Source: a virus (taxonomy: Duplodnaviria; Caudoviricetes). From it: 64,000 nucleotides of DNA. Below the pieces are notes generated by a model. It did not search any database. It saw nothing but the letters and a program-made list of their open reading frames with translations, and was not told where the DNA came from. Below, one piece after another: positions 1 to 64,000 of the stretch. The stretch covers positions 64,001 through 128,000 of the IMG/VR virus record IMGVR_UViG_3300020048_000009; one strand, written 5' to 3'. A program made the position numbers and the translations under genes. Positions within the stretch are counted from its first letter, which is position 1. Every line of letters starts with the position of its first letter.

Positions 1-176
1 GGATCTATTTCTTCTTCACCGGCGTCTAAATCAACATCATCAGTACCAGTGTCAGCAGCAGGATCCATTTCAGTATTTTCTAGATCTTCATCAGCTTCGG
101 ACACAACACCTTTTCTGCCAGTGCTAAAAATTTTCTTGTAAGCATTTGCAATATCATTATCATATTTGGTATACAT
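1..176 (-). CDS. Acidic late protein, N-terminal part (runs off window edge)
   Basis: Hand translation MYTKYDNDIANAYKKIFSTGRKGVVSEADEDLENTEMD...; ATAAATA late-promoter-like box and AAGGAAG RBS upstream on the minus strand; absent from ORF track. Confidence 0.7.
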   Translation of the reverse strand, partial: MYTKYDNDIANAYKKIFSTGRKGVVSEADEDLENTEMDPAADTGTDDVDLDAGEEEID

Positions 177-223
177 ATTCTCTTCCTTTATTAGTTTCGA
201 ATTTATTTTATTTATTAAAAATA

Positions 224-253
224 GTGTATATTTTAGAGGGGCCTTGCTATAAT
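224..253 (+). promoter_or_regulatory. Early-type promoter GTGTAT-N18-TATAAT
   Basis: Matches motif repeated more than 30 times in the window. Confidence 0.7.
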
Positions 254-274
254 TATATTTATAAGGAATTAATT

Positions 275-709
275 ATGTCTATTCAACAATTCAAGAGTAC
301 CGTAGAGTGTCCAACCTGTAAGCATGAGCATAAGGTAGAATGGCCTGGTGATCACGCGCTTTTCCATATGGGGATGCACTACATCTGTGAGAAGTGTCGC
401 TGTGATTTCCATGTAGAGGTACAGATTCAGGGTGTTACTTTCAAAACAACCCGGCATGATCCCCGAGAACAAGACCATTACTTGACGATTGATAAGCTCA
501 ATGGTCGAGCGGATCTCTGGAAGGTATTTCCTTTTCCTAAGAATCTTCTTGCGCCGCTTCGCTGCTTAAACGGAAAGGTCGGTGATGATTCCTGGAGCGG
601 CAACTGTTACATTGAAAGCTTTAAACATATCCCTTGGAGATGGGAATTGATCGGTCCAGACAGCAAAGAAAATCTTGTGGAGAAGGCAAAAGAGTTTAAA
701 CGAAAGTAG
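275..709 (+). CDS. Zn-ribbon-containing hypothetical protein
   Basis: CPTC...CEKC pairs; start at 275 follows AAGGA and a GTGTAT-N18-TATAAT promoter. Confidence 0.75.
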   Translation: MSIQQFKSTVECPTCKHEHKVEWPGDHALFHMGMHYICEKCRCDFHVEVQIQGVTFKTTRHDPREQDHYLTIDKLNGRADLWKVFPFPKNLLAPLRCLNGKVGDDSWSGNCYIESFKHIPWRWELIGPDSKENLVEKAKEFKRK

Positions 710-828
710 ATTTGTATACTGTATAACGTATCCTTTCTAGATATAAAGAAACCTATGGTTTTCATCCCATAGGTTTTTGCCCTCACGATTGGGCCTTTTG
801 GATACAGATACGAATACAATCAGATACA

Positions 829-2295
829 TTACACGAAAGTATCATCATCTTCGTTCATATTAGCTTCTTCTTGCTGTATGTAATCCTCAAGACTACCACT
901 GAATTTGCCGTTATGAACTAACTCATTATACTCTTTTAGGTACTGTTCTTCATCTGAACCTGTTACTTTATAACGAGGTTTGTTATCTACTTTTGGAATT
1001 CTGCTTTCTGCTGCAAACTCTTTTGATTCGCCTTTAAACCATTCCTTTATATACTCTATAAATTTTGAACGTTCAGCAGGGTTGTTAATGTTAAAGACAT
1101 CTGATTTATCTGTAGAAGGTTTGCCATTTTCAAAAACCTGGAATTGAATTTCTGCCATACCGTTATCAGGTTGAAATACTATTTGTATACCTTTTCCACC
1201 TTGCGTAGCGTCAGAATTTTCATAGAAGAATATCTTTATTCTGTTGTCTTTAAACTCTTTCTTGATTTCGTTAGACTGATAACCTTCCTTCTGATCAGTG
1301 AACCAGGTTTCATTCTTAAAGTTAAGCTGCACAGAAATGAATTCATTTAGTTCTGCTGCACTGTTAATGAATGTGGCATCACCTGTTTTTAGAGAACCAT
1401 TACCTTCATTTAGTTTAGCATACTGTTCTCTAGAACGAGCAGAATGGTTTCCTGATATTTCCCTTGCGGCTTTCTCTAATTTATCTTTAGGTATGTTATT
1501 ATATCTTTCATCTTCTTGTGATATTCTAAGTTCTTTTTCATCATCAGTTTCTTCATTTAGATTAATACTTTCAATATCTCTATTGACGTTGATATTACCA
1601 ATCGCTTTATTAACTGAATCTTTCCACTTGGCTAATTCCTGGATAAGTTCCTCTATGTTTGAACAGTCAACAGCGCCTTTATCATAATGTGCAGCGCCAT
1701 CTCTTACATTTAAATAGTCATCAATTGTTCTAGAAATGGTGTACGTATTACCTGGTTGAGTTTCTACCTCTGCGGTAAAAGTAATGTCGCCGTCTTTAGT
1801 ATAGATCTTGATTCCATAGGGTTCATCTTCTTCCATCGTCCAGTCTGAATCAAAGATATCAGCTTCATCGATCGCTCTGTATAGCTGTGCAATGTCTGAT
1901 TCGTCAGTTACTTCTTCAGGGATAGTACCAAACTCCTCACAGATGAATCCGCCCTTACCATATGTAAAGGTAATAGAATAAGGATACTGCGTTGTAACAG
2001 ATTCAGTTACAGGTTCAGGCGTCGCAGATTTCTTAGAAGTGAACAGTGGCTGGTGATTTAAAAAGTAAAAATCATAAACAAAGTCTTGAGTTACTTTTTT
2101 AGTAAGGGTATTGATATGTTTAGCATAACCCTTGTTTAGAAGTTTTGTTTTTAATTTCTTGGATTTAGATTCAGTAATTAAACTTTCAAATACCTCATCC
2201 ATTTCCTTGATGCTTAAAACTTTTTTGGATTTGATAAGAGGTGAAAATACTGATTCTAATATTGAATATTCTAAAAGATCTTGATTTGTAATCAT
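829..2295 (-). CDS. Large acidic late protein, possibly virion-associated
   Basis: Long ORF; GATAAATA box inside a CCGTTTT/AAAACGG hairpin just upstream of ATG 2295; no family recognised. Confidence 0.7.
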   Translation of the reverse strand: MITNQDLLEYSILESVFSPLIKSKKVLSIKEMDEVFESLITESKSKKLKTKLLNKGYAKHINTLTKKVTQDFVYDFYFLNHQPLFTSKKSATPEPVTESVTTQYPYSITFTYGKGGFICEEFGTIPEEVTDESDIAQLYRAIDEADIFDSDWTMEEDEPYGIKIYTKDGDITFTAEVETQPGNTYTISRTIDDYLNVRDGAAHYDKGAVDCSNIEELIQELAKWKDSVNKAIGNINVNRDIESINLNEETDDEKELRISQEDERYNNIPKDKLEKAAREISGNHSARSREQYAKLNEGNGSLKTGDATFINSAAELNEFISVQLNFKNETWFTDQKEGYQSNEIKKEFKDNRIKIFFYENSDATQGGKGIQIVFQPDNGMAEIQFQVFENGKPSTDKSDVFNINNPAERSKFIEYIKEWFKGESKEFAAESRIPKVDNKPRYKVTGSDEEQYLKEYNELVHNGKFSGSLEDYIQQEEANMNEDDDTFV

Positions 2296-2800
2296 ATGTG
2301 TATATCCCGTTTTTATTTTATTTATCACAAAACGGTATACAAATCAAGATCTTTATATTAATCCGGCAGTGAAGTAGAATCAGTATTAATTATTTCATCT
2401 TCTATGCGCAGGGTAACTTCAACCGACCTGCACCAAATACTCACCTCAACCTTAAGGTTTTCTTTTAGATATCTCTTTATTTCTTCTTTATCCATTTTAC
2501 TCCGTTCAGGTTGATAGTATTATCGCAGTCCCAATTGTGAATACGATAAATCCTACAATACCGCAAATAGCTTCTTTCATGTTTACTCCTTAGAACAACA
2601 CACATCCTGTCCAGATTGCAAGGCCGGCAAAAAAGATGATACCAATAATCTGCTGCCAATCATCGAGGCGGGGATCAGGCGTCATGATGCAAGAAAACAT
2701 TTTGAAGAGGAAGAGAATGAACATTGTAATCAGATATGCTTTCATTTGGATGCTCCTTGTTTGATTGTTATAATATTATTATAACGTAATTTCTAAAAAA

Positions 2801-2998
2801 TTACACCTCTTCTGACAGTGTTTTTAAAAATTCTTTTTGATCTCTTGCTTTGTCGCGGCGCCGCAAATCTCTCTTTAAATTGGCATCACGGTTACGGGTG
2901 TTATCTGAACGTATACCACTTCCTAGAAAAATGTTTGGCGGCAAGCCTTTATTGCGAATAGCTCGACACGCTTTTTTATGCCGGTGTGTGTTACTCAT
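2801..2998 (-). CDS. Small basic hypothetical protein
   Basis: Arg/Lys-rich, overlaps upstream ORF. Confidence 0.6.
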   Translation of the reverse strand: MSNTHRHKKACRAIRNKGLPPNIFLGSGIRSDNTRNRDANLKRDLRRRDKARDQKEFLKTLSEEV

Positions 2999-3188
2999 CT
3001 TGCTTCAATTCTTTCTGTAAGGAGCGTTTATCGATTGCCCGTGCACGACGATGTGAGATTTTGAGATTCTCACGCTTGTTCTGTTGTGAGCTTCGACCAT
3101 TCATTCTCCAGGGTTTAGCTCGATAGGATTTATTATTTTCGCCCCAACAGCGCTTAGACTCAATATCGATAGTATCATTCTGTTTCAT
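2991..3188 (-). CDS. Small basic hypothetical protein
   Basis: Arg/Lys-rich, co-oriented run. Confidence 0.6.
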   Translation of the reverse strand: MKQNDTIDIESKRCWGENNKSYRAKPWRMNGRSSQQNKRENLKISHRRARAIDKRSLQKELKQDE

Positions 3189-3214
3189 AATTTCCTAGAA
3201 TTTTGGTGTACAAA

Positions 3215-3460
3215 TTATTCTACTTGAAGTCTTTCAACTATGCCATTTCCAAGACATACTCCACATTCAAAAATATCTCCACCACATCCATCTTGACCAG
3301 ATCCATCACATTGGGGACAGGTAATAGCCTTCCACTTTTTAAATCCCTGTTCTTTAATACATTCACCGCATGGACGTTCTTCTTTTGTTGGATCAAAGTT
3401 TGAAATTGGTGCTCCATGATAATAGCAGGTAAGACAGGATTTTTGTACAATTTGTGCCAT
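3215..3460 (-). CDS. Cys-rich protein with DnaJ-type CxxCxGxG motifs
   Basis: CPQCDGSG, CGVCLGNG; AAGGAG RBS and early promoter upstream. Confidence 0.7.
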   Translation of the reverse strand: MAQIVQKSCLTCYYHGAPISNFDPTKEERPCGECIKEQGFKKWKAITCPQCDGSGQDGCGGDIFECGVCLGNGIVERLQVE

Positions 3461-3671
3461 AAAGTGCTCCTTGCTGCAACTTGTTATACTTATATATTAG
3501 CAAATGTTCTTAGAAAAGTATACCTAATATAATAAAAAAACGTGAACCAATCGCTTGATCCACGTTAAAAGGAATACGGACAGTTTACTTCCGCTTAATT
3601 TTATTTATCATTTCACAATAAAAAAATGATAATCAGTGTACAAAAAGTTCTAAGTTCTTTTAAATCATATA

Positions 3672-3863
3672 TTAATATCTTCGCCTGTGATGGCTGTCCT
3701 CATGGATATTGTACTCGTCATCATCCTTATCCCATCCTTCTCGGTGCTGGGATTCCCACTGGCCAAAGCTAAAGCGATCCTTATTCTTTGGTATGTTCTT
3801 TTTGCGAAGTGTAGCAGCTCTCTTATCTGAGCTGTCTGTCTCTTTGTGAATTGATTTGCTCAT
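3672..3863 (-). CDS. Hypothetical protein
   Basis: Follows minus-strand GTATAT-type promoter near 3930. Confidence 0.55.
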   Translation of the reverse strand: MSKSIHKETDSSDKRAATLRKKNIPKNKDRFSFGQWESQHREGWDKDDDEYNIHEDSHHRRRY

Positions 3864-4097
3864 GTTTTTATTTATTCGTTGTTCATTGAATACTTATATA
3901 TTATACTCTTATTTTAGAATAATATACTGGAATTAATCTGTTTTTATTAATTATTTTTCTCTAGAATATAAAAAATTGCAGTGTACATATAGTGATATTC
4001 GATGCAAGATTCTAATTACTTTTTTATGAATATCGGTGTACTTCCTAAGCAATACATCATATGATATTACTTTAAACAAAACACGAGGAGACTTTAT

Positions 4098-4376
4098 ATG
4101 ATTAAGTTACAAACGCCTATGGGTGATCTTTCGATTCCAATCGCACTGCTGAAGGATGGACAAACAGCAGTGATTACAAAATATGCAAACGGGTGTATGT
4201 ATAATGGACATATTATTATGCGTATGGGAAAGCATCTGATTAATATCACAAGTTGTGATTGGTGGTCTGATGCTTATTCTATTGGAACTTTTAACCGTGA
4301 TAACGATAATATCAATTATCGGTGTGAAGTTCTCCCCAATGGCACCACCCTTGTTGTATCTCAGCCGGAAGCATAA
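4098..4376 (+). CDS. Hypothetical protein
   Basis: GAGGAG RBS; GTGTAC-N18-TATGAT promoter upstream. Confidence 0.7.
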   Translation: MIKLQTPMGDLSIPIALLKDGQTAVITKYANGCMYNGHIIMRMGKHLINITSCDWWSDAYSIGTFNRDNDNINYRCEVLPNGTTLVVSQPEA

Positions 4377-4381
4377 GCTAT

Positions 4382-4777
4382 ATGCAAACACTACACAATT
4401 GGATGTTATCATGGGGGTTTGATTTAGAAAAATCATTACTCCCTATTGGGCAATGTGATCAGCTGTCTTTCAATACACTATTATATACATCGCCTATTGA
4501 TGATTTAGTAGTTAACTTTGATGATAACACGCTTAGCATTCGCTTCAATGATTACTATATATCACTATATAGTAATAATGTCGGTACCTTAATTATAACC
4601 ATCGAAAATCCCCAGGATGGTGTTAATAAGATTTCTACGTATGCCATCACGCGGAAATTAAACGGCGAGTATTTCACCCTGGTCAATCATAAGAATCGCA
4701 ATAAGATTGACGACAAATATGTTGAAACTTTCACCTGGAGAGATTCTAAGAATAATCTTGAAATAATTAATACCTAA
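4382..4777 (+). CDS. Hypothetical protein
   Basis: Co-oriented ORF. Confidence 0.6.
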   Translation: MQTLHNWMLSWGFDLEKSLLPIGQCDQLSFNTLLYTSPIDDLVVNFDDNTLSIRFNDYYISLYSNNVGTLIITIENPQDGVNKISTYAITRKLNGEYFTLVNHKNRNKIDDKYVETFTWRDSKNNLEIINT

Positions 4778-4788
4778 CAGTGTACGTT

Positions 4789-5187
4789 ATGAAATTAACA
4801 GAACGAGAACAGAAAACATTAAACACTATTATTCGCTGCGGTGATATGATAGGTGTTACAAGAGGTGTTACAAGCTTTACTTTTAGATGGGCAAAGGAGA
4901 ATGTAACTGAACCTTGTCCTATCTGGAAGGATATTCGAGGATTGATTCGAAAGGATAAAGTGTTTGGTCTTCCTTTCAGTGCTCTTGGAATTCCTGGTAC
5001 ACATGTGTTTGTAACTAATTATGATCGATTCCTTATTGATACTTGGAATTATCATCCTAGATATATTAAATGGCTGCGTGAACATAATCGAACAGAAGAT
5101 CTTTGTAATGAATTTGAAGCTGTTATTATTGAAGAACATGGTTTAGAATGGTCTAAACAAATTAATTCAATGGAATATAAAGCTTAG
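4789..5187 (+). CDS. Hypothetical protein
   Basis: Co-oriented ORF. Confidence 0.6.
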   Translation: MKLTEREQKTLNTIIRCGDMIGVTRGVTSFTFRWAKENVTEPCPIWKDIRGLIRKDKVFGLPFSALGIPGTHVFVTNYDRFLIDTWNYHPRYIKWLREHNRTEDLCNEFEAVIIEEHGLEWSKQINSMEYKA

Positions 5188-5199
5188 GTGTACATTAGC

Positions 5200-5373
5200 A
5201 TGATCTATAAAAACATACACGATGCGAGAGAAGCGCAGCATAAATTCCATGAGGAGTATGAAGCACTTTTAGAAAAATATGGTGCAAGTTTCTGGGAAAA
5301 TGATGATTGCGCTGGTTCGGGCTATTCCTTTCAATATCGAGATAATAAAGGAAATGTTCAAACTTTAGAATAA
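5200..5373 (+). CDS. Hypothetical protein
   Basis: Co-oriented ORF. Confidence 0.5.
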   Translation: MIYKNIHDAREAQHKFHEEYEALLEKYGASFWENDDCAGSGYSFQYRDNKGNVQTLE

Positions 5374-5378
5374 GTTAG

Positions 5379-5445
5379 GTGTATTTTTCCTAATTCATCT
5401 GTTAATATATAAGTATAACAAATCAACAACCAAGGAGTATTATTA
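5379..5445 (+). promoter_or_regulatory. Early-type promoter plus conserved A-rich leader TATAAGTATAACAAATCAACAA..AAGGAG
   Basis: Similar promoter+leader recurs near 9764, 10067, 11561, 13913, 15863 and on the minus strand near 3480-3525. Confidence 0.75.
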
Positions 5446-6746
5446 TGAAACAAATTATTATCATATCAGTTATAGCTGCCAGTTGTCTTTTATATGGAGC
5501 GATAGTTGTTAACGGTCTGATTAAGATTAAAGATACTAAGAGTACTACAGAAACCATAGTAACAGATACCGTTCAATTAAAGAAATTGGAGCTAGATACC
5601 AAAGAAAAAGAGCAGCAACTAATTCAGTTGGAACTAAATAATAAATACGCCGATTTAGAAAAGGAAAAGATTAAAAAAGACCAAGAAGAGTTAGAATATA
5701 ATTTAATGGTAGAAAAGAGGAAACAGTCCGAAGAAACGCTTAAACGAGAAACCGAAGAAATTGTTGATGCTCGAAATAACGTAAGTGTTTTGTTTGCTGA
5801 TCTATATAACAGAGCAGGAAAATTAAAAATACAAATTCCTATATTGATTGATGAATTGACTTCTATAAATAGAGATATTCCTATTCTATTAGATAGAGTA
5901 TCTGAATATAAAAATACGATTGTTACTAATTCATACACTGTATTAGATGGGCGAGCAAGAATTGATTATACTAAGAAATATACTAGAACTCCTATGGAAT
6001 TTGTCGAAGTATTGAAGAAAGATAGAATAATATTGTCTATATTGATTAGGTATGATAACGTCTTATTTAAACATGAATTAGACAAATTTGTAAGAAATTT
6101 AGAATTTGAGAATAATAGGTTGAAAACGTCGTTTGCATTATTGGCAAGAAGTCGAAACATATATGGAAATAAATTATCAGATGCTAACACTTCTACAGAC
6201 GATATTAATAAGGCGTTTGAGAAAGAATTAGAAAAAATTAACAAGAGGATTGAATTTCTAAAGTTTAGATTGAGTACATTGGATGTGTCTTCAAATAATA
6301 AGGAAGCTAAAGAACAATTAAAGCGAGAAATTCAAGATGAATTAGGACACTCTGAATCTTCAGGTTTATATGCCGAAAAGAAGCGGCTTGAACAGATGTC
6401 AAAGTTGTCTGTTAACACTGCACAACATGCTGATGCATCATCTAGTGGTATATGTTCTAACTTTGATCTTCAGGAAAAGAACTTACGAGATGAATATGAA
6501 TCTAATGTTAAGAAATGTTTTGATGATATAGAACGATCTTTGTTGATGACATTGTATGTTAAGAAAGAAAATACTGAACAAATGTTAAAACATTCTAAGG
6601 ATGCTTTAGATTCTATACAGAATATTATTAGTAATTATTCTAATAAGAGTATTGATAATAAATCATTGTTAAAGATGAATAGTAAGTTTAAAGAGTTTAA
6701 AACGAATGAATTAGATGTATGTTTAGATACTGTATATAAAAAGTAA
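5445..6746 (+). CDS. Membrane-anchored coiled-coil protein
   Basis: Hydrophobic N-terminus, long E/K-rich helical body. Confidence 0.7.
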   Translation: MKQIIIISVIAASCLLYGAIVVNGLIKIKDTKSTTETIVTDTVQLKKLELDTKEKEQQLIQLELNNKYADLEKEKIKKDQEELEYNLMVEKRKQSEETLKRETEEIVDARNNVSVLFADLYNRAGKLKIQIPILIDELTSINRDIPILLDRVSEYKNTIVTNSYTVLDGRARIDYTKKYTRTPMEFVEVLKKDRIILSILIRYDNVLFKHELDKFVRNLEFENNRLKTSFALLARSRNIYGNKLSDANTSTDDINKAFEKELEKINKRIEFLKFRLSTLDVSSNNKEAKEQLKREIQDELGHSESSGLYAEKKRLEQMSKLSVNTAQHADASSSGICSNFDLQEKNLRDEYESNVKKCFDDIERSLLMTLYVKKENTEQMLKHSKDALDSIQNIISNYSNKSIDNKSLLKMNSKFKEFKTNELDVCLDTVYKK

Positions 6747-6760
6747 AGGAAATAAATTAA

Positions 6761-7687
6761 ATGAAAAGATTAATTACTATATGTTTTTATATGACATGTT
6801 TATCATGTATTGGAATTGATTCTACTAATATAGTAGAGCTTCCTCAACAGAATAGAATATGGACCGCCACTGATGGAAATACCATAATGGCATATTATAG
6901 AGAATATAAAGATGCCGAAGATGTTGTATATTTTTTAAGAAAAGAAAAAGATAATTATAAGACAATTAGCATAAAATTTGATAAATTGATTTTAAAAGAT
7001 AGAAAAATTATATTTGATTATAATACAAATATAAAAAATAAAATAGAAAAGAAAGAACAAGAGATTGCTGATAATTTACAAAAAGAAAAAGAAGAAGAAT
7101 GTCGCTTAAAATTAATAGAAAAATATAAAAATATAAATTCTATAATTGGTAAATATAATATTCTATTAACAAACAGAACATTTAGTGTATACCATTATTA
7201 TTCGGGTAAAGATAGCACATTATATAATTCATTCTATATTAAAAGAATAGTAGAATTTAGGGATATAATAACTCAAATTAATGATGAAGCTAAAAGGCTA
7301 AATTTAATACAATATGATTTTGAAAATAAATCATTAGAACCAATTAATGAAGTTATATATTTATTTTGTATGACGTATTTTAAAAAAGGAAATGTATTAT
7401 CAATAACTAAAGATGGGGTATTATTTAAAAATAAAGATGAAATATTTCATATAATAAATCTTGAAAATCAAAATCATTTAGTTGATGGATCATATTTAGA
7501 TGGAATTTTTTGTTATGTTGATGGAAGATACCAATATGCTTCAGCAGATAATTCTTTAAAAACCGTAAGACAATATAAAGCGCTTTATCCTTATAAATAT
7601 TCAGTTGAAAATAAACAATTTATTGATATAGATATTATACCATTTAAGCAAATATTTCAAACATTGAAACCATTAGTACTATTTTAA
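6761..7687 (+). CDS. Exported protein with SHD1-like domain
   Basis: Signal-like N-terminus; RIWTATDGNTIMAY...ISIKFDKLILKDRKII resembles the RTWTxxxGxxIEA...LSxxDxxYI pattern. Confidence 0.55.
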   Translation: MKRLITICFYMTCLSCIGIDSTNIVELPQQNRIWTATDGNTIMAYYREYKDAEDVVYFLRKEKDNYKTISIKFDKLILKDRKIIFDYNTNIKNKIEKKEQEIADNLQKEKEEECRLKLIEKYKNINSIIGKYNILLTNRTFSVYHYYSGKDSTLYNSFYIKRIVEFRDIITQINDEAKRLNLIQYDFENKSLEPINEVIYLFCMTYFKKGNVLSITKDGVLFKNKDEIFHIINLENQNHLVDGSYLDGIFCYVDGRYQYASADNSLKTVRQYKALYPYKYSVENKQFIDIDIIPFKQIFQTLKPLVLF

Positions 7688-7720
7688 AAGTGTAGCTGAA
7701 ATAGTATAATATATTCTTTT

Positions 7721-7844
7721 ATAGGGACAGATGGTTGGTGCCATTTGGCATATTTATTCATATAATATGTCTAACCTATTTATATTTTTGATAAATAAAA
7801 TAGAGGTTACACCAATAACCTCTTTAAAATAAAGGTAAAACAAT
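7721..7844 (+). ncRNA. Endonuclease-leader structured RNA, copy 1
   Basis: Three-way junction plus downstream hairpin; loops TTGGTG (7735-7740) and CACCAA (7810-7815) are complementary. Confidence 0.7.
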
Positions 7845-8699
7845 ATGATTAATGAATTAAATACTATACATAAATTATGTGATTGTGGCTGTGGTAAAGA
7901 AGTTTCTATAAATAGAGATACCAAAAAGCCTAATAAAGTTATTAGGGGACATACATCAATAGCGATTAGAAAGAAATTAGCAGAATCGCATACTGGGAAA
8001 AAATTCTCAGAAGAACATAAAACAAATTTAGCACTTTCACATAAATGTAAAGAAACACAACAAAAGCTAAAAGATACCAATATAAAAAAATATGGTGTCG
8101 AAAGCCCAATGCAATCGCCTATTCTTAGAGAGAATCATAAAAAGGCATGTTTAAAAAACCTAGGATATAATACACCACGAGAATCCGCTCTGGTTAAAGA
8201 AAAGCATAATAAAACATGTATAGAGAAGTATGGGGTAGATAATTGGGCTAAATCAATAGATGGTCGCAAATTTGCTAGGGTTAATAGAATAAAGGTAATT
8301 GAAGTTCAGAAACTAAATGGTGAGCCTTTAAGCCCATGTATAGGTATAAAAGAAAGAGAATGCTTAAATGAATTACAACCCCATATTTCATTTAATATCA
8401 TTAGGAACGATCACTCCTTTAAAAAATTAACTGGAAGATTTCCAGATGGTCATATCAAAGAACTTAAATTATTTATACAATTTGATGAGCGGCACCATTT
8501 CATAGATAAAGAAATGTTAATATATAAAGAACAAGATATTCGATGTACTAAAGATTTAGAATCAATACCTGGTTATACGGTTTTTAGAATTTCAGAAAGA
8601 GAATGGTTAGACAATAAACAAAAGGTTATAATAGATTTTAAAAATATATGTAAACAGTGTACATTACCACAAAGCATGTCTGAAAATAATTTTAACTAA
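7845..8699 (+). mobile_element. Putative homing endonuclease (NUMOD3-like + KYGV repeats + PD-(D/E)xK/DUF559-like domain)
   Basis: CDCGCG; SHTGKKFSEEHKTNL; KKYGVESP/EKYGVDNW; FPDGHI..LFIQFDERHH..GYTVFRISEREW; GATAAATA upstream. Confidence 0.7.
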
Positions 8700-8777
8700 A
8701 TTTAGATTTGCGGTGTATTAACAACGACGTTTAAGGTAATATAGTATTATCTTAATTAAACAAAGGAGCAACAACTG

Positions 8778-8909
8778 ATGAAGACCGTGACCAATGGAAA
8801 AGAGATCAAGCGAGCAACCGATGCGCAAGCAACCAAGCTCGTTGATAAGCAGGGTTGGAAGTATTGTTCGAAAGAACTGTGGAAAAAAGAAGTTCGTGAT
8901 GTAAAGTAA
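8778..8909 (+). CDS. 43-aa hypothetical protein
   Basis: AAGGAG RBS after a GTGTAT promoter; MKTVTNGKEIKRATDAQATKLVDKQGWKYCSKELWKKEVRDVK. Confidence 0.6.
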   Translation: MKTVTNGKEIKRATDAQATKLVDKQGWKYCSKELWKKEVRDVK

Positions 8910-8932
8910 ACAAATCAAACAAGGAAAAAATT

Positions 8933-9547
8933 ATGAGCAAAGTATTCAAGTTGGACAAGGCTGGGCGTGACACATTGTTACAGGCGGTGGCGGCAAAATT
9001 CGCGGCAACATCTGCGTGGCCGATCAAGGAGTCAGATCGCAAGGAAAATTACGTTTTCCTGGATCCGGTTATGGGCATGAAGGCATACAATGAAGGCGTC
9101 CGCTTCTGTGTGCAGTCGTCAGCGAAGACCGTCAATGTCTGCCTGGAAGTTTATTCCCGCAAGGAGGATGAAGCCAAGCAGCACGCGTTCGCCGCTCGTT
9201 TGCAAGAAGTGTTTGCGGACAAGGTTGAAGTTGCAGGCCTCAAGATGGAGTGGAAGGTTATCTATAAGGGTGGATTGCTCCGCGTTGCAATTCCCGCCAA
9301 CAAGACGGATGACGAAATGGTGACCATCATGTCTGACTTCAAGGCCGCTTTGATTGCCGAGTATAACGGCTTCTTCGCTGAGCTGGCCGCATCTGCTGAT
9401 GATACACCCATCACACCTGTGCCTGAGCAAGCTCCCGTTGAAGAGGTAGCTGCTCCTGCCGAAGGTGCACCGGCCGCTGATCAGGTGATTGAAGATGAAG
9501 CGCCTGCTGCGCCGCCCGTTGTTGAAGAGGAAGTTGACTTGGCATAA
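8933..9547 (+). CDS. Hypothetical protein with acidic Ala/Pro tail, GC-rich codons
   Basis: AAGGA RBS; terminator follows. Confidence 0.8.
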   Translation: MSKVFKLDKAGRDTLLQAVAAKFAATSAWPIKESDRKENYVFLDPVMGMKAYNEGVRFCVQSSAKTVNVCLEVYSRKEDEAKQHAFAARLQEVFADKVEVAGLKMEWKVIYKGGLLRVAIPANKTDDEMVTIMSDFKAALIAEYNGFFAELAASADDTPITPVPEQAPVEEVAAPAEGAPAADQVIEDEAPAAPPVVEEEVDLA

Positions 9548-9568
9548 GCAAGTGAAATGGTCTTCGAG

Positions 9569-9598
9569 AAGGGTGTGTAGCAATACACACCTTTTTTA
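9569..9598 (+). terminator. Intrinsic terminator
   Basis: AAGGGTGTGTA gcaa TACACACCTT followed by T-run. Confidence 0.75.
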
Positions 9599-9644
9599 TT
9601 TTCTATAGGTGTATATCATCTAAAGCTTTTGTTATTATTAATAT

Positions 9645-9776
9645 ATGAAAGCAAAGAAAAAGAAACCTGTTATGAAATCGATTAGAAAGTCTTGGGGGAT
9701 CCGACCTGTAACAAAGGTAAAGGAATCTAAGAAAATCTATAAGCGGGATAATAAAAATCCGCAGTGTATTTATTAG
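9645..9776 (+). CDS. Small basic protein (RKSWGIRPVTKVKESKKIYKR)
   Basis: Hand-translated, after promoter. Confidence 0.55.
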   Translation: MKAKKKKPVMKSIRKSWGIRPVTKVKESKKIYKRDNKNPQCIY

Positions 9777-9903
9777 AATAGTTTTGGCATTATATAAGTA
9801 TAACAAATCAAACAAGGAGCACGTTATGAATGGTCAAGACTGGGATGATGATGGAATCTGGTGGGGACGTGGTGATTGGTCAAGTTACTAAGGAGAACAA
9901 GTT

Positions 9904-10053
9904 ATGAGAATCTATGGAATCTTCGCATACTTTTTTCCAAAGCGCAAGTATATGTGCCTTGGTTGTGGTGTACATGGAGAAATGGATCAGATTAAGGATC
10001 CTGCCATGAAGTGTCCCAAGTGTGGACATTGGACTGTAAAGTTTTTAAATTAA
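9904..10053 (+). CDS. Small Zn-ribbon protein
   Basis: CLGC...CPKCG; AAGGAG RBS. Confidence 0.55.
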   Translation: MRIYGIFAYFFPKRKYMCLGCGVHGEMDQIKDPAMKCPKCGHWTVKFLN

Positions 10054-10160
10054 AATTAAAACTTCGGTGTATTATCTTCAAACTATCTGTTATATTAATA
10101 GTATAACAAATCAACAACAGATGTTAATCAAAACATCTCATTAAGAAAGAGAACAAAAAC

Positions 10161-10472
10161 ATGAACAAGCGTGATTCAAAAGGTCGGTTCCTTCCCAAGT
10201 CGGCGAAGGTTGAAGCTACAGTTACCCCCAAGGTCGCTCCTCAGGTCGAGAAGATGATCCAGGGTATTCCCATGAAGGAAATCGTTGCACTCGGTCAGAA
10301 GGCAATTTCCCTTCTCGGCACGGCAACCATCCAGAAGATGGAAGCAGCTCTCATCGAGCAGTACAAGAATGAGCCCATCTTCGTCAGCAACATGGAAAAG
10401 CTTCTGCCCATCTATCTCAAGCTCGGTATGACGGATGTTGCAAATACCGTGGTTGACAAGCTGATCGGCTAA
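10161..10472 (+). CDS. Hypothetical protein, N-terminal RDxxGRF motif
   Basis: GC-rich codons; followed by hairpin terminator (about 10486-10525). Confidence 0.75.
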   Translation: MNKRDSKGRFLPKSAKVEATVTPKVAPQVEKMIQGIPMKEIVALGQKAISLLGTATIQKMEAALIEQYKNEPIFVSNMEKLLPIYLKLGMTDVANTVVDKLIG

Positions 10473-10687
10473 TCTCCTCACAACATAGGGTTGGATAGTG
10501 TCAGACTATCCAATCTTATTTTTTTAAAGACTTTACTTAAATGTAAAGATCTTTTTATTTTACTTTTTGCCTTTTGTTGGTATACACAACAGATTAAAAG
10601 GTTTTATATTTTCTAATAATGTTTAGGTGTATTATTAGAAGACTTTTTGTTATATTTATATTATAACAATTTGTACAGGAGCACGTT

Positions 10688-11554
10688 ATGCAGATATCGA
10701 TTAAATCCTTTGTTACCGAGACAATGACTAAAACCTATAAGATTCCTTTAAATAGGGATGCTAATGTTCGAGCTATTGCCATCAATGTACTTGCTCCTGA
10801 TGTCGAGTATCCTGTCTGGCTTATCCATGAGGTAGATGGTGCAGGACGTACCACCTTTAGAGTTGCAGGTCGTATTAATGACACGTATGCGCAGGCTGTT
10901 GGCAATGAAGTAGTTGATGTTACGATAGCATCACAACAGTATTATGCCTTTGTGACAGAGTGGAATGTTGAAGCCGAACGCCTACAGGAAATTGAAAAAC
11001 AAAAAGCCATTGCAATAGAAAATGAAAAAATTGCAGTGATAATGGCAGATATTAATAAGGTGTTTCCTGTTATGGGAGCAATCGGTGGTGAAAAGGTAGA
11101 CAATCAATGGTCGTTTAATGAACCTCCTACTTCTACTGTTGTTATTCTTTACTGTAACCTCGTAAAATTTAGACTAAGAAAAGAATATGACAAATGGGAG
11201 TTAACCGTTTTTGGTGAGTACACTTCTACGGCATATGAAAGCAAAAGATCAAAAAATCTTTTACCCGTTCTAAAATATATTCTAGAAATCTGTCAAGAGT
11301 ATTTTGATCGGGCTAAAATCCGGTTTGAAGAAAGACGTCGTGAAAAACTATTAAGAACCGTGATGACCGAGGCAGGCTGGGAACATGATAGCGGCAGCCG
11401 CTGGATTAAAAACAGACCTGATGGTGGAGAGTATAAAGCCTGGGTTGAAATGGATGATGCACCAAGTGAGAGGGTTTATATCGTTTCTCTTTCCAGGAAA
11501 ATTGCAGGAATGGAAATAGTTCCTAGCAAAAATGACTGTTGTATCATGGAGTGA
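10688..11554 (+). CDS. Hypothetical protein
   Basis: AGGAG RBS, promoter upstream. Confidence 0.75.
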   Translation: MQISIKSFVTETMTKTYKIPLNRDANVRAIAINVLAPDVEYPVWLIHEVDGAGRTTFRVAGRINDTYAQAVGNEVVDVTIASQQYYAFVTEWNVEAERLQEIEKQKAIAIENEKIAVIMADINKVFPVMGAIGGEKVDNQWSFNEPPTSTVVILYCNLVKFRLRKEYDKWELTVFGEYTSTAYESKRSKNLLPVLKYILEICQEYFDRAKIRFEERRREKLLRTVMTEAGWEHDSGSRWIKNRPDGGEYKAWVEMDDAPSERVYIVSLSRKIAGMEIVPSKNDCCIME

Positions 11555-11620
11555 TGCGAGTGTATTTCTTCTAAGTGTTTTAGTATTATATAAGTATAAC
11601 AAATCAACAAGGAGTATCAA

Positions 11621-11932
11621 ATGGTCTTAACAATTATTATTTTGTCGGTTGTAATCGTAATGCTCATCGGCGTTCTTATCGTGGGTAAAATGTTTTATTC
11701 TGATTTGATTGCCGGCTTTGAATGGGAAGCTGAAGAGTATAAGAAAAAGCTTGAGGTCTATAAAGCAGAACGAAACACATATATCACGCGCAGAGTGGAT
11801 CTTGAATGTGCTCTCCTCTGGTGGGTGAATGAATGTATGAAAGACTATTCCGATAAACAATACGGAAAAGGAAAGTTGAAAGAATTGATTGAAAAGGATA
11901 AATTAATTAACATTTCGAAAGTGAGTAAATAA
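11621..11932 (+). CDS. Membrane-anchored hypothetical protein
   Basis: N-terminal TM helix; AAGGAG RBS. Confidence 0.7.
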   Translation: MVLTIIILSVVIVMLIGVLIVGKMFYSDLIAGFEWEAEEYKKKLEVYKAERNTYITRRVDLECALLWWVNECMKDYSDKQYGKGKLKELIEKDKLINISKVSK

Positions 11933-11933
11933 T

Positions 11934-12632
11934 ATGAAAGATCTAATTGCATATCTAGGAAATTCTACAACTGATGAACGCTATCAGAAACTGATCGGGT
12001 TACTTCAGGAATGCGGCGCAGACTTCTATACACAAATGAATGATCCCTTTAACGCATTCTTTGCTGTGAAGAACATTATCATCCCGGCTCGTGAGCAAGT
12101 GAATAAGATTGTTCTCTGTGCACATTACGATGTTGTATATGGATCGTCTGGCTATTTGGATAATACATCAGCTATCGTTTTGGTGTTGTCCATTCTGCCT
12201 GATCTGTTGAAGCATGATAACGTTGAGATCATTTTCTCAGATAGAGAAGAGCAAGGCGGAACAGGTGCAAGTCACTATTGCAACATGTCCAAAACCGTTC
12301 CTCGCTTGGTTGTCAACCTTGACATCATCGGGCATGGCGAAGTGCTGTACTATTGTCGGTACAATGTACACTCTACAATCTTGGAGAAACTGAACGAAAA
12401 GTGTATTGAACAGAATTATCCCTTCTGTGATTTCAATATCTTTAGAATGAATCAGTTCCCTTGTGTGTCAATCATCTCTGCTCCATCTGGACCCTTTCAG
12501 GCAGCACTCACAGCAGACTACACATGTATGCATCGCGGGAAGTTCGATGGCGACATGGACAAGATTGACATCAACACTCTTGAACGTACACAAATCGTTT
12601 TACTTGAGCTGCTGGAATTTATGAATTCTTAA
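11934..12632 (+). CDS. M28-family Zn peptidase
   Basis: AHYD, DNTSA, DREE, VNLDIIG and late H motifs. Confidence 0.8.
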   Translation: MKDLIAYLGNSTTDERYQKLIGLLQECGADFYTQMNDPFNAFFAVKNIIIPAREQVNKIVLCAHYDVVYGSSGYLDNTSAIVLVLSILPDLLKHDNVEIIFSDREEQGGTGASHYCNMSKTVPRLVVNLDIIGHGEVLYYCRYNVHSTILEKLNEKCIEQNYPFCDFNIFRMNQFPCVSIISAPSGPFQAALTADYTCMHRGKFDGDMDKIDINTLERTQIVLLELLEFMNS

Positions 12633-12704
12633 AAGAGTAGGTATATTTTATAATAGAAATAACCTACAATAGTATTATAACAATTCATTAAGAGAGGTAT
12701 CATT

Positions 12705-12959
12705 ATGAAGAAGATGCGAGTTTCAATTTGCGGCAAGAAGCACACCATCGAAGTTCCTGAAGGTTACAAGCGAGTCTTCAAGGGCCGGATTTTTAATGGC
12801 GACCTTTGGTTTGATGCTAATGGTGATCGGACTGTTCTTGCGCACGCTGAGCATGCTTCAAATATCGAAGATGGCTGGGAATGTATTTTCAGAAAGATTG
12901 AGGATCTTCCTGCGCCTGAACCCAAAATCGATGTTGTAATTATTTTGGTAATTGTTTAA
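12705..12959 (+). CDS. Hypothetical protein
   Basis: GAGG RBS, promoter upstream. Confidence 0.65.
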   Translation: MKKMRVSICGKKHTIEVPEGYKRVFKGRIFNGDLWFDANGDRTVLAHAEHASNIEDGWECIFRKIEDLPAPEPKIDVVIILVIV

Positions 12960-13039
12960 TCCATCAGTATATTTTCAGAATGAATTGTTATATTATTTAA
13001 GTATAACAATTCGTTATTACTTATTAGAAAGGATTAAGT

Positions 13040-13501
13040 ATGCCAGTTTATACTGTGAAGAATATTAAAACTTTTAGAGGACATGAGGGCCATGGTTTTA
13101 ATGTAAGCTTATATTGTGACAATAAGAAAGTTGCATTTGTAATGGATCAAGCAGATGGTCACCCTGTCATTATTGAATGGGATGATCCTTCTGCTGAAGG
13201 CGTTTTAAATAATCATATTAAAGATATGACTTACACTTTTTATGAAACCGTTAATCCAATGACAGCTGATATTTTCATTGCACAACTTGTGGATAGGGTT
13301 GAAAATGAAAAAGCTGTTCTCGCTCAACAAAAACGTTGGATTAAAAATCAAACGGTTTTTCATATTAAAGGTGAACCTGAAGGAGACTTCAGAACTGTTA
13401 AATCTCCTTTTTCTAAAAAGATCAAAGAGTTTATCATAAATAAATATGGTGATCAAGTGGAGTATATTCTAAATGAACGTCATGGACAAATCGCAGTTTA
13501 A
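13040..13501 (+). CDS. Hypothetical protein
   Basis: AAGGA RBS, promoter upstream. Confidence 0.7.
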   Translation: MPVYTVKNIKTFRGHEGHGFNVSLYCDNKKVAFVMDQADGHPVIIEWDDPSAEGVLNNHIKDMTYTFYETVNPMTADIFIAQLVDRVENEKAVLAQQKRWIKNQTVFHIKGEPEGDFRTVKSPFSKKIKEFIINKYGDQVEYILNERHGQIAV

Positions 13502-13808
13502 CAACCCTTTAACAAACCCTATTGCAATCAATAGGGTTAATCTGCCCTTTATGAATGTTGGTGCAGATCCGCTGTTTGTGTTCTATATTGGTGTATTAGG
13601 AGAAGTTCATTTCTATGCTTTTCCGATTAGCTCTAAACTCAATCAAGAAGAAACGTCTGTCTTCATTGAGAAAGCTATTAAATACATCAAGCTGGAGTAC
13701 TCAAAGGAATACATCCTTGTGACCAGGGTTGAGCCTGATGGGTTTCTGATGTTGCAGGACGTAGACAAAATAATCGCTGATCGTAAAGCAGCACAAAAAG
13801 AAAAGTAA
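13473..13808 (+). CDS. Hypothetical protein
   Basis: Followed by terminator hairpin 13810-13852. Confidence 0.6.
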   Translation: MNVMDKSQFNNPLTNPIAINRVNLPFMNVGADPLFVFYIGVLGEVHFYAFPISSKLNQEETSVFIEKAIKYIKLEYSKEYILVTRVEPDGFLMLQDVDKIIADRKAAQKEK

Positions 13809-13974
13809 AATAGAATTCCTAGAGAACACCAATCTAGGAATTCTATTTTTTATTTAGAATATACGGTATACATATTATAATATTAATATGTTTTGATTTT
13901 TAAATAAATCCAGTATATTTCTTCTGAATGATTTGTTAATATATAAGTATAACAAATCAACAAAGGTTATCGCT

Positions 13975-14421
13975 ATGAAGAAGATTACGTTTTGGGAAGT
14001 GTTTCAAAATCGCGTATCGAATTGTGCTGGCTGCAAAGGCTGGCAATGTGCGTTCACAAAGGAGAATGGTTTTGAATTCCCTTATCGATATTCGAAGGAC
14101 ACAGAGCGCAATGATGGTGTGCCAGGGCCTTACACACCGGCTGAATGTAAGGTCATCAATGCTGATCTGTCTGATGCCAAGCGGCAGTTCAAGGCATATG
14201 TGGAGGGGCTCAAGATTCTCTTCAAGAACAATTTCTATCCGGGTGCATGTGAATCAATGGTACAGGGTGAAAAGGATCGCGTGGATTTGATCGCCAGGTT
14301 TCACAAGCTGATCTATTCCTTTAACAATGGGACGAAGGATATTATCAAGATTGGAATGGGATCTAAGTATTCCATTACCGATTATGTCGATGGCAGCTTT
14401 GTCGGGTATATAAGGGATTAA
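13975..14421 (+). CDS. Hypothetical protein (CAGCKGWQC)
   Basis: Promoter and conserved leader upstream. Confidence 0.7.
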   Translation: MKKITFWEVFQNRVSNCAGCKGWQCAFTKENGFEFPYRYSKDTERNDGVPGPYTPAECKVINADLSDAKRQFKAYVEGLKILFKNNFYPGACESMVQGEKDRVDLIARFHKLIYSFNNGTKDIIKIGMGSKYSITDYVDGSFVGYIRD

Positions 14422-14484
14422 TCAAACTAGGTGTATTAATTAAAATCATTCTTATATAATAATAAGAAACGAAAGGATTATATT

Positions 14485-14712
14485 ATGACAGATGGAGTTT
14501 ATGCTATTTTTACGACTATTTTACTGATTATTGCGGGCGTTCTCTTTTTTAGAATGGGAATGTCTTTTACGGATTTTGAATTTTCACGTGGCGAACGTAA
14601 AGTTTTTGCCTGGTCTAATGTTTCAGATCTGAATGCTGAATTGGCAAAAGGCTGGACGGTCATCAGAACATATGATGTTACAAATAATGTTCTAGGAAAA
14701 AAGTACAGGTAG
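14485..14712 (+). CDS. Small membrane protein
   Basis: TM helix; AAGGA RBS. Confidence 0.55.
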   Translation: MTDGVYAIFTTILLIIAGVLFFRMGMSFTDFEFSRGERKVFAWSNVSDLNAELAKGWTVIRTYDVTNNVLGKKYR

Positions 14713-14882
14713 CTGTATCTCGGTGGAATACATAAGGAGAAAATGATATGTTTACTAAGTTAGATGTCTATGGTTTTATACTGGGATCTGTTATTTTTTT
14801 CCAGGTGTACGGCCAGCAATATAGTGTAATGATTTACGAAATTACAGTGTGCAGCGTTTCAGCTTTCTGTTAATATGTTGTT

Positions 14883-15164
14883 ATGAATAAAACGTATAGC
14901 AACTTGAAAATCTTTGCACAATTCTATGCTTTATCTACTGGATATGTGGAAGGTACTATTCCACCGGTATTTAAAGAAGAGAACAAAATGCTTATTCCCG
15001 TGTGCGGATCAGATGGAACATTGCTTTTAGACGGTAGGAAATGTATTACTACTCTAATGAGCATTGCTAGCAAAACCTGTAAGGAAAGAAATTTCCTAGG
15101 ATATGTTATCAATAAAGGAACTTTTGATAATCCTAGACAACTTACAATGTTACAAACAGTTTAA
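14883..15164 (+). CDS. Hypothetical protein
   Basis: Co-oriented ORF. Confidence 0.55.
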   Translation: MNKTYSNLKIFAQFYALSTGYVEGTIPPVFKEENKMLIPVCGSDGTLLLDGRKCITTLMSIASKTCKERNFLGYVINKGTFDNPRQLTMLQTV

Positions 15165-15239
15165 AGTTTTAGTGTATTTTCTTATAGTATAAGGTTATAT
15201 TATAAGTATCAAAACAAACAAAGAAAGGTTATAAAACGT

Positions 15240-15713
15240 ATGAACATTAGTGCATGGTCTATCTATTGGTTGATTAAACTCGATGCGATTATCTCTATGA
15301 TGGGGGTGTTTGGATTTATTTCACTCCTGTTCGTGTGTGTGGCAATTGGAGGTATGTGTATATCTGCGGCCATTAAGTCAGATATTACGGTTAATTATTA
15401 CACCAACAAAGAAGAGGCAGAAGCGAAACGGGTGCGATTCACGGGGTATATTAGTTTCTGGTATAAGTTGTTTAAACGTCTAATTGCTTTGCCGATAATC
15501 TTTCTTATTATGGGACACATGCTTCCTACAACAAAAGAAATGGCTGCGATTTTCGTAATCCCCAAGATCGCCAACAGCGAATTCGTTAATGAAACACTTC
15601 CTGCTGAAATGGCCGAGATCTACAGTCTGGCTAAGGATTGGATGAAGTCAATCGTTCCTACTCCTCCGATTCGAAAGCAGGCCGCAACCAATGAGGTTGA
15701 AAAAGCCAAGTAA
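15240..15713 (+). CDS. Membrane protein
   Basis: Two hydrophobic segments; terminator about 15751-15785. Confidence 0.7.
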   Translation: MNISAWSIYWLIKLDAIISMMGVFGFISLLFVCVAIGGMCISAAIKSDITVNYYTNKEEAEAKRVRFTGYISFWYKLFKRLIALPIIFLIMGHMLPTTKEMAAIFVIPKIANSEFVNETLPAEMAEIYSLAKDWMKSIVPTPPIRKQAATNEVEKAK

Positions 15714-15922
15714 AAGTCTTATCAAAAAATAAGTGGTGCACAGGTGCATGAAACCTGGTAGATGAAAGTCTACCGGGTTTTTTATTTATTTTATTAACTA
15801 TTACAGTGTACATAACAAATAGAATGTTCCTAAAAAATAATTAATAAATTTAACAATCTTCGGTGTAAAACTGTTTGATTCTTTTATATTATATAAGTAT
15901 AACAAATCACAACAAGGAGTTT

Positions 15923-16207
15923 ATGACAAACGAGTTAATAAACACGATTATGACAATGACCGAGGATCAAGTTGAAGAGGTTTATAAATTCACGGCCAAT
16001 CGTCTTAACACGTTCCTCAGAGAGCGTCAACGTCGGGCAGCGTTTAACTTTAACATTGGCCAACGTGTTCAGTTCTATTCGAGCAAAATGTGCCGGAATA
16101 TAATCGGCCCTATTACAAAGATTAATTCTAAGTCGGTTAAAATGACAGAAACATGTTCTGGAATAAAGTGGACGGTTTCTGCGGATCTTTTGAAGGCAGT
16201 GGTATAA
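15923..16207 (+). CDS. Hypothetical protein with SH3-like C-terminal half
   Basis: FNIGQRVQF...GPITKINSKSV. Confidence 0.7.
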   Translation: MTNELINTIMTMTEDQVEEVYKFTANRLNTFLRERQRRAAFNFNIGQRVQFYSSKMCRNIIGPITKINSKSVKMTETCSGIKWTVSADLLKAVV

Positions 16208-16231
16208 AACAAAACAACAAGGAGATTCATT

Positions 16232-17236
16232 ATGGCAGCAGGCATTCAAGAGTTTGACAAAGGTGTGCTTAAGGGCACAAGCTGGCATATGTCACCCAAG
16301 TTTATCCATCAGGATACACCCGTGACACGTGAGCAGGTTAATACTGTATTCGGTTTCAACATCATTAAGAAGCCGTTGCACTTCATCACTGATGCAGGCG
16401 TGACGGTTAAGGTTGATGGTGCAAATGCTCTCATCCGTGAAGATACCGGTCATATCCTGGTGCCTTCTGTGGGCGATCGCTTTGTCGCTGAATCAAACCT
16501 CAAGCTCGCTGATATTGTGTATGGCGGCGTTTTGAAGGCCTTCCCTGATCTGATCGTTGAGGGTTGTATTACTCTCTGGAATAATCAGACAGCTGTTCTG
16601 CAGCTGCACGGCGGGGAATTCCAAGTTCGCGGTGATCAGTCACCATCCTTCACCCGGATGATGTACGTCAATCCCCTTGGTAAGGGTGCATACTCGGCAA
16701 TGGTTCACAATGAACGCGTCGTGTGTAACAATACGCTGCGTGCGGCGATGGCTGAAGGTGCTGCTAACAAGAGCTTGCGCCGGTTCTCACACACTCACAC
16801 GGCTTTTGATAAGATCAACAGCTACATGGAGGAAATCGCAGCGACCAAGCTGGCTCTTGCGCGGCATGTTGAAGAGCTCAATGTTCTGTCTGGCTTGAAC
16901 GTAACAACTGAAGAGGTCCAAGACTTCCTCAAGGTTATGTTCCCGAAGTCGGAAGCTATGTCTGATTGTCAGCTCGAACGTTCGGAACTTGCACGGGCAA
17001 ATCTTCTGGAAGTTTTTGAGTCTGATCAGAATCTCGTCGCAGAAAACAACAAGTCTCGTTATGCTCTGTTGAATGCCCTGACGTATTCGATTGATCATGA
17101 CGCGTCTAAAATCGGAAAGCGTGGTCGTGACGCTGCGGCAAACCAGTGGGATAACTGGACAGGTATGGGCATGGACAAAAAGATTGAGGCCTTCAACTAT
17201 CTCAATCGTCCGGTCTTAGCACCAGTTGCTGCATAA
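16232..17236 (+). CDS. DUF932/DUF945-like phage-plasmid protein
   Basis: WH near N-terminus, ERVVCNNTL, HT, ALLNALTY..DH motifs. Confidence 0.75.
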   Translation: MAAGIQEFDKGVLKGTSWHMSPKFIHQDTPVTREQVNTVFGFNIIKKPLHFITDAGVTVKVDGANALIREDTGHILVPSVGDRFVAESNLKLADIVYGGVLKAFPDLIVEGCITLWNNQTAVLQLHGGEFQVRGDQSPSFTRMMYVNPLGKGAYSAMVHNERVVCNNTLRAAMAEGAANKSLRRFSHTHTAFDKINSYMEEIAATKLALARHVEELNVLSGLNVTTEEVQDFLKVMFPKSEAMSDCQLERSELARANLLEVFESDQNLVAENNKSRYALLNALTYSIDHDASKIGKRGRDAAANQWDNWTGMGMDKKIEAFNYLNRPVLAPVAA

Positions 17237-17312
17237 ATTTAATAAAACTTGGTGTATGTTATTGTTGTATCTTACTATGATACATACATCAAGTTTAAAT
17301 TAAAGGTTACTT

Positions 17313-17564
17313 ATGAAGACAAGTTTTAAAGCTGCTCCTGCTGTAGAAACCGGAATTAACAAATTTCCCTGTGTTGGTGTTCTTGATGATTCCTATAAAA
17401 CGGATCTTAAAAAGGAATTGGTGGTTTTGTTTACCGCTAAACAAAGGGGAACAGTCCTGCACGTTCGTAAATCGAATTGGAAAGTTGGCGAGCATGTTGT
17501 ATGCTGGGATATGGATCAGTTCAGGAAGCTGCGCCCAGGTGAAGAGATTATTATCAAAGGTTAA
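17313..17564 (+). CDS. Hypothetical protein
   Basis: Similar in style to 17578 and 18468 ORFs (VLF..K..G.V). Confidence 0.6.
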   Translation: MKTSFKAAPAVETGINKFPCVGVLDDSYKTDLKKELVVLFTAKQRGTVLHVRKSNWKVGEHVVCWDMDQFRKLRPGEEIIIKG

Positions 17565-17577
17565 AAAAGGAAAGTTT

Positions 17578-17874
17578 ATGAAAGTTATTATCACGGCTAT
17601 TAAAACAGCCAATAAACCGGTTCTCACACAGGCCGAACGCAATGAAAAGTTTTGGAAGGAAACGTCTTATCCGAGACTTGGTATCGATGAACAACTGGGA
17701 AATATTATTTATTTCATGTCTTATGGTAAAGGTATGAAGATTGTAAATACAACACCCATTGGTCGTGATGGCCATGCAAACGTTGTCCCAGGTGTCTTTA
17801 GAGATAATTGGACAATGGGGTATTATGCCGAATTGCCAGAAGATGTGAAGGTGAATGTTACCTTTTCAAATTAA
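17578..17874 (+). CDS. Hypothetical protein
   Basis: AAGGAAAG RBS. Confidence 0.6.
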   Translation: MKVIITAIKTANKPVLTQAERNEKFWKETSYPRLGIDEQLGNIIYFMSYGKGMKIVNTTPIGRDGHANVVPGVFRDNWTMGYYAELPEDVKVNVTFSN

Positions 17875-17882
17875 GGATTGTT

Positions 17883-18239
17883 ATGAAGACATCTGGATTT
17901 GATAGAAGTTTGGGTTCTAGGGAAAATAAAGGTTTCCTTCAATTGACGAATAATGGAGGAGCCTTACTTTTCACGACATCTTTTAATGGTAATGAAGTTC
18001 CAATTATGTTGGGGCCTGCATTAGAAAAGAAAGGTGTATCATCTTTAACCGGTCAGCCATATACCTATATGAATAGTATTATATGGATCCCTAATAAGAA
18101 CGGTCCAGGCAGGGGAGCAGTAGTTCCTCTAGAAGAATTCAAACAGGCATATGCCGATAAGAATGAAGAGTACATTAAAAAGTTATGTGATTTGGGAATT
18201 CCTGATATCACATATATAAGTAAGAGATTTTTGGTATAA
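17883..18239 (+). CDS. Hypothetical protein
   Basis: AAGGA RBS. Confidence 0.6.
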   Translation: MKTSGFDRSLGSRENKGFLQLTNNGGALLFTTSFNGNEVPIMLGPALEKKGVSSLTGQPYTYMNSIIWIPNKNGPGRGAVVPLEEFKQAYADKNEEYIKKLCDLGIPDITYISKRFLV

Positions 18240-18241
18240 TT

Positions 18242-18463
18242 ATGCTAACAGAAGTAACCAAAGATTTTTATAGACAGATTACAGAACATAGAACTTATGA
18301 ATTTGAAAAGAATCGTAGGGGTGAATGGAATGTAAATGTTTATTCAAATGATCAAAAGCTAAATGAAGATGAAGCTTTTATTTCTAGAGAATCTGGAAAC
18401 ATCATGGTTATAACTGAAGCAGAAGATTTTATTAGAAACAACGAACAAGTGATTATAGGGTAA
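18242..18463 (+). CDS. Hypothetical protein
   Basis: Co-oriented ORF. Confidence 0.55.
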   Translation: MLTEVTKDFYRQITEHRTYEFEKNRRGEWNVNVYSNDQKLNEDEAFISRESGNIMVITEAEDFIRNNEQVIIG

Positions 18464-18467
18464 GAAA

Positions 18468-18809
18468 ATGAGTATTAAGAAACCGAAATTAACTATTATG
18501 CGTACACCAAAAGCGGGTAAAGTATTACCCAAAATTGGGGAGTTCTTTACTGTTAAGAATTTTGAAAATCCGGATAACAATGGATTAGTATTAATTAGAA
18601 TCGATCCTTGTTATATATCTCCAGCAATTGTTGAAGCTGGATGTAGTTGGAATAATTGTGGTGCTCATGAAATTGTTTTTGGTATTCCGCTTGGAGAAGC
18701 ATTTAATAGTGCTCAAACTAAAATCAATGGCGCATGTACATGTCCTATTAAAACTATGGATTTTATAGTTTTGGATATTGAAGAAATTAAAGCAAAAATT
18801 AAAAGTTAA
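18468..18809 (+). CDS. Hypothetical protein
   Basis: Co-oriented ORF. Confidence 0.6.
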   Translation: MSIKKPKLTIMRTPKAGKVLPKIGEFFTVKNFENPDNNGLVLIRIDPCYISPAIVEAGCSWNNCGAHEIVFGIPLGEAFNSAQTKINGACTCPIKTMDFIVLDIEEIKAKIKS

Positions 18810-18810
18810 G

Positions 18811-18840
18811 GTGTATATTGTAGCGAGTATCAAGTATAAT
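18811..18840 (+). promoter_or_regulatory. Promoter opening the RNA island
   Basis: GTGTAT-N18-TATAAT. Confidence 0.75.
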
Positions 18841-18854
18841 TAAAGTATAAATTT

Positions 18855-19330
18855 TGATTCCATCAGGGGAATGAAAAGTGGTTTAAGCCTGATGCGTCTC
18901 GACGGTTTGCTGAATATTGTTAGGGTCCTTTCTTCCTAATAATGTTTATACTGTCGAGGGTACCGATAGGTTACGGAAAATTATTTTCAAAAATATTTCA
19001 TTTTTATTTTTGGAAATGATAAATAAAATAAAATTAAGGATAAAGCAAATGTTTACGAACACATATAGAGGCAATGATAAAGGCAATACAGAACTATGTA
19101 TTACTAATGCCGGGGCTTTATCCAATCTTACAGCAGTAAATTTCCCAGAACGAATAAAGCCCGTAACCCAAGTTTAATTTAAACGGTAAAATGTTTTGGG
19201 TTACTACTAGGAGAGGTTAAGCCTAGTGCGTTCTATAAAATTTACTGTGTCTAATGCTAAACACGAAATTTTGTAGAGGTCCTCAAAAGAAATGAGCAAT
19301 TATTTCTTTAGATTTGATCTGTGACAATTG
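18855..19330 (+). ncRNA. Large structured RNA candidate (about 470 nt) leading the tRNA array
   Basis: At least eight hand-identified helices; see findings. Confidence 0.55.
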
Positions 19331-19393
19331 AATAGAAAACTTTAAATTATTTTTTGGTGGTTTTTATAACTCAAAAAACTACCCAACTTTTAT

Positions 19394-19470
19394 GAGCTCG
19401 TAGAGGAAATGGTTAACTCATGTGGTTTTCATCCACAAGATTGCCGGTTCGAATCCGGTCGGGCTTACCA
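19394..19470 (+). tRNA. trnE: tRNA-Glu(TTC)
   Basis: Cloverleaf; TGTGG-TTTTCAT-CCACA; CCA. Confidence 0.92.
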
Positions 19471-19561
19471 TATAAGCATGACGACTAGACTAGCAATGCT
19501 TTCAGCTTATAGCTAAACTAGTGACACGGCGGAGAGCACGTCGGACAATTTTATAATTTAT

Positions 19562-19647
19562 GGATAGGTGCTCCTGAATGGTAAGGGGACGGTCTTGAAA
19601 ACCGTAGGCTAACCCCACTGCACGTTCGATTCGTGTCCTATCCTCCA
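19562..19647 (+). tRNA. trnS: tRNA-Ser(TGA)
   Basis: ACGGT-CTTGAAA-ACCGT; long V-arm; CCA. Confidence 0.9.
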
Positions 19648-19694
19648 ATTTGTGGCGCGTCACGGTGTGTGTATAAGTCGCTTCGATTTATTAT

Positions 19695-19772
19695 GGGGCC
19701 ATAACTCAGTCCGGCTAGAGTGTCTCCCTTGCACGGAGAAAGTCGGGGGTTCAAATCCCTCTGGCTCCACCA
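19695..19772 (+). tRNA. trnA: tRNA-Ala(TGC)
   Basis: G3:U70; TCTCC-CTTGCAC-GGAGA; CCA. Confidence 0.95.
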
Positions 19773-19776
19773 ATTT

Positions 19777-19868
19777 GGCTGCATTCCGGATGCAGTCGGA
19801 TCAATTCACCTGATGTACTAGAGCGAGTCAGGAATTATGAAACAGTAAAATTCTGTATCGGTCTGCCA
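19777..19868 (+). ncRNA. Structured RNA ending in CCA, not a cloverleaf
   Basis: GCTGCA/TGCAGT hairpin; CGGATC/GGTCTG; CCTGA/TCAGG; ACAG/CTGT. Confidence 0.4.
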
Positions 19869-19876
19869 ATTTATGT

Positions 19877-19952
19877 AGAACGTTCGCGTAGTGGTTAGCG
19901 CACTAGACTGTCGATCTGGATTTCACGGGTTCGATTCCCGTACGTTCTGCCA
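19877..19952 (+). tRNA. trnD: tRNA-Asp(GTC)
   Basis: CTAGA-CTGTCGA-TCTGG; G73; CCA. Confidence 0.92.
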
Positions 19953-19962
19953 TTTTAATTTA

Positions 19963-20039
19963 CGGAGTGTGGAGGCAATTGGCTGCCCACGTGCCTTGGA
20001 CGCATGGTTATGTCGGATCGTTCCCGACCACTCCGACCA
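19963..20039 (+). tRNA. trnP: tRNA-Pro(TGG)
   Basis: CGGAGTG/CACTCCG; CTTGGAC loop; atypical T-loop ATCGTTC. Confidence 0.9.
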
Positions 20040-20052
20040 ATTTTTCTAGAAA

Positions 20053-20127
20053 GCCAACTTGACTGAATGGTTAAGTACCTCATTTGTAATGAGACCCATA
20101 ACGGTTCGATCCCGTTAGTTGGCTCCA
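20053..20127 (+). tRNA. trnT: tRNA-Thr(TGT)
   Basis: GCCAACT/AGTTGGC; TTTGTAA loop; CCA. Confidence 0.9.
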
Positions 20128-20220
20128 TATTTTATATACGAAAGTAATATATTCTAAAACCGGTACTTTCTTTTCAAATATGTATACCGGCTTTAATAAA
20201 TAAAATTAAAGGAATATATT

Positions 20221-20946
20221 ATGAATACAGTAATTTGTCCAATATGTGGAAAAGAATACAAACAATTAATAGCACAACATATTTTTAAACACGGTTTGAC
20301 TATTGAAGAATTTAAACTTAAATTTCCAGATTTTTATTTAGGTAGTCCGGGTATTGAAAGTACTAGAAAAGAAAAAATGGTACTTCAATATGAAAAAGAT
20401 AATATACGATGTAAACATTGTAATAAATTAATAACATCACCAAATAGAAAACATAGAATCTTTTGTAGTACTTTATGTAAAGCTACTTATTATTCTTTTA
20501 ACAAAGAGCTTGTTCAAACAAAAGGAAAACATTTTAAAAAAATCTGTTGTGCATGTAATAAAGAATATAAAGCCTTTAGAGATAATTCTAAATTTTGTTC
20601 TAATAAATGTCAACAAGAATATATTAATGTTCAAAAAATTAAAGAATGGAAAGACGCCACAGAACAGGGAAAACCTTTTCCCTATAGAAAATGGATAAGA
20701 CATTATCTTTTTAAAAAATATGATAACAAATGCTGTAAATGTGGGTGGAGTAAGATTAATCCTTTTACAGGAAATGTTCCTTTAGAACTTGAACATATTG
20801 ATGGTAATTCAAATAACAATAAAGAAGAAAATTTAGAATTGTTATGTCCCTGTTGTCATGCCTTAACTTCCACATATAAGGGTGCAAATAGAGGTAATGG
20901 AAGATTCTCTAGAAGACAAAGATACCAAGAAGGTAAATCTTATTAA
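20221..20946 (+). mobile_element. HNH homing endonuclease with Zn-finger N-terminus
   Basis: CCKCG...LELEHIDGNSNNNKEENLELLCPCCH; ATAAATA upstream. Confidence 0.88.
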
Positions 20947-20957
20947 TAAAATTTAAT

Positions 20958-21031
20958 GCGTCTGTAGCTCAATGGTCGAGCCCGTCCTTGCCAAGGATGT
21001 TATACGAGTTCAATTCTCGTCAGATGCTCCA
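20958..21031 (+). tRNA. trnG: tRNA-Gly(GCC)
   Basis: TTGCCAA loop; U73; CCA. Confidence 0.92.
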
Positions 21032-21040
21032 ATTTAAAAT

Positions 21041-21115
21041 GTTTAATATGAGCTAATGGTAAGCTTCCAGGTTTAAAGACCCAGAGTATATAGGTTCAAC
21101 TCCTATTATTAGATA
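21041..21115 (+). pseudogene. Degenerate tRNA, anticodon unresolved (TAA or TTA register)
   Basis: D-arm and ATAGG-TTCAACT-CCTAT T-arm intact; anticodon stem mismatched; no CCA. Confidence 0.55.
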
Positions 21116-21120
21116 TTTAT

Positions 21121-21195
21121 GCGTTTGTAACTCAATTGGCAGAGTGCTGGGCTTCCAACCCGGATATACGGGATCATACCCCGTCAGATGCTCCA
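21121..21195 (+). tRNA. trnG: tRNA-Gly(TCC)
   Basis: CTGGG-CTTCCAA-CCCGG; T-loop ATCATAC. Confidence 0.88.
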
Positions 21196-21201
21196 TTTAA
21201 A

Positions 21202-21275
21202 GCGATGTTAGCAAAATGGTTATGCGGCGGTCTGCAAAACCGCTTACATGTGTTCAATTCACATACATTGCTCCA
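21202..21275 (+). tRNA. trnC: tRNA-Cys(GCA)
   Basis: GCGGT-CTGCAAA-ACCGC; U73. Confidence 0.92.
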
Positions 21276-21285
21276 TTTTATTTAT

Positions 21286-21361
21286 GCTCTCTTATTTCAG
21301 TGGCTAGAATGCTTCCTTTACACGGAAGAGGTCAGGAGTTCGAATCTCTTAGGGAGTACCA
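21286..21361 (+). tRNA. trnV: tRNA-Val(TAC)
   Basis: CTTCC-TTTACAC-GGAAG; CCA. Confidence 0.92.
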
Positions 21362-21367
21362 TTTTTT

Positions 21368-21444
21368 CGAAGTATAACTCAGTTGGTTAGAGTACCTGTC
21401 TGATACACAGAATGTCGGTGGTTCGAATCCATCTACTTCGACCA
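21368..21444 (+). tRNA. trnI: tRNA-Ile(GAT)
   Basis: CTGATAC loop; CGAAGTA/TACTTCG; CCA. Confidence 0.92.
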
Positions 21445-21451
21445 TTTTATT

Positions 21452-21535
21452 GGGACTGTGGCGTAATGGCAGACGCGCTGGTTTTAGACACCAGTGGAGA
21501 AATCCGTGAAGGTTCAAGTCCTTTCAGTCCCACCA
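21452..21535 (+). tRNA. trnL: tRNA-Leu(TAG)
   Basis: CTGGT-TTTAGAC-ACCAG; V-arm GGA-GAAA-TCC; A73. Confidence 0.92.
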
Positions 21536-21564
21536 GTTTTGTTTCATTAAAGCATATAATATCA

Positions 21565-21636
21565 GTGTATAAAAGCCAATGAATATACTACTATATTAAT
21601 ATCAATTACGCAATTGATACTGTTCTTTGAATAACA
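21565..21636 (+). promoter_or_regulatory. Promoter + hairpin + boxA-like site
   Basis: GTGTAT-N18-TACTAT; ATCAATT-acgc-AATTGAT; TGTTCTTTGAATAAC at 21621. Confidence 0.65.
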
Positions 21637-21646
21637 ATTTTTAAAT

Positions 21647-21735
21647 CGCAGGGTGGCGTAATTGGCAGCCGCAGCGGACTTAAAATCCGCTGGGTGGTAA
21701 CACCCGTGAGGGTTCGAGTCCCTCCCTTGCGACCA
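21647..21735 (+). tRNA. trnL: tRNA-Leu(TAA)
   Basis: GCGGA-CTTAAAA-TCCGC; long V-arm; CCA. Confidence 0.92.
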
Positions 21736-21994
21736 TTGATCCTTAGTTAGAAGATTGTGTTCTGTCAGCCCATCAAGATAGACGTTTGAGATCATGCCTC
21801 TTCTGGAACAAGTATATAAACTTTAAGCCTTTGAGCGGACAGGTTTATATTAAGTGAAATCCTTGATGGTCGGCGGTGTATTCCAGTCTTTTGTTTTAGT
21901 ATGATATTAATGTTTTCGTTACCTGACCGTTGGACTAAGTGCACTTCGTAAGAAGGCTCCAATCAATCAGCTTCTCCATTAACCAGCAGCATAT

Positions 21995-22071
21995 AGGCGT
22001 GTAGCTCAGCTGGTTAGAGCGGGATCCTTATAAGGTCTAGGTCGCTGGTTCAACTCCAGCCACGCCTACCA
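21995..22071 (+). tRNA. trnI: tRNA-Ile(TAT)
   Basis: GGATC-CTTATAA-GGTCT; AGGCGTG/CACGCCT; A73. Confidence 0.85.
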
Positions 22072-22088
22072 TTTTTTAGAAAGTAATT

Positions 22089-22238
22089 ATGCTTTATTAT
22101 TGGACAAGAGTTTATAATACAGGTGCTGCCCATTATTGGGAAGTAGAAAGTGAAGAAGCTTTACTTATCGCTGCAAAAGAAAAGTATGGTGAATCACTTT
22201 TTGATTATGGAATGACAACTCAAAAGAAAACAAAGTAA
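22089..22238 (+). CDS. 49-aa hypothetical protein
   Basis: Hand-translated ORF between tRNAs. Confidence 0.45.
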   Translation: MLYYWTRVYNTGAAHYWEVESEEALLIAAKEKYGESLFDYGMTTQKKTK

Positions 22239-22250
22239 ACAATTTTTAAT

Positions 22251-22332
22251 GGGAATGTATCTCCCCCGCCTTCTAAGCGGACGTTAAAAGAGTAATTGGA
22301 GTATGCAGGTTCGATCCCTGTCTTTCCCGCCA
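22251..22332 (+). ncRNA. Rearranged tRNA-Arg(TCT)-like RNA lacking a positional D-arm
   Basis: GGGAATG/CTTTCCC-G-CCA; CCGC-CTTCTAA-GCGG; GCAGG-TTCGATC-CCTGT. Confidence 0.7.
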
Positions 22333-22417
22333 TTTTAGCTAAGAGTAGTAAATATTTAATTTACTTATATATTTAAGCTGCGCTTTTAATAAATAAAATT
22401 AAGGGTATAACTTAAAT

Positions 22418-22924
22418 ATGAAAAATAAATGTCATAAATGTAATGTAGATATTCCAAACAGGGTTAAAATAGATAACTGTTGGAAAACAATTAACCATAG
22501 AAAATTTTGTTTAATCTGTTCACCGTGGGGTAAACATAATACTAAAAGCGTGGATCCTTCTAAAAGAACGCTTTCAGAAAAAGAAAGACATTCCTGGAAA
22601 AATTTAACAGATAAACAAAAAACATGTCATAAAACATCACAACATAAGAGAGCCGTTAAGCGTAAGGTTGAACTTATTAATATGCGAGGTGGGAAGTGTG
22701 AAAGATGTGGTTATGATAAATGTATTGATGTATTTCATTTTCATCATATAGATCCATCGTTAAAAACCATGAACATGGGATTAAATTCTCTATGGTGTAA
22801 ATCATGGGAAAAGATTTTACAGGAATTTGAAAATTGTAAAGTATATTGTTCTAATTGCCACATGGAAGTGCATTATGAATTAAAAAATCCTGATAATAAA
22901 CAATGTACTTTAATTTCAAAATAA
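22418..22924 (+). mobile_element. HNH homing endonuclease
   Basis: GGKCERCG...FHFHHIDP...CKVYCSNCHMEVH; ATAAATA upstream. Confidence 0.85.
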
Positions 22925-22936
22925 TATGATTAGCCA

Positions 22937-23007
22937 GTGTATAAAAAGAAGAGATTATCATATTATATATCTATCAAGTATGTACTTGAGCATGTTCTTT
23001 GACAATT
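22937..23007 (+). promoter_or_regulatory. Promoter + hairpin + boxA-like site
   Basis: GTGTAT-N18-TATTAT; TCAAGT-atgt-ACTTGA; TGTTCTTTGACAATT at 22993. Confidence 0.65.
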
Positions 23008-23029
23008 AATAGCAAATGATTTTTTTAAT

Positions 23030-23114
23030 GGAAGCGTGGCCGAACGGCTAGGCATCGGACTTTTAATCCGAGGGAGAAATCCTAACGCAGGTTCGACCCC
23101 TGTCGCTTCTACCA
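23030..23114 (+). tRNA. tRNA with Lys(TTT) anticodon on a class II long-V-arm body
   Basis: TCGGA-CTTTTAA-TCCGA; V-arm GGA-GAAA-TCC; 3-bp D-stem; A73. Confidence 0.85.
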
Positions 23115-23132
23115 TCTTTTTAGTTTTCAAAT

Positions 23133-23206
23133 TGTCCCATAGTGTAATGGCAGCACAGCACCCTTTGACGGTGTTTGTATTGGTTCAAGTCCAGTTGGGA
23201 CAACCA
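23133..23206 (+). tRNA. trnQ: tRNA-Gln(TTG)
   Basis: GCACC-CTTTGAC-GGTGT; T1:A72. Confidence 0.92.
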
Positions 23207-23208
23207 AT

Positions 23209-23282
23209 ATTCCCATGTTGTAAAGGATGCATGCGGCGCTACGAACGCTTCGGTTGGAGTTCGAATCTCTATGGGAATACCA
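23209..23282 (+). tRNA. trnR: tRNA-Arg(ACG)
   Basis: CTACGAA loop; ATTCCCA/TGGGAAT; CCA. Confidence 0.85.
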
Positions 23283-23287
23283 TTTTA

Positions 23288-23346
23288 AAGACGCAAACAG
23301 CAATTCAAATAAAAATTCACTGTTAATGAAAAAAAAAACGCGTCTT
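23288..23346 (+). ncRNA. Anticodon-stem-loop mimic (Asn GTT) in an AAGACGC/GCGTCTT stem
   Basis: TTCA-CTGTTAA-TGAA at 23316-23330. Confidence 0.5.
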
Positions 23347-23354
23347 GTTTTTAT

Positions 23355-23429
23355 AGTAGAGTAGGCAAGTGGTAATCCGCCTCCCTGTTAAGGAGGACAG
23401 CGCTGGTTCGATCCCAGCCTCTACTGCCA
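23355..23429 (+). tRNA. trnN: tRNA-Asn(GTT)
   Basis: CCTCC-CTGTTAA-GGAGG; G73. Confidence 0.92.
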
Positions 23430-23432
23430 CTT

Positions 23433-23555
23433 TGGGAACAGATGGTTAGCGCCATTTGGCATATTTATTCATGTAGTATGCCTAACCCATTTATATTTTT
23501 GATAAATAAAATAGAGGTTACGCTAAGAACCTCTTTAAAATAAAGGTAAAATAAT
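23433..23555 (+). ncRNA. Endonuclease-leader structured RNA, copy 2
   Basis: Loops TTAGCG (23446-23451) and CGCTAA (23521-23526). Confidence 0.7.
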
Positions 23556-24236
23556 ATGATTAATAAATTAGATGAATCATGGAAGCAAGTAAACGGTTTA
23601 TATAAATGTCCAATATGTAGTAAAGAGTATTCTAAAAAAGGAATTTGTTCGCATATCTTTAGATCACATACAAAAGACGGTAAATATAATTCTTTTAAAG
23701 ATAATAACAGATTATATACTTCATCGTGGAATAAAGGTTTAATAAAAGAAACAGATCTTAGAATCAAGAAATCTGGTGAGAAACTTAAAGAAAGTCTTAA
23801 CTCTGGTAAAGTAATACCACCACAAACAGGAAAACCTATTGCTCCTGAAATAAAAGCTAAAATATCCAATACGATGAAGATTGCTCATAAAGAAGGAAGA
23901 GCGTGGAATATTGGAAAGTCTAGATGGAATAACAAAGCTTCATATCCAGAAGAATTCTTTATGAAGGTTATTGAAAATGAATTTGAGGATAAGAATTATA
24001 TAAGAGAATTTAATGTTGGTATTTATTCTATAGATTTTGCATGGACCGATAAAAAGTTAGCTATAGAAATAGACGGACAACAGCATAAACGATTTGAAGA
24101 ATATAAACAGAGAGATCTTCGGAAAGATGAATGTTTATTAGAGAATGGATGGAAAGTTCTAAGAATTTTATGGATTGATATGTATAAGGATCCACACAAG
24201 TGGATTAAAATTGCTAAAGATTTTATACATAATTAA
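23556..24236 (+). mobile_element. Putative homing endonuclease, DUF559/Vsr-like nuclease with C2H2- and NUMOD-like N-terminus
   Basis: CPICSK..HIFRSH; YSIDFAWTDKKLAIEIDGQQH..RD..L..NGWKVLRI. Confidence 0.82.
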
Positions 24237-24249
24237 GAATTTTATTAAT

Positions 24250-24325
24250 GCGATTGTAGCTCAGTAGGCAGAGCGTCGGACTCTTAATCCGAAGCGCGTG
24301 GGATCATAGCCCTCCAGTCGTACCA
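24250..24325 (+). tRNA. trnK: tRNA-Lys(CTT)
   Basis: TCGGA-CTCTTAA-TCCGA; T-loop ATCATAG. Confidence 0.88.
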
Positions 24326-24363
24326 TTTTGATGTACAAGATCAGATAGACATGAGAATTTTAT

Positions 24364-24437
24364 TGCGCGGTTGAGGAGAGGCCCCTCTGCAGGCTCATAA
24401 CCTGCCTACGCCGGTTCGAATCCGGCCTGCGCAACCA
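24364..24437 (+). tRNA. trnM: tRNA-Met(CAT)
   Basis: GCAGG-CTCATAA-CCTGC; CCA; initiator vs elongator unresolved. Confidence 0.88.
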
Positions 24438-24446
24438 ATTTAACAA

Positions 24447-24597
24447 CACGGCGTGAGGAAAGAACTTGTTCTATGATTCTTAATTCGATTCTAGTAAGAT
24501 AGTACTGTCTGAACGAGGATGTTATTAAGCGGAGAACAGAAATCCTACCGGAAACATGTCCGGAAATCGCAGGTATCGAATCCTGTCGCCGTAACCA
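24447..24597 (+). ncRNA. 151-nt initiator-tRNA-like RNA with 83-nt D-loop insertion
   Basis: C1:A72 mismatch; AGGA/TCCT D-stem; CCGGA-AACATG-TCCGG; T-arm; A-CCA. Confidence 0.65.
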
Positions 24598-24603
24598 ATT
24601 TTA

Positions 24604-24679
24604 GGAGTTTTGTTGTAGATGGTTCGCAAAACGGTCTGAAAAACCGAAGGATAGGGTTCGATCCCCTGAAACTCCACCA
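24604..24679 (+). tRNA. trnF: tRNA-Phe(GAA)
   Basis: CTGAAAA loop; GGAGTTT/AAACTCC. Confidence 0.9.
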
Positions 24680-24690
24680 TTTTATTTTCT

Positions 24691-24778
24691 GGTAGTTTAT
24701 TCCGTAGGTAGTCTCGGGGCGCACTGTAAATGCGCTGGCTAATACCCTAAGGTAGTGCAACTCTATCAACTACCACCA
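24691..24778 (+). tRNA. trnY: tRNA-Tyr(GTA)
   Basis: GCGCA-CTGTAAA-TGCGC; long V-arm; T-loop TGCAACT. Confidence 0.88.
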
Positions 24779-24783
24779 GCTTT

Positions 24784-24920
24784 AAATAAGGACAGATGGT
24801 TAGCGCCATTTGGATGTTTTTCATATGACACGCCTAACTTATTTAATTATTTTTTCATATTTTTTGATAAATAAAATAGAGGTTACGCTAAGAACCTCTT
24901 AAAAATAAAGGTAAAATAAT
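24784..24920 (+). ncRNA. Endonuclease-leader structured RNA, copy 3
   Basis: AAATAAG/CTTATTT closing stem; loops TTAGCG and CGCTAA (24886-24891). Confidence 0.7.
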
Positions 24921-25457
24921 ATGAGTAAAAAATTAATTGATCGCATCGGTGCTGATAAAATCATTGAAGTCTGCAAATCTGCAAAAACATTTAAAGAAGC
25001 ATGTGAAAAACTTAACTGTGGTTATAGATATTTAATGACAGCAGCCGTTGAATTAAATGTTTTCGATGAGTTAAAGTCTAGATCTAAAGAATTTGCACAT
25101 AAATTTAAAAAGGCTGATGGTTCAAGATTATGGTTGATTAAAACTAATACGGGACAAGGCTTTACATCATACAGAACTGATACTAAAATTTGGTGTGAAG
25201 AACTTTTTAAAGGAAATCATACATCAACCGCTGTTAGAATTAAAACACATTTAATTAATGCTGGGTATAAAGAAGATCATTGTGAATGCTGTGGTATTAA
25301 TGAATGGAACAATAAGCCAATAAGTTTACAATTACATCATATAGATGGAAATTCTAGAAACAATCAGTTAGATAATTTAAAAATTCTTTGTCCTAATTGT
25401 CACGTTCAAACAGATAATTATGGTTCTAAGAATGCTCGAAATAAAGAGCGCGAGTAA
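24921..25457 (+). mobile_element. HNH homing endonuclease
   Basis: CECCG...LQLHHIDGNSRNNQLDNLKILCPNCH. Confidence 0.88.
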
Positions 25458-25473
25458 AGATTCCACCATTTTA

Positions 25474-25545
25474 GGGCAGCATGAAGGTACAAGCTCTACC
25501 TATAACTTAGGTACCTGGTGAGTTCAATTCTCATCCTGTCCACCA
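25474..25545 (+). pseudogene. Degenerate tRNA-like RNA with CCA
   Basis: GGGCAG/CTGTCC; GTGAG-TTCAATT-CTCAT; non-canonical D and anticodon regions. Confidence 0.55.
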
Positions 25546-25551
25546 TTTTAT

Positions 25552-25628
25552 GTAGCAGTAATTCAAGAGATAGAAATGCTGGGGTAATTCCTGGCGTGTT
25601 GTTGGTAAAAATCCAGCCTGCTACACCA
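25552..25628 (+). pseudogene. Degenerate tRNA-like RNA with CCA
   Basis: Perfect GTAGCAG/CTGCTAC-A-CCA; T-loop TAAAAAT; no valid anticodon loop. Confidence 0.55.
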
Positions 25629-25630
25629 CT

Positions 25631-26064
25631 TTCAGTTGTAATTCAAGCCATGTCCGATAGGGTACTTCTATATGAGCGCGCCCTATTTGTAAAGAATGAG
25701 ATAGACGAGAGTCGGCCGTAAGAGAATCCTCTGCAGGGGTTCAAAGACTAAAGACTCAGGAGGAACGTGTTACGTGAAATCCTCATTGACAAAGATCCCT
25801 AATGAACGGGAATGATAGTAAGTTAGTAAGAGAGATATTTGTGATTATGCCTTTAGTGTAACGGTTAGCACGTGGGATAATTCCCTTAGATCGGTTCGAC
25901 TCCGCAGGAAAAAACAAATCACATACAGAACCTTGTGAAATCCTTATATGGTACCTATCCAACTGAGCCATTCCAAGAATCCCCAGAGACGGTGTAGTAG
26001 GGATATACGAAGCAACACATTCATAGGCCTATCGGTGTTGTTGTAGATAGGACAAGACCGTTTC
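25631..26064 (+). ncRNA. Large structured RNA (about 430 nt) with embedded tRNA-like domain and 3' pseudoknots
   Basis: TTCAGTTG/CAACTGAG; GATAGGGTAC/GTACCTATC; GAGACGG/CCGTTTC; CCTATC/GATAGG; GCAACAC/GTGTTGT. Confidence 0.65.
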
Positions 26065-26069
26065 ATTTT

Positions 26070-26206
26070 TATACTGAGTAATGTAGAGAATTGGCAAATC
26101 AGCGGGCCAGTAGGCAAGTCTTAGAGATGCTGAAATCCGGCGGAATAACATTAGCTGGTAAGAGGTTATTCATTTATGGGTTCGAGTCCCATCATTATTC
26201 AGTGTA
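26070..26206 (+). ncRNA. tRNA-like RNA on a 14-bp closing stem with expanded anticodon region, no CCA
   Basis: CTGAGTAATG/CATTATTCAG; AATTGG D-loop-like; ATGGG-TTCGAGT-CCCAT. Confidence 0.55.
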
Positions 26207-26237
26207 TTTCTTTTTAAATTTAGTTATAATATAATTT

Positions 26238-26546
26238 ATGAAAACCAACAAATTTGTTTTTGAAATCAGTGTTGAAGGCCCAGGTTATAATGAAGAAAAT
26301 GTAGAAGAACTTTATGGTGAAGGTGCCATGTATAATCCAGATTTTTCAGAACACTCTGTAGTCATGGATGAGGTCTATGAAATCTTTAAGGATGCATTAA
26401 TGCAGCGAATGGAATTTAAAATGAATGCATTAATTAAACCTGTTCCAAATGAAGCAGCACAAAAAGCTTATCTAACTCATGTTGATGCAGCAATTGAGCT
26501 TTATAGAAAAGTTCAAGGAAGTTTAAAATTCGTTAGAAAAGAATAA
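26238..26546 (+). CDS. Hypothetical protein
   Basis: Behind GTGTAT-N17-TATAAT promoter at 26202. Confidence 0.65.
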   Translation: MKTNKFVFEISVEGPGYNEENVEELYGEGAMYNPDFSEHSVVMDEVYEIFKDALMQRMEFKMNALIKPVPNEAAQKAYLTHVDAAIELYRKVQGSLKFVRKE

Positions 26547-26552
26547 TTTATG

Positions 26553-26684
26553 GGGGTTGTTGGCTGAATAGGCATAAGCAGGGCACAAGAGGCCTGACAA
26601 AGCATAAAGGCATGTAGAAAACCGGCCGGGAATATTCTATATGTACTGTGCAGCGTGGAGGTTCGATTCCTTCCAGCCCCACCA
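26553..26684 (+). ncRNA. 132-nt tRNA-like RNA with giant variable arm
   Basis: GGGGTTG/CAGCCCC-A-CCA; class II D-arm; CATGTAGAA/TTCTATATG helix; GGAGG-TTCGATT-CCTTC. Confidence 0.65.
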
Positions 26685-26690
26685 ATTTAT

Positions 26691-26765
26691 ATAGCAGTAG
26701 TTCAATTGGCAGAATGGCGATCTCCAAAAGCGATGAAGTGGGTTCGATTCCTGCACATCCTGCCA
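26691..26765 (+). pseudogene. Degenerate tRNA-Trp(CCA)
   Basis: CTCCAAA loop, D and T arms present; acceptor strands ATAGCAG/ACATCCT do not pair. Confidence 0.6.
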
Positions 26766-26770
26766 TTTAT

Positions 26771-26849
26771 GGTAGTATTAGCTTAGTCTGGCCTAAAGCT
26801 ACGGACCGTGACTCCGTGATCGTGGGTTCGAATCCCATATACTTCCCCA
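26771..26849 (+). tRNA. trnH: tRNA-His(GTG)
   Basis: G-1:C73; ACGGA-CCGTGAC-TCCGT (C33). Confidence 0.85.
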
Positions 26850-26855
26850 AAATTA

Positions 26856-26922
26856 ATTCATAATTCGATCCCACTATTTGATAAATAAAATAAATATCAA
26901 ATAGTGGGATCGAATTATGAAT
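26856..26922 (+). repeat. Perfect 28-bp inverted repeat enclosing a late promoter and burying the next ATG
   Basis: ATTCATAATTCGATCCCACTATTTGATA / TATCAAATAGTGGGATCGAATTATGAAT. Confidence 0.9.
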
Positions 26923-27858
26923 ACTTTATTAATAAGACATTGTGAAAATTGTGGAATAGAACATGATGGAACATATGGATCTGGAAGATTTTGTTCTAAA
27001 GAATGCGCTAGAAGTTTTTCTTCTAAATTAAATACAAACATACGAAATGAAAAAATTTCAAAAACATTAAAAAATAAACATATTAGAGAAACTATATGTA
27101 AAAAATGTGGAACTATTGTATATACAAAGGGTTCTAGTCCAAATGTATGTTGTGACAAATGTAGACAAAAAAGAAAAAGCAATACCCCCTATTGTAATAG
27201 ATGTGGTGCCGAACGTGGAAAATGTAAATATCCATCTTTATGTAAAAAAAAGTTAAAATTATTTGATGGATTAGAAAAATATTTTGGATTTGATAAAACA
27301 AGTTTTGGGTCGAAAAGATATTATGAAGAAATCTTTAGAATAAAAGCAATGATAGAAGAAGATTATTATGAAAATAATAACTCAACAGTTGAATTATGTA
27401 AAAAATATAATCATACAGCATGTGGTAGTTTTATAAGAATACTAAAAAGCATTGATATTGTATTAAGAAATTTAAAAGAATCTTCATTACTGGCATATAA
27501 AACTGGTAGATCTGTTATATCAATAGATAATAGTACTCAATATAAACATGGGTGGCATACTGCATGGGATAACACACAAATATTTTATAGATCTTCATAT
27601 GAACTTGATTATGCTGAAAAATTAGATGAGCAAAAAGTAAAATATGACGTCGAAGCTTTAAGAATATCTTATTTTGATACTCAAAAATGTATAGAAAGAA
27701 CGGCAATTCCTGATTTTTATCTTCCTGAAACTAATACTATAGTTGAAATAAAATCTTCATGGACATATAATGAACAGAATATGAATGATAAAATTAAAGC
27801 TTATAAGAAGCATGGTTATAATTTTAAACTAATTTTAGATCATAAGGAAGTTGTTTAA
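26917..27858 (+). mobile_element. Putative homing endonuclease, TnsA-like PD-(D/E)xK domain with Zn-finger N-terminus
   Basis: CENCG..GSGRFCSKEC; FYRSSYELDYA...PDFYLPETNTIVEIKS. Confidence 0.75.
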
Positions 27859-27927
27859 AAAATTTATTTTTTTGCGTATAATTATAGTATACAAATAAAT
27901 TGTAATACAAATAAGGAAAACAATATT

Positions 27928-28068
27928 ATGTTAAAGAGAGATAAGCTCGGTAGATTCGTTGCTGCTAAGAAAGCACCTAAGGCTAAGCCCTGTGCACCAT
28001 GTAAACCTTCCAAGAAGGATTCATGTAAACCTTGCGCACCTAAGAAAACAAAGAAATGTTGTAAGTAA
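27928..28068 (+). CDS. 46-aa Lys/Cys/Pro-rich peptide
   Basis: MLKRDKLGRFVAAKKAPKAKPCAPCKPSKKDSCKPCAPKKTKKCCK; AAGGA RBS. Confidence 0.6.
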   Translation: MLKRDKLGRFVAAKKAPKAKPCAPCKPSKKDSCKPCAPKKTKKCCK

Positions 28069-28331
28069 TTTTCAACGTTTAGATAAATAAAAATATCAAA
28101 CCTGCGGTGCCTCTATTCGGGTGGATTTATTCCTTCGTACTGAATATGCATAATTCCGCGGGTATTTTATTTCAGGTGTACTTTTTAAATAAATCCGTGT
28201 ATTATATAATCATAACAAGTTAAATGGAGATGAGACAATGGATATTCCTTTTGCAGAATTAATGATTAAAGCTGGAGAATTGAACAAAGATACTTTCGTA
28301 ATCGATGTTGATACTCTTAGGAGATGGTTAG

Positions 28332-28547
28332 ATGAACAAAATCAAAAAGAATCAAACACAATGTAATTGTGAATCCCAATGTAATTGGGAAGTTCAAGGA
28401 ATGTCTCCTTCTCCCATACAGAATAAAACAATTGTTTTTAGAATGTCATGTGATGGTAAATACTTTACGACAACTACAAATGAAGTATCAACCCTCACCA
28501 TCTGCCCTCACTGTAATCAACCCATAACTCACCTAAACAAGGTTTAA
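28332..28547 (+). CDS. Zn-ribbon hypothetical protein
   Basis: CPHC near C-terminus. Confidence 0.55.
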   Translation: MNKIKKNQTQCNCESQCNWEVQGMSPSPIQNKTIVFRMSCDGKYFTTTTNEVSTLTICPHCNQPITHLNKV

Positions 28548-28551
28548 CATT

Positions 28552-28983
28552 ATGCGTACACAAATAGAAGGTATAAAATACGAGATGCCTGATGGCTATT
28601 ATCGCGTGACTAATAAGCTCGATATGGCCAGACGTGATGATTTAGTTTGGGGATCTTGTGAAGACCTATGGTCTAAACCTACAGGAAGACTTGATCTTGT
28701 TGGTAATTATTATGCGGTTATCCGTAAAGGTGTGAAACCTCCAAAAGTAATTAAAGAGAATTCTAAACCACCAGCTTATATAAAAGTTACTTCAGTTGAT
28801 GATATCAAAAAATATAATCTTAAAGAAGGTTCTAAGATTATTATAAACGATTTGAAATATACAATCGTTAAAATCCATTCAGCTGGTAATTATGGTTGGG
28901 GATTGTTAAGCCAACAATTTGCTATTTGTCTTATCACATCAAAACTTGAGCTTTTAATAAGCGCTTATACTCTTGGTATATAA
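28552..28983 (+). CDS. Hypothetical protein
   Basis: Co-oriented ORF. Confidence 0.65.
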   Translation: MRTQIEGIKYEMPDGYYRVTNKLDMARRDDLVWGSCEDLWSKPTGRLDLVGNYYAVIRKGVKPPKVIKENSKPPAYIKVTSVDDIKKYNLKEGSKIIINDLKYTIVKIHSAGNYGWGLLSQQFAICLITSKLELLISAYTLGI

Positions 28984-28989
28984 TTTAAT

Positions 28990-29081
28990 GGAAGTGTGGC
29001 CGAGCCTGGTTTATGGCGGCTGATTACTAATCAGCAGGGGCCTTAAAACCCCCGTAGGTTCAAATCCTATCGCTTCCTCCA
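28990..29081 (+). tRNA. trnS: tRNA-Ser(ACT)
   Basis: GCTGA-TTACTAA-TCAGC; V-arm GGGG/CCCC; U73; followed by terminator. Confidence 0.85.
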
Positions 29082-29090
29082 ATTTCTAAG

Positions 29091-29125
29091 AAATCAATAT
29101 CTTAATCGATGTTGATTTTTTTTTA
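29091..29125 (+). terminator. Intrinsic terminator closing the RNA island
   Basis: AAATCAATATC-ttaatc-GATGTTGATTT plus T-run. Confidence 0.7.
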
Positions 29126-29246
29126 TCTTTTCTAAATTATTTTAGTATACATACTATAAAATATTATTTTCTAATTTTCTTAAAATCACGGTATATTTAC
29201 GCAGTCTTTTTTATTATAATATTTATATTGTTTAACCGATAAGGAT

Positions 29247-29678
29247 TTGTCGATGGAATGTAAATACACAAAAGGCAATATTGTTCAAGTATCCCTCATA
29301 CCAAAGATGTATACTTGGTGTGAGCCTTTTTATAAAAACAACATAAAAGTTTTTATAGAAGTTACAGAGGCCGTAGCAGATAATGGCGGACATGAAGGTT
29401 ATTATAGGGGAATTTTAATACTTGAAAATGTAAATACAGAAACCTTTAAGAATCTTTATCGTTGGGATAGAACACTAGAACAATGGCTTGCCTATATATT
29501 GCCCTTATCTGTTAATGGTGAAAAATATGCAAGTCGAAATAAAGAAGATCCATACCCCTGGTCTTTTGTTGAAAATGAATTAGTCCTTAACCGAATTACC
29601 AAAGCTCTTCCTGAAGATATTGATTATGATAATATGCTGCCAGAAGCATATACTGCTTCTGTCTCAGATACATTATAA
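29247..29678 (+). CDS. DALIP-motif family protein 1
   Basis: C-term LPEDIDYDNMLPEAY. Confidence 0.75.
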   Translation: MSMECKYTKGNIVQVSLIPKMYTWCEPFYKNNIKVFIEVTEAVADNGGHEGYYRGILILENVNTETFKNLYRWDRTLEQWLAYILPLSVNGEKYASRNKEDPYPWSFVENELVLNRITKALPEDIDYDNMLPEAYTASVSDTL

Positions 29679-29686
29679 GGATTATT

Positions 29687-30046
29687 ATGAAACATAAATT
29701 TGACGTTGGTGATACAGTAGATATTATTTTTATAGATCCACCTGTTGGTGATGGTTATCGTTATGCTAAACCTTATCATTGGCAAGTATGGGCAGATAAA
29801 CAAAAGGTTAGACTATATGGTAAAATTACAAAGCGCGATGAAGAAAATGGATATAGAGTAGATATCTATAGATATGATACTGGAAATTTATGGAGAGTAG
29901 AGGCATTTTTTCAAGATTCTTGGAGTGATGCTTATAACTGGCGTTTGTATGAACATGAAGTAGTATCACAAGTACCCATTTGTGTTTTACCAGAAAATAT
30001 TGATTATGATGATTTTCTTCCAGCATCAATTGTAAACGTATTTTAA
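29687..30046 (+). CDS. DALIP-motif family protein 2
   Basis: KFDVGDTV; C-term LPENIDYDDFLPASI. Confidence 0.75.
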   Translation: MKHKFDVGDTVDIIFIDPPVGDGYRYAKPYHWQVWADKQKVRLYGKITKRDEENGYRVDIYRYDTGNLWRVEAFFQDSWSDAYNWRLYEHEVVSQVPICVLPENIDYDDFLPASIVNVF

Positions 30047-30047
30047 T

Positions 30048-30461
30048 ATGAATGAATTAGAAAATTTAAATGTTGGCGATCGTGTGATGTTTAATAGCCT
30101 GTCTATGCCTTGGAGATGGCATAGTGAACTACAAGCATTAAAGATTCCAGTGGTTGGTGAAATCTTTGAAAAACATCAATCCATTCTAGGACACGGTTTG
30201 CTTTTTACAGTATATGCACATATTCCAAATATTTCAATACAACAAATAGAGAGACTTGATAATTACAATCCTGGAAGTTTCTTTAGAAGATTTATTCCTA
30301 GAACTGTAAATGGAACACCTTATATATCGGATATGGGTGAACCACAAAGACATACATGGGAATATCATATCAGATATGTAATACCATTTATTCCGGTTTC
30401 ATTACCTGAAATTTTTGATTATGATGCATTACTTCCTGAAGAAATTATAAGAGGTATTTAA
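30048..30461 (+). CDS. DALIP-motif family protein 3
   Basis: LNVGDRV; C-term LPEIFDYDALLPEEI. Confidence 0.75.
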   Translation: MNELENLNVGDRVMFNSLSMPWRWHSELQALKIPVVGEIFEKHQSILGHGLLFTVYAHIPNISIQQIERLDNYNPGSFFRRFIPRTVNGTPYISDMGEPQRHTWEYHIRYVIPFIPVSLPEIFDYDALLPEEIIRGI

Positions 30462-30462
30462 T

Positions 30463-30795
30463 ATGGATATTCCAAACATAGATAGAAACATTAAGATTGT
30501 AAGATTGTCAAGTGGTAATGTCCTGGCTAGATTTACTAAAGCTGGTGAAGACTTACCAATAGTTTCTTTTTATCTAAAGGTTTTAAAATCAGGTATAGTT
30601 ATTAGGGGTGATCATGTTATTGAAGCTGTTGTATTCGATATGGATACAAACCAGGAATTGCTTGATGGTAAAGTCTTTACTATATATTTAAACAATATTA
30701 ACGTGTGGGAATATTGTGAATATGTTCCTAAAGTAAATGTAGATCTTTCATCTCTTGATGAAGATAGTCTTATTCCTGAGGATTTATATAAATGA
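30463..30795 (+). CDS. DALIP-motif family protein 4
   Basis: C-term DLSSLDEDSLIPEDLYK. Confidence 0.75.
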   Translation: MDIPNIDRNIKIVRLSSGNVLARFTKAGEDLPIVSFYLKVLKSGIVIRGDHVIEAVVFDMDTNQELLDGKVFTIYLNNINVWEYCEYVPKVNVDLSSLDEDSLIPEDLYK

Positions 30796-31211
30796 GTAAG
30801 ATGGATTTTGAAAAAGGTGATATAGTTTATTTTGATGCAGCAATCACTGACACCAGTTGGAGATGGCATAATGAACTGCGAGCATTGGGCATTACAGTAC
30901 ATGGTGAGTTTGCCTATAGCTGGGATTACTCCTATGAAGTATATATACACCTTCCGAAGATTACCGAAGAACAATTAAGGGCTTTAGATAAAGGTGATAC
31001 TCCTGGGAATTTCTTAAGACGCTTTAAACCCAAATCAATAAATGGAATATCATGCAGCTATTTTCATAGTATCTATGAAGGGTGTAGAACGTGGGAATAT
31101 AGTATGGAAACCGTACCAATCCACAAATTAAGTGCAGTCAAACCCCTTCCTGAAGATATTGATTATGATGCTCTTATTCCTAAAGAATTATATGAGGACC
31201 TATACAAATGA
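30792..31211 (+). CDS. DALIP-motif family protein 5 (closest to protein 3)
   Basis: WRWH.EL.AL shared with 30048; C-term LPEDIDYDALIPKELY. Confidence 0.75.
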   Translation: MSKMDFEKGDIVYFDAAITDTSWRWHNELRALGITVHGEFAYSWDYSYEVYIHLPKITEEQLRALDKGDTPGNFLRRFKPKSINGISCSYFHSIYEGCRTWEYSMETVPIHKLSAVKPLPEDIDYDALIPKELYEDLYK

Positions 31212-31555
31212 ACGAATATAGACTAACAGCTAAAATCGGAGATCTTGTTCGTCCCATATCTATTTCTAGTTATGACTGGTGGCAAGAATTAGGTATCAAA
31301 GGACAACATGATAATGTGTATGGAGTAGTTGTAGATCTAGCACTACATCTTTCAGGGTATATTGCAATAAATTTCTTTTATTGTGATACTGACTTGCCTA
31401 TTCGTCCATATCTTCATGATGATAGTGTGGCTAATCATTGGAATTTTTTGGATGATAGTATTGAATTTATACCTTATGTTAAGATAGATAATTCTAAAAT
31501 AAATATTCTAGAGATAGATGAAGATGCATTAATACCGGAAAATTTATATAATTAA
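31208..31555 (+). CDS. DALIP-motif family protein 6
   Basis: KIGDLV; C-term LEIDEDALIPENLYN. Confidence 0.75.
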   Translation: MNEYRLTAKIGDLVRPISISSYDWWQELGIKGQHDNVYGVVVDLALHLSGYIAINFFYCDTDLPIRPYLHDDSVANHWNFLDDSIEFIPYVKIDNSKINILEIDEDALIPENLYN

Positions 31556-31717
31556 CAGTGTACATTTAATAACAACAACTTCTAATTTATACTTTTTAAT
31601 CACGCTTTTTTCCTCCACCCTAGAGAATATCAAATAAATTTACACTTTTCAATCATTTCTGGTGTACATTCCATAAGAAAGACTTTAGAAATCCTGATAA
31701 ATAAAATAAAGGATTTT

Positions 31718-31981
31718 ATGTATTTGAAATTTTTTAGAAGCTTTTCGGATGAAATCATCAGGTTTGACAATTCTAATATTAGAAAATCTGAAGTTTTCCT
31801 AGTAAAACACCTGGGTATATCTTATAAGATAATAATCACTTCATATTGCTGTATAGTATCTTACTTCATATTAGGTAGAAATATCCCAGATAAACTAAAA
31901 GTAAATCCACATGATTACATCATCATCAAAAATAATAGATCAATCCTTTTAAAAGATGCTTATACCTATTTTATAAACTAA
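31718..31981 (+). CDS. Hypothetical late protein
   Basis: GATAAATA and AAGGA upstream. Confidence 0.5.
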   Translation: MYLKFFRSFSDEIIRFDNSNIRKSEVFLVKHLGISYKIIITSYCCIVSYFILGRNIPDKLKVNPHDYIIIKNNRSILLKDAYTYFIN

Positions 31982-32163
31982 AATATTAAAGCTAAACCCT
32001 TATTATTAAAGGATTTATATATCTAAGAAAAGCCTATCCCATTGTATCTCCGTGAGATACTTAACCTATATTAAAAACACCAGTAAGAACTAATAAGTTC
32101 AGTGTATATTATAATAAGTATAAAGTATAATATTAACATCTTGAAACATTAAAGGATTATAGT

Positions 32164-32412
32164 ATGATGCTTGCATGTATAACATGGTTCGGTTTAGGTT
32201 TATGTGGTGCTCTCGTTTATCTATTAACATCTATTCACTGTATGTATATGGGTGAATCTATTACCATGGGTGATTTTCTACTTATGGCTGTTATAATTAT
32301 TATGGGACCTCCTGCTTTTATAATTATAGGCTTTCTATGCATTCTCGCTGCTATACCTAATAATGAAAAGTTAAATAGATTTCTAGATAAAACAGTAATC
32401 AAAGGAAAATAA
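32164..32412 (+). CDS. Small membrane protein
   Basis: Two hydrophobic helices. Confidence 0.6.
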   Translation: MMLACITWFGLGLCGALVYLLTSIHCMYMGESITMGDFLLMAVIIIMGPPAFIIIGFLCILAAIPNNEKLNRFLDKTVIKGK

Positions 32413-32422
32413 AAGGATTCAT

Positions 32423-32665
32423 ATGATAACTTACTTCACCATATTACTCCTATTCGCGCCAGGTATCATCCTCGCCATAGTCTATACGTTTAGCTGCATT
32501 CGTAAGAAGAAGCTTACATGGGGAGATCTGGCTATTATCATACTCAGTGCAGTCTTCGGTGTATATAGTACCATATTCGCAGGTGTAATCTATATGGGTA
32601 ATCATCCTAAACGAATTAAAGAATTATGGAATCGTCCAATATGGACTAATAGACGAATCATTTAA
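32423..32665 (+). CDS. Small membrane protein
   Basis: Two hydrophobic helices. Confidence 0.6.
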   Translation: MITYFTILLLFAPGIILAIVYTFSCIRKKKLTWGDLAIIILSAVFGVYSTIFAGVIYMGNHPKRIKELWNRPIWTNRRII

Positions 32666-32934
32666 GGTGTATTTATGTATGATTTTTTTATATTATATAT
32701 CTATCTTATTTGTTATTAGTATATTCATCACACCAAACTAAAGGATTAAACAATATGAGCATAATTACTGTCTATATCATCATAGTCATTTTCGCTTTGG
32801 CTTTTAGTATTGGTCCTGATAAGCGATAACAGATATAAGGATTTAATAATAAAGGATTTATATGTGGATTTATTTAATTTTAATAATAATTATCGGTGGA
32901 TTAATAATGCAGTTTCACAGGAGATACTAACAAT

Positions 32935-33129
32935 ATGAAATATAACATGGATGATATAATCGATACACTAACACCTATGGAAATGGTAGAATTTTTAAAT
33001 AAGCTTCCTCTTCAGATTAACGTAGATGTAAATGCTAAAGCAACATTCTTTGGTAATATAAAGGGTGATGTTAAAGTAGAGCTTATCTATAAGGGTAATG
33101 TATTACAACAAAGAACTGAAAAAATTTAA
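32935..33129 (+). CDS. Hypothetical protein
   Basis: GGAG RBS. Confidence 0.5.
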   Translation: MKYNMDDIIDTLTPMEMVEFLNKLPLQINVDVNAKATFFGNIKGDVKVELIYKGNVLQQRTEKI

Positions 33130-33352
33130 ATAAAACAGTAAATAATTACATGGGAATATTCATAGTAATTATTTGTATACTGCTCGCGCTAATAACCTTA
33201 AGCCTTATCATTAAAGAGATGATAGGCTAAAATTTCAGTTAAAAATTAAAGAACTTTAAAAAGCAGACATTACGCGCGAGAAGAAATTTACGCGCGAGGA
33301 ATCTAGGAAAAGCACTCGGTCCATATTTTATATTCTTAGAAGGTAACTTTAT

Positions 33353-33616
33353 ATGAAAATAATTAAACGTGGTTTCTTCAATAAGGATATATATGAAGCA
33401 AATGGAAGGTATCCTATTGATAGAGGAGAGAATTATACCTTAGAAGATATACAGGGTATGTTTACTCTTGTATATAAGAAGGGTACTAAAGTAAATCTCT
33501 ATAATGATGGTGATAAAGAAGAGCCTCATTATTTCTGGTATCTTAATAAAGATGTTGATGGTGGTTGGTGGTCTGAAAGTGATTTCGTTAAAGCCAATAT
33601 TACTATTAAAGAATAG
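33353..33616 (+). CDS. Hypothetical protein
   Basis: AAGGT RBS. Confidence 0.55.
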   Translation: MKIIKRGFFNKDIYEANGRYPIDRGENYTLEDIQGMFTLVYKKGTKVNLYNDGDKEEPHYFWYLNKDVDGGWWSESDFVKANITIKE

Positions 33617-33846
33617 TTCCATATTTTATTTTCTTAAAAGAGGTAACTTTATATATGAATACTAGAGAGAGTGCATTACGTTGGTGGAGAGACCTAACTC
33701 ATTTACAGCAATGTGAATTGATTGGTAAATTTTTTCCAGGAAAATCTTTTATTGAAGTATCTACATCAAGCAGTAGAATCGAACAAATATTCTTAAAGGT
33801 AACTTTTTAAGTGTATTCTTATCCTTATACATGTTAATATCTATAT

Positions 33847-34071
33847 ATGAATATTCCAATACATATCTTATATAGATTTATGCAGACGATGATTGAACAT
33901 CCATTTCCTAGCATATGTAAGCATCATGTTTGTGTAAGTCTAATATCAGAGTTAGAACTTTCTGGTTATAAACTTACAGAAGATGAAACTTCTTTAGTGG
34001 TTTCTTTATGTGATAATAGTGCAGGTGATATTCAATCTCTTATTACTCTCGATAAATTATTAAAGGTTTAA
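33847..34071 (+). CDS. Duplicated hypothetical protein, copy A
   Basis: Near-identical to 35949-36173. Confidence 0.7.
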   Translation: MNIPIHILYRFMQTMIEHPFPSICKHHVCVSLISELELSGYKLTEDETSLVVSLCDNSAGDIQSLITLDKLLKV

Positions 34072-34240
34072 TTAATATGTATGAAAATTCTAGAATATTA
34101 GAACCTAATGAAGAAGTAAAGAAAGGTGATTTAATTCTATTAGTAGGTAAGAGTTGGATTATTGCAATAGATACACCAGTTAAATATTTAGCTAAAGATT
34201 TTATAGAAGTAAGAAGAAGGAAAGAAGAGGTTTAAAGATT

Positions 34241-34540
34241 ATGGTAGTAGTTGATATTGAATGTTTATTACATGTGGTGACATTATCGGAATTGTCATTA
34301 GTTTGTCCTATTGTTATGGAAAAATTTAGGAGTAATGATAAGTATTTCCATATCGATCAATATGTCAGAGAGAATGGTGCAACTGTATGTATAGATTTAA
34401 ATGAATGGTGGAATGTTTTACCTGGGAAAGAGAAGGTAGATATTATAAGTACTTTCCATAGAGAATATAGACAGAGGCAAAAGGATTGTGAATATTCTGC
34501 GGATCAATTGTTTGAATATTGTTATGATATTAAAGACTAG
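34241..34540 (+). CDS. Hypothetical protein
   Basis: Co-oriented ORF. Confidence 0.55.
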   Translation: MVVVDIECLLHVVTLSELSLVCPIVMEKFRSNDKYFHIDQYVRENGATVCIDLNEWWNVLPGKEKVDIISTFHREYRQRQKDCEYSADQLFEYCYDIKD

Positions 34541-34552
34541 GAGAATATAGAT

Positions 34553-34768
34553 ATGTTATCAGAAGAACAATTAGAAGCTTTAAAGGATTTAAGAGATGCA
34601 GGTATCATGGATCACGGTACGATTTCTGATTGTGGTGAAGCGTGCAACTGTCCTGCTTCTAATTTTATGTCTAAAGAAAGATGTGAATGTGGAGCAGATG
34701 AACATAATGAGCATCTTAATAGGGTTTATGATAATGTTCTGAAAATACTTACTGCTAAAGAAGTCTAG
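34553..34768 (+). CDS. Cys/His-rich hypothetical protein
   Basis: H...CGEAC..CECGA..HN. Confidence 0.6.
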   Translation: MLSEEQLEALKDLRDAGIMDHGTISDCGEACNCPASNFMSKERCECGADEHNEHLNRVYDNVLKILTAKEV

Positions 34769-34770
34769 AT

Positions 34771-35073
34771 ATGAATAAGTTTAGTGTAGGTGATAAAGTT
34801 AAGGTTGTTCAATATGCAGGACGTGATTCTGAGAATCACCGCTATTTTAAAATTGGTAACGTCGGGATTGTTAGACAGGTAAATCTTCGTGGTGTCGGTG
34901 GATATCAGGATATGTTATTTGTTGATTTTAATGATCCTTCTAATACATATATATTCGGAAATGGTTGTTGGTATGTTTATAATGAAAATAGTTTAAGGTT
35001 GGATACTATTGAAATTGATATATCAACTTTAGATGAAGATGCTTTAATCCCTCAGGAATTATATGAAAAATAA
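34771..35073 (+). CDS. DALIP-motif family protein 7
   Basis: KFSVGDKVKV; C-term DISTLDEDALIPQELYEK. Confidence 0.75.
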   Translation: MNKFSVGDKVKVVQYAGRDSENHRYFKIGNVGIVRQVNLRGVGGYQDMLFVDFNDPSNTYIFGNGCWYVYNENSLRLDTIEIDISTLDEDALIPQELYEK

Positions 35074-35332
35074 TATTTATAACGGAACGATTGAAATAGA
35101 GAAACACATCTATGGATATGAATGGTGGAGTAATAAAAAAGCTTTTCCTAAAGAAATAGATGAAATGCTAAAAGCTTATTCTGAGAATTATATTAAGACG
35201 TGGTATTATTGTAAGAAGACGTTTAGTAATGATTGTGATTTTGATTATGCTAATAATGGATATTTTCCTGGTATTGAGCGTTTTAATATTGAATTAATAG
35301 GATGGTTTGATGGTAGAAGAATTTCTTGGTGA
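35063..35332 (+). CDS. Hypothetical protein
   Basis: Co-oriented ORF. Confidence 0.5.
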   Translation: MKNNIYNGTIEIEKHIYGYEWWSNKKAFPKEIDEMLKAYSENYIKTWYYCKKTFSNDCDFDYANNGYFPGIERFNIELIGWFDGRRISW

Positions 35333-35505
35333 TAACTTATGGATGAATTATTAGAAGAGTTAAGTAAATGTGATAAGATTCTTACATCTTTAGCTGGAAG
35401 GTATTATAGTAATGATCCTTTAGCTTGGAGAGGTACTGTATCGGAAAGACTTTCTTATATAACGGATAATTTAATAAAAGATGTAGAAGAAGGTAGAGGA
35501 AATGG

Positions 35506-35688
35506 ATGATACCTTTATGTGATAGAACTTATGAGACTTGTCAAGTATGGGATGATCCTGAAATGTATGACGATGATATTGTAGGAACATCTGTTGCTGA
35601 AAGTAATGCTTTGATTAGAGATTGTGAATATTGTAGAGATTGTCCCTTTCATTTTAGAAATGCAACGTTTACACCTCTAAAGGAATAG
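35506..35688 (+). CDS. Cys-rich hypothetical protein
   Basis: GAGGA RBS. Confidence 0.5.
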   Translation: MIPLCDRTYETCQVWDDPEMYDDDIVGTSVAESNALIRDCEYCRDCPFHFRNATFTPLKE

Positions 35689-35693
35689 TTTAT

Positions 35694-35912
35694 ATGAAAT
35701 TAATTTATGTATCAGAGAATCATTCTACTCCTATTTGTGCACAAACAAGTAGTGGTATATCTATTCTTTTATATTGGTTAATTCAGGATAGAGATATTGG
35801 GAAAATTGTTAAATTTAATACTTGTTCACATTCTGTAGAAATTGGACAAGTTGGTAAAATCTTAGTTCATAATAGAACAGCTGGAACAATTGCTATTATT
35901 GATTCTATGTAG
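35694..35912 (+). CDS. Hypothetical protein
   Basis: AAGGA RBS. Confidence 0.5.
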   Translation: MKLIYVSENHSTPICAQTSSGISILLYWLIQDRDIGKIVKFNTCSHSVEIGQVGKILVHNRTAGTIAIIDSM

Positions 35913-35948
35913 GTGTATTATCATTATTTCTTTTGATATTATTTATAT

Positions 35949-36173
35949 ATGAATATTCCAATAGATATATTATATAGGTTTATGAAAACCATAGTTAAGC
36001 ATCCTGGTCCACATGCATGTAAGCATTATGTATGTGTTACTCTTATATCAGAGTTAGAACGTTCTGGTTATAAACTTTCAGAAGATGAAATATCTTTAGT
36101 TCATTCTTTATGTGATAATAGTGCAGGAGATGAACAGTCTCTTATTACGCTTGATAAATTAATAAAGGCTTAG
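35949..36173 (+). CDS. Duplicated hypothetical protein, copy B
   Basis: Near-identical to 33847-34071. Confidence 0.7.
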   Translation: MNIPIDILYRFMKTIVKHPGPHACKHYVCVTLISELERSGYKLSEDEISLVHSLCDNSAGDEQSLITLDKLIKA

Positions 36174-36181
36174 GTGATATT

Positions 36182-36460
36182 ATGGATGACTGGGAACGTA
36201 CTTTATTAAAGGCAATGCATGAGAGGGATATGAATGATCCTGTTTATAAAGAGGGTTTCGAATCGGAGTGGGAGTTAAACCCTTATGTATTTCCAGAAGA
36301 GTTGAGCGATGCTAGAACGAGAATTGCCTGTTTAGACCGGGCTCTTACATCAGAAGAAAAAGAAAAATTGTTTTTTCTTGGGAGAGACTTCGATGCGACT
36401 GATTGGAATAGATGGTCAAAGGGTTTTTATAGGAGAAATCTTTTTAAGAAAATGGAGTAA
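36182..36460 (+). CDS. Hypothetical protein
   Basis: Co-oriented ORF. Confidence 0.55.
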   Translation: MDDWERTLLKAMHERDMNDPVYKEGFESEWELNPYVFPEELSDARTRIACLDRALTSEEKEKLFFLGRDFDATDWNRWSKGFYRRNLFKKME

Positions 36461-36461
36461 T

Positions 36462-36608
36462 ATGAAAATAAATGATTTATCAGTAACGGATATAACAAAT
36501 CTTCTAAAATTTTCTCCTATTTCAAGGGAGCTACATCAAATTTTAATTAAAAGAATTGATGAGATTAAAAGTGACCTTATTAAAGAAGATCGGGATAAAG
36601 GCTTATGA
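36462..36608 (+). CDS. Hypothetical protein
   Basis: GGAG RBS. Confidence 0.45.
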   Translation: MKINDLSVTDITNLLKFSPISRELHQILIKRIDEIKSDLIKEDRDKGL

Positions 36609-36829
36609 AAATTAAAGCTCCTAGAAAAGTAAAACCCTTTATAACAACTGAATATATTGTAGGATGTCCTAATAGATATTACTTTATAATTTATGTGAAT
36701 AAAAGAATCTCACCATTGAAAAGTAAATATTATACTTCTAAAAAAAGTGCAACGAACGCATTAAATAAAGTATTGAAGTATTATAATTTAATAGATGAAA
36801 CTGTTTTAGATTTTAGTACTACAAAATGA
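36605..36829 (+). CDS. Hypothetical protein
   Basis: Co-oriented ORF. Confidence 0.5.
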   Translation: MKIKAPRKVKPFITTEYIVGCPNRYYFIIYVNKRISPLKSKYYTSKKSATNALNKVLKYYNLIDETVLDFSTTK

Positions 36830-37129
36830 CACAGATAGAAATAATTTCCGAGTTACTTAAGATTATACGAGATCCTATTAAGGGTGCCAATTTATCTATT
36901 AAAGATATGGCGATAACTGAGGAGGCCGATCTGATTGTTAAGAACGCTAAGGATTCTCTTATATGAGCACATATTATCAGCAACTTGGTAAAGCTTCTAA
37001 TGCTAAAAATAAAAGATGTCGGAGAGGTAACGAGTCTAGAAATAATATCTTTGATGAACCTTGGAAACAATTTATACCTAGTCACATTTCTAAAAGAATT
37101 ATTAAATTTAGAAAATTAAAGGAGTCTAA

Positions 37130-37318
37130 ATGAAAGAATTAAAATTAGTACTTGAAAGTTGCAAAGGTTGTCCTTATCTTACATGGGAAGAGAATAATGG
37201 ATGTGGAAATTATGCTGGCTGGAGTCATTGCAACAAGAAGAATCAACATATTGAAAGAAATACTATGTATCCAGAATTCCCTGTATGGTGTCCATTAACC
37301 GATAAACCCAAAGCGTAG
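37130..37318 (+). CDS. Cys-rich small protein (CKGCPY...C...PVWCPL)
   Basis: AAGGAG RBS. Confidence 0.6.
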   Translation: MKELKLVLESCKGCPYLTWEENNGCGNYAGWSHCNKKNQHIERNTMYPEFPVWCPLTDKPKA

Positions 37319-37542
37319 GAAATTTATGAAGGATATTTTTAAACAATTGATGCATGATAATTGTGGTGTTGGTGGTATAAAATGCTATTGCTGTAATGAT
37401 TGGAAAGGTAAGGCTAGAAAAGGTTTGAATAGAATTGTTCGAGCTATGTTAAAGCAGCATGACCTAAAAGAAAATATCAGAGAGCAAGAAAAAGATTAAC
37501 GTAATAGTGTATTTATCGAAGAGTATTTGTTAGTATTTATAT

Positions 37543-37794
37543 ATGAGTATTACAAGTAGAAAGTTAACATCTGAAGATAGAATACCTTTATATAGAATAT
37601 ACGGCCATATGTATGAATGGACGAGCGGTATGGCCTCTAAAGGAATTCGGGATGGTGATGTAACTATTAACGGTGTTGTAATTACAGATGATAAGTTCTT
37701 AGTAAAAGACGGTGATAAGATATGTGAATCTAAAGGTAAGGAATATGTTATAGAAATTCCTTCTTATTGGAGACAGAGTTGTAATACAAAATAG
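37543..37794 (+). CDS. S4-like RNA-binding domain protein
   Basis: SKGIRDGDVTINGVVITDDKFLVKDGDKI matches the S4 pattern. Confidence 0.6.
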   Translation: MSITSRKLTSEDRIPLYRIYGHMYEWTSGMASKGIRDGDVTINGVVITDDKFLVKDGDKICESKGKEYVIEIPSYWRQSCNTK

Positions 37795-37820
37795 ATTTTT
37801 AGAAAAGAAAGAGAGAAATT

Positions 37821-38051
37821 ATGATAGAGTTATCAATATACTTTGGGTGCGGCCTGTTGGCATTTATAATTTGGTTTATATTATGTAAGATTGAAGGTTC
37901 TACTATTAAAGAATTACTTTTAGGTTTTTTATTTTTTGCATTGGGATATGTTGGGCTTATGCTTCTTTTAGGTGTAACTATTTGTGTTACTGTTGACCAA
38001 TATATAGTAGGTAATCCTAAATTTCAGGCATGGTTAAATAAAAAGATTTAA
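37821..38051 (+). CDS. Small membrane protein
   Basis: Two TM helices. Confidence 0.6.
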   Translation: MIELSIYFGCGLLAFIIWFILCKIEGSTIKELLLGFLFFALGYVGLMLLLGVTICVTVDQYIVGNPKFQAWLNKKI

Positions 38052-38054
38052 AAT

Positions 38055-38924
38055 ATGAAGTTAAAAGATTACGTTGATAATTCAATTTTGTATTATCCCA
38101 GTTTATATAGAGCTCATAATTATGAAGACTCTAGGCTTCTTGTATTGGATCATATATTTCTAACAATTGGTAATGGCTTAGAATGGCATAAAGATGGTTT
38201 TATTACCGAATTGGGATATAGGGGAAAATATAATACAAAGTATAAAGCCAAAAAGATTCCCGAAAATTTCTTTTCTGATGATTTATGGGAATTGCATTTA
38301 CTTAAAGAACATTTAAAAGAAGTAAAGAAATTGTTGAAGGGTTATTATTCTTATATATTAAGAAATGGACATACTAAAATAACATTAGCTTTTCTATGTA
38401 ATGATATGTCTTTAGTTAATTCCATTTTCTTGAAATATGATATTAAAACTAGTATGGAAATTTGTTTAGAAAAGTTTTTGAAAGAAAATCAAATTGAAAA
38501 AACAAGAACACCTAGAAAGTTTCAAGTTAATAAAGAAGAAGAACATACGCCTTACCCGATGTGTCATTATAGTGCTATTGTAGAAATGATTAATAGGAAG
38601 ACGGAGTCTCTACATATAACAAATTTTGGTTTAGTTAATATCCAGCCTGATTATATAGAAGGTGCATTGGATGCTGCTAAAAGGGCATTAAGATTTTATA
38701 AAGATCCTGAAAAAAATAAACTGGACCATTACCATCCGTCGAAATCATTAAAAGGCTTTAAAGAATTTTATGAAACAGATCCTGAGAAATTTAGACGTGA
38801 AAGAGTAAAAGATGGAATGTTACCAGAACATACGATTGAGCAATGGTGTCAGATTTGTTGGGAGAAACATCTTGTTGAACAAATAGGTTATTGTGAGAAG
38901 CTTATTGAGATGTATGGAAAATAA
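38055..38924 (+). CDS. Hypothetical protein
   Basis: Long ORF, no family recognised. Confidence 0.75.
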   Translation: MKLKDYVDNSILYYPSLYRAHNYEDSRLLVLDHIFLTIGNGLEWHKDGFITELGYRGKYNTKYKAKKIPENFFSDDLWELHLLKEHLKEVKKLLKGYYSYILRNGHTKITLAFLCNDMSLVNSIFLKYDIKTSMEICLEKFLKENQIEKTRTPRKFQVNKEEEHTPYPMCHYSAIVEMINRKTESLHITNFGLVNIQPDYIEGALDAAKRALRFYKDPEKNKLDHYHPSKSLKGFKEFYETDPEKFRRERVKDGMLPEHTIEQWCQICWEKHLVEQIGYCEKLIEMYGK

Positions 38925-38990
38925 TATTATATCTTAAGTGTATTATTTTGTTTGAATTACTTATAATGTAAGTACTTAAAGGCTTATTAT

Positions 38991-39305
38991 ATGAGTAGAT
39001 TTAAAAGGGGTGATAAAGTTAGAGTTGTTTGTTATGCCGGTAATGATACTGGTAATACAAGATATTTTAGTATAGGTGATATTGGAGTTGTTGAGTTTAT
39101 CGAGGTTATCGGTATAAAAAACCCGAGTATGATACAGGTTAATTTTAATGACCCATCAAATAAAAAAATATATCAAAAGGGTATATGGTACGTATATTGT
39201 GAAGATAGCTTAGAATTTCATGGTAAATACGATAAAATTGATATTTCAACTCTTGATGAAGATGCGTTAATTCCTGATGTATTATATAAACAGGAAATAA
39301 AATAA
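38991..39305 (+). CDS. DALIP-motif family protein 8
   Basis: RFKRGDKVRV; C-term DISTLDEDALIPDVLYK. Confidence 0.75.
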   Translation: MSRFKRGDKVRVVCYAGNDTGNTRYFSIGDIGVVEFIEVIGIKNPSMIQVNFNDPSNKKIYQKGIWYVYCEDSLEFHGKYDKIDISTLDEDALIPDVLYKQEIK

Positions 39306-39306
39306 C

Positions 39307-39615
39307 ATGAGCCGATTTAAAAAAGGTGATAAAGTTAGAGTTATACAATTTGCAACTCCTGATATTGGTAATAATCGATACTTTAGTATTGGTGATATCG
39401 GAATTGTTATGGAGTCAAATGTTCATGCTCGAGGTTTAATATTGACGGATGTTAGTTTTAAGGGGCAGGGAAATAAAAATGTTATAGACGGCGGTAGATG
39501 GTGGGTTTATTGTGAAGATAGTTTAGCGTTAGTTTATGATTTTAAATTTGATATTTCGACTCTTGACGAAGATGCACTTATACCAGAGGAACTTTATAAA
39601 AAAGGAGAAAATTAA
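39307..39615 (+). CDS. DALIP-motif family protein 9
   Basis: RFKKGDKVRV; C-term DISTLDEDALIPEELYK. Confidence 0.75.
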   Translation: MSRFKKGDKVRVIQFATPDIGNNRYFSIGDIGIVMESNVHARGLILTDVSFKGQGNKNVIDGGRWWVYCEDSLALVYDFKFDISTLDEDALIPEELYKKGEN

Positions 39616-39616
39616 T

Positions 39617-39859
39617 ATGAAACGTTGCGGATTTACTATTGTTGAGTTTATGATTATTGTTGCTATTCTTGGAATACTTTTAGCTATTATTATTCCTAAT
39701 GTTATGGTTTCTAATAATACTCCTTCTTCTTTTTCTAAAAATGTTAAGGATAGCGGAAAATTTACCTGTAACGATCATTCATATCTTAAAATTGAATATC
39801 AAACCACTGCAACAATTGTACATGATCCTGATTGTGGTAAATGTAATGTGGAAAAATAA
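39617..39859 (+). CDS. Type IV prepilin-like signal fused to an HDPDC domain
   Basis: MKRCG|FTIVEFMIIVAILGILLAIIIP; C-term HSY..VHDPDCGKC. Confidence 0.75.
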   Translation: MKRCGFTIVEFMIIVAILGILLAIIIPNVMVSNNTPSSFSKNVKDSGKFTCNDHSYLKIEYQTTATIVHDPDCGKCNVEK

Positions 39860-39868
39860 GAGGAATTT

Positions 39869-40114
39869 ATGTTTTTATTATATAGTTTTATTATAGGATA
39901 TATTGCGGCTGGAATAATTTCTTGTGTTTTGTATTATGAAGGCGAAAAGAAAATGTCACTAGAAATGGAACATGAATATTGTATATTTAATTATTGTGAT
40001 TTATTTTTAATTATAGTAATTTTTATATTAGGTTATATTTCTTTAATAGCATCTATTGGGATTATTCTTTGTAGCTATAGTGATAAGGAAGCATTTAGAG
40101 TTAAAGTAAAATAA
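39869..40114 (+). CDS. Small membrane protein
   Basis: Two TM helices. Confidence 0.55.
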   Translation: MFLLYSFIIGYIAAGIISCVLYYEGEKKMSLEMEHEYCIFNYCDLFLIIVIFILGYISLIASIGIILCSYSDKEAFRVKVK

Positions 40115-40127
40115 AGGAAATAAATAA

Positions 40128-40625
40128 ATGAAAACTGCTGGAAATTGGATTAAGGTATTGGATCTTTCTACTCTTAAAGTAGGAGATATTGTTAAGTATT
40201 GTAGTCTTGAGGGTAATAAAAAGTATTGGTGTGGTGATGGTACTACAGCTGGTGGTGGTGGTCGAGTTGTTTTTTATATTGATGAAAAAAAAATTAAAAC
40301 CTGTAACCCTGATGATGTAGACCAGAATTTTATGTCTGAGCTTATTAATGATGAATGGTCTGAGGTTTATGTTTGGGTTTCTGATGAACAAAATAATGTT
40401 GAAGAAGTAGTACTTGATATTAAAAAGTCTTCTGCGAAAATAGCAACAATTCATATTGAAAGAGGATGTGATGAATATTGTTGGCTTATTGAATTACCAT
40501 TTAAGTCTAAACCTATATTTGAATCGGCTGGTTTTTATAATAGAAAGTATGATGCTATTAGAGCAGCCGTAAAGGTTTGTAAGCAATTGGGTATTTTATA
40601 TACAGTAAGCAAGGAATTAGTATAA
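40128..40625 (+). CDS. Two-domain paralog family member A
   Basis: W..V...LKVGDIVKY; Y.RK..AIRAA..C..LG. Confidence 0.7.
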   Translation: MKTAGNWIKVLDLSTLKVGDIVKYCSLEGNKKYWCGDGTTAGGGGRVVFYIDEKKIKTCNPDDVDQNFMSELINDEWSEVYVWVSDEQNNVEEVVLDIKKSSAKIATIHIERGCDEYCWLIELPFKSKPIFESAGFYNRKYDAIRAAVKVCKQLGILYTVSKELV

Positions 40626-40628
40626 ATA

Positions 40629-40901
40629 GTGACTATATTCTATAACAATGGAAAAACTCTGGCAATATTTACCAAGAACGAAAATGGTAAATATGTCGGA
40701 GATTTTACTTGTTATTGGTTTAATGGGAATTTATGCGGTATGTGTTCATATCATGCTGATGGATCTGAGAAAAGAGTTGGCATGTATGAATACTATACAT
40801 TTGAAGGGGATCTTTATAAAAAAGGATCATTTGATAGTAATGGAAAAAATGAAAAAATATATTTTTCTTTAAATCCTTTGGATAAAATTTGTAAAGATTA
40901 A
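40629..40901 (+). CDS. MORN/YwqK-like repeat protein
   Basis: GDFTCYWFNGNL; GMYEYYTFEGDLYKKGSF. Confidence 0.55.
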   Translation: MTIFYNNGKTLAIFTKNENGKYVGDFTCYWFNGNLCGMCSYHADGSEKRVGMYEYYTFEGDLYKKGSFDSNGKNEKIYFSLNPLDKICKD

Positions 40902-40918
40902 TACTATTAGGAATTATC

Positions 40919-41461
40919 ATGAGTAAAAAATTTGAAGATTTACCACAAGAATATAAAGATCTTGTTCAGAAGATTAAAGATGCAAGGGTTGAAACGGAAA
41001 AGACCAGAACTAAAGAGGTTGAAGCTCAGAATACCGAAACCGAATTTAAAGAATATTGTAATATTGAGTTTTCTCCCTTATTAAAGGAATTATCAAAGAT
41101 TGCTTTAGAATATAAGAAACATCTTAAAGCCCAAGAAGAACATGCAGCAGCTCAGAAAAAATTATATGGTAAGCATATTGATGGTGAATATCGTTATTAC
41201 TGGGAAAAATGTGAAAACTGTCATGGTAACGGAAGTATTCGTGTTGGTACTGGTCATTATAAACATCAGGGTGATTCTGATTCAGAAGGATTTTATATTG
41301 AATCTGAAGTAATGGAAGATAGAACTTGTACTAAATGTAGTGGTTCTGGGGGCTTTATTAAATATATCAAAGGTGGTTCAGTATGGGAACAACAGAAACC
41401 TTGTAGTATTTATCAGTTTGAACGAAATCAAGATGATTTTCTAAAAATTATATTAGATTAA
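40919..41461 (+). CDS. Coiled-coil protein with DnaJ-type Zn finger
   Basis: CENCHGNG, CTKCSGSG. Confidence 0.7.
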   Translation: MSKKFEDLPQEYKDLVQKIKDARVETEKTRTKEVEAQNTETEFKEYCNIEFSPLLKELSKIALEYKKHLKAQEEHAAAQKKLYGKHIDGEYRYYWEKCENCHGNGSIRVGTGHYKHQGDSDSEGFYIESEVMEDRTCTKCSGSGGFIKYIKGGSVWEQQKPCSIYQFERNQDDFLKIILD

Positions 41462-41469
41462 TAAAAGAA

Positions 41470-41862
41470 ATGTTGGTTAGTATGTTTGAATTTTTTATGA
41501 CTCTAGGCTTTATATGTTTCTTTGGGGTATTTATATTTATTTTAGCTATAATGTTCGCAGAGAGATCTGAAAATATTCCTATATATTTTCTTGGGATATT
41601 TTTCTGTTTATTATTTGGTATTATGTTTGTAGTAGGATCAGAGCAATTTTTGCAGATTGATACTATCAAAGAAGAGATTCCTATTGAATTTATTAAAAGA
41701 ACTCCTGATGGTGTTATTAATGTTTATGGCAACGGTGTATGTGTACGGTCAGAATTAGCATCTCATTATATTGCATCTTCAAATAATCTAGCTATCATGA
41801 GATATAAAAAAGTAAGAAACAATACAGTTCTTAGTTATTCTAATGTATTAGAGCTTAAATAA
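41470..41862 (+). CDS. Membrane protein
   Basis: Two TM helices; similar layout to 44122 and 52207. Confidence 0.6.
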   Translation: MLVSMFEFFMTLGFICFFGVFIFILAIMFAERSENIPIYFLGIFFCLLFGIMFVVGSEQFLQIDTIKEEIPIEFIKRTPDGVINVYGNGVCVRSELASHYIASSNNLAIMRYKKVRNNTVLSYSNVLELK

Positions 41863-41977
41863 AAAATTAGAATAAAAATATTAAATACATTATTCATATT
41901 GAATAGTGTATTTCATACTTTATAAAGGCTATTATATTAATATCTTAAATGACATTAACTAATGTATAAAGGATTTT

Positions 41978-42424
41978 ATGATAATTAATAATATTGAAGA
42001 AGCCCAAGCTTTAGTGAATAGAGTTTTAGTATTCAATAAAAAGGTAGAAAATACGGAAACCGATTTTGATGTCGGGATGAAAGCTCTTGTAACAGGTGTT
42101 TATTTAAAAGATGATATTTTGCATATTAATTTAGATTTTTCAAAATTTGAAGAATATAATAAAACATTAATGCAATCGACATACTGGGATAAAGAAGGAA
42201 AGCCTACACTTAAATGGTGTGAAACTCCTTATTATCCTAAAGACTGTAAAACTACAGAATATTGTGCACTTTATGATGATGAGCAATGTCCGTTTGATGT
42301 AGAAGATACATCTCCACTTTTTAGATATTCGGTACAAGAGTTAATTGATGAATTAAAATCTAGAAATGTTATGTCATTTGATGAGTCTGGATATGTTATT
42401 CAATCTATTAATGAGGAGAAATAA
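41978..42424 (+). CDS. Hypothetical protein
   Basis: AAGGA RBS, promoter upstream. Confidence 0.7.
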   Translation: MIINNIEEAQALVNRVLVFNKKVENTETDFDVGMKALVTGVYLKDDILHINLDFSKFEEYNKTLMQSTYWDKEGKPTLKWCETPYYPKDCKTTEYCALYDDEQCPFDVEDTSPLFRYSVQELIDELKSRNVMSFDESGYVIQSINEEK

Positions 42425-42425
42425 T

Positions 42426-42641
42426 ATGCCTGATAAAAAACCACAAGTGAAATATGTTACCGTTAAGCATGATGGATATGTTTTTCATATTAATTCTAAC
42501 AGTTTCTATAAAACCCCTGTACATGTTGGAACTGCCCCTATCGGTTGGTATAATGATTATAATGGATTTTTACAGATAATTTATAGGGATAGTGTTTATG
42601 GTGCTGCTGTTACAAGAAAAATGCCGGCTAAAGAAGAATAG
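42426..42641 (+). CDS. Hypothetical protein
   Basis: GAGGAG RBS. Confidence 0.55.
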   Translation: MPDKKPQVKYVTVKHDGYVFHINSNSFYKTPVHVGTAPIGWYNDYNGFLQIIYRDSVYGAAVTRKMPAKEE

Positions 42642-42651
42642 GAGTATATTT

Positions 42652-42945
42652 ATGAAGAAAATAATTGTATTGTTTGTTTGTTTAATGTCACTGTGTGGTT
42701 ATTGTAATTATAATACCCAACAAGTTGTTCTAGTTAATTGTGTTGGTTCTCCTGATATTACATTTCTTTCTAAATGTTTGAGTGAGGGGTGGAGAATTGT
42801 AAATTCAACTCCTATTACAAACTCTAAAAGAGAGCATTCTATAAGTGGACCAATATCTATAGTATATACTTCGTACATTATATACATTATTGAAAAAGAA
42901 GTTATAGAAGATCGTGCAACTGAACATAAAAGAACCGGGAAATAA
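42652..42945 (+). CDS. Exported hypothetical protein
   Basis: Signal-like N-terminus. Confidence 0.6.
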   Translation: MKKIIVLFVCLMSLCGYCNYNTQQVVLVNCVGSPDITFLSKCLSEGWRIVNSTPITNSKREHSISGPISIVYTSYIIYIIEKEVIEDRATEHKRTGK

Positions 42946-42948
42946 TTT

Positions 42949-43434
42949 ATGGCAAAAAATATTAAAGATGCTGGTAAATGGGTTATCGTTAAAAATTCTA
43001 AAAATCTTAATGTTGGTGATAGGATCCGATATTATGATTCTTCATTTAAATATGGATATACCGATAGCTCTATGGGTATTAATAGGCATAGATTTGTAAA
43101 ACAAATTTTTGAAGAAAATGAAGTATCTTCTGCTGATGAAACAGGCAGGATAACATGTAATGATATTTTTAGAAATGGTTTTACTAAAATTGAAGTATGG
43201 GTGCCATCAGGAAATGTTAAAAAGTTGAGAAACGATAATAAAGAAAAAACACTTATCATATCTATTCATAAATGTTCTGGTAAATATTCACTTCAAATTA
43301 AGTTTCAATCTTCTATTGAAATTTATGGATATTCACCATATAATTATCGTTTAAAGCATAAAGCAATAGAAGCTGCAGAAAAATTTTGTAATGAATTGGG
43401 TTTAATCTGTATCATCGAAGATAAAAGCGAATAA
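42949..43434 (+). CDS. Two-domain paralog family member B
   Basis: W.IV...LNVGDRIRY; Y..K..AIEAAEKFC..LG. Confidence 0.7.
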   Translation: MAKNIKDAGKWVIVKNSKNLNVGDRIRYYDSSFKYGYTDSSMGINRHRFVKQIFEENEVSSADETGRITCNDIFRNGFTKIEVWVPSGNVKKLRNDNKEKTLIISIHKCSGKYSLQIKFQSSIEIYGYSPYNYRLKHKAIEAAEKFCNELGLICIIEDKSE

Positions 43435-43438
43435 TATT

Positions 43439-44059
43439 ATGACAAAAGAACAAATTATAGAAAATTTTCAAAAGGCTATTCAAGGTAGACTTGATAATGC
43501 CATTTCTTATCAGAATAATCTGTATTTTGATAAGCTTTTAGAATTTTGTAATACTGATTATGGGTATTTATTATTTTTTCCTATTGCAAAAGGTTATTTC
43601 AATTGTGGTATTCAATTTGACCATTTTTGTGAATTATTCGACAGAATTGATTATGCTTGCACTGATTGCGGCATGATGCTTTGTCATGTTGTTACTGAAT
43701 ACGCATTTACTAAAGACCCTGTATTTATTAAAAGATTTAATGTTGATCCCATCCTGCAATATAAAAATACTTTTATCTTAAATCGTGATTACAATGATTA
43801 TAATAAAGAAGTTGTTTTAGAAACAGCCATAACCCATTTCAATTATGAAAAACATACTTTAAAAGAAATTCATTCTACTCCAATGAATTATGCTCTTATA
43901 GATTTTCTATATAGTATTATTCCAGATATTAAAAACTTTAAAGAATTATCTAAGCTTGATGATAACGGTGAAGCTTCCATGAAAGCTGAAAAACTTTTAG
44001 AACAAAAAATAGTAGATTATATTAAAAACGCTAAATTTTATTATGTTCAAAGGTTTTAG
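43439..44059 (+). CDS. Hypothetical protein
   Basis: Long ORF. Confidence 0.7.
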   Translation: MTKEQIIENFQKAIQGRLDNAISYQNNLYFDKLLEFCNTDYGYLLFFPIAKGYFNCGIQFDHFCELFDRIDYACTDCGMMLCHVVTEYAFTKDPVFIKRFNVDPILQYKNTFILNRDYNDYNKEVVLETAITHFNYEKHTLKEIHSTPMNYALIDFLYSIIPDIKNFKELSKLDDNGEASMKAEKLLEQKIVDYIKNAKFYYVQRF

Positions 44060-44121
44060 TGTATTAGTATATTAAGTTTTGTTATAATAGGTTTTTATTA
44101 AATTAATAAAGGAGAGTTGTT

Positions 44122-44550
44122 ATGATGACGTGTCATTTTGTTTGTATGGGTTTGATATTTTTTGGTTTATTTTTAATGACTATTGATTTTATATTATTTT
44201 CTAATGCTGTTGGAAATCCTGATAGTCGAGATGTTGCAGTAACCGGTGTGATGATTATACTTTTTACTCTCATTTTTGGTTTTGGTATGTGGTGCACATG
44301 GGCAACCCAAAGATATGAGATTAAAGAAATTGAGCCGACTGAAATTGTTAGATTTAAAGATAGTCTAATTGTTAAATATGAAAGATCTAGACTTGAAGAT
44401 GATACCGTACGTATTTATAATGCTGATGATAAAGATATAGTAATTATTAGAAAGATCGCATATAATTCTTATAATTGTCGGAGCTATTTTGATTATGATG
44501 TACTTGGAATCAGATCAAATAAAGTTCAAAATGTTGAGAAGTCAAAATAA
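44122..44550 (+). CDS. Membrane protein
   Basis: Two TM helices. Confidence 0.65.
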   Translation: MMTCHFVCMGLIFFGLFLMTIDFILFSNAVGNPDSRDVAVTGVMIILFTLIFGFGMWCTWATQRYEIKEIEPTEIVRFKDSLIVKYERSRLEDDTVRIYNADDKDIVIIRKIAYNSYNCRSYFDYDVLGIRSNKVQNVEKSK

Positions 44551-44804
44551 TGAAACTGTATATTTTATATAGAGGTAGGAGTAAGAGTAATTTAAAGCCG
44601 ATAATGATTGATCGTATAGAAAAGGTCGATAATTATTATAAGACATTAATTAAATCTGATCCTGGAAGCGGTAAGACTTGGCATTATGATATTCAAATGG
44701 CACCTTCTGATGCAGAAGTCTGGAGAAAGAATAATAATTCTAATCAATGGACTAACTATAATTCGTCTAATCCACCTAAAGTAAAAAATGGAAGTAGGTT
44801 TTAA
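44550..44804 (+). CDS. Hypothetical protein
   Basis: Coupled ORF. Confidence 0.55.
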   Translation: MKLYILYRGRSKSNLKPIMIDRIEKVDNYYKTLIKSDPGSGKTWHYDIQMAPSDAEVWRKNNNSNQWTNYNSSNPPKVKNGSRF

Positions 44805-44990
44805 ATGTTAAGTATTGAACAACTAAAAAAATTAAGTACTCAGAGACTTGTTGCCTATAAAAGAAAGTATTTTCCTAGAGAAATTGGAAATCCTTTTGAA
44901 TACCAAAAAGAATATAATGCATATCATGCTGCAATTAAAAATATTCTAAAGACCAGGGGACATGTTAAAAGAAAACATGAAAAAGCTTAG
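44805..44990 (+). CDS. Small basic protein
   Basis: Coupled ORF. Confidence 0.55.
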   Translation: MLSIEQLKKLSTQRLVAYKRKYFPREIGNPFEYQKEYNAYHAAIKNILKTRGHVKRKHEKA

Positions 44991-45198
44991 TGTATTATTT
45001 TTAATGTTTTTTATATAATAACATTATTAAAAGGATAATTATGAATGTACGAAAAACAAATAAAAAGATATTAGCCGCATGGTTTGAATATAAAGAAATG
45101 CCTAATGTTTCAGATAGATTAAGCGTGCCTTCTTTTGTTGCTGGTTATCAGTTTGCAATAAGAGATCAAAAGCGAAAAGTTTCTAAAAAGAAATAATT

Positions 45199-45477
45199 AT
45201 GTCTGAATTATCAAAAAGTAGAGTTGTTTGTGCCGCCTGTAGAAATAAAGCAGGAGTTATTGTTTGTGGTCCTAGACATTTAGATGGAACCATGAGGGCT
45301 TTGTTTACTTTAACGGGTGGAAGAGATGCTTGGCTTTCTTGTGAACAAGGTTTTGTAGATCAGCATGGTAAATTTCTTACCAGAGAAGAAGCCCATATTA
45401 TTGCAACAGAAAATAATCAATTTTATAGACATTGTGGCGGTGATAAAGAAACACTTTATTCTGAAAATCTTTATTAA
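45199..45477 (+). CDS. Conserved phage hypothetical protein
   Basis: VVCAA..GPRH..EQGFVDQHGKFLTREEA..LYSENLY, a pattern recalled from many phages. Confidence 0.7.
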   Translation: MSELSKSRVVCAACRNKAGVIVCGPRHLDGTMRALFTLTGGRDAWLSCEQGFVDQHGKFLTREEAHIIATENNQFYRHCGGDKETLYSENLY

Positions 45478-45886
45478 TAAGAGAAAAACATTATGAAAGA
45501 TAAAATGAATTGGATTTTTGTGGCTGTTTTGGTTACCTTTGGTATATTGTTTTATTTTCAGGGAATTCAATATTCTAATATAACTGAATTGGAAACTGAA
45601 TTTAAAGCGCATTCCCATCATATTGAAATAAATCTTGATACTGGTAGAGTAACAGAACATTATGAATAAAAAAGAAGATAGTGAACTTTTAATGTATTTT
45701 GAAAGAAGTAGTGGTTATCCTGGATATAGATGTCAAAGATGTGGAAAATGGGAATATCTACAAGACGCATCAAAGCATAAATGTCCAGAACAAACTTCTT
45801 CAAATAACAAATAAAGTTCAGTGTATATTGTGAAGTAAAATATGCATAATATGTATATTAATTGATTAAATGTAAGGAGTATAAAA

Positions 45887-46162
45887 ATGAAGGCATTGAA
45901 GGTCGTACTATGGGTTATGGTTATTTCTGGTGGTTTGCTATTTAGCAATATTTGGACAAACGCTCTAGAACCCCATGTTTTAGCTGATGCATCTATTGCC
46001 GCTGTTAATGGCAAGGATGGGGACGCAATGAAGCTTAATATACTTCAAACGAATAAGCATGTTGGGGCAAAGGTTGGTGGTGTTGTAATGATGATTGGTA
46101 TCATCGGAATTCTCTGGGTATTGTGCCCAAAGAAGGGTGAAGGTCAAAAGACGGTAGTATAA
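45887..46162 (+). CDS. Membrane protein upstream of SPFH gene
   Basis: Two TM helices; AAGGAG RBS. Confidence 0.7.
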   Translation: MKALKVVLWVMVISGGLLFSNIWTNALEPHVLADASIAAVNGKDGDAMKLNILQTNKHVGAKVGGVVMMIGIIGILWVLCPKKGEGQKTVV

Positions 46163-46192
46163 GTAATAACAATAAAAAGGAAAAGATTAAGT

Positions 46193-47275
46193 ATGAAGAA
46201 GAATATGTTTATGTATGGTATTATGGCGGCATGTATTGCAATGGTTACGGTAAATACGGGCTGTATTAAGCCTTATGATGTTCCTGAGTATGTTGATGTT
46301 AAGACGAGTGAAACGGCTTTTGTTATCAAGCTCGAGGGTGATAGCAGTAAGCAGGCAAAGTTTGATTCCGCAGAGAAGTTGGCTTCTAACAAGGTTGCTT
46401 CTAAGCGTATTCAGGTTACGCATCGTTGGAACCAGACGGGACGATGGGAGCATATTGGGGAATGGATTCCTGAAATTGCAGTAATTAAGGTTGATCGTTC
46501 GCCTGTAACGGTCCAATGGGAAAGTATTGAGACTGCGGGAAAATCAAAAGATAATGCAATTTGGGTAGAGTCTGCAGATTCTGTAGGATTTTCTATGGGA
46601 TTTTCTGTGACGGCATTTATTAAAGAGGAAAATGCGGCATTGTTCCTATATATGTATCCAACGGGTGGTCTTAAGGCTGTTATTGACAGTGAAGTAAGAG
46701 CTCGAATTCAACAGGTTGCGGCCGATGTTTCTTCTAAATATACTCTTGATAATCTAAGAGATAAGAAAGCAGAAATCTCGGACGGTGTACGAAAAGATAT
46801 TGTGCCCTTCTTCGAAACTCGTGGAATTACAATCACTACTGTCGGTATGTTCGGCGGTATGACATATGAAAATCCAAAGATTCAAGATGCCATCGATCAG
46901 ACGTTCATCGCTCAACAAGAAAAGGTTGTATCAAAAGCTATCCTTGATGCACAAGCTGATAAGAATAAGAAAATTGAGCTAGAAGCTGAAGCTAAGGCTA
47001 AAGCATCTGAAACTGAAGCTAAGGGTATTGCTAATGGTAACTTGCTAAAGGCAGAGGCTGAAGCTAAGGGCATTGAAGCGGTTAATCTTGCAATCGCTAA
47101 AGCTAATAACAACCCGATGCTAATTGAGCTTCGTAAGATTGAAGTCCAAAAGGCTCAAATGGAAAAGTGGTCAGGCAAGTATCCTGATACGGTTGTAGGT
47201 GATGGCGCAAATACATGGGTTGGCCTGTCATCTAATGTAGAAAAAGCAAATATTGTAAGTACTTCTACTAAGTAA
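46193..47275 (+). CDS. SPFH/band-7 (prohibitin-like) lipoprotein
   Basis: Lipobox-like TGC; band-7 core (FFETRGITIT..G), AEA-rich coiled coil, EKWSGKYP. Confidence 0.82.
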   Translation: MKKNMFMYGIMAACIAMVTVNTGCIKPYDVPEYVDVKTSETAFVIKLEGDSSKQAKFDSAEKLASNKVASKRIQVTHRWNQTGRWEHIGEWIPEIAVIKVDRSPVTVQWESIETAGKSKDNAIWVESADSVGFSMGFSVTAFIKEENAALFLYMYPTGGLKAVIDSEVRARIQQVAADVSSKYTLDNLRDKKAEISDGVRKDIVPFFETRGITITTVGMFGGMTYENPKIQDAIDQTFIAQQEKVVSKAILDAQADKNKKIELEAEAKAKASETEAKGIANGNLLKAEAEAKGIEAVNLAIAKANNNPMLIELRKIEVQKAQMEKWSGKYPDTVVGDGANTWVGLSSNVEKANIVSTSTK

Positions 47276-47285
47276 TACATATAAC

Positions 47286-47322
47286 AAAAAACCCATCGGA
47301 AATATTTCCGATGGGTTTTTCT
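47286..47322 (+). terminator. Intrinsic terminator
   Basis: AAAAACCCATCGGAAA/TTTCCGATGGGTTTTT. Confidence 0.8.
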
Positions 47323-47393
47323 CTTTTAATAGTGTATTATAGGGTTAAGATTATGTATAATAATTTTATTCAAGTTTAAATAAGGAGCGTCAA

Positions 47394-47954
47394 ATGAGTT
47401 ATGTTGATTGTATGAGAGATAATATTGATTGGGATTGTGTTGTTGGTTGGATTATTGCTATTTTATTTGTATCGTTTGTTGTATTTCTTATTGCTGGAGT
47501 AACAATATCTGGAATAAACGAACAAAAGGAATTTAAACGCCAATGTGTTATTCAAGATACTTTCTTTAAGGGAGAGCATGAACTTCAATGTTTAGGTAAT
47601 AAGAGTTCTATGTCTGGAAGCTTTACATATTCACGTTCTCTTTTCGGCGGAAGCGGTTCGGGTAGTATGACAGGAAGTGAAAGTGTTAAATTTATCTGGA
47701 AAAATGAAGACACAAGTATGCTTATTCCAACAGTTCTTCCTGTTAATAAAGTTAAAATAGTACTCTTAGGTAAAGATGATCCTAGAAAACCTTTTGTTCA
47801 GTTTGGATGTTGGTATTATACTCGTGATTATGGCGCATTTGAAAACAATTGGATGTCTAATGTTATTATTGCATATGTCTGTATTAAAGAAGAACAAGTA
47901 GATAATAACATTTATTTTAAATTAGACACTGATAATACAAACGTTGAAAGATAA
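47394..47954 (+). CDS. Membrane-anchored hypothetical protein
   Basis: One TM helix; AAGGAG RBS. Confidence 0.7.
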   Translation: MSYVDCMRDNIDWDCVVGWIIAILFVSFVVFLIAGVTISGINEQKEFKRQCVIQDTFFKGEHELQCLGNKSSMSGSFTYSRSLFGGSGSGSMTGSESVKFIWKNEDTSMLIPTVLPVNKVKIVLLGKDDPRKPFVQFGCWYYTRDYGAFENNWMSNVIIAYVCIKEEQVDNNIYFKLDTDNTNVER

Positions 47955-47965
47955 GGAGAAAGTTT

Positions 47966-48199
47966 ATGGAAGTTATATATTGGTTGGGATTGGTTTTATT
48001 TTGGCTGACGGCGATGATATTAGATGCATCATATGAATCTAAAGAAGGATGTGGTTATGACTTTGGTGAATTTATGGTTGGTGCTATGTTTATGTTAGCG
48101 CTTTCAGTGGTTTGGCCGGTTGTGATAATGCTTTTGATTTTTGTCGGATCGTTATATTGTTTATTTAAACTGTTAAAATTAATTTTTAAAATAAAATAA
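47966..48199 (+). CDS. Small membrane protein
   Basis: Two TM helices. Confidence 0.6.
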   Translation: MEVIYWLGLVLFWLTAMILDASYESKEGCGYDFGEFMVGAMFMLALSVVWPVVIMLLIFVGSLYCLFKLLKLIFKIK

Positions 48200-48214
48200 G
48201 GAGCGTATATAAAA

Positions 48215-48478
48215 ATGAACTGGAAATTCTGGAAGAAAGAGATTATAGAAGATGATCCCGTAGAAGAAGTTGTACCAAAAGTATGGGTCGTACGAGATCC
48301 TGTGACTATCATGAAGATTGCACAATTATGGGATGACATGATTAAAGCAGAAAGAACGGCTGTTACTACTATGGCTCTTAGATTATATTTAAGGGAAATT
48401 CTGGATATTGGTGATGCAAGTGTTTATGTTGCATTTAAAGCTCGCAGTATTCAAATTACAGAAAATTTGGAGGATTAA
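48215..48478 (+). CDS. Hypothetical protein
   Basis: AAGGAG RBS. Confidence 0.6.
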   Translation: MNWKFWKKEIIEDDPVEEVVPKVWVVRDPVTIMKIAQLWDDMIKAERTAVTTMALRLYLREILDIGDASVYVAFKARSIQITENLED

Positions 48479-48670
48479 AAAATGTTTAAGATTAAAAATT
48501 CTACGAAAGCTATCTTTTTTACATTGGGTTTGTGTCTTCTTACAGGAATAGCTGCTCAATGCTCATTGGTAAGTATTTCAGTAAGTCTTGGGTTTATGAC
48601 CGTTATCGCTTTTATTTTTTTTGGTGTATGTCTTACTAAAGAACTTGATGGACAAGATTAAAGGTTTATT

Positions 48671-48919
48671 ATGGGAAAATACCTAGTATTAGTTATAGCC
48701 GCTCTTTTAACAGGGTGCTCAACCTTTAAAGTTGATTCTATTGATTTAAATATATATGCAGAATCGGATTATGCTTTTATTAAAATCGGTTTAGTTTTCG
48801 GAAATACCCAATATAATCAGTATAATGAAGATTATTATATTGAAAGTATGCGGGATACTTTTAAAGGTAGGGGTAACGGCGGCGGATCTTCTGGGTGTTC
48901 AAATTGTTCTCTTAGATAG
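48671..48919 (+). CDS. Putative lipoprotein
   Basis: LLTGC lipobox. Confidence 0.6.
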   Translation: MGKYLVLVIAALLTGCSTFKVDSIDLNIYAESDYAFIKIGLVFGNTQYNQYNEDYYIESMRDTFKGRGNGGGSSGCSNCSLR

Positions 48920-48927
48920 GATATATT

Positions 48928-49314
48928 ATGAGTAAGTGTTCTATGATAGTTAGAAAGATTCCAAATAATAGTATTCGTATTACTTTGAGTCTTTTAAATT
49001 TTAGTATTCCAGAATTGAATACCATTCAAAACTGTAGAAAATTTGTTCTTGGCGGGTTTTGGCTTACTACTGAAGATTCTAAAATACAAGAGCAATTAAT
49101 TAATCTTTTTGGAGAGGATAATCTTGAATTGATTAATTGTAATGACGGAGAAGTGGATAGATATACTGGTTGTTTTGTAGATGGAGATGCTCTTAAATTA
49201 AATGAAGCCGAAGAATGGTATAATGGTTTAACTGAATATGAACAAAATAATGTTCAGGTTCTAATTAAAGAATGGGGTTTACACCCTGCAATGGCTTATC
49301 CAGCAATGGGCTAA
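48928..49314 (+). CDS. Hypothetical protein
   Basis: Co-oriented ORF. Confidence 0.6.
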   Translation: MSKCSMIVRKIPNNSIRITLSLLNFSIPELNTIQNCRKFVLGGFWLTTEDSKIQEQLINLFGEDNLELINCNDGEVDRYTGCFVDGDALKLNEAEEWYNGLTEYEQNNVQVLIKEWGLHPAMAYPAMG

Positions 49315-49329
49315 AAATAGGATAATATA

Positions 49330-49743
49330 ATGCCTAAAATACCAAATGATGTTTTCTATTCAGAGATTGCACAAACTATCGCTAAGCGTTCATATGCTAA
49401 ACGTAAGCAGGTGGGAGCTGTCGCAGTAAAGGATAATAATATAATAGCCTATGGCTACAATGGCATGCCAAGCGGTATGGATAACGTTTGTGAAGACCAA
49501 AATGGTGAGACTAAACCCGAAGTGCTTCATGCTGAATTAAACCTTATATGTAAATGTGCTAAAGCTGGAATTTCTTTAGAAGATTCTACAATATATATAA
49601 CACTCTCTCCCTGTATAAATTGTGCCAAATTGATTTTACAGTGTGGTATTAAAAATGTTTTCTATATTCAAGAGCATACTAATTTAGAAGGTATACATTT
49701 TCTAAAAAATAATGGTATTAATATCGAACAAATCTTGAAGTAG
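49330..49743 (+). CDS. cd: dCMP deaminase
   Basis: QVGAV..GYNGMPSG..HAELN..LSPCINCAKLI. Confidence 0.9.
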   Translation: MPKIPNDVFYSEIAQTIAKRSYAKRKQVGAVAVKDNNIIAYGYNGMPSGMDNVCEDQNGETKPEVLHAELNLICKCAKAGISLEDSTIYITLSPCINCAKLILQCGIKNVFYIQEHTNLEGIHFLKNNGINIEQILK

Positions 49744-49816
49744 TTTGGTGTATTTGCCTCTTAATTTTCAATATAATTATTATATTGAATGTTTAAATGT
49801 TTAAAGGAAAAACAAT

Positions 49817-50278
49817 ATGAAAAAGATTTTAGATGAATCAAAAGGCCAATGGGTAGCAGTCAAAAAGTTTAAAGATGTACAAGATGGCCAATTTATTAGG
49901 TACGTCTATGGTGATGGTGATAAATGTGGATATTCTGATAATGATAGAAGGGTTCTTCGCCTTAATGATGATGGCACCTTTGATACATTAATAAATGGTG
50001 AAAGTAATGCCGTTGGTGTATATAACTTCTTTAAGTTTTTTAACAACCTGGTTGTTGTGGAAGCCTTTATTGAATTTACTTTGGTGAATAAAACAGTAAA
50101 AGTATACATTGACGACTGTATGAATGGTAAGGGTTTTTGTTTTGAAGTAAAATTTGCATCCAAGATAGATACAATGACATGTTCAGGGAGTTATACCCTT
50201 AGGAGTTCTGCTATTAGAGCGGCTAAACGTTTTTGTGAAGATTTGGGTTTTAAATGTGAAATTGTAAAAGCAAAGTAA
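49817..50278 (+). CDS. Two-domain paralog family member C
   Basis: W.AV..DG.FIRY; Y..RSSAIRAAKRFC..LG. Confidence 0.7.
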   Translation: MKKILDESKGQWVAVKKFKDVQDGQFIRYVYGDGDKCGYSDNDRRVLRLNDDGTFDTLINGESNAVGVYNFFKFFNNLVVVEAFIEFTLVNKTVKVYIDDCMNGKGFCFEVKFASKIDTMTCSGSYTLRSSAIRAAKRFCEDLGFKCEIVKAK

Positions 50279-50292
50279 GAGGGAATTATATT

Positions 50293-51198
50293 ATGGGTTA
50301 CGCACATATTGAAAATTTATATAAGAATACATTGATTCTTCAGTTTAAGAAATGTTATGAGATGGAAAAGACTCATGGAACATCTGCACATATCAAGAGA
50401 AATAAAGACGGAACTATTACTTTTTCTTCAGGTGGAGCATCACATAATGTTTTCGTAAGTCTTTTTAATGAAGAGGAACTTAAAGCAAAGTTTATTGAAC
50501 ATTTCGGTGGTGTTAGTACTGTTACAATATATGGTGAAGCTTATGGTGGTAAGGAACAAGGAATGCGCCTTACTTATGGTGATAAGTTATGCTTTATTGT
50601 TTTTGATATTTCTGTTACCAATGATGACAAAGAACTTTGGCTAGATGTTCCAGTTGCTGCAGATTTTGCAGCTAAGATGGGATTAGAATTTACACCATAT
50701 TCAGAAATTGAAGCGACACTTGAGAATATCAATGCTGCTAGAGATAAACCCTCAGAGGTTGCCGTTCGTAGAGGATGTGGAAATAACGTAGATAAGTTTG
50801 GTTTTAATCCTCCTATTAGAGAGGGTACTGTACTTCGTCCTCTAATCCAAGTGGTTGATATGTATGGAAACCGTATTGTTTCTAAGCATAAAAGAGATGA
50901 ATTTTCTGAGAGAGCTCAAACCCCTAAAGTAGAAGATGCTGCTAAAATTAAGGTTTTAGAGGAAGCAACAGCTATCGCAGAGGAATGGGTTACTCCAATG
51001 CGTCTTGAGCATGTTCTTGATAAAATGGGGAACACTAGAGATTTGCAGAAAATTCCTCAGCTTATCGTGGCGATGATTGAAGATGTATACCGTGAAGGTA
51101 AGGGCGAAATTGTAGAAAATAAAGATGTAGAAAAAGCTATCGGCAAGAAGGCGGTTCATCTTTTCAAAACATTGGTGAAGACAGAAAATCTTAAGTAA
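50293..51198 (+). CDS. rnl2: RNA ligase, Rnl2 family
   Basis: EKTHGTS (motif I), YGEAYG, FIVFDI, REGTVLRP, SKHKRDEFSE. Confidence 0.82.
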   Translation: MGYAHIENLYKNTLILQFKKCYEMEKTHGTSAHIKRNKDGTITFSSGGASHNVFVSLFNEEELKAKFIEHFGGVSTVTIYGEAYGGKEQGMRLTYGDKLCFIVFDISVTNDDKELWLDVPVAADFAAKMGLEFTPYSEIEATLENINAARDKPSEVAVRRGCGNNVDKFGFNPPIREGTVLRPLIQVVDMYGNRIVSKHKRDEFSERAQTPKVEDAAKIKVLEEATAIAEEWVTPMRLEHVLDKMGNTRDLQKIPQLIVAMIEDVYREGKGEIVENKDVEKAIGKKAVHLFKTLVKTENLK

Positions 51199-51807
51199 AT
51201 GAATACTCTTAGATATAGATATTTTATAAATCATCCTGATAATAAGGATAAATGGAAAACCATTTTATTTATACGATATGACAATATCGATAGAAAGTGT
51301 TTATATTATCTAAATAATTCTCAATTGGAATCTAGAACAACCCTGGCTGGATATTCAATTGATGAATTACAAGAATTAGCATTACATAATAAGTTAGTAG
51401 AAGTAAAAATTAGAATATTCACTTATGCTGATGCTCCAATGTATTTAATTGAATCCATCAATAAAGAAAAGATGACACAAGTAATTTATTATCGTAGATA
51501 TGCCGATAGTTATACTAATATTGATGAAGATCAGCTTGAGTCTATTTTAAAGGAAATCGCCGAGAAAAGGTATACTGAAGTAACAGATAATACAGAAATT
51601 AATTTAGAACAATTATATCTGTATATTAATAAAAACGATCCACTTAGACAAGTATTAGTATCGCAGTCCAGATTAGCAGAAACACAAGAGATTTTTAGAA
51701 AATGTAACAATTCCTTATCTGAAAATTATATTGAAATTTTTCTTGGGGCTATTCATATATATAATGAATTTGCTATGACTAACTCACAAATAAGGAAATA
51801 TATTTAA
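51199..51807 (+). CDS. Hypothetical protein
   Basis: Coupled ORF. Confidence 0.65.
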   Translation: MNTLRYRYFINHPDNKDKWKTILFIRYDNIDRKCLYYLNNSQLESRTTLAGYSIDELQELALHNKLVEVKIRIFTYADAPMYLIESINKEKMTQVIYYRRYADSYTNIDEDQLESILKEIAEKRYTEVTDNTEINLEQLYLYINKNDPLRQVLVSQSRLAETQEIFRKCNNSLSENYIEIFLGAIHIYNEFAMTNSQIRKYI

Positions 51808-52196
51808 TGAAAACAAAAAGTAATTGGGAAAGAGTTGAAAATTCATCTTCACTTAAAATTGGAGATAGAGTAAGATACTGGAATAAAAAAGTAGTCTTTG
51901 GTAAAGATATTAAAGATAAAAGAATCGTTCGAAGTATTCATGCAAATGGTAGTGCAAGCAGCCAACATGCTAAAAATATTTTTGATTGGGCTAATGTAGA
52001 AGTTCTTAGAAAGAACCCGAAAGTTATTGAGTTCTTTATTGTCTATATGAATGATGAATGTTATTTTAATGCAAATATTGATAAGCCGTTTAATATTGCT
52101 ATTAAATCTAGACTTTATAAACATAAAAGAAGTTTAGTACGGGCAGCAAAACGTTTATGCGAAGTATTTGGATGCACATATAAGGAACTTAAGTAA
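51807..52196 (+). CDS. Two-domain paralog family member D
   Basis: W.RV...LKIGDRVRY; Y.HK..LVRAAKRLC..FG. Confidence 0.7.
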   Translation: MKTKSNWERVENSSSLKIGDRVRYWNKKVVFGKDIKDKRIVRSIHANGSASSQHAKNIFDWANVEVLRKNPKVIEFFIVYMNDECYFNANIDKPFNIAIKSRLYKHKRSLVRAAKRLCEVFGCTYKELK

Positions 52197-52206
52197 AGGA
52201 AATATT

Positions 52207-52569
52207 ATGTTTAGTATTATTATGCTGGTTTGTTCATTTATTATTGGGTGTTTGTGTTTAACTGATTATATGGCGACAATGCATCCTAATGGAGCATGCA
52301 ATATTTTTGGTGTATGTTTTATTGTGTTTTTATCAAGTATTATCATGACAATGATTGAACCAGTAAAAGAAATATCAACACCTGTAAAAATTCTACAGAT
52401 TTATAAAACCCCTGATAGAATGATTATTATTCATGAAAAGGGTGAAATTGTTACTAAAGATATTTCTATCTATACTGTAGATACTAATAATATTAGTATT
52501 GTTGAAAATGGTGGAAAAAATATATATGGTTGGAATACCCTATCTGATTTTCAAATTAAGGTTAAATAA
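52207..52569 (+). CDS. Membrane protein
   Basis: Two TM helices. Confidence 0.6.
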   Translation: MFSIIMLVCSFIIGCLCLTDYMATMHPNGACNIFGVCFIVFLSSIIMTMIEPVKEISTPVKILQIYKTPDRMIIIHEKGEIVTKDISIYTVDTNNISIVENGGKNIYGWNTLSDFQIKVK

Positions 52570-52732
52570 AATGGATGAAGAACTAAGACAAGTTTATTGG
52601 GATACTGTAAAAAATCAATTCTATTGGATTTCCTGGTTTGATACAGGAAATGGTGAAATACCAACAAGGCATTATATCCAGGTTGTTGTACAAAATTTAG
52701 TAAAATAGTATAATTTAAAATAAGGAACAATA

Positions 52733-53152
52733 ATGCTTCGAAAATTTAAAAAATGTGATGTTGTAGAATGGGTAAGCCAAAGTCATGGTACGTATACTTT
52801 TAAAGTGGGTACCGTTGTGGCAGTTATTCCACCAGAAGGTTTTCCACAGGATTATCTTCAAGGCATATATAAAGCTAGGTCCTTTGGTTTTACTAGAAAC
52901 CATGAATCATATTTAATTCAAGAAGTGAATAAGTCTTATGTTTCATGGCCGCTTGTTAAGAATCTTAAACCTTCTTTCCATAGAACATTCGATTGTACTA
53001 AAGAAAGAATGGAAGAACTAAATTTAATTATGTATCGAGAGAGGGCAGAAGAAGCATTATATGCATGTCTTGATAAAGTGAATAGTTCTTCTAATAAGAA
53101 AGCTCTTGAACAAGTTAAAAAGTATTACGACTATATAGAAAAAGCACTTTAA
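52733..53152 (+). CDS. Hypothetical protein, SH3-like N-terminus
   Basis: AAGGA RBS. Confidence 0.65.
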   Translation: MLRKFKKCDVVEWVSQSHGTYTFKVGTVVAVIPPEGFPQDYLQGIYKARSFGFTRNHESYLIQEVNKSYVSWPLVKNLKPSFHRTFDCTKERMEELNLIMYRERAEEALYACLDKVNSSSNKKALEQVKKYYDYIEKAL

Positions 53153-53160
53153 GGAAAATT

Positions 53161-53634
53161 ATGCGTACAATTGGAATGAGTTCACAATTATTTGAGTTTC
53201 TAAAAGAAAATGAAAAAGGTGGAGTCGCCTTTAGCTTTTGGCCTAAAAAGTTTCAATCTGAATTTGAAAATTTTAAAGAAAAAGATCCAACTCTTTTTAA
53301 AGTTTTTGGTTCACAGGGATGGCATCAATGTGATAATATATTTTGTTTAGACTCTTCTGTTTATTCTATATGTTCAGATGTAGACTTAAAAGAATCAAAA
53401 GATTATTGGTATTATGTTCCTATTAAAAGGGAATACGCTGAACTTTGTCATAACATCTATGAAATTATGATAAAGGATATGACCACTCCCAATTGCGGTA
53501 TCGTTAAAATTCCTATAACATGGGCACCTTCATTTGAAGGATTTGCAGGATATGAACATGAAAAAAATCCTGGAGAGTTTCTTTCAAATATTGATTATAC
53601 TTTAGGTAAAGTTACACGGGTTAGATTTGTTTAA
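53161..53634 (+). CDS. Hypothetical protein
   Basis: AAGGA RBS. Confidence 0.65.
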   Translation: MRTIGMSSQLFEFLKENEKGGVAFSFWPKKFQSEFENFKEKDPTLFKVFGSQGWHQCDNIFCLDSSVYSICSDVDLKESKDYWYYVPIKREYAELCHNIYEIMIKDMTTPNCGIVKIPITWAPSFEGFAGYEHEKNPGEFLSNIDYTLGKVTRVRFV

Positions 53635-53983
53635 AATGAATACTGATTTAAAAATTATATGGGTTGGTGATAAAAATTTTTCAAAAGACGGGTTTCCTTT
53701 ATATATAGGATATGTAGAGGATAAACCTATCTATGAGGTTTTAGATACTCTTGATGGTATTATTGCCATGTTTGAAGGGGTTTATCTAAAAGATAGAATT
53801 TTAGTTTCTATTAAATCAGATGTAACTTATCCATTTTATTATAATTCTATAGCTGATGCAAAGATAGAGTGTCAAAAACATTTAGATACTTTTGGAAAAG
53901 ATGCAACTGTTAATATGAGATTACAGCATAAAATTAATTTATCAGAAAAAATTAAAAATTTTTGGGGAAAATTCAGAGGCTAA
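53627..53983 (+). CDS. Hypothetical protein
   Basis: Coupled ORF. Confidence 0.6.
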   Translation: MFKMNTDLKIIWVGDKNFSKDGFPLYIGYVEDKPIYEVLDTLDGIIAMFEGVYLKDRILVSIKSDVTYPFYYNSIADAKIECQKHLDTFGKDATVNMRLQHKINLSEKIKNFWGKFRG

Positions 53984-53989
53984 AAATTA

Positions 53990-54232
53990 ATGAAAATTGT
54001 AGTTAATAAAGGCTGTACTTCTGATTCTATTATTATAGATGGTAAAAATATAAATGATTTGAATGAATCAGATATTCTAGATTATCTTTTACCAAAAGTT
54101 AAAGAAGCTTGTTTAAATAATCAATTTAGTATTAGAGAGATTATTGAACTTTTTCAATATGATGATGAAGTAGATCTGGGATATTGTGAAACATGTTTCG
54201 ATAATGCTTACAGTATAACATATAATATTTAA
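53990..54232 (+). CDS. Hypothetical protein (CETC)
   Basis: Co-oriented ORF. Confidence 0.6.
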   Translation: MKIVVNKGCTSDSIIIDGKNINDLNESDILDYLLPKVKEACLNNQFSIREIIELFQYDDEVDLGYCETCFDNAYSITYNI

Positions 54233-54308
54233 AAAATATGGTGTATAATATTTTAAAGTTATACTATCATATATACATAACGTAAACACAAACAAGGAAC
54301 AAATTAAT

Positions 54309-55442
54309 ATGCCACATTATCTTATTTCAGGTAATACAGTAAGAATTATTGCAGAAGAAGCTATCAATGTTAAGACGGTTCTTCCTCTTGGAACATATAC
54401 CGTTGAAATTAATCCTATGTCACAAGAACTCTTTCTTCAGAAGGCACAGGGTTTTGATAAGCCTACTCGGGTATATGGTGAAGCTGAAAAGCATTCAGAT
54501 CGTATTATTAATACTTTTGAAAGCCGTGCAAAAAATACAGGCGTTCTATTAAATGGTGAGAAGGGTTCTGGAAAAACCTTCTTGGCTAAATATATTTCTT
54601 GGAAGCTTCACACTAAGGGATATTCAACCATTCTTATTAATGCTGAATATAATACGGTTGCATTGTCACAATTGATTCAAACTATTTCTGAACCCTGTTT
54701 AATCATTTTTGATGAATTTGAAAAGGTTTATTCTAAAAATGATATGGATGACGAGAAGGATCCACAAAACGGTCTTCTAACACTTCTTGATGGTTTGCTT
54801 GTTACCAAGAAATTATTCATCTTTACTTGTAATGATGAACATAAGGTTTCAGGTATGATGCAAAACCGTCCTGGTCGTATTTTCTATAATATCGCTTTCG
54901 GTGGCCTTTCTACAGAAACTGTTGAAATGTATTGCCGGGAAAAGCTTACGAACGATAAGCATCTCAAAGAAATTCTGAACATGAAGAAGCTTTTCGGCAA
55001 GTTTACTTTCGATATGCTTCAAGCTCTTGTAGAAGAAGTTAATCGTTATGATGAAAATCCTCTAGAAGTTGTTAAGCTGATGAACATTATCCCAACTATT
55101 GAAAATCAATATTACCATGTTGCGGTGACATCTGTTATCGATAATACTAAATATTGTACAAATATGGATACAGATAGTGACGGCATCTGGGCAAATGCTT
55201 ATAATACACGGGTCGCCTCAATATATATCTGGGAAAAGCCAGTTAAAACAACAGATGATGACAATGCAGCAGAAGATATAAAGAAAATTCGTATCAATAT
55301 TGGTATCAATAATATGATAGAACAAGACGGAAATGTTTATACATATCTTATTGATAAGACTTACAAAGTGGTCTTAACCTTAAATGAAGGTGCTAATAAT
55401 AGATCAATGTGGCGTTTTGCTGATCCGTATATGGCATTTTAA
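54309..55442 (+). CDS. AAA+ ATPase
   Basis: Walker A GEKGSGKT, Walker B IIFDEFEK, sensor FTCN, NRPGR. Confidence 0.9.
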   Translation: MPHYLISGNTVRIIAEEAINVKTVLPLGTYTVEINPMSQELFLQKAQGFDKPTRVYGEAEKHSDRIINTFESRAKNTGVLLNGEKGSGKTFLAKYISWKLHTKGYSTILINAEYNTVALSQLIQTISEPCLIIFDEFEKVYSKNDMDDEKDPQNGLLTLLDGLLVTKKLFIFTCNDEHKVSGMMQNRPGRIFYNIAFGGLSTETVEMYCREKLTNDKHLKEILNMKKLFGKFTFDMLQALVEEVNRYDENPLEVVKLMNIIPTIENQYYHVAVTSVIDNTKYCTNMDTDSDGIWANAYNTRVASIYIWEKPVKTTDDDNAAEDIKKIRINIGINNMIEQDGNVYTYLIDKTYKVVLTLNEGANNRSMWRFADPYMAF

Positions 55443-55445
55443 TCT

Positions 55446-55475
55446 CAACGGGGAGTGTTTAAACGCTCCCCGTTG
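55446..55475 (+). terminator. Stem-loop after AAA gene
   Basis: CAACGGGGAGTG-ttta-AACGCTCCCCGTTG. Confidence 0.6.
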
Positions 55476-55552
55476 CATTAGGTTGAAGATATAAGTAATG
55501 TATACGTCTTATTGTCAATGATTCAACATGGTTCAAATATGGAGGTATTGAT

Positions 55553-55867
55553 ATGTTTGGATTTAATACCGAAGATAAATTAGAATATGCTAGACTATTA
55601 GATGAAATTGGAGAAGACTATTGTCCTGCTGGAAATTATTGTATCTTTAAAATATTTCTAGTTAATGCACATCCCTCTAGAAGATTATTAGTACAATTAA
55701 AATGTATGGATAGATTTAAATACATTAGAAGTAAAGATTCTGGTATTGATATAGGTTGGGATATTACAATGACGTTATGGATAGATGAAGGACATGCTAA
55801 GAAATTTGCAGAAGTTTATTCTGATTTTAAATCAGATAAAGTAATTTTTAAAGAGATGTTCGGCTAA
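55553..55867 (+). CDS. Hypothetical protein
   Basis: GGAGG RBS. Confidence 0.7.
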   Translation: MFGFNTEDKLEYARLLDEIGEDYCPAGNYCIFKIFLVNAHPSRRLLVQLKCMDRFKYIRSKDSGIDIGWDITMTLWIDEGHAKKFAEVYSDFKSDKVIFKEMFG

Positions 55868-56098
55868 GTATACTTTACTTTTACATTTTGGTATAATTAT
55901 TTATAAAGGAAAATTATGGAATATAAAATCATACAAAGCGATGATGTTGAAATTTTTAACACAAGGGTGGAGCATTTCTTAAAATTAGGATTTAAATTAT
56001 ATGGAAATCCTTTTGCTACCCTAGAAAAACGTTACCATACACATTTAACTAATGATGTTAGTTTATATAATCAGGCCGTGATTAAGGAATAATTAGAT

Positions 56099-56320
56099 AT
56101 GGTTAATAAACATGGTAATAAAATTTGCGGAGAAATGTTAACATTAGCTTTTTCTGCTGATAACGGTTCAGGACTTAAAGAAAAGTATGAAGCTTTTTAT
56201 TGCACACTACCGCCTGGACATCAGGGCAATCATGTTGCTGTAGGTGATGAACTATCTCCAGATGAATTAAAAGGTAAGGTTCTTAAAACTTGGGCTAAAG
56301 AAAAATTTAAAAAGAAATAA
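56099..56320 (+). CDS. Hypothetical protein (CxLPxGHxGxH)
   Basis: AAGGA RBS. Confidence 0.6.
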   Translation: MVNKHGNKICGEMLTLAFSADNGSGLKEKYEAFYCTLPPGHQGNHVAVGDELSPDELKGKVLKTWAKEKFKKK

Positions 56321-56423
56321 TATAGAAGATATTTATTTTTTGTATCTGCTGTAGATACAGTGTATTTTATATTGATAATATTATAAAATATATCTTTAAA
56401 TTAAATTTAAAGGAGATACGTAA

Positions 56424-56768
56424 GTGAGAATGTGGATGATTCCGGCCAAATATCTTTGCAATCGTCATATTTTAGGGGAACATGGTGAGATCCATAAACA
56501 TAAACATAATTTTGTTAAGGGTCATTCTATGGCAGGTAGAATTTCACCGATTGTTCAAATTGAACCTGCTTCAATGCAAAGTAGACATGATGAACTGGCT
56601 GCAGAAATGTTAAGTAGAGGATTAAATCATAAATCCCCATATGAACAACCTGATTTATCAAAGTATTCATTAGAAGTAATAAATGCAAAAGTGGATTTAG
56701 GTATTACTATACGTACATTACATGAACGTTGTGAAGGCTGTCGAAAAAAACTTGATCATGAAGAATAA
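56424..56768 (+). CDS. denV: Pyrimidine-dimer DNA glycosylase (endonuclease V-like)
   Basis: MRMW....LCNRHILGEHGEIH...RHDELAAEMLSRG..H. Confidence 0.75.
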   Translation: MRMWMIPAKYLCNRHILGEHGEIHKHKHNFVKGHSMAGRISPIVQIEPASMQSRHDELAAEMLSRGLNHKSPYEQPDLSKYSLEVINAKVDLGITIRTLHERCEGCRKKLDHEE

Positions 56769-56785
56769 TTTTTAAAGGAGATATT

Positions 56786-57148
56786 ATGTTAGAATTTTTT
56801 ATAGTTGCTGTTATTATATTTGTTGTTGTGTTTTTTATCGGTTTGTATTTTTTCTGTAAAAGAATTAAAAGGAAATATGAAACAAAAGAAGCAAATGATA
56901 CGTCTTTAAAGTTTTGTAAAGATTGTAAATTCTTTATGCCAGATACGACATGTAGGGGTGATTTAAGTATTAAATATGCTAAATGTAAAAGATCAATTAG
57001 AATAGGCTCAGATGATTCTAATTATTTTGTAACAGGTATAGCACCTGTTAATTCCAATTATACATGTTCTGTTGAAAGACAATTTGAATGTGGTAAAGAG
57101 GCTAAATTTTTTGAAAAAATAGAAAGTACTTATGAAAATAGAAAATAG
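56786..57148 (+). CDS. Membrane-anchored Cys-rich protein
   Basis: TM helix; CKDCKF..C..CG. Confidence 0.65.
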   Translation: MLEFFIVAVIIFVVVFFIGLYFFCKRIKRKYETKEANDTSLKFCKDCKFFMPDTTCRGDLSIKYAKCKRSIRIGSDDSNYFVTGIAPVNSNYTCSVERQFECGKEAKFFEKIESTYENRK

Positions 57149-57419
57149 AGATGAAGCGTTGGGCTTTTTTTCAAATAATGAATTAAAAGCAGAATTAAAA
57201 AGACGTGAAGATCTTGAAAGATTAGCGGCTATTCCAAAGCCAATAGAAAATCCTAATTTTTCAGAACTTGTAACTCAATGTAATACATATATAACAGAAC
57301 TTTCAGAAAGTATTTTCCCCATTGAAAGCGGCGATCATATACAATATATTTTTGAAGAAGCCATGAAAGCTGTATATGGTAAAAATGTATTTGAGTGGAT
57401 TAATGAAAAGTTAATGTAA
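57132..57419 (+). CDS. Hypothetical protein
   Basis: Coupled ORF. Confidence 0.65.
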   Translation: MKIENRDEALGFFSNNELKAELKRREDLERLAAIPKPIENPNFSELVTQCNTYITELSESIFPIESGDHIQYIFEEAMKAVYGKNVFEWINEKLM

Positions 57420-57971
57420 ATGATTAGAAATATTATATTTATAGATGTAGATGGTGTTTTAAATAATACTAAATGCCCTAATACTTGCACATATAGTTTT
57501 AAATTACAAAACTGTCCATGTAAACCTGAGTATGGAATTCAAGAAGTATTTAAAAATAGATTTATTAATTTAATAAAAGCCTGTCCGGAAAATACAGAAT
57601 TTGTTTTAATTTCTAGTTGGAGACTTCAAACTAGATTATTGAATACTTTTAAAGAAACCTTTAAAGAACTATCTAATAAGTATTGGGGATGTCTAGAGTT
57701 TACTTGGGATGAAGTACATAGAGAAACTTCTATATCTCAATGGATTGCTAAAAATATAGAAACATGGACAGACTATTTTATGGGTGGAGAACTTGTTTAT
57801 CCAACTGATAATAAATGTAATTATGTTGTTTTAGATGATCGAAAGTATAATTTAATAAATAGACATAATCCTAATATTAAAGGTTTAAAAATAGATGTTG
57901 TTTCTAATATCGGATTAAGTGATGAAGATTGTAATGCGGCTAAACTATTCTTAGAAGCAAATGCATCATAA
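57420..57971 (+). CDS. HAD-family phosphatase, RNA-repair (Swiss-Army-Knife) type
   Basis: IFIDVDGVLN, VLISSWR, YVVLDD, GLSDED. Confidence 0.78.
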   Translation: MIRNIIFIDVDGVLNNTKCPNTCTYSFKLQNCPCKPEYGIQEVFKNRFINLIKACPENTEFVLISSWRLQTRLLNTFKETFKELSNKYWGCLEFTWDEVHRETSISQWIAKNIETWTDYFMGGELVYPTDNKCNYVVLDDRKYNLINRHNPNIKGLKIDVVSNIGLSDEDCNAAKLFLEANAS

Positions 57972-58020
57972 TAAATGGTGTATTTATTTTACAACTTATA
58001 TTATATTAATAACATAACGT

Positions 58021-58326
58021 ATGAATAAATCAAATACAAATATGACTCTTTTAAAGTTTTTAGGATGGATTGAAATTCCTAAAAATTCAAATTATCATGA
58101 AGAGATTAAATTGGCGATGATGTTAGATCCGCATAGGAATTTAAAGGTTCCGCCTGATATTGAAAAGGATTTGAATGCTTTACATGATGTTGAAGTCTTA
58201 TTAAGCAAGGTTGATAATATTTTATATAATGTATATTGTAAAAAACTTACATATCTAAAAAAACCTATATTAAAAATTACAGTAAAGGATAGAGCTAAAA
58301 TTTTAGCAGAATTGATGCAAGGATAA
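58021..58326 (+). CDS. Hypothetical protein
   Basis: Promoter upstream. Confidence 0.6.
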   Translation: MNKSNTNMTLLKFLGWIEIPKNSNYHEEIKLAMMLDPHRNLKVPPDIEKDLNALHDVEVLLSKVDNILYNVYCKKLTYLKKPILKITVKDRAKILAELMQG

Positions 58327-58329
58327 AAT

Positions 58330-58989
58330 ATGAATAGATCAAATAAAGAATTTACATTTTTTTGGCGTGGTCCGTTTAGTCAATGGCATAAAGCCAATAT
58401 GACTATTAATAATGTCACATATTTTTGTGCTGAGCAATATATGATGGCAGCTAAGGCAAAAGTTTTTGAAGACTATGAGACTTTAAATAAAATTTTACAA
58501 TCAACCTCTCCTAAAGAAATTAAAGATCTTGGTAGAGTTGTTAAAAACTTTAAACAAGAGGTTTGGGATAAAGTTAAGTATTCCATTGTTTATACTGGAA
58601 ATTTCTATAAATTCATCCAGAATTATGATTTAAAAACATTGTTATTAAATACAGAAGATAGTACTTTAGTAGAAGCCAGTCCATATGATAAAGTTTGGGG
58701 TATTGGTATGTCTGAAGATGATCCCGATTGTTTAGATGTAAATAAGTGGAAGGGCGAGAACCTTTTAGGTAAAGCTATTACTAATGTTAGACAAACCATT
58801 AAAAAAGGTATTACGATTATACTTGATTATCAAAATAGCCCTACTCTTTTTGATATTGGTCGTACTAATGAAGAACATAAAGCTATAATTGATGAAAAAA
58901 CATGTACCCATAGATTTGATTTGAAGTATAAAGGTGATACTCCAAGTTGTAATAGATGTGAAATATGTGGATATACGGAGTGGTTTTAA
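58330..58989 (+). CDS. NADAR (YbiA/DUF1768) family protein
   Basis: FSQWH, AEQYMMAAKA..F.D, LVEASPYDKVWGIG, GENLLG. Confidence 0.9.
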   Translation: MNRSNKEFTFFWRGPFSQWHKANMTINNVTYFCAEQYMMAAKAKVFEDYETLNKILQSTSPKEIKDLGRVVKNFKQEVWDKVKYSIVYTGNFYKFIQNYDLKTLLLNTEDSTLVEASPYDKVWGIGMSEDDPDCLDVNKWKGENLLGKAITNVRQTIKKGITIILDYQNSPTLFDIGRTNEEHKAIIDEKTCTHRFDLKYKGDTPSCNRCEICGYTEWF

Positions 58990-59129
58990 TATGGGTATTC
59001 TAATAGGAATTGGTATTGGAATAATGGCACAACTGGTAGCAGTTGGTTTAGATTTATGTACAATACGAATTAGACTCACTGAAATACGAGATTTACTTAA
59101 AGAAAACAAATAAAAAAGGAAAAAATAAA

Positions 59130-59495
59130 ATGCTAATATCATTATTCGAATTACGTAAAAAAGTAAATGATCAATATGATTATCTTATTAAAACACAAGG
59201 TGACATAGCCAAGAATATTGAAAAGTGTTATGTTGCTAAAATTCAGGAAAAAGCTGCAAATAATTGGTTTTATAGAACATTTACTGATTATAACAATAAA
59301 ATTTATATGGCTTGTATTTATTGTAACTATTCTAAGGATACGCTCTATAAGAAAATAGATAAAATGAAAGCCCAAATAAATAAACTATATCAAGAGTTTT
59401 ATTATACAGGTAGCAACTATACGGATAAAGAGCAGAAGAAAATGTTTATTCGTTTAACAGATGAAGAAGCTGCTGTTTTAGATTATAAGGTATAA
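59130..59495 (+). CDS. Hypothetical protein
   Basis: AAGGA RBS. Confidence 0.6.
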   Translation: MLISLFELRKKVNDQYDYLIKTQGDIAKNIEKCYVAKIQEKAANNWFYRTFTDYNNKIYMACIYCNYSKDTLYKKIDKMKAQINKLYQEFYYTGSNYTDKEQKKMFIRLTDEEAAVLDYKV

Positions 59496-60482
59496 ATGAG
59501 TATTAAAGTATTATATACAGGTAGTTTTAATCCCTTCCATAATGGTCACCAATATGTTTATGATATTGCTTGTAAATGTTTTGGTAAAGAAAATGTATGG
59601 ATTGGGATTGGCCAAAACTCTGAAAAAGCTACATCTAATCTTAATAATTTAGCTTTTAGTGTTCGTCCTATTACTAAAAATATTATTACTTATACTGGTT
59701 TAACTGCAAAGGTTCTAAGAGAACATAATTTTGATTTAATTGTTAGAGGTGTTAGACCTGGTAGATCACTAGAAGATGAAAATGATTTACTATATTGGAA
59801 TCGTAAGTTAAGCGGCGGTATAGAGACTATACTTATTCCTACGCCACCAGAGGTCAACCAGATTTCATCTGGTGCCATTAGAATATTGGATGCTAATAAT
59901 GCAACAGTTCTTCCTTATATGAACGAAATAGTTTATTATCGTTGGAAGGATAATACAGATCCTTATGCTAAAAAAATTCCAGTATATTTTGGAAAATGTT
60001 GTTCTGGTAAATCTACACATTTAATGGACCATGTTGCTAGATCATGGGATAATATTGTTTTAGATATGGATAAAACTCTTTTAACCTATCATAATAGAGC
60101 AGACGATCCAAATTTTAATATGGCCGAATTAAAAGAAGATATTAAGAAAATTTTTTATTCTAAAAATGTAAAAGCATTTTATGAGGAAATTGTTGATTTG
60201 GGACATGATATAAATTGGGAAAAATTATTTGGTGTTATTACAGAAATAGAAAAAAATAACTGTAAACCTTTGTTTGATATGCCAAATATTGGTTCATATT
60301 ATAATTGTATTCCTAAAAAATTATTAGGTCGTTTTAAATTTGTTAAGGTTTCGACTTCAGAAGAAAATAGAAAATATTTTGCAGAGCTTAGAAAGGTTAA
60401 TCCGTTATTATTAGAATGTAATGATTTAATGTATGTGGATATGCCATTCTGGGATGAAGAAATAGTTATAGAAAGAAAGTAA
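59496..60482 (+). CDS. HIGH-family nucleotidyltransferase (CoaD/NadM-like) fused to a P-loop kinase-like domain
   Basis: YTGSFNPFHNGH, VRGVR, ISSGAIR; GKCCSGKST. Confidence 0.8.
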   Translation: MSIKVLYTGSFNPFHNGHQYVYDIACKCFGKENVWIGIGQNSEKATSNLNNLAFSVRPITKNIITYTGLTAKVLREHNFDLIVRGVRPGRSLEDENDLLYWNRKLSGGIETILIPTPPEVNQISSGAIRILDANNATVLPYMNEIVYYRWKDNTDPYAKKIPVYFGKCCSGKSTHLMDHVARSWDNIVLDMDKTLLTYHNRADDPNFNMAELKEDIKKIFYSKNVKAFYEEIVDLGHDINWEKLFGVITEIEKNNCKPLFDMPNIGSYYNCIPKKLLGRFKFVKVSTSEENRKYFAELRKVNPLLLECNDLMYVDMPFWDEEIVIERK

Positions 60483-60483
60483 T

Positions 60484-61521
60484 ATGAATTTACAAGAACT
60501 AAAAGATGATGCGGTAGATTTTGCTAAAGAACCTGATGAAAAAGTAAGAGAGTTGCTACTTGGTGGTGTTGAAAGAGGTGTGGCGATTGTTGAAAAATTA
60601 CTAAATTATATTAAGAATGATGGATATACTTTAGATAAATGTGGTCATTATTTAAGTGGTATTAACCCCAAAGATGATGAAGAGTTTATTTGTGCAATGG
60701 TTTATGGCGTAATGGGGGGATCGGACCGTGACTATAAAAATTTAGCAGATAATGATGTTGTTATATTTTCTAATATATATCAGTCTGCTTGTTGGAATTG
60801 TGCTGAGAGCGGGTTTTCATTAAAAGTAGATAAAATACAAAAAACAATATCATTGGTTTCATGTAATTATGATAGAACCGCCCCACTTGGTTCTTGTAAA
60901 AAAATAATTAAAGATACCGTATGTAAATATAAAGATGGTCGTCCACCATATAGTATTAGATTAAACATTTCATCGGGTGTAATGTTATTTGCTAATCATT
61001 TTAAACGTTTATTTGATTTTACAGAATTACCAGAATTTAAAGGTAGAGCATATTCTAATGAATTTTGTATTAATTATTTTGAAGGTAGAAAACGCAGTAC
61101 AGAAGAATATGCTAAATTAGGATTAGGCGAATTTAATATTGGTAACTGTGGATGTAATATGTATAAGAAATCTGATGAAGAGTTTTTCGTCGGATATGAT
61201 TATACAGAATATGACGATGATGAAGCAAATAATAAGCCTAATGTTTTTGATAATACTAAAGTTGTCGGAAATGTTTGTACAGACTTCTGGGGCTTTTGTG
61301 TTATAGATAAAGATACATATGAAGCCAAGGTAGGAAAAGACGATTTAACTAAAAGGAAAAAAGAGAATAATATAACATATCTTGATTCTAAAATATTAGA
61401 TGATACTATTAATGCTATTAAATGTACGCCTGGAATTTATGAATTTACTCATTACTATCATCTGTTAAAAGATGGTGATCCTAATGTTTATACAACAATT
61501 AAATTAGTGGAGAAAATTTAA
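60484..61521 (+). CDS. Hypothetical protein
   Basis: Long ORF. Confidence 0.75.
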   Translation: MNLQELKDDAVDFAKEPDEKVRELLLGGVERGVAIVEKLLNYIKNDGYTLDKCGHYLSGINPKDDEEFICAMVYGVMGGSDRDYKNLADNDVVIFSNIYQSACWNCAESGFSLKVDKIQKTISLVSCNYDRTAPLGSCKKIIKDTVCKYKDGRPPYSIRLNISSGVMLFANHFKRLFDFTELPEFKGRAYSNEFCINYFEGRKRSTEEYAKLGLGEFNIGNCGCNMYKKSDEEFFVGYDYTEYDDDEANNKPNVFDNTKVVGNVCTDFWGFCVIDKDTYEAKVGKDDLTKRKKENNITYLDSKILDDTINAIKCTPGIYEFTHYYHLLKDGDPNVYTTIKLVEKI

Positions 61522-61971
61522 ATGGATAATATAGTAAAAACAGATGCAGAAGCTTGGAATTTTCTAATTGAAATGGGCGGTGAATTTAGAATTCATACTA
61601 ATAGGGACGGATTAAGGGTTTATATTTGTATTTGTGATAGAAAATATAGTGGATATTGTAAAGCATTTGAATACCGATGGGATTTATCTAAACCAATAGA
61701 TAAAAATGCTTTAAGCGGAAGACCTGCATATATTAATAAGAAAGCTATTAAAGAACTTACTACAGGTTATAATGGAACACATACGGGTAAAACATTAACC
61801 GAGGCGGTTAATAAACATATTATTGATATGCCTGGAGATGTTCATATTAAAGCTGATGATGAATTAGATATTAAAGACTATTTATGTAAAGATAAATGTT
61901 GTGTTAGATGGACTTTAGAATTTAAAGGTTCTGAAGAAGAATTTAAAAAATTAAGTCTTACTGATGAATAA
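61522..61971 (+). CDS. Hypothetical protein
   Basis: Coupled ORF. Confidence 0.65.
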   Translation: MDNIVKTDAEAWNFLIEMGGEFRIHTNRDGLRVYICICDRKYSGYCKAFEYRWDLSKPIDKNALSGRPAYINKKAIKELTTGYNGTHTGKTLTEAVNKHIIDMPGDVHIKADDELDIKDYLCKDKCCVRWTLEFKGSEEEFKKLSLTDE

Positions 61972-62016
61972 TATAGTGTATTCTTTTTCATAATAAGAGT
62001 ATTATTGTTTTACTTT

Positions 62017-62217
62017 ATGAATGCAAGTGAAACAAAACATCGATATAAATTACTTAGAGCCCAAAAAAGAAGAGAAAAGAATAAGGTTCGTAATAATAGA
62101 ATTAAACCACGTTATCGTCGGTGTGATAATTGTGGTGGTTCAGAGCAATGGTGTTCTTGTTGTAAGATGTGGACCAAAACATGTTGTGTTGATTATGGGA
62201 CATGTATGTGTAGTTAA
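62017..62217 (+). CDS. Small basic Cys-rich protein
   Basis: CDNCG..WCSCC..CC..GTCMC. Confidence 0.6.
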   Translation: MNASETKHRYKLLRAQKRREKNKVRNNRIKPRYRRCDNCGGSEQWCSCCKMWTKTCCVDYGTCMCS

Positions 62218-62225
62218 TTTTTAAT

Positions 62226-62289
62226 GGGTATGTAACTCAATTGGTAGAGTCATTGTGTATTGCAGGTTCGACCCCTGTCATATCCATCA
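62226..62289 (+). ncRNA. tRNA-like RNA lacking the anticodon arm
   Basis: GGGTATG/CATATCC; ACTC-AATTGGTA-GAGT; GCAGG-TTCGACC-CCTGT; only 11 nt between D and T arms; ends ATCA. Confidence 0.65.
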
Positions 62290-62311
62290 ATTTAAATGAT
62301 TAGGAGAAAAT

Positions 62312-62560
62312 ATGAAAACCTTTGATCGTGTTGTAAGCTGTATTGTGGTTGTTATTTTTATAGCCCTTTTTGGGGTCTTTACCTATGTCCTTTTAACTAT
62401 GACAGCCCCTAAAAGGACTGTTGTTAATAATACATCATGTATTGAAAGTGAATATGATATTAAACCTTTTACATATAAGGGGCATACTTTATTAAAAATT
62501 TATAGAACAACTGATTATGCATTTGTACATGATCCTGATTGTATTAAATGTAAAAAATAA
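62312..62560 (+). CDS. Membrane-anchored HDPDC-domain protein
   Basis: TM helix; GHTL..VHDPDCIKC shared with 39617. Confidence 0.65.
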   Translation: MKTFDRVVSCIVVVIFIALFGVFTYVLLTMTAPKRTVVNNTSCIESEYDIKPFTYKGHTLLKIYRTTDYAFVHDPDCIKCKK

Positions 62561-62723
62561 AATAGGAAGGGATTAATATTATGTGGTGGGGATTAATTAG
62601 AGAAGGTGAATTGGTATCAACATTAAGATCTGGTTTTCGTCCTGTAACAACTGATTTTAATTTTCCTCTTTTTAGCGGTTTAAAATATAAAGTCGTAGAA
62701 GTACATATTACTTGGTAATTTTT

Positions 62724-63320
62724 ATGTCTAAAGAATTTAAAGTTGGCGATATAGTTTATTATAAAGCGGGTAGAATTGGTAATGGCAAATATGGATCTAT
62801 TGATTTTGGTCCAGATAATACCCTATGTGTACTCGATAATGAAGGTGCACCTGATATGGATGTTAAGGGCAACGAGGAATTATTAGAAGTTGTCGGAAAT
62901 ATCGATGACAATATCGATTTATTAAATGAGCACACATATCAAGATTCTCTGTATAGTATAGAAGATTTACGCCAAACATACATTGAATATCAAATTGATA
63001 TTAATACTAATTTCGATGACATTATAAAAGAGATGAAAGCTAATGCTCGCTTTTTAATTAGGCAAGAAGCTTTTGAAAATAAAGTATTAAAAACCGTTAA
63101 AAATATTTATCCTGACTATATTTATAGATGGAGAAATTCTGAAGATGGCGGTCGTCTTTTTGAAGTGTTTAATGTAGACGAAGAAAAAGTTAAGGAATGT
63201 GAAGAGGTTTGTCATAATGTAATAGATTTTAATGATTCAACACGTGAATTTGATTCTTTAATTCATGTTGTCAATAAAAAAATTACAGAAAGACATTATT
63301 CAAAAGTCTTAGAAAAATAA
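62724..63320 (+). CDS. YopX-like domain protein
   Basis: VGDIVY...LEVVGNIDDNIDLL. Confidence 0.6.
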   Translation: MSKEFKVGDIVYYKAGRIGNGKYGSIDFGPDNTLCVLDNEGAPDMDVKGNEELLEVVGNIDDNIDLLNEHTYQDSLYSIEDLRQTYIEYQIDINTNFDDIIKEMKANARFLIRQEAFENKVLKTVKNIYPDYIYRWRNSEDGGRLFEVFNVDEEKVKECEEVCHNVIDFNDSTREFDSLIHVVNKKITERHYSKVLEK

Positions 63321-63333
63321 AGGAAAATAATAT

Positions 63334-63600
63334 ATGAAGAGTGTTGACGAAATTATAGCATTATGGAAAGAAATGGGTATTTCTAACTTAGAAGATTATC
63401 GTAGAAATACCGCAAATAGAGCATGGTTTGATGATAATATAGAAAATTTTAAAAAATTTGATGCTAATATTATTGATTGTAAATTATTCTGGCAAGCGGC
63501 TAGAAATGAAAAAGCAAAATATACAAACGAAGTTGTTTGGCAAGTTTTAGTTAATATTAAAAAGAATAAGATTGCAAGCTGGATGAAGAAGAATCCCTAG
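63334..63600 (+). CDS. Hypothetical protein
   Basis: AAGGA RBS. Confidence 0.6.
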   Translation: MKSVDEIIALWKEMGISNLEDYRRNTANRAWFDDNIENFKKFDANIIDCKLFWQAARNEKAKYTNEVVWQVLVNIKKNKIASWMKKNP

Positions 63601-63608
63601 AAAAATAT

Positions 63609-63983
63609 ATGAATATACTTATTGATAGAGGTAATGAAAGTACGGCTAAATACAGTGTACACTTTTTACAGGAATTGGATCTGTATTGTACTATTTTAGA
63701 TTCTGAAAGAGTTTATATTTTTAAAAATAGAGGCTCTGCAGAACGTGGTGAGGTTGATTATTCGACCTTTTTGAAAGTTCTTAAAATATTTGATGAAACA
63801 TTATATATGAAATATTATATTCAAAAGCTTAGAGAAATTTCTGAGAAATATAATTGTACGATTATTACGGCAAAACAACAGCCATATGTTTCATATACTA
63901 CTGATACTTTTGTTAAAATGACAGCACCGAGATTTGTATGTATCGATTATGTAGATGTAATTACTCCTTCTAAGAACATATAA
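63609..63983 (+). CDS. Hypothetical protein
   Basis: Co-oriented ORF. Confidence 0.55.
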   Translation: MNILIDRGNESTAKYSVHFLQELDLYCTILDSERVYIFKNRGSAERGEVDYSTFLKVLKIFDETLYMKYYIQKLREISEKYNCTIITAKQQPYVSYTTDTFVKMTAPRFVCIDYVDVITPSKNI

Positions 63984-64000
63984 AATATGAAAACTGAGCT

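What the first reader, a model, noticed from the sequence alone, without database searches (positions are those of the whole stretch)
22251..22332. Topologically rearranged tRNA-Arg(UCU)-like RNA
Seen: acceptor and T-arm are canonical with G73-CCA. The anticodon hairpin CCGC-CTTCTAA-GCGG comes only ~8 nt after the acceptor, with no D-arm. A D-loop-like TAATTGG lies 3' of the anticodon arm, and its GGAG can pair with CTCC at positions ~10-14. The array has no canonical Arg(TCT), although AGA is common in this AT-rich genome. Inference: a non-circularly permuted tRNA that may rebuild the L-shape. Similar rearranged tRNA-like motifs may already be catalogued, which I cannot verify here.
Basis: partly seen in the sequence, partly recalled or inferred. 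Interest (0 to 1): 0.7.

Follow-up and report, generated by a model that had tools for sequence, protein, structure and literature searches.

The report
Phage arginine tRNA with rewired D-arm
This 79-base gene (plus CCA) in a phage tRNA cluster is very probably a working arginine (AGA) tRNA whose D-arm pieces lie on either side of the anticodon arm instead of in front of it, a non-cloverleaf layout shared by many unrelated phages, missed by tRNA finders and not found in the literature I could search.

Summary
The feature at 22251-22332 is real. It belongs to a conserved, phage-restricted family: 56 distinct sequences collected here and 148 matching phage records, from E. coli, Klebsiella, Vibrio and Streptomyces phages.

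Acceptor, anticodon and T stems all covary. The anticodon is UCU in 50 of 56 sequences; the others are Arg CCU, UCG or GCG, plus one CAU.

C11-N12-N13 pairs with the triplet just 5' of UAAUUGG (window 22261-22263 with 22290-22292): 108 of 108 cells pair, with four pair types at one position. The invariant GGAG is not the partner; that pairing breaks in all 9 variants.

Helix 2, a U.U layer, an A.C layer and the anticodon stem together give 10 stacked layers, as in a normal D/anticodon stack. UAAUUGGA keeps A14, G18, G19 and the arginine identity base A20.

The host phage is 211 kb and 30% GC. AGA makes up 59% of its Arg codons, and it has no canonical tRNA-Arg(UCU).

Best reading: a functional AGA decoder charged by the host ArgRS (confidence about 0.8). 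Why it is rewired is unknown.

This scan has met the same family several times on other DNA. I found no published description.

The parts
22251..22257 (+). Acceptor stem 5' strand (GGGAAUG)
   Evidence: Pairs with 22322-22328. All 7 pairs covary across 36 sequences, 98.8% of cells paired.
22258..22260 (+). U8 A9 connector and U10; U10 faces U at 22293
   Evidence: U, A, U are invariant in 36 of 36 type-1 sequences. U10/U43 is U.U in 36 of 36.
22261..22263 (+). Helix 2, 5' strand (CUC)
   Evidence: Pairs with 22290-22292, 108 of 108 cells paired. Pair 12:41 is UA27 AU4 GC4 CG1; pair 13:40 is CG30 UA4 GC2. These pairs are among the top 13 mutual-information pairs.
22264..22264 (+). C, equivalent of position 26, facing A at 22289
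   Evidence: Column 14 against column 39: A.C 24, C.A 4, C-G 4, A-U 2, U.G 1, A.A 1.
22265..22281 (+). Anticodon arm: stem CCCGC/GCGGA (first pair C.A), loop CUUCUAA, anticodon UCU at 22272-22274
   Evidence: All 5 stem pairs covary. The loop was TCT in every hit of a scan that allowed any anticodon.
22282..22289 (+). Linker CGUUAAAA: 7-nt bulge CGUUAAA plus A22289, the 44-like partner of C22264
   Evidence: CGUUAA is present in 33 of 36 type-1 sequences. Other subtypes have 2-12 nt here.
22290..22293 (+). Helix 2, 3' strand (GAG) plus U
   Evidence: Covaries with 22261-22263.
22294..22301 (+). D-loop-like AAUUGGAG (A14 R15 Y16 Y17 G18 G19 A20 equivalents)
   Evidence: Nearly invariant. A follows GG in 55 of 55 rewired tRNAs with an Arg anticodon and U follows GG in the single CAU member. 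In canonical tRNAs of the same loci, A follows GG in 6 of 6 Arg but only 9 of 171 non-Arg.
22302..22304 (+). UAU, variable-loop-like connector to the T stem
   Evidence: Invariant in type 1. It is 4-8 nt in other subtypes, and longest (8 nt) in the subtype with the shortest (2-nt) linker.
22305..22321 (+). T arm GCAGG-UUCGAUC-CCUGU
   Evidence: Canonical UUCRANY loop. Stem is 98.9% paired, with 3 pairs changed on both sides.
22322..22332 (+). Acceptor 3' strand CUUUCCC, discriminator G, encoded CCA
   Evidence: Discriminator is G 29, A 20, U 6, C 1 across 56 sequences; CCA is encoded in 35 of 56.
22418..22924 (+). 168-aa ORF with an HNH-type Cys/His motif, 89 nt downstream (neighbour; not shown to be part of the RNA's function)
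   Evidence: ORF found, with no Pfam hit at E<=0.01. Related HNH ORFs lie within 1.5 kb of 7 of 62 family copies.

Best explanation
The element is a functional elongator tRNA-Arg(UCU) with a non-cloverleaf connectivity.

Order along the chain:
- acceptor 5' strand, then U8 A9 U
- the 5' strand of a short helix (CUC)
- one nucleotide
- a complete anticodon arm
- a 7-nt bulge (CGUUAAN) plus one nucleotide
- the 3' strand of the short helix (GAG) and U
- a D-loop-like AAUUGGAG
- UAU
- T arm, acceptor 3' strand, G73, CCA

Shown here: the four helices, the invariant UCU anticodon loop, and the conserved U8, GG, A-after-GG and T-loop nucleotides.

Inferred:
- The short helix (U.U plus 3 bp plus an A.C layer) stacks on the 5-bp anticodon stem. 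This gives the same 10 layers as the D stem plus 26.44 plus anticodon stem of an ordinary tRNA.
- The strand leaving the top of that helix carries A14, G18 and G19 to the T loop, so the L-shape and the anticodon-to-CCA distance are kept.
- Geometrically this equals an ordinary tRNA in which segment 10-21 has been moved into the variable loop.
- The RNA is transcribed with the tRNA array, trimmed by RNase P, and charged by the host ArgRS through A20, C35, U36 and G73.
- It supplies the AGA decoder for an AT-rich phage whose commonest Arg codon is AGA.

Why the D domain is rewired is not explained.
For: 1. Family and covariation.
- 148 phage records match at 80-90% identity, across N4-sized coliphages, phi92/rV5-like phages, 121Q-like jumbo phages, Klebsiella Sugarland/KB57, Streptomyces Stanimal/Yaboi and a Vibrio phage.
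- I collected 56 distinct sequences.
- On 36 gap-free sequences, 94.3% of cells pair against 65% in shuffles, and 18 of 21 pairs show changes on both sides. Sliding the register drops pairing to 35-47%.
- The top 13 mutual-information pairs are exactly the model's helix pairs.

2. Anticodon. A pattern scan that left the anticodon free returned only TCT.

3. Arginine identity.
- A follows GG in 55 of 55 rewired tRNAs with Arg anticodons, and U follows GG in the one CAU member.
- In canonical tRNAs of the same loci this A occurs in 6 of 6 Arg and 9 of 171 non-Arg.
- The discriminator is G or A in 49 of 56.
- A20, C35, U36 and A/G73 as ArgRS identity elements is established knowledge for E. coli.

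4. It fills the slot.
- The window's own genome has Arg(acg) but no canonical Arg(tct), while AGA is 59% of Arg codons.
- Only 1 of 16 loci with at least 10 tRNAs also carries a canonical Arg(tct).
- In a 185-kb record rated 100% complete by CheckV, the 26 ARAGORN calls include no Arg; 25 are ordinary non-Arg tRNAs and one ('Val(aac)') is a miscall of the rewired GCG gene. Its only Arg tRNAs are four rewired ones: CCU, UCU, UCG and GCG.

5. Resemblance to a canonical tRNA. A profile HMM built from 189 canonical tRNAs scores the native order at 13.7 bits. With segment 10-21 moved back it scores 27.0 bits, close to the canonical mean of 28.3. Shuffled-segment controls score 21.1-21.9 bits.

6. 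Position. The gene lies co-oriented inside the tRNA array between tRNA-Ile(tat) and tRNA-Lys.
Against: - There are no expression, processing, aminoacylation or decoding data for any member. Function is inferred from conservation.
- RNAalifold predicts only the acceptor, anticodon and T stems, not helix 2.
- The Rfam tRNA score is below threshold.
- Two loci, L017 and L032, carry both a canonical Arg(tct) and the rewired gene, so it is not simply a substitute.
- The 3D claims (10-layer stack, elbow contact) are geometric inference; no RNA 3D tool was available.
- The sequences are related, so cell counts overstate the number of independent events. At least 8 distinct helix-2 variants exist.
Confidence: 0.8

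Rival explanations
1. It is a tRNA-shaped decoy or sponge rather than a decoder. In this reading it mimics tRNA-Arg to soak up or mislead a host tRNA-targeting effector or another tRNA-binding factor, and is not used on the ribosome.
For: - The rewired class is almost exclusively arginine: 55 of 56 sequences.
- It co-exists with a canonical Arg(tct) in L017 and L032.
- Standard finders do not recognise it.
- tRNA-Arg-specific nucleases such as colicin D exist (established knowledge).
Against: - A decoy would not need 7-bp acceptor covariation, G/A73, an encoded CCA, a perfect 7-nt anticodon loop with U33 and A37, an A20 equivalent, and a preserved 10-layer stack all together.
- It replaces, rather than accompanies, canonical Arg tRNAs in most arrays. 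In one complete 185-kb phage, rewired genes are the only Arg tRNAs, for four anticodons.
- No colicin D-like domain was found in five records.
Confidence: 0.08
2. The function is as in the best explanation, but the structure is the one the first reader drew. CUCC (22261-22264) pairs with GGAG (22298-22301), so that UAAUU lies inside the loop and the GG is paired.
For: The pairing gives 4 Watson-Crick pairs in this particular sequence. The ViennaRNA centroid structure contains it.
Against: - GGAG is invariant while its proposed partners vary.
- Pair 12:50 is broken in 9 of 9 variants. Pair 13:49 never changes on both sides. Pair 14:48 pairs in 9 of 36. The helix is 73.6% paired, against 100% for 11-13:40-42.
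- Other subtypes have 5' strands CAAG, CCC or CGA that cannot pair with GGAG but do pair with the triplet before UAAUUGG.
Confidence: 0.04
3. It is a decaying tRNA gene, a rearranged pseudogene left by recombination or homing-endonuclease activity in the array.
For: - HNH ORFs and tRNA fragments do occur next to some copies (L050, L026).
- ARAGORN and the Rfam threshold both reject it.
Against: A pseudogene would not be conserved at 80-90% identity across phages of Proteobacteria, Actinobacteria and others with compensatory substitutions in every helix and an invariant anticodon loop.
Confidence: 0.02

Closest known systems
Canonical bacterial and phage tRNA-Arg(UCU) (class I cloverleaf, Rfam RF00005; e.g. 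E. coli argU, or the canonical copies at L032:1522-1598 and L017:4106-4178)
   Same: - 7-bp acceptor stem, G/A73 and CCA.
- 5-bp anticodon stem with loop CUUCUAA.
- 5-bp T stem with a UUCRANY loop.
- U8, G18 G19 and A20.
- Length 72-73 nt once the 7-nt bulge is discounted.
- Sits in tRNA arrays.
   Different: There is no D hairpin 5' of the anticodon arm. The two strands of the D-stem-like helix flank the anticodon arm, and the D-loop-like sequence follows the 3' strand and runs straight into the T stem. A conserved CGUUAA bulge is added. ARAGORN does not call it and the Rfam score is below the gathering threshold.
D-arm-lacking mitochondrial tRNAs (e.g. metazoan mt tRNA-Ser(AGY); nematode and mite minimal tRNAs, PMC2797822)
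   Same: There is no D hairpin before the anticodon arm, and the acceptor stem runs almost directly into the anticodon domain. These read AGN-type codons in the mammalian case (from my own knowledge).
   Different: Those tRNAs have lost the D-loop GG and the elbow contact, and they are short. This one keeps a full D-loop-like sequence, a covarying D-stem-like helix and a canonical T loop, and is longer than a standard tRNA. Its context is phage and bacterial, not organellar.
Circularly permuted tRNA genes of Cyanidioschyzon merolae and other algae (PMC3978253)
   Same: The gene order of tRNA parts differs from the textbook order.
   Different: There the 3' half precedes the 5' half, and processing through a circular intermediate yields a normal cloverleaf. 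Here the 5' and 3' ends are in the normal place. The permutation is internal (non-circular), with no sign of a processing route back to a cloverleaf.
Viral tRNA-like structures (TLS) of plant RNA viruses
   Same: Non-cloverleaf connectivity that still mimics the tRNA L-shape and can be aminoacylated (established knowledge; reviewed in PMC13191261).
   Different: TLS are 3' ends of RNA genomes with pseudoknotted acceptor arms, and they do not decode. This is a free-standing gene with a normal acceptor stem and a normal anticodon arm.

Membership tests
Canonical tRNA (Rfam RF00005 / cloverleaf) | 7-bp acceptor stem, discriminator and 3' CCA | tested here: met
   6 of 7 pairs in the window copy, G73, CCA encoded. 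All 7 pairs covary.
Canonical tRNA (Rfam RF00005 / cloverleaf) | T arm: 5-bp stem with a 7-nt UUCRANY loop | tested here: met
   GCAGG-UUCGAUC-CCUGU; 98.9% paired across the family.
Canonical tRNA (Rfam RF00005 / cloverleaf) | Anticodon arm: 5-bp stem, 7-nt loop with U33 and purine 37 | tested here: met
   Loop CUUCUAA. The stem covaries at all 5 pairs; the first pair is C.A in the window copy.
Canonical tRNA (Rfam RF00005 / cloverleaf) | D hairpin (stem 10-13/22-25 enclosing the D loop) located between position 9 and the anticodon arm | tested here: not met
   Only 7 nt lie between the acceptor and anticodon stems. The Rfam alignment deletes the D arm. The helix strands flank the anticodon arm.
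Canonical tRNA (Rfam RF00005 / cloverleaf) | Score at or above Rfam gathering threshold; detection by ARAGORN | tested here: not met
   25.6 bits against 29. ARAGORN called the element in 0 of 46 loci, except for one miscall as Val(aac) in G001.
tRNA-Arg identity set (E. coli-type ArgRS) | A20 in the D loop, C35, U36/G36, A/G73 | tested here: met
   At the sequence level only. GG-A is present in 55 of 55 Arg-anticodon members against 9 of 171 canonical non-Arg tRNAs. C35 and U36 are invariant. Position 73 is G or A in 49 of 56. Charging itself is not testable with these tools.
Rewired (internally permuted) phage tRNA-Arg family, as defined here | Helix between nt 11-13 and the triplet immediately 5' of UAAUUGG, enclosing the anticodon arm; a GG-A D-loop-like sequence between that helix and the T stem | tested here: met
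   The window copy scores 91.5 bits on model R1, but it is one of the model's own training sequences. Independent support comes from the covariation.
Circularly permuted tRNA gene | 3' half encoded upstream of the 5' half, joined through a circular intermediate | tested here: not met
   The acceptor 5' strand is at the 5' end and the acceptor 3' strand plus CCA at the 3' end of one contiguous 82-nt stretch.
D-armless mitochondrial-type tRNA | Loss of the D stem and of G18 G19 elbow nucleotides | tested here: not met
   A covarying D-stem-like helix and an invariant UGGA are present.

The most novel reading that the evidence does not exclude
The rewiring is adaptive rather than a frozen accident. 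Moving half of the D arm behind the anticodon arm would keep recognition by ArgRS, EF-Tu and the ribosome. At the same time it would make the tRNA invisible to, or uncleavable by, some factor that recognises the canonical D-arm/anticodon-arm geometry of tRNA-Arg, either a host defence nuclease or a phage-made weapon against host tRNA-Arg. Phages could then keep translating AGA/CGN codons while ordinary tRNA-Arg is destroyed. The near-exclusive restriction of the design to arginine tRNAs, and a complete 185-kb phage whose only Arg tRNAs (four anticodons) are all rewired, are what one would expect under this reading.
Probability: 0.2. Interest if true: 0.9.

Novelty: new variant of a known kind. 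Interest (0 to 1): 0.8.

Why it matters
The cloverleaf connectivity is treated as universal for cytoplasmic and bacterial-type tRNAs. The known exceptions either lose arms (mitochondria) or are permuted genes that are processed back to a cloverleaf.

A widespread, strongly conserved tRNA whose mature chain threads the L-shaped core in a different order would show that the tRNA fold tolerates rewiring in nature. It would provide a natural test bed for what RNase P, ArgRS, modification enzymes, EF-Tu and the ribosome really read.

It would also matter for annotation. Phage tRNA censuses and codon-usage arguments systematically miss an AGA decoder, which is unannotated or labelled "tRNA-OTHER" in most of the phage records I inspected.

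If the rewiring turns out to be a counter-defence, it would add a new principle to the phage-host conflict over tRNAs.

Tried and rejected
- **ARAGORN on un-permuted sequences.** Moving the segment back in silico gave 32 of 32 calls as tRNA-Arg(tct), against 0 of 32 for the native order. A shuffled 12-nt segment also gave 26-31 of 32 calls. The test only shows that spacing matters, so I do not count it as evidence. The scored HMM version is the usable one.
- **RNAalifold on A3.** It predicts only three stems and neither candidate for helix 2.
- **Single-sequence MFE.** Not better than shuffles.
- **Mis-specified pattern.** My first degenerate pattern was off by one base and found nothing. It was corrected.
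- **Genome-contig scan.** Of 25 hits, 21 are chance matches in coding DNA, including the three isolate genomes. Only 4 MAG contigs carry the element.
- **Wide-gap pattern scan.** The scan with CTTCTAN{8,20}GTAATTGGAG returned more than 120 loci, most of them chance. Only 17 matches reached E<=1e-5 with the covariance model.
- **HNH link.** Homologues of the window's or L050's HNH ORF lie within 1.5 kb of only 7 of 62 copies. In L050 the gene destroyed by the HNH cassette was itself a rewired copy. Endonuclease immunity therefore does not explain the rewiring.
- **Phage-encoded ArgRS or colicin D.** No ArgRS (PF00750) or colicin D-like domain (PF11429) in five carrier records.
- **Promoter and terminator scan.** Counts at chance level.
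- **Remnants of a destroyed canonical tRNA-Arg.** No tRNA remnant in 22880-23030 by eye, and no partial tRNA match on either side of the element in the Rfam scan of 19000-30000.
- **Literature.** Eight full-text searches, including the literal 13-mer, found no description.
- **Evolutionary route.** I could not decide between one transposition of segment 10-21 and a swap of the D loop with the anticodon arm. The helix strands read NCUC...GAGU, as in a normal D stem in the normal order. Geometry instead requires the 5' strand to take the spatial place of 22-25.

Full report
**1. What is in the window**

The window is part of an IMG/VR virus record of 211,678 bp with 29.8% G+C. The window covers bases 64001-128000 of that record. 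A co-oriented tRNA array runs from 19394 to 29081, with 24 ARAGORN calls. None of those calls covers 22251-22332.

- acceptor GGGAAUG/CUUUCCC with one U.U mismatch
- G73 and an encoded CCA
- T arm GCAGG-UUCGAUC-CCUGU
- a complete anticodon hairpin with loop CUUCUAA, starting only 7 nt after the acceptor stem
- UAAUUGGAG after the anticodon arm

Rfam's tRNA model aligns the acceptor, anticodon and T arms. It has to delete the D arm and insert 20 nt in the variable region. The score is 25.6 bits, below the gathering score of 29.

**2. It is a family, and it is restricted to phages**

blastn against 50,697 phage records found the 65-76-nt core at 80-90% identity in 148 records. These come from very different lineages:
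- 70-78-kb coliphages (Bas93/94, FH3, TH42)
- phi92- and rV5-like myoviruses
- 121Q-like jumbo phages
- Klebsiella Sugarland- and KB57-like phages
- Streptomyces phages Stanimal and Yaboi
- a Vibrio phage

In these records it is almost always unannotated. It is occasionally labelled "tRNA-OTHER", or mis-called as Leu or Val.

Pattern scans of IMG/VR added many more copies. In all I collected 56 distinct sequences.

A scan of one genome for each of 185,579 prokaryotic species gave 25 pattern hits. Only 4 are real, and all 4 lie on MAG contigs with phage-like tRNA arrays. The hits in isolate genomes are chance matches inside coding DNA. ARAGORN recognised none of the copies in 46 loci.

**3. Structure from covariation**

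Alignment A3 holds 36 gap-free type-1 sequences.
- Acceptor, anticodon and T stems are 95-99% paired, and 15 of their 17 pairs show changes on both sides.
- The informative part is the fourth helix. Columns 11-13 pair with columns 40-42 (window 22261-22263 with 22290-22292) in 108 of 108 cells. Pair 12:41 is UA 27, AU 4, GC 4, CG 1. Pair 13:40 is CG 30, UA 4, GC 2 (same result on A2).
- The search patterns imposed no complementarity there.
- At least eight helix variants occur, all complementary: CUC/GAG, CGC/GCG, CAC/GUG, CCC/GGG, CUUC/GAAG, CAGC/GCUG, CAUC/GAUG and CUUA/UAAG.
GGAG never changes, 12:50 is broken in all 9 variants, and the helix is only 73.6% paired.
- Column 14 faces column 39: A.C 24, C.A 4, C-G 4, A-U 2, U.G 1, A.A 1. 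U10 faces U43 in 36 of 36.
- The 13 highest mutual-information column pairs are exactly the helix pairs of this model.

Two results do not help. RNAalifold does not predict this short helix. Single-sequence folding is uninformative. The case for helix 2 therefore rests on covariation.

**4. Geometric reading (inference)**

U10.U43, three Watson-Crick pairs and the 14.39 layer sit directly on the 5-bp anticodon stem. That makes 10 layers, the same as D stem (4) plus 26.44 (1) plus anticodon stem (5) in an ordinary tRNA.

The strand that rises to the top of this helix (GAGU) continues into AAUUGGAG. This matches the canonical D-loop consensus A14 R15 Y16 Y17 G18 G19 plus A20. It then passes through UAU into the T stem.

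In space the molecule can therefore be described as an ordinary 72-73-nt tRNA in which segment 10-21 has been moved into the variable loop. U8-A9 joins the top of the helix directly, and a conserved 7-nt bulge (CGUUAAN) is added between the anticodon stem and the helix.

Three observations are consistent with this:
- Other subtypes keep the 10 layers but trade linker length against the length of the connector to the T stem: 8+3, 4+5 and 2+8 nt.
- One subtype pairs the start of the linker (GUC) with the end of that connector (GAC), as a variable-arm stem would.
- A profile HMM of 189 canonical tRNAs from the same loci scores the native order at 13.7 bits and the un-permuted order at 27.0 bits (canonical mean 28.3). 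Shuffled-segment controls score 21.1-21.9 bits.

The cruder ARAGORN version of this last test was not discriminating. I could not test 3D structure.

**5. Identity and function**

A scan that allowed any anticodon returned only UCU. A covariance model built from A3 then found the same topology with CCU, UCG and GCG, all arginine, and once with CAU.

The base after GG is A in 55 of 55 members with an Arg anticodon and U in the CAU member. In canonical tRNAs of the same loci that A occurs in 6 of 6 Arg and 9 of 171 non-Arg tRNAs. The discriminator is G or A in 49 of 56, and CCA is encoded in 35 of 56. These are the known ArgRS identity elements (A20, C35, U36, A/G73; established knowledge for E. 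coli).

The gene fills a gap in the tRNA set:
- The window's genome has Arg(acg) but no canonical Arg(tct), while AGA is 59% of its Arg codons.
- Among 16 loci with at least 10 tRNAs, only one also has a canonical Arg(tct).
- In a 185-kb record that CheckV rates complete, none of the 26 ARAGORN calls is an Arg tRNA; 25 are ordinary non-Arg tRNAs and one ('Val(aac)') is a miscall of the rewired GCG gene. The only Arg tRNAs are four rewired genes, for CCU, UCU, UCG and GCG. The one other tRNA-like hit in that genome carries a 59-nt insert and no Arg anticodon.
- No carrier record examined encodes an ArgRS, so the host enzyme must do the charging.

I therefore read the element as a working AGA decoder, with confidence about 0.8. 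Nothing here shows expression or charging directly.

**6. Why it is rewired is an open question**

An HNH-type ORF lies 89 nt downstream in the window. HNH genes also sit beside some other copies, but only 7 of 62 by homology.

In L050 a type-1 copy has been split in its T loop by about 770 nt. That insert carries an HNH gene and a type-2 rewired tRNA-Arg. This shows that these genes move with homing endonucleases. It also shows that rewiring does not protect against that endonuclease.

No colicin D-like nuclease was found in the carrier genomes. The near-restriction to arginine suggests a link either to ArgRS recognition or to something that targets tRNA-Arg. I give an adaptive "evasion" explanation about 0.2.

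**7. Comparison with what is known**

The element is not in Rfam as a family of its own. Eight full-text searches, one using the literal conserved 13-mer, found no description.

The nearest known things each differ in a defining feature:
- canonical tRNA-Arg(UCU)
- D-armless mitochondrial tRNAs (PMC2797822)
- circularly permuted tRNA genes that are processed back to a cloverleaf (PMC3978253)
- viral tRNA-like structures

The details are in the membership table.

Earlier notes of this scan describe the same family on at least seven other genomes and reach the same reading. I had already reached mine and stated it. The leads on other anticodons and on the HNH link I checked myself.

**8. Verdict**

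This is a new structural variant of tRNA, widespread in phages, unannotated and apparently undescribed. Function is inferred strongly but not demonstrated.

Noticed in passing
window 62226-62286 (+): A 61-nt tRNA-like gene with a canonical acceptor stem, D arm (ACUC-AAUUGGUA-GAGU) and T arm. The T arm is almost identical to that of the rewired tRNA-Arg. Only 7 nt stand where the 17-nt anticodon arm should be. Rfam tRNA scores it at 41.1 bits, but ARAGORN does not call it. No blastn match in the phage collection.
   Followed up: partly
window 23030-23114 (+): An 85-nt tRNA of class-II length (long variable region) with anticodon UUU (Lys). This is an unusual body for a lysine anticodon. Its T arm again resembles that of the rewired tRNA-Arg.
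   Followed up: no
window 21041-21115 and 28990-29081 (+): ARAGORN calls tRNAs with the odd anticodons AAA ('Phe') and ACU ('Ser', 92 nt). The Rfam scores are 38.7 and 49.3 bits.
   Followed up: no
G000:C1:140246-140322 (outside the window): The same phage genome encodes a suppressor-type tRNA with anticodon CUA, which reads UAG. This may point to stop-codon reassignment in part of the genome.
   Followed up: no
L050:1458-2311: A type-1 rewired tRNA-Arg gene is split within its T loop by about 770 nt. The insert holds a reverse-strand HNH endonuclease ORF (1570-2076, Pfam HNH_2), a shorter-linker type-2 rewired tRNA-Arg (2103-2179, Rfam tRNA 33.8 bits) and a further tRNA 3' fragment. The 3' remnant of the split gene, with CCA, lies at about 2290-2311.
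   Followed up: partly
L026 (element 5' part at 6138-6176, minus strand; canonical tRNA-Arg(tct) at 5435-5512): A type-1 copy is truncated right after GUAAUU, with a canonical tRNA-Arg(tct) about 630 nt downstream on the same strand. It looks like a replaced or destroyed copy.
   Followed up: partly
L127:954-2851 = G001:C1:44436-46333: One complete 185-kb phage carries four rewired tRNA-Arg genes (CCU, UCU, UCG, GCG) and no canonical tRNA-Arg. ARAGORN mis-calls the GCG one as tRNA-Val(aac). In this subtype UAGC at positions 8-11 could also pair with GCUG after the GGA, so its core may differ from type 1.
   Followed up: partly
L141:4321-4397: The same rewired topology with anticodon CAU (Met or Ile2) and U instead of A after GG. 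The design is therefore not strictly limited to arginine.
   Followed up: no

Follow-up and report, generated by a model that had tools for sequence, protein, structure and literature searches.

We analysed a window of 64,000 nucleotides that spans bases 64001-128000 of a 211,678-bp IMG/VR virus record (32.6% GC; 84% complete by the CheckV estimate). The window holds an array of tRNA genes, one of which joins the anticodon arm of a lysine tRNA to a long variable (V) arm (Table 1). This gene is a real, intact tRNA, and its score of 54.8 bits against the Rfam model, where the gathering score is 29, places it within the tRNA family. ARAGORN counted 24 tRNAs in the window and 25 in the whole record, and only this one of the 25 has the anticodon TTT; the statement in a preliminary description of this DNA that it is the sole UUU tRNA of the array thus extends to the whole record. 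HNH and DUF559/PD-(D/E)xK-type endonuclease genes lie between the tRNA genes (window positions 20221-20946, 23556-24236 and 24921-25457). Endonuclease genes among tRNA genes are also the pattern of T5 and T4-like phages. One such tRNA-array endonuclease, SegB, has been linked to tRNA gene amplification under defence pressure (PMC13096335). A promoter scan around 23030-23114 returned sites no more numerous than in shuffled sequence.

Table 1. Window coordinates of the long-armed tRNA gene, its surroundings and its cloverleaf parts.
Feature	Position	Strand	Source
Long-armed tRNA-Lys(UUU), 85 nt including encoded CCA	23030..23114	+	ARAGORN call; Rfam RF00005
tRNA array, 24 ARAGORN-called genes with interspersed HNH and DUF559 endonuclease genes; includes 23030-23114	19394..29081	+	
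Companion class I tRNA-Lys(CUU), 76 nt, same anticodon stem as the Lys(UUU) gene	24250..24325	+	ARAGORN
Acceptor stem, 5' strand GGAAGCG, pairs with CGCTTCT at 23104-23110 (G1.U72, G2:C71, A3:U70, A4:U69)	23030..23036	+	ARAGORN drawing, segment parse
D arm GCC-GAACGGCTA-GGC: 3-bp stem, G13/A22 unpaired, A14, A15, G18G19, short beta region without 20a	23039..23053	+	
Anticodon arm TCGGA-CTTTTAA-TCCGA; TTT at 23062-23064; U33, A37; 3' strand U39 C40 C41	23055..23071	+	
Variable arm GGGA-GAAA-TCCT + AAC: 3-4 bp stem, GAAA tetraloop, 3-4 unpaired 3' bases ending in C48	23072..23086	+	
T arm GCAGG-TTCGACC-CCTGT	23087..23103	+	
Acceptor stem, 3' strand CGCTTCT, discriminator A73 (23111), encoded CCA (23112-23114)	23104..23114	+	

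Two tRNAs elsewhere in the array have A34 anticodons, which are unusual in bacteria: tRNA-Phe(AAA) at 21041-21115 and tRNA-Ser(ACT) at 28990-29081. Both fit preferred codons of the phage, TTT and AGT. The tRNA-Phe(AAA) is the weakest Rfam match of the array (38.7 bits), and a normal tRNA-Phe(GAA) lies nearby at 24604. A deaminase encoded at 49330-49743 was considered as a TadA for the A34 tRNAs and rejected, as it is ComEB/dCMP-deaminase-like. This gene adjoins one for an Rnl2-family RNA ligase (50293-51198), whose only solved relative is T4 Rnl2 (E = 6e-6). The ligase could serve the phage in tRNA repair; a search of the record for a PNK3P-type kinase-phosphatase (T4-type Pnkp; PF08645) returned no match.

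In bacteria, long variable arms are by the textbook rule limited to Leu, Ser, Tyr and Sec tRNAs. The cloverleaf of the window tRNA has U8 and G9 between the 7-bp acceptor stem and the D arm, and A26 between the D arm and the anticodon arm. A D stem of 3 bp and the discriminator A73 had already been read from the DNA, and our parse agrees on both; it also agrees that the 17-nt anticodon arm and that of the tRNA-Lys(CTT) at 24250 differ solely in the wobble base. The gene does not have the class I body of canonical tRNA-Lys with its variable loop of 4-5 nt; its variable region, GGGAGAAATCCTAAC, is instead 15 nt long and folds as a hairpin. It does contain the identity set read by class II lysyl-tRNA synthetase (LysRS), namely U34, U35, U36 and A73, with a 7-nt loop that includes U33 and A37. 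Lysine identity resides in the three anticodon bases and A73, and transplanting UUU gives other tRNAs lysine acceptance (PMC9976931).

We searched for relatives of this tRNA in viruses. BLAST against 50,697 phage records returned annotated tRNA-Lys genes. Long versions occur in the cultured phages X1 of Xanthomonas (82 nt), Ursula of Citrobacter (79 nt) and BF of Serratia (87 nt), where they are annotated plainly as tRNA-Lys. One narrow pattern, GGACTTTTAATCC-N17-30-GGTTCRA, matched 108 viral contigs, which yielded 95 distinct long-armed Lys tRNAs, mostly UUU and some CUU. A73 is found in 78 of 96 long-armed Lys tRNAs, and the acceptor, D and T stems covary across the set. The V stem was not recovered by RNAalifold on the MAFFT alignment, in which arms of unequal length misalign, and V-arm structure was instead judged by folding each sequence against its shuffles. 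The V hairpins comprise 70 different sequences, and 64 of 96 fold better than 95% of their own shuffles. A stem of 3-4 bp followed by 3-4 unpaired bases, which is also the geometry in the window, was seen in 76 of the 82 folded long-armed Lys V arms. Of 109 loci, 88 have no UUU tRNA other than the long-armed one. Closer relatives of the window locus were not detected by megablast of window positions 22000-25000 against phages, by an exact 26-mer scan of viral contigs or by a protein-anchored search with a DUF932 gene; of two metagenome patterns, one gave no matches and the other matched only non-orthologous long-armed Lys tRNAs. One metagenome contig (L174:47-320) carries three consecutive long-armed Lys tRNAs, two UUU and one CUU, of 90, 87 and 83 nt.

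Long-armed Asn, Thr, His, Cys and Trp tRNAs occur in the same arrays and keep their cognate discriminators, which are G, U/A, C, U and G, respectively (loci L005-L112, for example L005:9339-9421 and L005:9773-9858). This argues that the arm was added to cognate tRNAs, and not that anticodons were moved onto class II (Leu/Ser) bodies. The non-canonical long arms are concentrated on Lys, Asn, Thr, His, Trp and Cys tRNAs and are absent or nearly absent in Ala, Phe and Val. In arrays with an ordinary tRNA-Lys(UUU), long arms were observed only on Asn (4/19) and Met (4/30).

For working purposes, a long-armed phage tRNA-Lys was defined by a Lys anticodon loop, A73, a V region 12-20 nt long that forms a hairpin of 3-4 bp and leaves 3-4 bases unpaired on its 3' side, and location in a phage tRNA array. 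The window tRNA falls within this group. It is at most 79% identical overall to the closest member, its acceptor stem is unusual for the group, and most members have a longer D loop. A full-text literature search, which covered papers available without subscription, found no description of a long-armed tRNA-Lys in phages or bacteria, and reviews of non-canonical tRNAs treat allo-tRNAs, nev-tRNAs and others and do not include it. Taken together, these results show that the window gene is a divergent member of a widespread long-armed tRNA-Lys variant that is apparently undescribed in the literature.

The same design is found in cellular genomes. A pattern scan of 185,579 species genomes gave 52 matches; some 32 of them are genuine long-armed Lys tRNAs, and most of these belong to dense arrays on MAG contigs. 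A conserved single chromosomal long-armed tRNA-Lys(UUU) of 85-87 nt is carried by six Actinomycetota MAGs (Frankiales, Mycobacteriales and Actinomycetales; L322, L122-L124, L128, L129, L144), and in five of them it alone matches a pattern that catches class I or long-armed tRNAs with the CUUUUAA loop. Genome G001, a MAG of 4.0 Mb like the other key bacterial genomes in being metagenome-derived, has 46 dispersed tRNAs that cover all 20 amino acids. Among them, tRNA-Lys(UUU) is represented by a single gene, long-armed and 85 nt in length (L322, G001:C15:37160-37285), on a 359-kb contig where genes for DsbA, oxidoreductase and PPK2 adjoin it. The tRNA-Lys(CUU) of this genome is ordinary (74 nt). 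The V arms of the two tRNAs are both 15 nt long with the same layout (1 + 3 bp + GAAA + 4), C-GCG-GAAA-CGC-CAUC in G001 and G-GGA-GAAA-UCC-UAAC in the window. A cell that depends on a long-armed tRNA for AAA must lysylate that tRNA. The design is rare among these bacteria, the pattern being present in 2 of the 301 genomes sampled from the class.

No codon is more frequent in the phage than AAA, which makes up 73.5 of every 1000 codons and 79% of those for Lys. Lysines encoded by AAA in phage genes include three in Walker A motifs and, by alignment with T4 Rnl2, a motif V lysine of the Rnl2-family ligase. For the NAD-dependent DNA ligase (LigA) of the phage, we used 104 homologs below 60% identity and considered columns with a consensus of at least 60%. 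Fourteen AAA codons fall in conserved columns; 11 of these columns are K (3 invariant), and none is L or S. Leu or Ser inserted at AAA would thus damage the phage's own enzymes, and insertion of either by the window tRNA is unlikely. Two large ORFs upstream of the window depart from the general lysine preference: in a GroEL-like chaperonin gene (genome 58505-60145; L171) it is reversed (AAG 30, AAA 12), and in a second ORF (genome 27412-28836) it is near balance (AAA 19, AAG 15), while other large ORFs use AAA 4-17 times as frequently as AAG.

To find a phage-encoded synthetase that might be adapted to the arm, the 212-kb record was searched with PF00152, PF00587, PF00133 and PF01921, and no match was returned. 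In the absence of a synthetase of these four families from the record, a host enzyme must charge the tRNA. On the sequence evidence, this enzyme is very probably the host LysRS, which would charge the tRNA with lysine. The lysylated tRNA would then decode AAA alongside the class I tRNA-Lys(CUU).

We compared the body of the tRNA with those of other phage tRNAs, using 1,338 tRNAs that ARAGORN called in 112 sequences (the window, three cultured-phage loci and pattern-found viral loci). A naive-Bayes classifier based on 41 positions, with the anticodon arm and V arm excluded, reached an accuracy of 66% in leave-one-locus-out trials when trained on 20 standard classes. It was then rerun with long-armed Lys as an added class, giving 21 classes, and with the window tRNA left out of training. 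The body-only score of the window tRNA was highest for long-armed Lys (32.3 bits); Ser (29.7 bits) trails by only 2.6 bits, followed by Tyr (26.6 bits), and Leu (10.0 bits) ranks 17th of 21.

The low rank of Leu bears on the earlier proposal of a Leu-type scaffold, with which the tRNA would be charged by LeuRS and insert Leu at AAA. LeuRS ignores the anticodon, and its determinants in E. coli include A73, A14, A15:U48 and 20a, of which the U48-type Levitt pair and 20a were found to be essential by SELEX (PMC9976931). There is also a precedent in the nematode nev-tRNAs, which have a class II body with a class I anticodon and are charged with Leu (PMC4033280). Among phage Leu tRNAs, A73 and A14 are each present in 44/44, A15:U48 in 42/44 and a 3-nt beta region with 20a in 37/42. 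The window tRNA is Leu-compatible in A73, A14 and A15, but it has A15:C48 and a 2-nt beta region without 20a. Its A14 and A73 are what is expected of a tRNA-Leu, yet both are also common to tRNA-Lys. In addition, none of the 44 phage Leu tRNAs has the A3:U70 pair of the window tRNA. The count of unpaired nucleotides that separate the V stem from the T stem, which determines how the arm is oriented, is mostly 1 in Ser, 2 in Leu and 3 in Tyr tRNAs and is 3-4 both in the long-armed Lys tRNAs and in the window tRNA, so that the arm geometry is not Leu-like. As for the precedent, nev-tRNAs read rare codons and show low expression (PMC4033280), whereas the window tRNA reads the commonest codon, at which mistranslation would harm phage proteins. 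The Leu-type scaffold is thus contradicted, and a Leu-charged, mistranslating tRNA is the least probable of the readings considered, with very little chance of being correct.

The similarity that had suggested a Leu scaffold is real: the 10-mer GGAGAAATCC of the V arm is indeed shared with tRNA-Leu(TAG) at 21452. A comparison with 337 other long V regions located it in four long-armed Lys tRNAs, one long-armed Asn tRNA and no Leu tRNA, five occurrences in total. GGAGAAATCC consists of a minimal GC stem capped by a GAAA tetraloop; as it turns up again among the long-armed Lys tRNAs but in no Leu tRNA besides the neighbouring one, the match represents a simple recurrent hairpin and is no evidence of a shared scaffold. 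Borrowing of the V arm from the neighbouring tRNA-Leu(TAG) was likewise unsupported, given the same 10-mer in other long-armed Lys tRNAs; gene conversion is a conceivable source of the match. About one third of the phage tRNA-Leu genes in these arrays have no long arm (V of 9 nt or less; loci L002-L112, for example L002:5012-5085). Most of these short-armed Leu tRNAs keep A73, A14, A15:U48 (19/24) and the 3-nt beta region, and the retention of determinants without the arm fits a LeuRS that does not need it.

Charging by SerRS, with serine inserted at AAA, has more in its favour. The pairs G2:C71, A3:U70, A4:U69 and C11:G24 are present, which includes all three Ser-type pairs (G2:C71, A3:U70 and C11:G24); Ser is a close second in the body scores, and the nearest bodies include tRNA-Ser(ACT) of the window and other phage Ser tRNAs. 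Serine identity also lies mainly in the variable arm, and the anticodon is ignored (PMC9976931). Against this, E. coli SerRS reads tertiary shape (PMC9976931), and the shape of the window tRNA differs from that of a Ser tRNA. A Ser-type arm has a stem of mostly 4-6 bp and 0-2 unpaired 3' bases, compared with 3-4 bp and 3-4 bases here. The D loop lacks the 20a/20b insertions, and its beta region is 2 nt, compared with 4 nt in tRNA-Ser(ACT) of the window and in 21/48 phage Ser tRNAs (16/48 also have 2). The discriminator expected for Ser is G73, or U73 in many phage Ser tRNAs, and A73 is present in only 3/48. The use of AAA as the commonest codon and for catalytic lysines also opposes serine insertion, and we regard a SerRS-charged tRNA as highly improbable. 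A decoy, meaning a tRNA-like RNA that occupies defence nucleases or has some other non-translational role without efficient aminoacylation, is improbable too, if slightly less so. Some phage tRNAs are possibly decoys as well as supplements (PMC12409363, PMC13096335), but in this one the elements for translation are all intact (U8, A14, G18G19, U33, A37, the T loop, the 7-bp acceptor stem and CCA). Moreover, the phage record has no other tRNA cognate to AAA, the rest of its tRNA set follows the AT-rich codon use, and the same design serves a bacterium as its sole tRNA-Lys(UUU).

The reading that we favour, with a probability of about 0.75 as judged from sequence comparisons, is a functional lysine tRNA of unusual shape, whose extra arm would accompany an ordinary supply of lysine at AAA. 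The preliminary description had offered a nuclease-resistant tRNA-Lys as the alternative to a Leu-inserting one, and the tRNA-Lys part of that alternative is borne out by the Lys anticodon loop with A73, the long-armed Lys family, the use of AAA for Lys in phage genes and the bacterial sole tRNA-Lys(UUU) of the same design.

We next considered the role of the arm. That tRNA-Lys(UUU) is a frequent nuclease target, as stated beforehand, agrees with the literature on PrrC, RloC, AriB and bacterial Schlafen. PrrC is a defence nuclease that targets tRNA-Lys(UUU), and its relative RloC excises the wobble nucleotide (PMC2610378). AriB of PARIS cuts tRNA-Lys at 40|41, and an AlphaFold 3 model places it in contact with U16-U17 as well; its cleavage products have been reported in Lys, Thr, Asn and His tRNAs (PMC12409363). 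Bacterial Schlafen cuts at 30|31 (PMC13056530), and OLD, a TOPRIM tRNase like AriB, cuts host tRNAs after 27-29, with Thr(UGU) among the named targets (bioRxiv 10.64898/2026.07.10.737580). The arm is expected to project from the hinge beside the upper anticodon stem, where AriB, OLD and Schlafen cut. In this position it could block docking of the nuclease and leave recognition of the anticodon and acceptor end intact; for PrrC-type enzymes, which act on the anticodon loop, the arm may be no hindrance. The window tRNA also differs at the AriB contact sites (C40|A41 and U16-U17), since it has C41, and C16 without a position 17. The A41C change inhibits AriB cleavage of E. coli tRNA-Lys (PMC12409363).

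The extra arm may be an anti-defence adaptation, to which we give somewhat less than even odds. A neutral or structural role is about as likely. The latter would make the gene a genuine lysine tRNA whose arm is tolerated as an insertion, contributes to folding, stability or processing, or is of use to a modification enzyme. In line with this, one bacterium relies on this design for its sole tRNA-Lys(UUU), encoded in an ordinary part of the chromosome, and the arm is thus compatible with routine translation. Phage tRNA V lengths also vary both ways, as the short-armed Leu tRNAs illustrate. The tRNA-Lys(UUU) gene of T5 is of ordinary length (78 nt), and the resistance of this tRNA to AriB results from substitutions in a stem; evasion therefore does not require a long arm. 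What a role outside defence explains less well is a structured arm of constant geometry across at least 95 divergent sequences, and the restriction of long arms mostly to a few isotypes; those that most often have them include Lys, Asn, Thr and His, the tRNAs with reported AriB products. A broader proposal, which we put forward tentatively and consider rather doubtful in its full extent, is that the arm would be a general shape disguise against anticodon-stem nucleases on the most-targeted tRNAs (Lys above all, and Asn, Thr, His, Trp and Cys). Synthetases that read the anticodon and discriminator would still accept such tRNAs, and the form would have become the sole tRNA-Lys(UUU) of some Actinobacteria.

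A widespread long-armed lysine tRNA breaks the textbook rule on long arms and suggests that recognition of the LysRS type can accommodate a large extra structural element. A further possibility is that tRNA shape, beyond the sequence of the anticodon loop, is a battleground between phages and PARIS, OLD, PrrC/RloC and Schlafen. For annotation, it means that class II shape alone is no proof of Leu or Ser identity in phage tRNA arrays.

Compared with known systems, the window tRNA resembles class I tRNA-Lys(UUU) of the E. coli lysT type and T5 tRNAK(UUU) in the CUUUUAA loop, A73, the 7/5 acceptor/T architecture and presumed recognition by LysRS through the anticodon and A73. Its T arm is close to that of E. 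coli tRNA-Lys. It differs from these tRNAs in having a structured arm of 15 nt in place of a 4-5 nt loop, as well as a 3-bp D stem, a class II-like U8-G9 and A15:C48. T5 provides a functional parallel for a defence role: its tRNA-Lys(UUU), Thr(UGU) and Asn(GUU) neutralise AriB of PARIS (PMC11464382, PMC12409363), and its tRNA-Tyr neutralises retron-Eco7 and Septu PtuAB (PMC11555353, PMC13096335), resisting their cleavage through a distinct variable loop (PMC13096335). The tRNA-Tyr example sets a precedent for resistance decided by the variable region. Like the resistant T5 tRNAs, the window tRNA is a phage copy of an often-targeted tRNA that is unlike the cellular versions, and its C41 corresponds to the A41C change; T5 tRNA-Lys differs in that its resistance comes from two stem substitutions and not from an extra arm.

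With bacterial class II tRNAs, the window tRNA has in common a long arm with a stem and tetraloop, the 3-bp D stem and U8-G9. It is Tyr-like in its unpaired 3' bases (3 in Tyr) and Ser-like in its acceptor and D-stem pairs. Unlike these tRNAs, it has a class I anticodon and lacks the U48/20a of Leu, the arm geometry and G/U73 of Ser and the G34/A36 of Tyr. Both nev-tRNAs and allo-tRNAs likewise combine a long arm with an anticodon normally found in class I tRNAs. Allo-tRNAs require 8/4 or 9/3 acceptor/T helices (PMC7609411), and we rejected this assignment for a tRNA with 7/5. A nev-tRNA was also rejected: these tRNAs retain the identity elements of Leu, have low expression and decode rare codons (PMC4033280), whereas the window tRNA has Lys identity elements and reads the commonest codon. 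The same design, mostly with A73 and with an arm of 12-20 nt, is found in the long-armed Lys genes of phages X1, Ursula and BF, about 100 IMG/VR contigs and a few Actinomycetota MAGs.

Follow-up and report, generated by a model that had tools for sequence, protein, structure and literature searches.

The stretch of DNA analysed here (the window, 64,000 nucleotides) corresponds to bases 64001-128000 of a 211,678-base IMG/VR virus record, whose completeness is put at 84% by CheckV; the same terminase is also present on a 274-kb ENA contig. The plus strand of the window carries a tRNA array at 19394-29081, in which ARAGORN called 24 tRNA genes, 21 of them also passing the Rfam tRNA threshold, and genes for HNH, DUF559/PD-(D/E)xK and endonuclease-I-like proteins are interspersed in the array. 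In 23 of the 24 called tRNAs, the terminal CCA is encoded and a T-rich spacer comes next. Directly after a canonical tRNA-Met, where the original prediction had placed it, lies a tRNA-shaped RNA gene of 151 nt (the element), which begins 9 nt past the CCA of the tRNA-Met and ends as its neighbours do (...CGCCGTA-A-CCA, then ATTTTA), with a tRNA-Phe gene starting 6 nt beyond it. The features at the locus, together with the RNA-repair genes of the phage, are as follows.

24364..24437, + strand: canonical tRNA-Met (CAT), directly upstream and a probable paralogue of the element, judging from similarity in the 3' part (ARAGORN; Rfam 47.8 bits)
24447..24597, + strand: the whole tRNA-shaped RNA gene, 151 nt, with a minimum free energy (MFE) cloverleaf and a long D-arm hairpin; single copy, with 147 of 151 positions identical in the related contig L009
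24447..24453, + strand: 5' strand of the acceptor stem, CACGGCG, with C1 unpaired against A72 (sequence, RNAfold)
24456..24459, + strand: 5' strand of the D stem, AGGA, following T8 and G9 and pairing with TCCT; 11:24 is G:C (purine:pyrimidine)
24460..24542, + strand: 83-nt insert replacing the D loop, an A-rich 6x3 internal loop followed by a long imperfect hairpin with apical loop GUAC (RNAfold)
24543..24546, + strand: 3' strand of the D stem, TCCT (sequence, RNAfold)
24548..24563, + strand: anticodon-like arm, CCGGA-AACATG-TCCGG, 5 bp with a 6-nt loop (sequence, RNAfold)
24569..24586, + strand: T arm, GCAGG-TATCGAAT-CCTGT, 5 bp (one G-U) with an 8-nt loop (sequence, RNAfold)
24587..24597, + strand: 3' strand of the acceptor stem, CGCCGTA (24587-24593), then discriminator A73 and the encoded CCA (24594-24597)
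24604..24679, + strand: tRNA-Phe (GAA), directly downstream (ARAGORN and Rfam), with about 50% matches to its L009 counterpart
32078-32437 and 156445-157509 of the genome (G000:C1), and window 50293-51198: three RNA-repair genes

The RNA-repair set comprises a CCA-adding enzyme family protein, an RtcB ligase and an Rnl-type RNA ligase, and such a kit would also fit the upkeep of tRNA-like RNAs. A tRNA with the amber-reading anticodon CTA was called by ARAGORN at default settings outside the window (G000:C1 140246-140322), a hint that TAG may be suppressed or recoded in this phage.

Relatives of the region (L004, L014 and L009) were reached by protein-anchored walking. L009 measures 33.6 kb and is a contig of a separate study's lake-water metagenome; it was retrieved through an identical 118-aa protein. 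Public runs containing parts of 22000-27000 were also compared against the window; in the public run X5 (marked 'RNA?') coverage was limited to generic tRNA parts. The array holds other unusual units. At 22235-22328, a non-canonical tRNA-Arg(TCT)-like unit was called by ARAGORN only at -ps80, and its counterpart in L004 (12410-12486) is a canonical tRNA-Arg(TCT). The variable arm of a tRNA-Tyr(GTA)-like gene at 24691-24778 is long and its T arm weak; the gene, which has ACCA, was missed at default settings and likewise found only at -ps80, and a canonical tRNA-Tyr stands in its place in L009 (16735-16820). Just upstream of the tRNA-Met, at 24326-24363, a structured array RNA is represented by its truncated 5' half (CAAGATCAGATAGAC); the same RNA is complete at L009:15910-16025, where it terminates in GTGAAATCCTGGTCT, and about 420 bp have been lost from the window at this point relative to L009.

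The original prediction described the element as initiator-tRNA-like, with an acceptor stem, D stem and T arm, A73-CCA, a D stem enclosing 83 nt, a CAT-containing anticodon loop, a 5-nt variable region and an 8-nt T loop, and all of these parts lie as listed above. The acceptor stem has six Watson-Crick pairs besides the unpaired C1:A72, and an unpairable 1:72 position was found in the element alone among 26 array units. In the tRNA body, each of the 20 stem pairs is either Watson-Crick or G-U, and the variable region is AAATC. The loops depart from the usual tRNA pattern. In the anticodon-like arm, CAT occupies the register of positions 34-36, A replaces U33, and one base on the 3' side of the loop is absent; the T loop is the canonical TTCGAAT with an additional A after T54; and G18-G19 are absent, the D loop having been replaced by the hairpin. 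Neither promoter-like nor terminator-like sites were found inside the element.

The MFE structure obtained with RNAfold without constraints is this cloverleaf with a single long imperfect hairpin (-42.7 kcal/mol), bearing out the earlier view that the insert folds as one hairpin, whose helices are UUGUUCU/AGAACAG, CUUAAU/AUUAAG, AUUCU/AGGAU and AGAUA/UGUCU. The fold energy corresponds to a z of -2.41, and 5 of 200 shuffled sequences folded equally well. Two stretches of the insert are complementary to loops of the tRNA body. The T-loop sequence AUCGAAU matches AUUCGAU in the insert over 7 nt (shuffle p ∼0.03), a match that is broken in L009 by a G>A change in the T loop, and AACAU of the 6-nt loop matches AUGUU over 5 nt (p ∼0.13), with three of the five AUGUU bases located within an internal loop of the hairpin. 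Opening the hairpin would cost about as much as either pairing gains, and a tertiary interaction of the T loop or the 6-nt loop with the insert is unproven.

Standard searches passed over the element. ARAGORN made no call on it, even at -ps80, and neither did the Rfam tRNA model (RF00005); such genes are silently missed by tRNA finders. When 24330-24900 was compared with Rfam at E<=10, no group I/II intron, self-cleaving ribozyme or YrlA match was obtained, nor did any other family give a meaningful match to the element. ARAGORN found no tmRNA here, and the Rfam permuted tmRNA appeared only elsewhere, at E 4.5. We rejected a tmRNA or a YrlA-type Y RNA, given that neither matched and that a TROVE/Ro60 gene was not found in the 84%-complete phage fragment, and we also rejected a repeat or mobile element, the insert occurring only once. 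Judged from its array-type ending and its copy at 147 of 151 positions in an independent assembly, the element is more than a chance arrangement of letters.

One reading put forward at the outset was that the gene is an unspliced, intron-containing tRNA; in this case, the 83 nt would be excised by an unknown endonuclease and the halves rejoined by RtcB (or Rnl) to give a tRNA of ∼70 nt. The two ligases encoded by the phage are compatible with such a pathway. We deleted the hairpin in silico with 130 combinations of end points, and ARAGORN at default settings called a tRNA in none of the 130 products. Relaxed settings returned only 'tRNA-???' with a 2-base anticodon (ca), because the loop has six bases. 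Since the 6-nt and 8-nt loops are identical in the independently assembled L009, these loop sizes are not assembly errors. Archaeal D-loop tRNA introns require a bulge-helix-bulge motif and the EndA enzyme. In contrast to those non-canonical introns, inspection of the RNAfold structure revealed no bulge-helix-bulge at the junctions of the insert, where the 4-bp D stem is flanked on one side by a 6x3 internal loop, and a gene for an EndA-type splicing endonuclease was not found in the phage. A self-splicing intron or ribozyme was likewise rejected, with no Rfam match at E<=10 and an insert of just 83 nt, too short for a group I intron. The lack of both a bulge-helix-bulge and a ribozyme makes an intron unlikely. 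Introns have been reported in phage tRNAs: in Lak megaphages, 'enigmatic' tRNA introns have been predicted (PMC6784885), and they resemble the present case in being extra sequence within a phage tRNA-like gene that is conserved between strains. However, the Lak introns were predicted in the anticodon loop rather than the D loop, and their excision gives a recognisable tRNA (PMC6784885), as deletion of the hairpin does not do here. Taken together, these results leave excision of the insert a very improbable explanation.

Over its T arm and 3' end, the element agrees with the neighbouring tRNA-Met in 23 of 30 positions (z 5.1), and in this alignment the additional A of the T loop is an indel, while the differences in the stems are double changes that preserve pairing. 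Together with this similarity, CAT at positions 34-36, A73, a CxCGG acceptor with C1:A72, and a purine11:pyrimidine24 pair point to an ancestor of Met or initiator type. Bacterial initiator tRNAs are distinguished by C1:A72, A73, three G:C pairs at 29-31:39-41, and a 7-nt loop, CUCAUAA, with U33. The element shares with tRNA-fMet the unpaired C1:A72 with A73, CAU, C3:G70, G4:C69, G5:C68, G29:C41, G30:C40, and purine11:pyrimidine24. It differs in having A2:U71, an A:U pair at 31:39, which interrupts the three consecutive G:C pairs (CCGGA/TCCGG), and, in place of CUCAUAA, the 6-nt loop AACAUG with A33, which is the same in L009. Nor does it have canonical D and T loops, carrying instead the 83-nt hairpin and the 8-nt T loop, and tRNA models did not call it even with the hairpin removed. 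The initiator-like label is apt for C1:A72, A73, CAT, and the 11:24 pair, and fails for the three G:C pairs, U33 and the seven-membered loop.

These observations bear on whether the element could be a working Met tRNA, initiator or elongator, with a D arm that tolerates a large expansion, and thus the initiator otherwise missing from the array. C1:A72, A73, CAT at 34-36, G29:C41, G30:C40 and the purine11:pyrimidine24 pair speak in favour of this, as does the fact that no canonical initiator tRNA was called anywhere in the 212-kb record. The 6-nt anticodon loop with A33 and no position 38, the A:U pair at 31:39, the 8-nt T loop, the loss of G18-G19 and the failure of tRNA models after removal of the hairpin speak against it, and MetRS and formyltransferase genes were not found in the 84%-complete phage fragment. 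We regard a functional Met tRNA as improbable. There is a similarly slim chance that the element mimics an initiator tRNA that can be charged and cannot decode, acting as a decoy or sponge for host factors or delivering the hairpin arm to such a factor. MetRS would accept an RNA of this kind through CAU at 34-36 and A73, and formyltransferase might do so through C1:A72; its targets would be factors that attack or bind initiator tRNA, such as VapC-type or anticodon nucleases, IF2 or the P site.

Comparison with L009 revealed how the element behaves as a unit. The copy at L009:16361-16511 lies in a block of homology that is limited to 24434-24605, with 5 differences, and on either side the sequence has been replaced: L009 has 417 other letters for 24352-24434 and 295 for 24605-25540. 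When the tRNA modules of the window array (19394-29081) were compared with those of L009:11201-19689, 12 were identical at 91-100% of positions and 12 at 79% or less, and a 102-aa protein encoded inside the array was 53% identical. This bimodal distribution implies gene-by-gene replacement within the array. The element belongs to the 91-100% class, while the adjoining tRNA-Phe is only ∼50% identical; with the flanks also replaced, this marks the element as a discrete, exchangeable, gene-sized module. Recent exchange, no less than selection, may explain why the two copies are so alike.

Four differences separate the two copies. Three fall in the 83-nt insert (24510 T>C, 24525 T>G and 24530 C>A), all on its 3' strand, and one in the 68-nt body, in the T loop (24578 G>A), where purine-57 is retained; no change was found in the stems of the tRNA body. 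Each of the insert substitutions abolishes a predicted pair and none is truly compensatory, the closest being 24530 C>A, which makes a new U:A pair so that one helix slides by a register. The cloverleaf is within 2 kcal/mol of the MFE of the L009 copy. With only two near-identical sequences, the hairpin has no support from covariation.

In the third relative, L014, the element is absent and is thus dispensable. Between tRNA-Lys(CTT) and tRNA-Phe, L014 has two other unusual CAT tRNA-like genes, and L009 has four units in the same slot, so that the CAT slot, with 2-4 other CAT tRNA-like genes in relatives, is a variable cluster of Met-type genes; the L004 contig stops short of it. Further homologues were not recovered: INPHARED blastn with 24200-24900 gave a tRNA-Lys-like match alone, IMG/VR pattern scans yielded no homologue (one returned four copies of an unrelated coding junction), a JGI metagenome scan gave one chance match in a eukaryote-like coding sequence, and additional look-ups produced no phage with the element beyond the two already known. 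The original prediction had called for homologues with variable inserts and for structural conservation in relatives. One homologue was found, and its insert differs at just 3 of 83 nt; the frame is kept in L009 and the element is lacking from L014.

The slot and its surroundings contain several further RNAs. Directly upstream of the orthologue of the element, L009:16212-16353 is a 142-nt tRNA-like RNA with acceptor CGGUGAU/GUCACCG, T arm ACGG-UUUAAAU-CCGU, ACCA, and a large branched interior, which is absent from the window. L014 has a ∼120-nt tRNA-like unit at 1232-1351 with an 8-bp acceptor stem, a T arm and ACCA, followed at 1357-1397 by an acceptor-like minihelix of ∼40 nt with a GCCA end. 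Homology of the element to the two long units, L009:16212-16353 and L014:1232-1351, was rejected, there being no sequence similarity. Both L009 (16028-16106) and L014 (544-621) have a tRNA-like gene of CAT type that combines C1:A72 and the loop CUCAUAA with a D region that is irregular and a T stem of 4 bp; it was called by neither ARAGORN nor Rfam, and has no copy in the window. The 11-mer CATGTCCGGAA, which in the window (24554-24564) forms the loop and 3' strand of the anticodon-like arm, recurs at L014:694-704 in the T stem and acceptor 3' end of a Met-like tRNA (z 3.5), and its sharing could be chance or a trace of rearrangement. The element's GGAAAGAAC...CAGAAATCCT recalls the 'framed' array RNAs (GATAGAC...GTGAAATCCT), a resemblance only, since loop sizes differ.

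The same comparisons raise the possibility that the element is a spare copy of tRNA-Met in decay that took an insertion into its D loop, suffered indels in its two remaining loops, and is without function even if perhaps still processed. Each of the three functional loops is defective, changes accumulate faster in the insert than in the body (3 of 83 versus 1 of 68 nt) and without compensation, L014 lacks the element, and homing endonucleases churn these arrays, which abound in other degenerate tRNA-like units. Decay would be less readily reconciled with a body that keeps all 20 stem pairs, with an undamaged CCA and undamaged spacers, with three length changes that are all confined to loops, with stem differences from tRNA-Met that preserve pairing, or with an intact, discrete module in two phages with different flanking genes. 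We therefore consider a decaying gene unlikely, while giving it more weight than the readings weighed above.

An RNA of similar layout is encoded by T4. The rnaC gene, specifying species 1 RNA, occupies 139 nt (AF158101 70908-71046; L015:1909-2047) within the T4 tRNA cluster, and the role of this RNA is given as unknown (PMC3014915, PMC9697503, PMC12685909). Rfam has no family for it, and we found rnaC in 748 phage records, where it is mostly unannotated. Folding and alignment of the gene from 6 T4-like phages gave a four-way junction supported by 19 compensated (covarying) pairs. Besides an acceptor stem and a canonical T arm, it comprises a long hairpin in the D-arm position, with AGG/CCU as its closing stem, and a 10-bp arm whose loop has 6 nt. 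The apical loop of the hairpin and the loop of the 10-bp arm are joined by a 6-bp kiss, UUGACG/CGUCAA, which covaries to UUGAUG/CAUCAA in TG1, and in CF-SP2 the sequence of the hairpin is replaced while the frame is conserved. Because its loop has 6 nt, the 'anticodon' arm of rnaC does not decode.

Likenesses between the two RNAs are plain: both lie inside phage tRNA clusters beside tRNAs, and both combine a tRNA-like acceptor stem and T arm with a long hairpin on a short AGG/CCU-type stem at the D-arm position and with a 6-nt loop on the 'anticodon' arm. In contrast, homology was not detectable. A covariance model of rnaC built from 6 diverse T4-like phages found no match at E<=10 in 24447-24597, whether or not the filters were used, and scored the neighbouring ordinary tRNAs at 12-16 bits; local alignment of the element with rnaC gave a z of 0.5. 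The element also lacks a kiss of the rnaC type, its apical loop GUAC not being complementary to AACAUG. The arm with the 6-nt loop is 10 bp long in rnaC and 5 bp long, with CAT, in the element; the T loop has the canonical 7 nt in rnaC and 8 nt in the element; and ACCA is encoded in the element, whereas rnaC encodes no CCA. By these model comparisons, the element is best classed as a variant of the T4 species-1 design and not as a member of the rnaC family.

Among the uses first proposed, the best fit is a tRNA scaffold displaying a cargo RNA, since the parts read in processing are intact and unchanged in L009, and the three functional loops are remodelled. This arrangement has an engineered parallel in the 'tRNA scaffold' for recombinant RNA of Ponchon and Dardel (PMC3753655), in which a tRNA frame recognised by processing enzymes likewise carries and stabilises a foreign hairpin. 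There the insert replaces the anticodon stem-loop and both the D and T arms are kept, whereas in the element, which is natural, the insert replaces the D loop.

We give about an even chance to the element being a stable, non-decoding RNA that is derived from a Met or initiator tRNA, is matured like a tRNA, and bears the hairpin as a payload; T4 rnaC demonstrates that phages do make such RNAs. Its ancestor would have been a tRNA gene of methionine/initiator type that occupied the CAT slot of the array, and the element would have retained the features read during maturation, which are a 7-position acceptor stacked on a 5-bp T arm, A73, the encoded CCA and the T-rich spacers. With these features intact, it is most likely transcribed as part of the array precursor and cut by RNase P, which would generate the 5' end at C24447, while the 3' end would be trimmed to the CCA at 24597 and could be repaired by the phage CCA-adding enzyme. 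The mature product would persist as a stable 151-nt RNA. It is most likely non-decoding, because all three loops have been rebuilt (no G18-G19; 6 nt without U33; an 8-nt T loop). We infer its transcription, processing, stability and non-decoding nature from these features. As in the T4 species 1 design class, the top half of the tRNA would then provide a handle for processing and stability, and the hairpin arm would be the payload.

Phage tRNA clusters are usually seen as supplements to codon usage or as a means of countering host defence. Since the 1970s, T4 species 1 RNA has shown that such clusters also encode tRNA-shaped RNAs that do not decode. The element would be a second, unrelated instance in which the top half of a tRNA is combined with an additional arm at the D position, in this case in a giant freshwater phage. 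An rnaC-like design with a separate derivation, from a Met or initiator tRNA, suggests that the design arose more than once. The element would also offer a simple system in which the contribution of the tRNA frame (processing, stability, charging) can be set against the binding target of the arm.

What the first reader, a model, noticed from the sequence alone, without database searches (positions are those of the whole stretch)
25631..26064. About 430-nt ornate RNA with an embedded tRNA-like domain and nested 3' pseudoknots
Seen: an ORF-poor stretch closed by TTCAGTTG/CAACTGAG (25631/25960) and GATAGGGTAC/GTACCTATC, with hairpins AATCCT/AGGGGTT, GAGGA/TCCTC and TCCC/GGGA. A TGTGATT/AATCACA arm carries a tRNA-like module: D-arm GTG-TAACGGTTAG-CAC, a shrunken GGGA-TAAT-TCCC anticodon arm and CGG-TTCGACT-CCG. 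The 3' domain has crossing pairs ATCCC/GGGAT with GAGACGG/CCGTTTC, and GCAACAC/GTGTTGT with CCTATC/GATAGG. Established: GOLLD and ROOL are large phage-associated RNAs found next to tRNAs. Inference: a member of that class or a new one.
Basis: partly seen in the sequence, partly recalled or inferred. Interest (0 to 1): 0.74.

Follow-up and report, generated by a model that had tools for sequence, protein, structure and literature searches.

The report
Conserved handle RNA in phage tRNA arrays
The flagged stretch is not one giant ornate RNA: it holds two copies of a small, previously uncatalogued folded RNA found in the tRNA gene clusters of about fifty uncultured phages, which joins a highly conserved "handle" loop to a swappable arm that is often a tRNA look-alike and whose function is unknown.

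Summary
Rfam 15 gives no GOLLD, ROOL, group I intron, tmRNA or YrlA match here. Folding energy is no better than that of shuffled sequence.

The 3' "nested pseudoknot" part (25971-26066) is missing from near-identical relatives in two other metagenomes. Their break points fall exactly at the CCA at 25968-25970.

The stretch 25632-25970 contains two copies (25695-25787 and 25826-25947) of a repeated motif. The motif has four copies in this 212-kb distant T4-like phage. Its layout is: stem P1, AUAGA, arm P2, GAAC, a short linker or hairpin P3, GUGAAAUC, then the return strand of P1.

An exact-box search found about 50 IMG/VR phage contigs with it. Nearly all copies lie inside tRNA arrays on the tRNA strand. 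Only one real hit turned up in 596 Gb of cellular genomes. P1 and the closing pair of P2 covary.

P2 is a plain hairpin, a non-decoding tRNA look-alike, or a circularly permuted one. In one relative the whole arm is swapped. No Ro60 gene accompanies the motif.

The build resembles Y RNAs (YrlA) and, by position, T4's stable RNAs C and D. Function is unknown, and a docking platform is my best guess. The scan had already noted this same stretch as "four copies of a three-way-junction ncRNA".

The parts
25632..25638 (+). 5' strand (UCAGUUG) of a 7-bp acceptor-like closing stem. It starts 3 nt after the CCA of the preceding tRNA-like gene (25552-25628) and is followed by UAAUUCAAG, which also follows the 5' acceptor strand of that neighbour.
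   Evidence: Shared UAAUUCAAG read from the sequence. No covariation available.
25656..25687 (+). Local hairpin GAUAGGG...CCCUAUU with a variable apex (25662-25680).
   Evidence: MFE. Relatives X5 and X7 keep both strands but carry indels and substitutions in the apex.
25695..25787 (+). Motif copy c3. P1 is AAUGAG/CUCAUU (25695-700/25782-787). AUAGA is at 25701-05. GAAC is at 25763-66 and GUGAAAUC at 25774-81.
25796..25811 (+). Small hairpin UCCC-UAAUGAAC-GGGA between the two copies.
   Evidence: No comparative support.
25814..25818 (+). GAUAG, a candidate partner of CUAUC (25955-59). It would extend P1 of c4 outward and stack on the acceptor-like stem (5+7 = 12 bp).
   Evidence: Sequence inspection and constrained fold. 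Inference only.
25826..25947 (+). Motif copy c4. P1 is GUAAG/CUUAU (25826-30/25943-47). The 5' box is the variant AGAGA (25831-35). U25836:A25927 closes P2. The P2 stem is UGUGAUU/AAUCACA. GAAC is at 25928-31 and GUGAAAUC at 25935-42.
   Evidence: Paralog c1 aligns to it.
25845..25915 (+). Non-decoding tRNA-like domain inside P2 of c4: D arm GUG-UAACGGUUAG-CAC, GGGA-UAAU-UCCC in place of the anticodon arm, and a 3-bp T stem with loop UUCGACU.
   Evidence: Low-threshold ARAGORN. nhmmer paralog at genome 61941-62055. In relative X7 exactly 25842-25927 is replaced by a different 88-nt tRNA-like cassette.
25955..25970 (+). CUAUC, then the 3' strand of the acceptor-like stem CAACUGA, then G and CCA. 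This is a unit boundary.
   Evidence: Joints at 25970 (X5) and 25972 (X7) in contigs of two independent studies. All tRNAs of this array encode CCA.
25971..26066 (+). It is not part of the conserved RNA. Its 3' half resembles the 5' half of tRNA-Phe (24604).
   Evidence: Absent in X5 and inside the 222 nt absent in X7. Repeats D16 and D18. z = -1.59.
21770..21869 (+). Motif copy c2, between tRNA-Leu(UAA) and tRNA-Ile: P1 CCAUCAAG/CUUGAUGG, AUAGA at 21778-82, short P2, GAAC, long P3 hairpin, GUGAAAUC at 21854-61.

Best explanation
The stretch 25632-25970 is a composite non-coding unit of the phage tRNA array. It carries two copies (c3 and c4) of a conserved, phage-specific structured RNA module.

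Each module is a closing stem (P1) and an arm (P2), joined by an asymmetric internal loop of nearly invariant sequence. The 5' side of the loop is AUAGA. The 3' side is GAAC, then 3-7 nt or a hairpin, then GUGAAAUC. The arm is freely exchangeable and is often a tRNA look-alike that keeps the D/T elbow but has no anticodon.

Inferred mechanism:
- The modules are co-transcribed with the tRNAs.
- They are released by the enzymes that cut out the flanking tRNAs.
- They persist as stable non-decoding RNAs.
- The invariant loop folds into a compact module rich in T-loops. This module serves as a docking site for a conserved cellular partner: a tRNA elbow, RNase P or another tRNA-handling factor.
- The arm presents a tRNA-shaped surface, which is the two-module logic of a Y RNA.

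For: Shown:
- Four + strand copies in the 212-kb genome share the boxes while P1 differs and still pairs.
- The exact-box pattern in IMG/VR gave 104 matches. Of these, 37 have P1 of 5 bp or more, against about 5 expected by chance. Almost all of those also carry an independent GAAC box.
- A similar pattern that also required the GAAC box, run on 596 Gb of cellular genomes, gave 31 matches. All but one look like chance, and the one real match sits beside 4 tRNAs.
- My scanner found 83 hits in real sequence against 4 in reversed sequence.
- In 46 loci every ARAGORN tRNA lies on the motif's strand. A tRNA often starts 10-20 nt downstream.
- The P1 covariation score is 0.642, against 0.175 when shuffled (0 of 500 shuffles reached it) and at most 0.22 when slid.
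- The base after AUAGA covaries with the base before GAAC: C:G 33, U:A 12, out of 54.
- The boxes are nearly invariant even in secondary copies that the search pattern did not select.
- The arm is modular. It is a hairpin, a normal-order tRNA-like domain, or a permuted one in T arm, acceptor hairpin, D arm order. In relative X7 the arm of c4 is swapped while the handle is kept.
- No Rfam family matches.

Lead for the docking idea: AUAGA (AGAGA in c4) and UGAAA fit T-loop pentamers. They flank a variable helix, as the AG..A and UG..A T-loops of RNase P J11/12-J12/13 do (PMC3664808).
Against: - There is no expression or processing data: no RNA run holds the sequence.
- Folding energies are unremarkable.
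- P1 of 4 bp or more was a selection criterion for the alignment. Only its outer pairs and the raw hit statistics are independent of that.
- Position 2 of the first pentamer is U in most copies, whereas the described double T-loop core has an invariant G. The extra GAAC box has no counterpart there.
- No partner was identified.
- A few copies lie outside tRNA arrays (c1, and L122 in a 45.6-kb phage with no tRNAs). Release by tRNA processing therefore cannot be general.
- c4 has a weak P1 and a variant 5' box.
Confidence: 0.5

Rival explanations
1. One large RNA: 25632-25970 (339 nt) is a single 'giant cloverleaf'. It is closed by a 7-bp acceptor-like stem with G73-CCA, and the two motif copies and two hairpins are its arms. 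RNase P and 3' trimming would process it like a tRNA, and it would function as a whole. This is the nearest surviving form of the first reader's idea.
For: - It starts 3 nt after the preceding CCA and shares UAAUUCAAG with that tRNA-like neighbour.
- It ends in GCCA, like every tRNA of the array.
- Break points in two relatives fall at 25970 and 25972.
- CUAUC abuts the acceptor 3' strand, giving a 12-bp stack of the same length as acceptor plus T stem.
Against: - Acceptor-like stems followed by NCCA are common by chance here.
- The model is 14 kcal/mol worse than the MFE, and z = -0.97.
- No covariation is available.
- Tandem pairs in other phages (L092, L113, L114) are not enclosed by such a stem or followed by CCA.
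Confidence: 0.2
2. A Y RNA: the handle is the binding site of a Ro60/Rsr-type ring protein (phage or host). The tRNA-like arm tethers a second factor, as in YrlA.
For: - The architecture is the same: a terminal stem with a conserved loop plus a tRNA-like domain. This includes the permuted order T arm, acceptor hairpin, D arm.
- There is a weak partial YrlA hit of 19.3 bits on a permuted copy.
- YrlA-type RNAs occur in phages (PMC4201824).
- Earlier notes of this scan report Ro60-like genes beside handle RNAs in other phages.
Against: - No TROVE domain in this genome or in 23 motif-bearing records, 3 of them complete.
- The Rsr motif GNCGAAN0-1G is absent from the boxes.
- The Rfam YrlA model is far below its 69-bit cut-off.
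- No ORF of the complete 45.6-kb phage G021 is shared with the three large phages.
Confidence: 0.1
3. A processing or cis-acting element: the module is a self-cleaving ribozyme, a nuclease entry site or a leader. It punctuates the long tRNA transcript or controls the tRNA that follows 10-20 nt downstream.
For: - It lies on the same strand as the tRNAs and close upstream of them.
- Tandem pairs sit at the distal end of arrays, just before a sigma-70-like promoter.
- It has a three-way-junction topology with GA/GA flanking P2, loosely like a hammerhead.
Against: - No ribozyme family matches, even at E<=10.
- The boxes do not fit the hammerhead core.
- Copy c1 stands alone between two terminators, 21 kb from the array.
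- L122 lies between protein genes.
Confidence: 0.12
4. Decay products: the region is a graveyard of duplicated, degenerating tRNA genes and homing-endonuclease scars, with no function of its own.
For: - The surroundings hold many aberrant tRNA-like genes and partial duplications.
- 25971-26066 contains a tRNA-Phe-like half and is dispensable.
Against: This cannot explain near-invariant boxes with covarying flanking stems across about 50 unrelated phage contigs, nor the retention of the handle while the arm is swapped.
Confidence: 0.05

Closest known systems
YrlA / bacterial and phage Y RNAs (Rfam RF02553; Chen et al. 2014, PMC4201824)
   Same: Two-module build: a stem formed by the 5' and 3' ends carries a conserved protein-binding loop, and there is a tRNA-like domain without an anticodon. 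The permuted copies have the same order (T arm, acceptor-like hairpin, D arm). Some have ACCA in the hairpin loop, which recalls M. smegmatis YrlA being cut by RNase P and given CCA.
   Different: The conserved boxes (AUAGA, GAAC, GUGAAAUC) are unrelated to GNCGAAN0-1G. No Ro60/TROVE gene was found in any of 24 phage records. The YrlA covariance model does not reach its threshold. Many copies carry a normal-order tRNA-like arm or only a hairpin.
T4 stable RNAs species 1 and 2 (rnaC, rnaD)
   Same: Small stable RNAs of unknown function, encoded on the tRNA strand at the distal end of a T4-type phage tRNA cluster, with tRNA-like T-arm or CCA features. The tandem pairs in L092, L113 and L114 occupy the same position.
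   Different: The T4 sequences contain none of the three boxes, so there is no detectable homology.
[quoted passage not shown] 2013, PMC3664808)
   Same: Two purine-rich pentamers that fit the T-loop pattern (A-U/G-A-G-A and U-G-A-A-A) flank a variable helix, in the same order as in RNase P. The UG..A signature is kept in the variants GUGGAAUC and UUGAAAUC. Copy c4 has AGAGA.
   Different: Most copies have U, not the invariant G, at position 2 of the first pentamer. There is an additional conserved GAAC box. No 3D evidence exists. This is a resemblance, not a tested membership.
GOLLD (RF01998) and ROOL (RF03087)
   Same: Phage-associated non-coding RNA next to tRNA genes.
   Different: No model match. 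The unit is 60-130 nt and modular rather than 600-800 nt. The 430-nt span does not behave as one conserved unit.

Membership tests
GOLLD / ROOL | Match to the Rfam covariance model | tested here: not met
   No hit at the gathering score or at E<=10 over 24400-27000.
Group I intron | Match to RF00028, with P3-P9 core elements interrupting a tRNA | tested here: not met
   No hit at E<=10. No split tRNA exons flank the region.
YrlA (RF02553) | Covariance-model score of at least 69 bits | tested here: not met
   No hit on the window's copies or on c1. Best score 19.3 bits on the permuted copy of L114 and 21.7 bits on an unrelated tRNA pair.
YrlA (RF02553) | Encoded next to a Ro60/Rsr (TROVE) gene | tested here: not met
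   PF05731 is absent from the own genome and from 23 motif-bearing phage records. The controls gave hits.
YrlA (RF02553) | GNCGAAN0-1G motif near the 5' end | tested here: not met
   The 5' box is AUAGA(Y). No such motif appears in the aligned copies.
YrlA (RF02553) | tRNA-like domain in the order T arm, acceptor hairpin, D arm | tested here: inconclusive
   Met by the permuted copies of other phages (L030, L040, L092, L113, L114, L257). Not met by the four copies of this genome.
Canonical tRNA (RF00005) | Cloverleaf with a 7-nt anticodon loop and a score of at least 29 bits | tested here: not met
   No RF00005 hit in 25631-26064. ARAGORN finds one only at -ps80, with a 2-nt 'anticodon'.
Double T-loop (elbow-docking) module | Invariant AG..A and UG..A pentamers flanking or facing each other | tested here: inconclusive
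   UG..A is met in all copies. The first pentamer is AUAGA in most copies and AGAGA only in c4. The criterion is taken from PMC3664808.
Double T-loop (elbow-docking) module | Interdigitated 3D fold that stacks on tRNA G19:C56 | not testable with these tools
   No RNA 3D prediction or binding assay is available here.
T4 rnaC / rnaD | Sequence similarity to the T4 species 1 and 2 RNAs | tested here: not met
   The boxes are absent from NC_000866 70908-71171.
Known self-cleaving ribozymes (hammerhead, twister-sister, hatchet, pistol, HDV-like) | Match to an Rfam model | tested here: not met
   No such hit at E<=5-10 on the window's copies or on copies from six other phages.

The most novel reading that the evidence does not exclude
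The invariant AUAGA / GUGAAAUC loop is a free-standing double T-loop platform. That would make it a fourth natural instance of the tRNA-elbow docking module of RNase P, T-box leaders and the ribosomal L1 stalk. Phages would deploy it inside their tRNA arrays to grasp tRNAs, or the tRNA-shaped arms of sister copies. Possible purposes are chaperoning or protecting pre-tRNAs, or building RNA-only assemblies.
Probability: 0.15. Interest if true: 0.85.

Novelty: new variant of a known kind. Interest (0 to 1): 0.6.

Why it matters
Large phages carry tRNA arrays whose non-tRNA contents are almost unexplored. T4's RNAs C and D have had no known function for fifty years.

A strongly conserved, phage-only RNA handle that repeatedly recruits tRNA-shaped arms, in both normal and permuted order, points to a recurrent and still unknown RNA function. 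That function is probably tied to tRNA handling during infection.

The finding gives a concrete, small (about 60 nt minimal) target for structure determination and partner pull-downs. It also gives a sequence signature for annotating these elements, which tRNA finders currently miss or call as odd tRNAs.

Tried and rejected
- **Rfam.** Scans at the gathering score and at E<=10 on the window, on c1 and on copies from other phages returned only tRNA hits and noise.
- **Close relatives.** I found none through BLAST against 50,697 phage records with the region or its 102-aa neighbour. Exact-peptide scans with the neighbour and the DNA polymerase also found none. The HNH gene at 22418 only led to other mobile endonucleases.
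- **tRNA-like arm.** A pattern for it found nothing.
- **Cultured phages.** I found no example. BLAST with copies from other phages gave only partial hits to tRNA-like pieces in phiAS5, D479 and bumzen, and the two fetched loci (phiAS5, D479) lack the boxes.
- **Sequencing runs.** No RNA holder is listed, so nothing can be said about expression.
- **Longer spacing.** The range 93-123 nt is mostly chance and added only 4 new members.
- **Relaxed scan.** Allowing more box mismatches in the own genome gives results close to the noise level, so only four copies are credible.
- **MAFFT.** The variable arm does not align usefully, so I did not build a covariance model.
- **Shared phage protein.** No ORF of the complete 45.6-kb phage G021 has a tblastn match in G000, G008 or G014.
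- **Proteins next to c1.** The two roughly 500-aa proteins have no Pfam or PHROG assignment. I did not fold them.
- **Literature.** Searches for the box sequences and for tRNA-array RNA motifs found no description. The unnamed 8,495 IMG/VR candidates of PMC10690425 could include this motif, and I could not check.

Full report
**Setting.** The window is bases 64001-128000 of a 211,678-bp IMG/VR virus contig, estimated 84% complete. Its DNA polymerase is only about 29% identical to those of cyanomyoviruses and other T4-type phages. Positions 19394-29081 form a + strand array of 24 ARAGORN tRNAs, all with an encoded CCA. The array is interspersed with HNH and other homing-endonuclease ORFs. The finding lies in an ORF-poor gap (25458-26237) that follows one such HNH gene.

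**Checking the observation.** As a single 434-nt RNA, however, the region folds no better than shuffled sequence. The z-score is -0.18, and -0.97 for 25632-25970. Rfam 15 gives no GOLLD, ROOL, group I intron, tmRNA or YrlA match at the gathering score or at E<=10.

The closing helix is followed by G-CCA, so it looks like an acceptor stem. A scan shows that 7-bp stems followed by NCCA occur by chance about 25 times in this 12-kb region, so the helix alone proves nothing.

**Evidence from near-identical relatives.** Contigs of four public metagenome runs were laid on 24600-26300.
- A wetland contig joins 25970 directly to 26067.
- A 33.6-kb lake contig joins 25972 to 26195.

Both relatives keep GATAGGG and CCCTAT, but carry indels and substitutions throughout 25662-25680. 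This fits a local hairpin and not the proposed long-range GATAGGGTAC/GTACCTATC helix.

In the lake contig, 25842-25927 is replaced by a different 88-nt tRNA-like cassette while its flanks are kept. This segment is the tRNA-like arm.

**What is really there.** A note from another reading of this stretch spoke of "four copies", so I searched the genome for paralogs.
- nhmmer found one at genome 61941-62055.
- The word GTGAAATCC marks four + strand copies: c1 (L026 about 1926-2047, standing alone between two terminators), c2 (21770-21869), c3 (25695-25787) and c4 (25826-25947).

All four copies share one layout:
- stem P1
- AUAGA (AGAGA in c4)
- arm P2
- GAAC
- a short linker or a hairpin P3
- GUGAAAUC
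- the return strand of P1

P1 differs between copies and still pairs: CAGAG/CUCUG, CCAUCAAG/CUUGAUGG, AAUGAG/CUCAUU and GUAAG/CUUAU.

AATCCT/AGGGGTT is the tip of P2 of c3. GAGGA/TCCTC competes with the conserved P1 and 3' box of c3.

**A widespread family.** The exact pattern AGATAGAY-N62-92-GTGAAATCCT matched 104 places in IMG/VR.
- 37 of them extend P1 to 5 bp or more, against about 5 expected by chance. Nearly all of these also carry an independent GAAC box within 25 nt of the 3' box.
- A stricter pattern on 596 Gb of bacterial and archaeal genomes gave 31 matches. Thirty look like chance hits in coding sequence. The single real one lies beside four tRNAs.
- My scanner found 83 hits in the fetched loci, against 4 in reversed sequence.
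- The longer spacing range of 93-123 nt added only four members.
- In 46 loci every ARAGORN tRNA is on the motif's strand. A tRNA often begins 10-20 nt downstream.
- Rfam sees only tRNAs in these loci.

**Structure evidence.** On an alignment of 38 copies, P1 has a covariation score of 0.642. Shuffles gave 0.175 (none of 500 reached the observed value) and slid partners gave at most 0.22. The caveat is that P1 of at least 4 bp was a selection criterion, so the raw hit statistics above are the independent test.

The base after AUAGA covaries with the base before GAAC: C:G 33 and U:A 12, out of 54. This fixes the 5' side of the loop at exactly five nucleotides.

Minimal copies are about 58 nt. 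The core is therefore an asymmetric internal loop between P1 and P2.

P2 takes one of three forms:
- a plain hairpin;
- a normal-order tRNA look-alike with a GC-rich stem and a short loop in place of the anticodon arm;
- a circularly permuted look-alike in the order T arm, acceptor hairpin, D arm.

Three of the permuted copies have ACCA at the start of the hairpin loop.

In three unrelated phages, a normal-type and a permuted-type copy sit in tandem at the end of the array, directly before a sigma-70-like promoter.

**Comparison with known RNAs.**
- *YrlA.* It has the same two-module logic and the same permuted tRNA-like order (PMC4201824). But its Rsr motif is absent, its model scores at most about 20 bits, and no TROVE gene occurs in this genome or in 23 other motif-bearing records.
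- *Shared phage protein.* No ORF of a complete 45.6-kb motif-bearing phage is shared with three large ones. A conserved phage-encoded partner is therefore unlikely, and a universal cellular one is more plausible.
- *T4 rnaC and rnaD.* They occupy the same position in their array but lack the boxes.
- *Double T-loop module.* AUAGA/AGAGA and UGAAA fit T-loop pentamers and flank a variable helix. The AG..A and UG..A T-loops of the RNase P J11/12-J12/13 module do the same, and that module docks the tRNA elbow (PMC3664808). This is a lead and not a test: most copies have U where that module has an invariant G, and the GAAC box has no counterpart there.

**Whether 25632-25970 is one RNA.**
- *For:* it starts 3 nt after the previous CCA. 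It shares UAAUUCAAG with the neighbouring 77-nt tRNA-like gene. It ends in GCCA. Its 3' end coincides with the break points in the relatives.
- *Against:* a family-consistent "giant cloverleaf" (acceptor stem, hairpin, c3, small hairpin, c4 arm abutting the acceptor 3' strand) costs 14 kcal/mol more than the MFE. Tandem pairs elsewhere are not enclosed in this way.

I give this model about 0.2.

**Verdict.**
- The GOLLD/ROOL reading is rejected.
- "A new class" survives as a smaller, modular, phage-specific RNA family associated with tRNA arrays and unmatched in Rfam 15.
- Its identity as a conserved structured RNA is well supported.
- Its mechanism (a stable, processing-released RNA whose invariant loop is a docking platform) is inference.
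- The scan had already flagged this same DNA in another reading.

Noticed in passing
window 25552-25628: A 77-nt cloverleaf with a 7-bp acceptor stem, A73-CCA, and D and T arms. The anticodon arm is replaced by a 9-bp stem capped by a UAAU tetraloop (z = -2.9), so it is a non-decoding tRNA look-alike. Its 5' end (GUAGCAG-UAAUUCAAG) is paralogous to the start of the 339-nt unit and to 26692-26771.
   Followed up: partly
window 24691-24778: A probable class II tRNA-Tyr (anticodon loop CUGUAAA) with CCA. Default ARAGORN and Rfam both miss it, and it is found only at a lowered threshold.
   Followed up: partly
window 26553-26684: A 132-nt RNA with a GGGGUUG/CAGCCCC acceptor stem, a perfect T arm and ACCA. 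It gives a weak tmRNA hit (18.7 bits, E = 6e-5), and ARAGORN reads it as 'tRNA-Pyl(CUA) with a 49-nt intron'. It is neither a standard tRNA nor a tmRNA.
   Followed up: no
window 26074-26203: A tRNA-like gene with an extra insert of about 50 nt (Rfam tRNA 23.5 bits) and no CCA. Most of it is absent from the lake relative (joint 25972->26195).
   Followed up: partly
window 24449-24598: A 150-nt tRNA-like RNA with a T arm, an acceptor stem, ACCA and a long internal hairpin. ARAGORN at low threshold reads it as Val(AAC) with an intron.
   Followed up: no
window 25462-25473, 24673-24684 and 25539-25550: The 12-mer TCCACCATTTTA (a tRNA 3' end plus spacer) recurs three times, once directly after the stop codon of the HNH gene at 24921-25457. 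This looks like a footprint of the endonuclease cassette inserting between tRNA genes.
   Followed up: no
window 26855-26923: A near-perfect hairpin of about 30 bp directly after tRNA-His, overlapping the start of the endonuclease ORF at 26917. It draws spurious microRNA hits. Together with 24822-24878 it belongs to a repeat that precedes endonuclease genes.
   Followed up: no
L092 9908-10383 (-), L113 4434-4901 (+), L114 12144-12620 (+): In three unrelated phages a normal-type copy and a permuted-type copy of the motif sit in tandem at the end of the tRNA array. A TTGACA-N17-TATAAT-like promoter follows at once. The P3 hairpins of normal-type copies often carry a GAC(G) loop.
   Followed up: partly
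L187 5600-6100 (Aeromonas phage phiAS5, 181,000-181,450): An unannotated intergenic stretch holds several tRNA-like RNAs with long inserts, about 2.3 kb downstream of a 477-aa gene annotated 'RNA-binding protein'. It does not contain the AUAGA/GUGAAAUC boxes, so it may be a different handle-RNA system.
   Followed up: no
L026 2191-3723 (-) and window 829-2328 (-): Two proteins of about 500 aa with no Pfam or PHROG family lie next to the stand-alone motif copy c1, on the opposite strand.
   Followed up: partly
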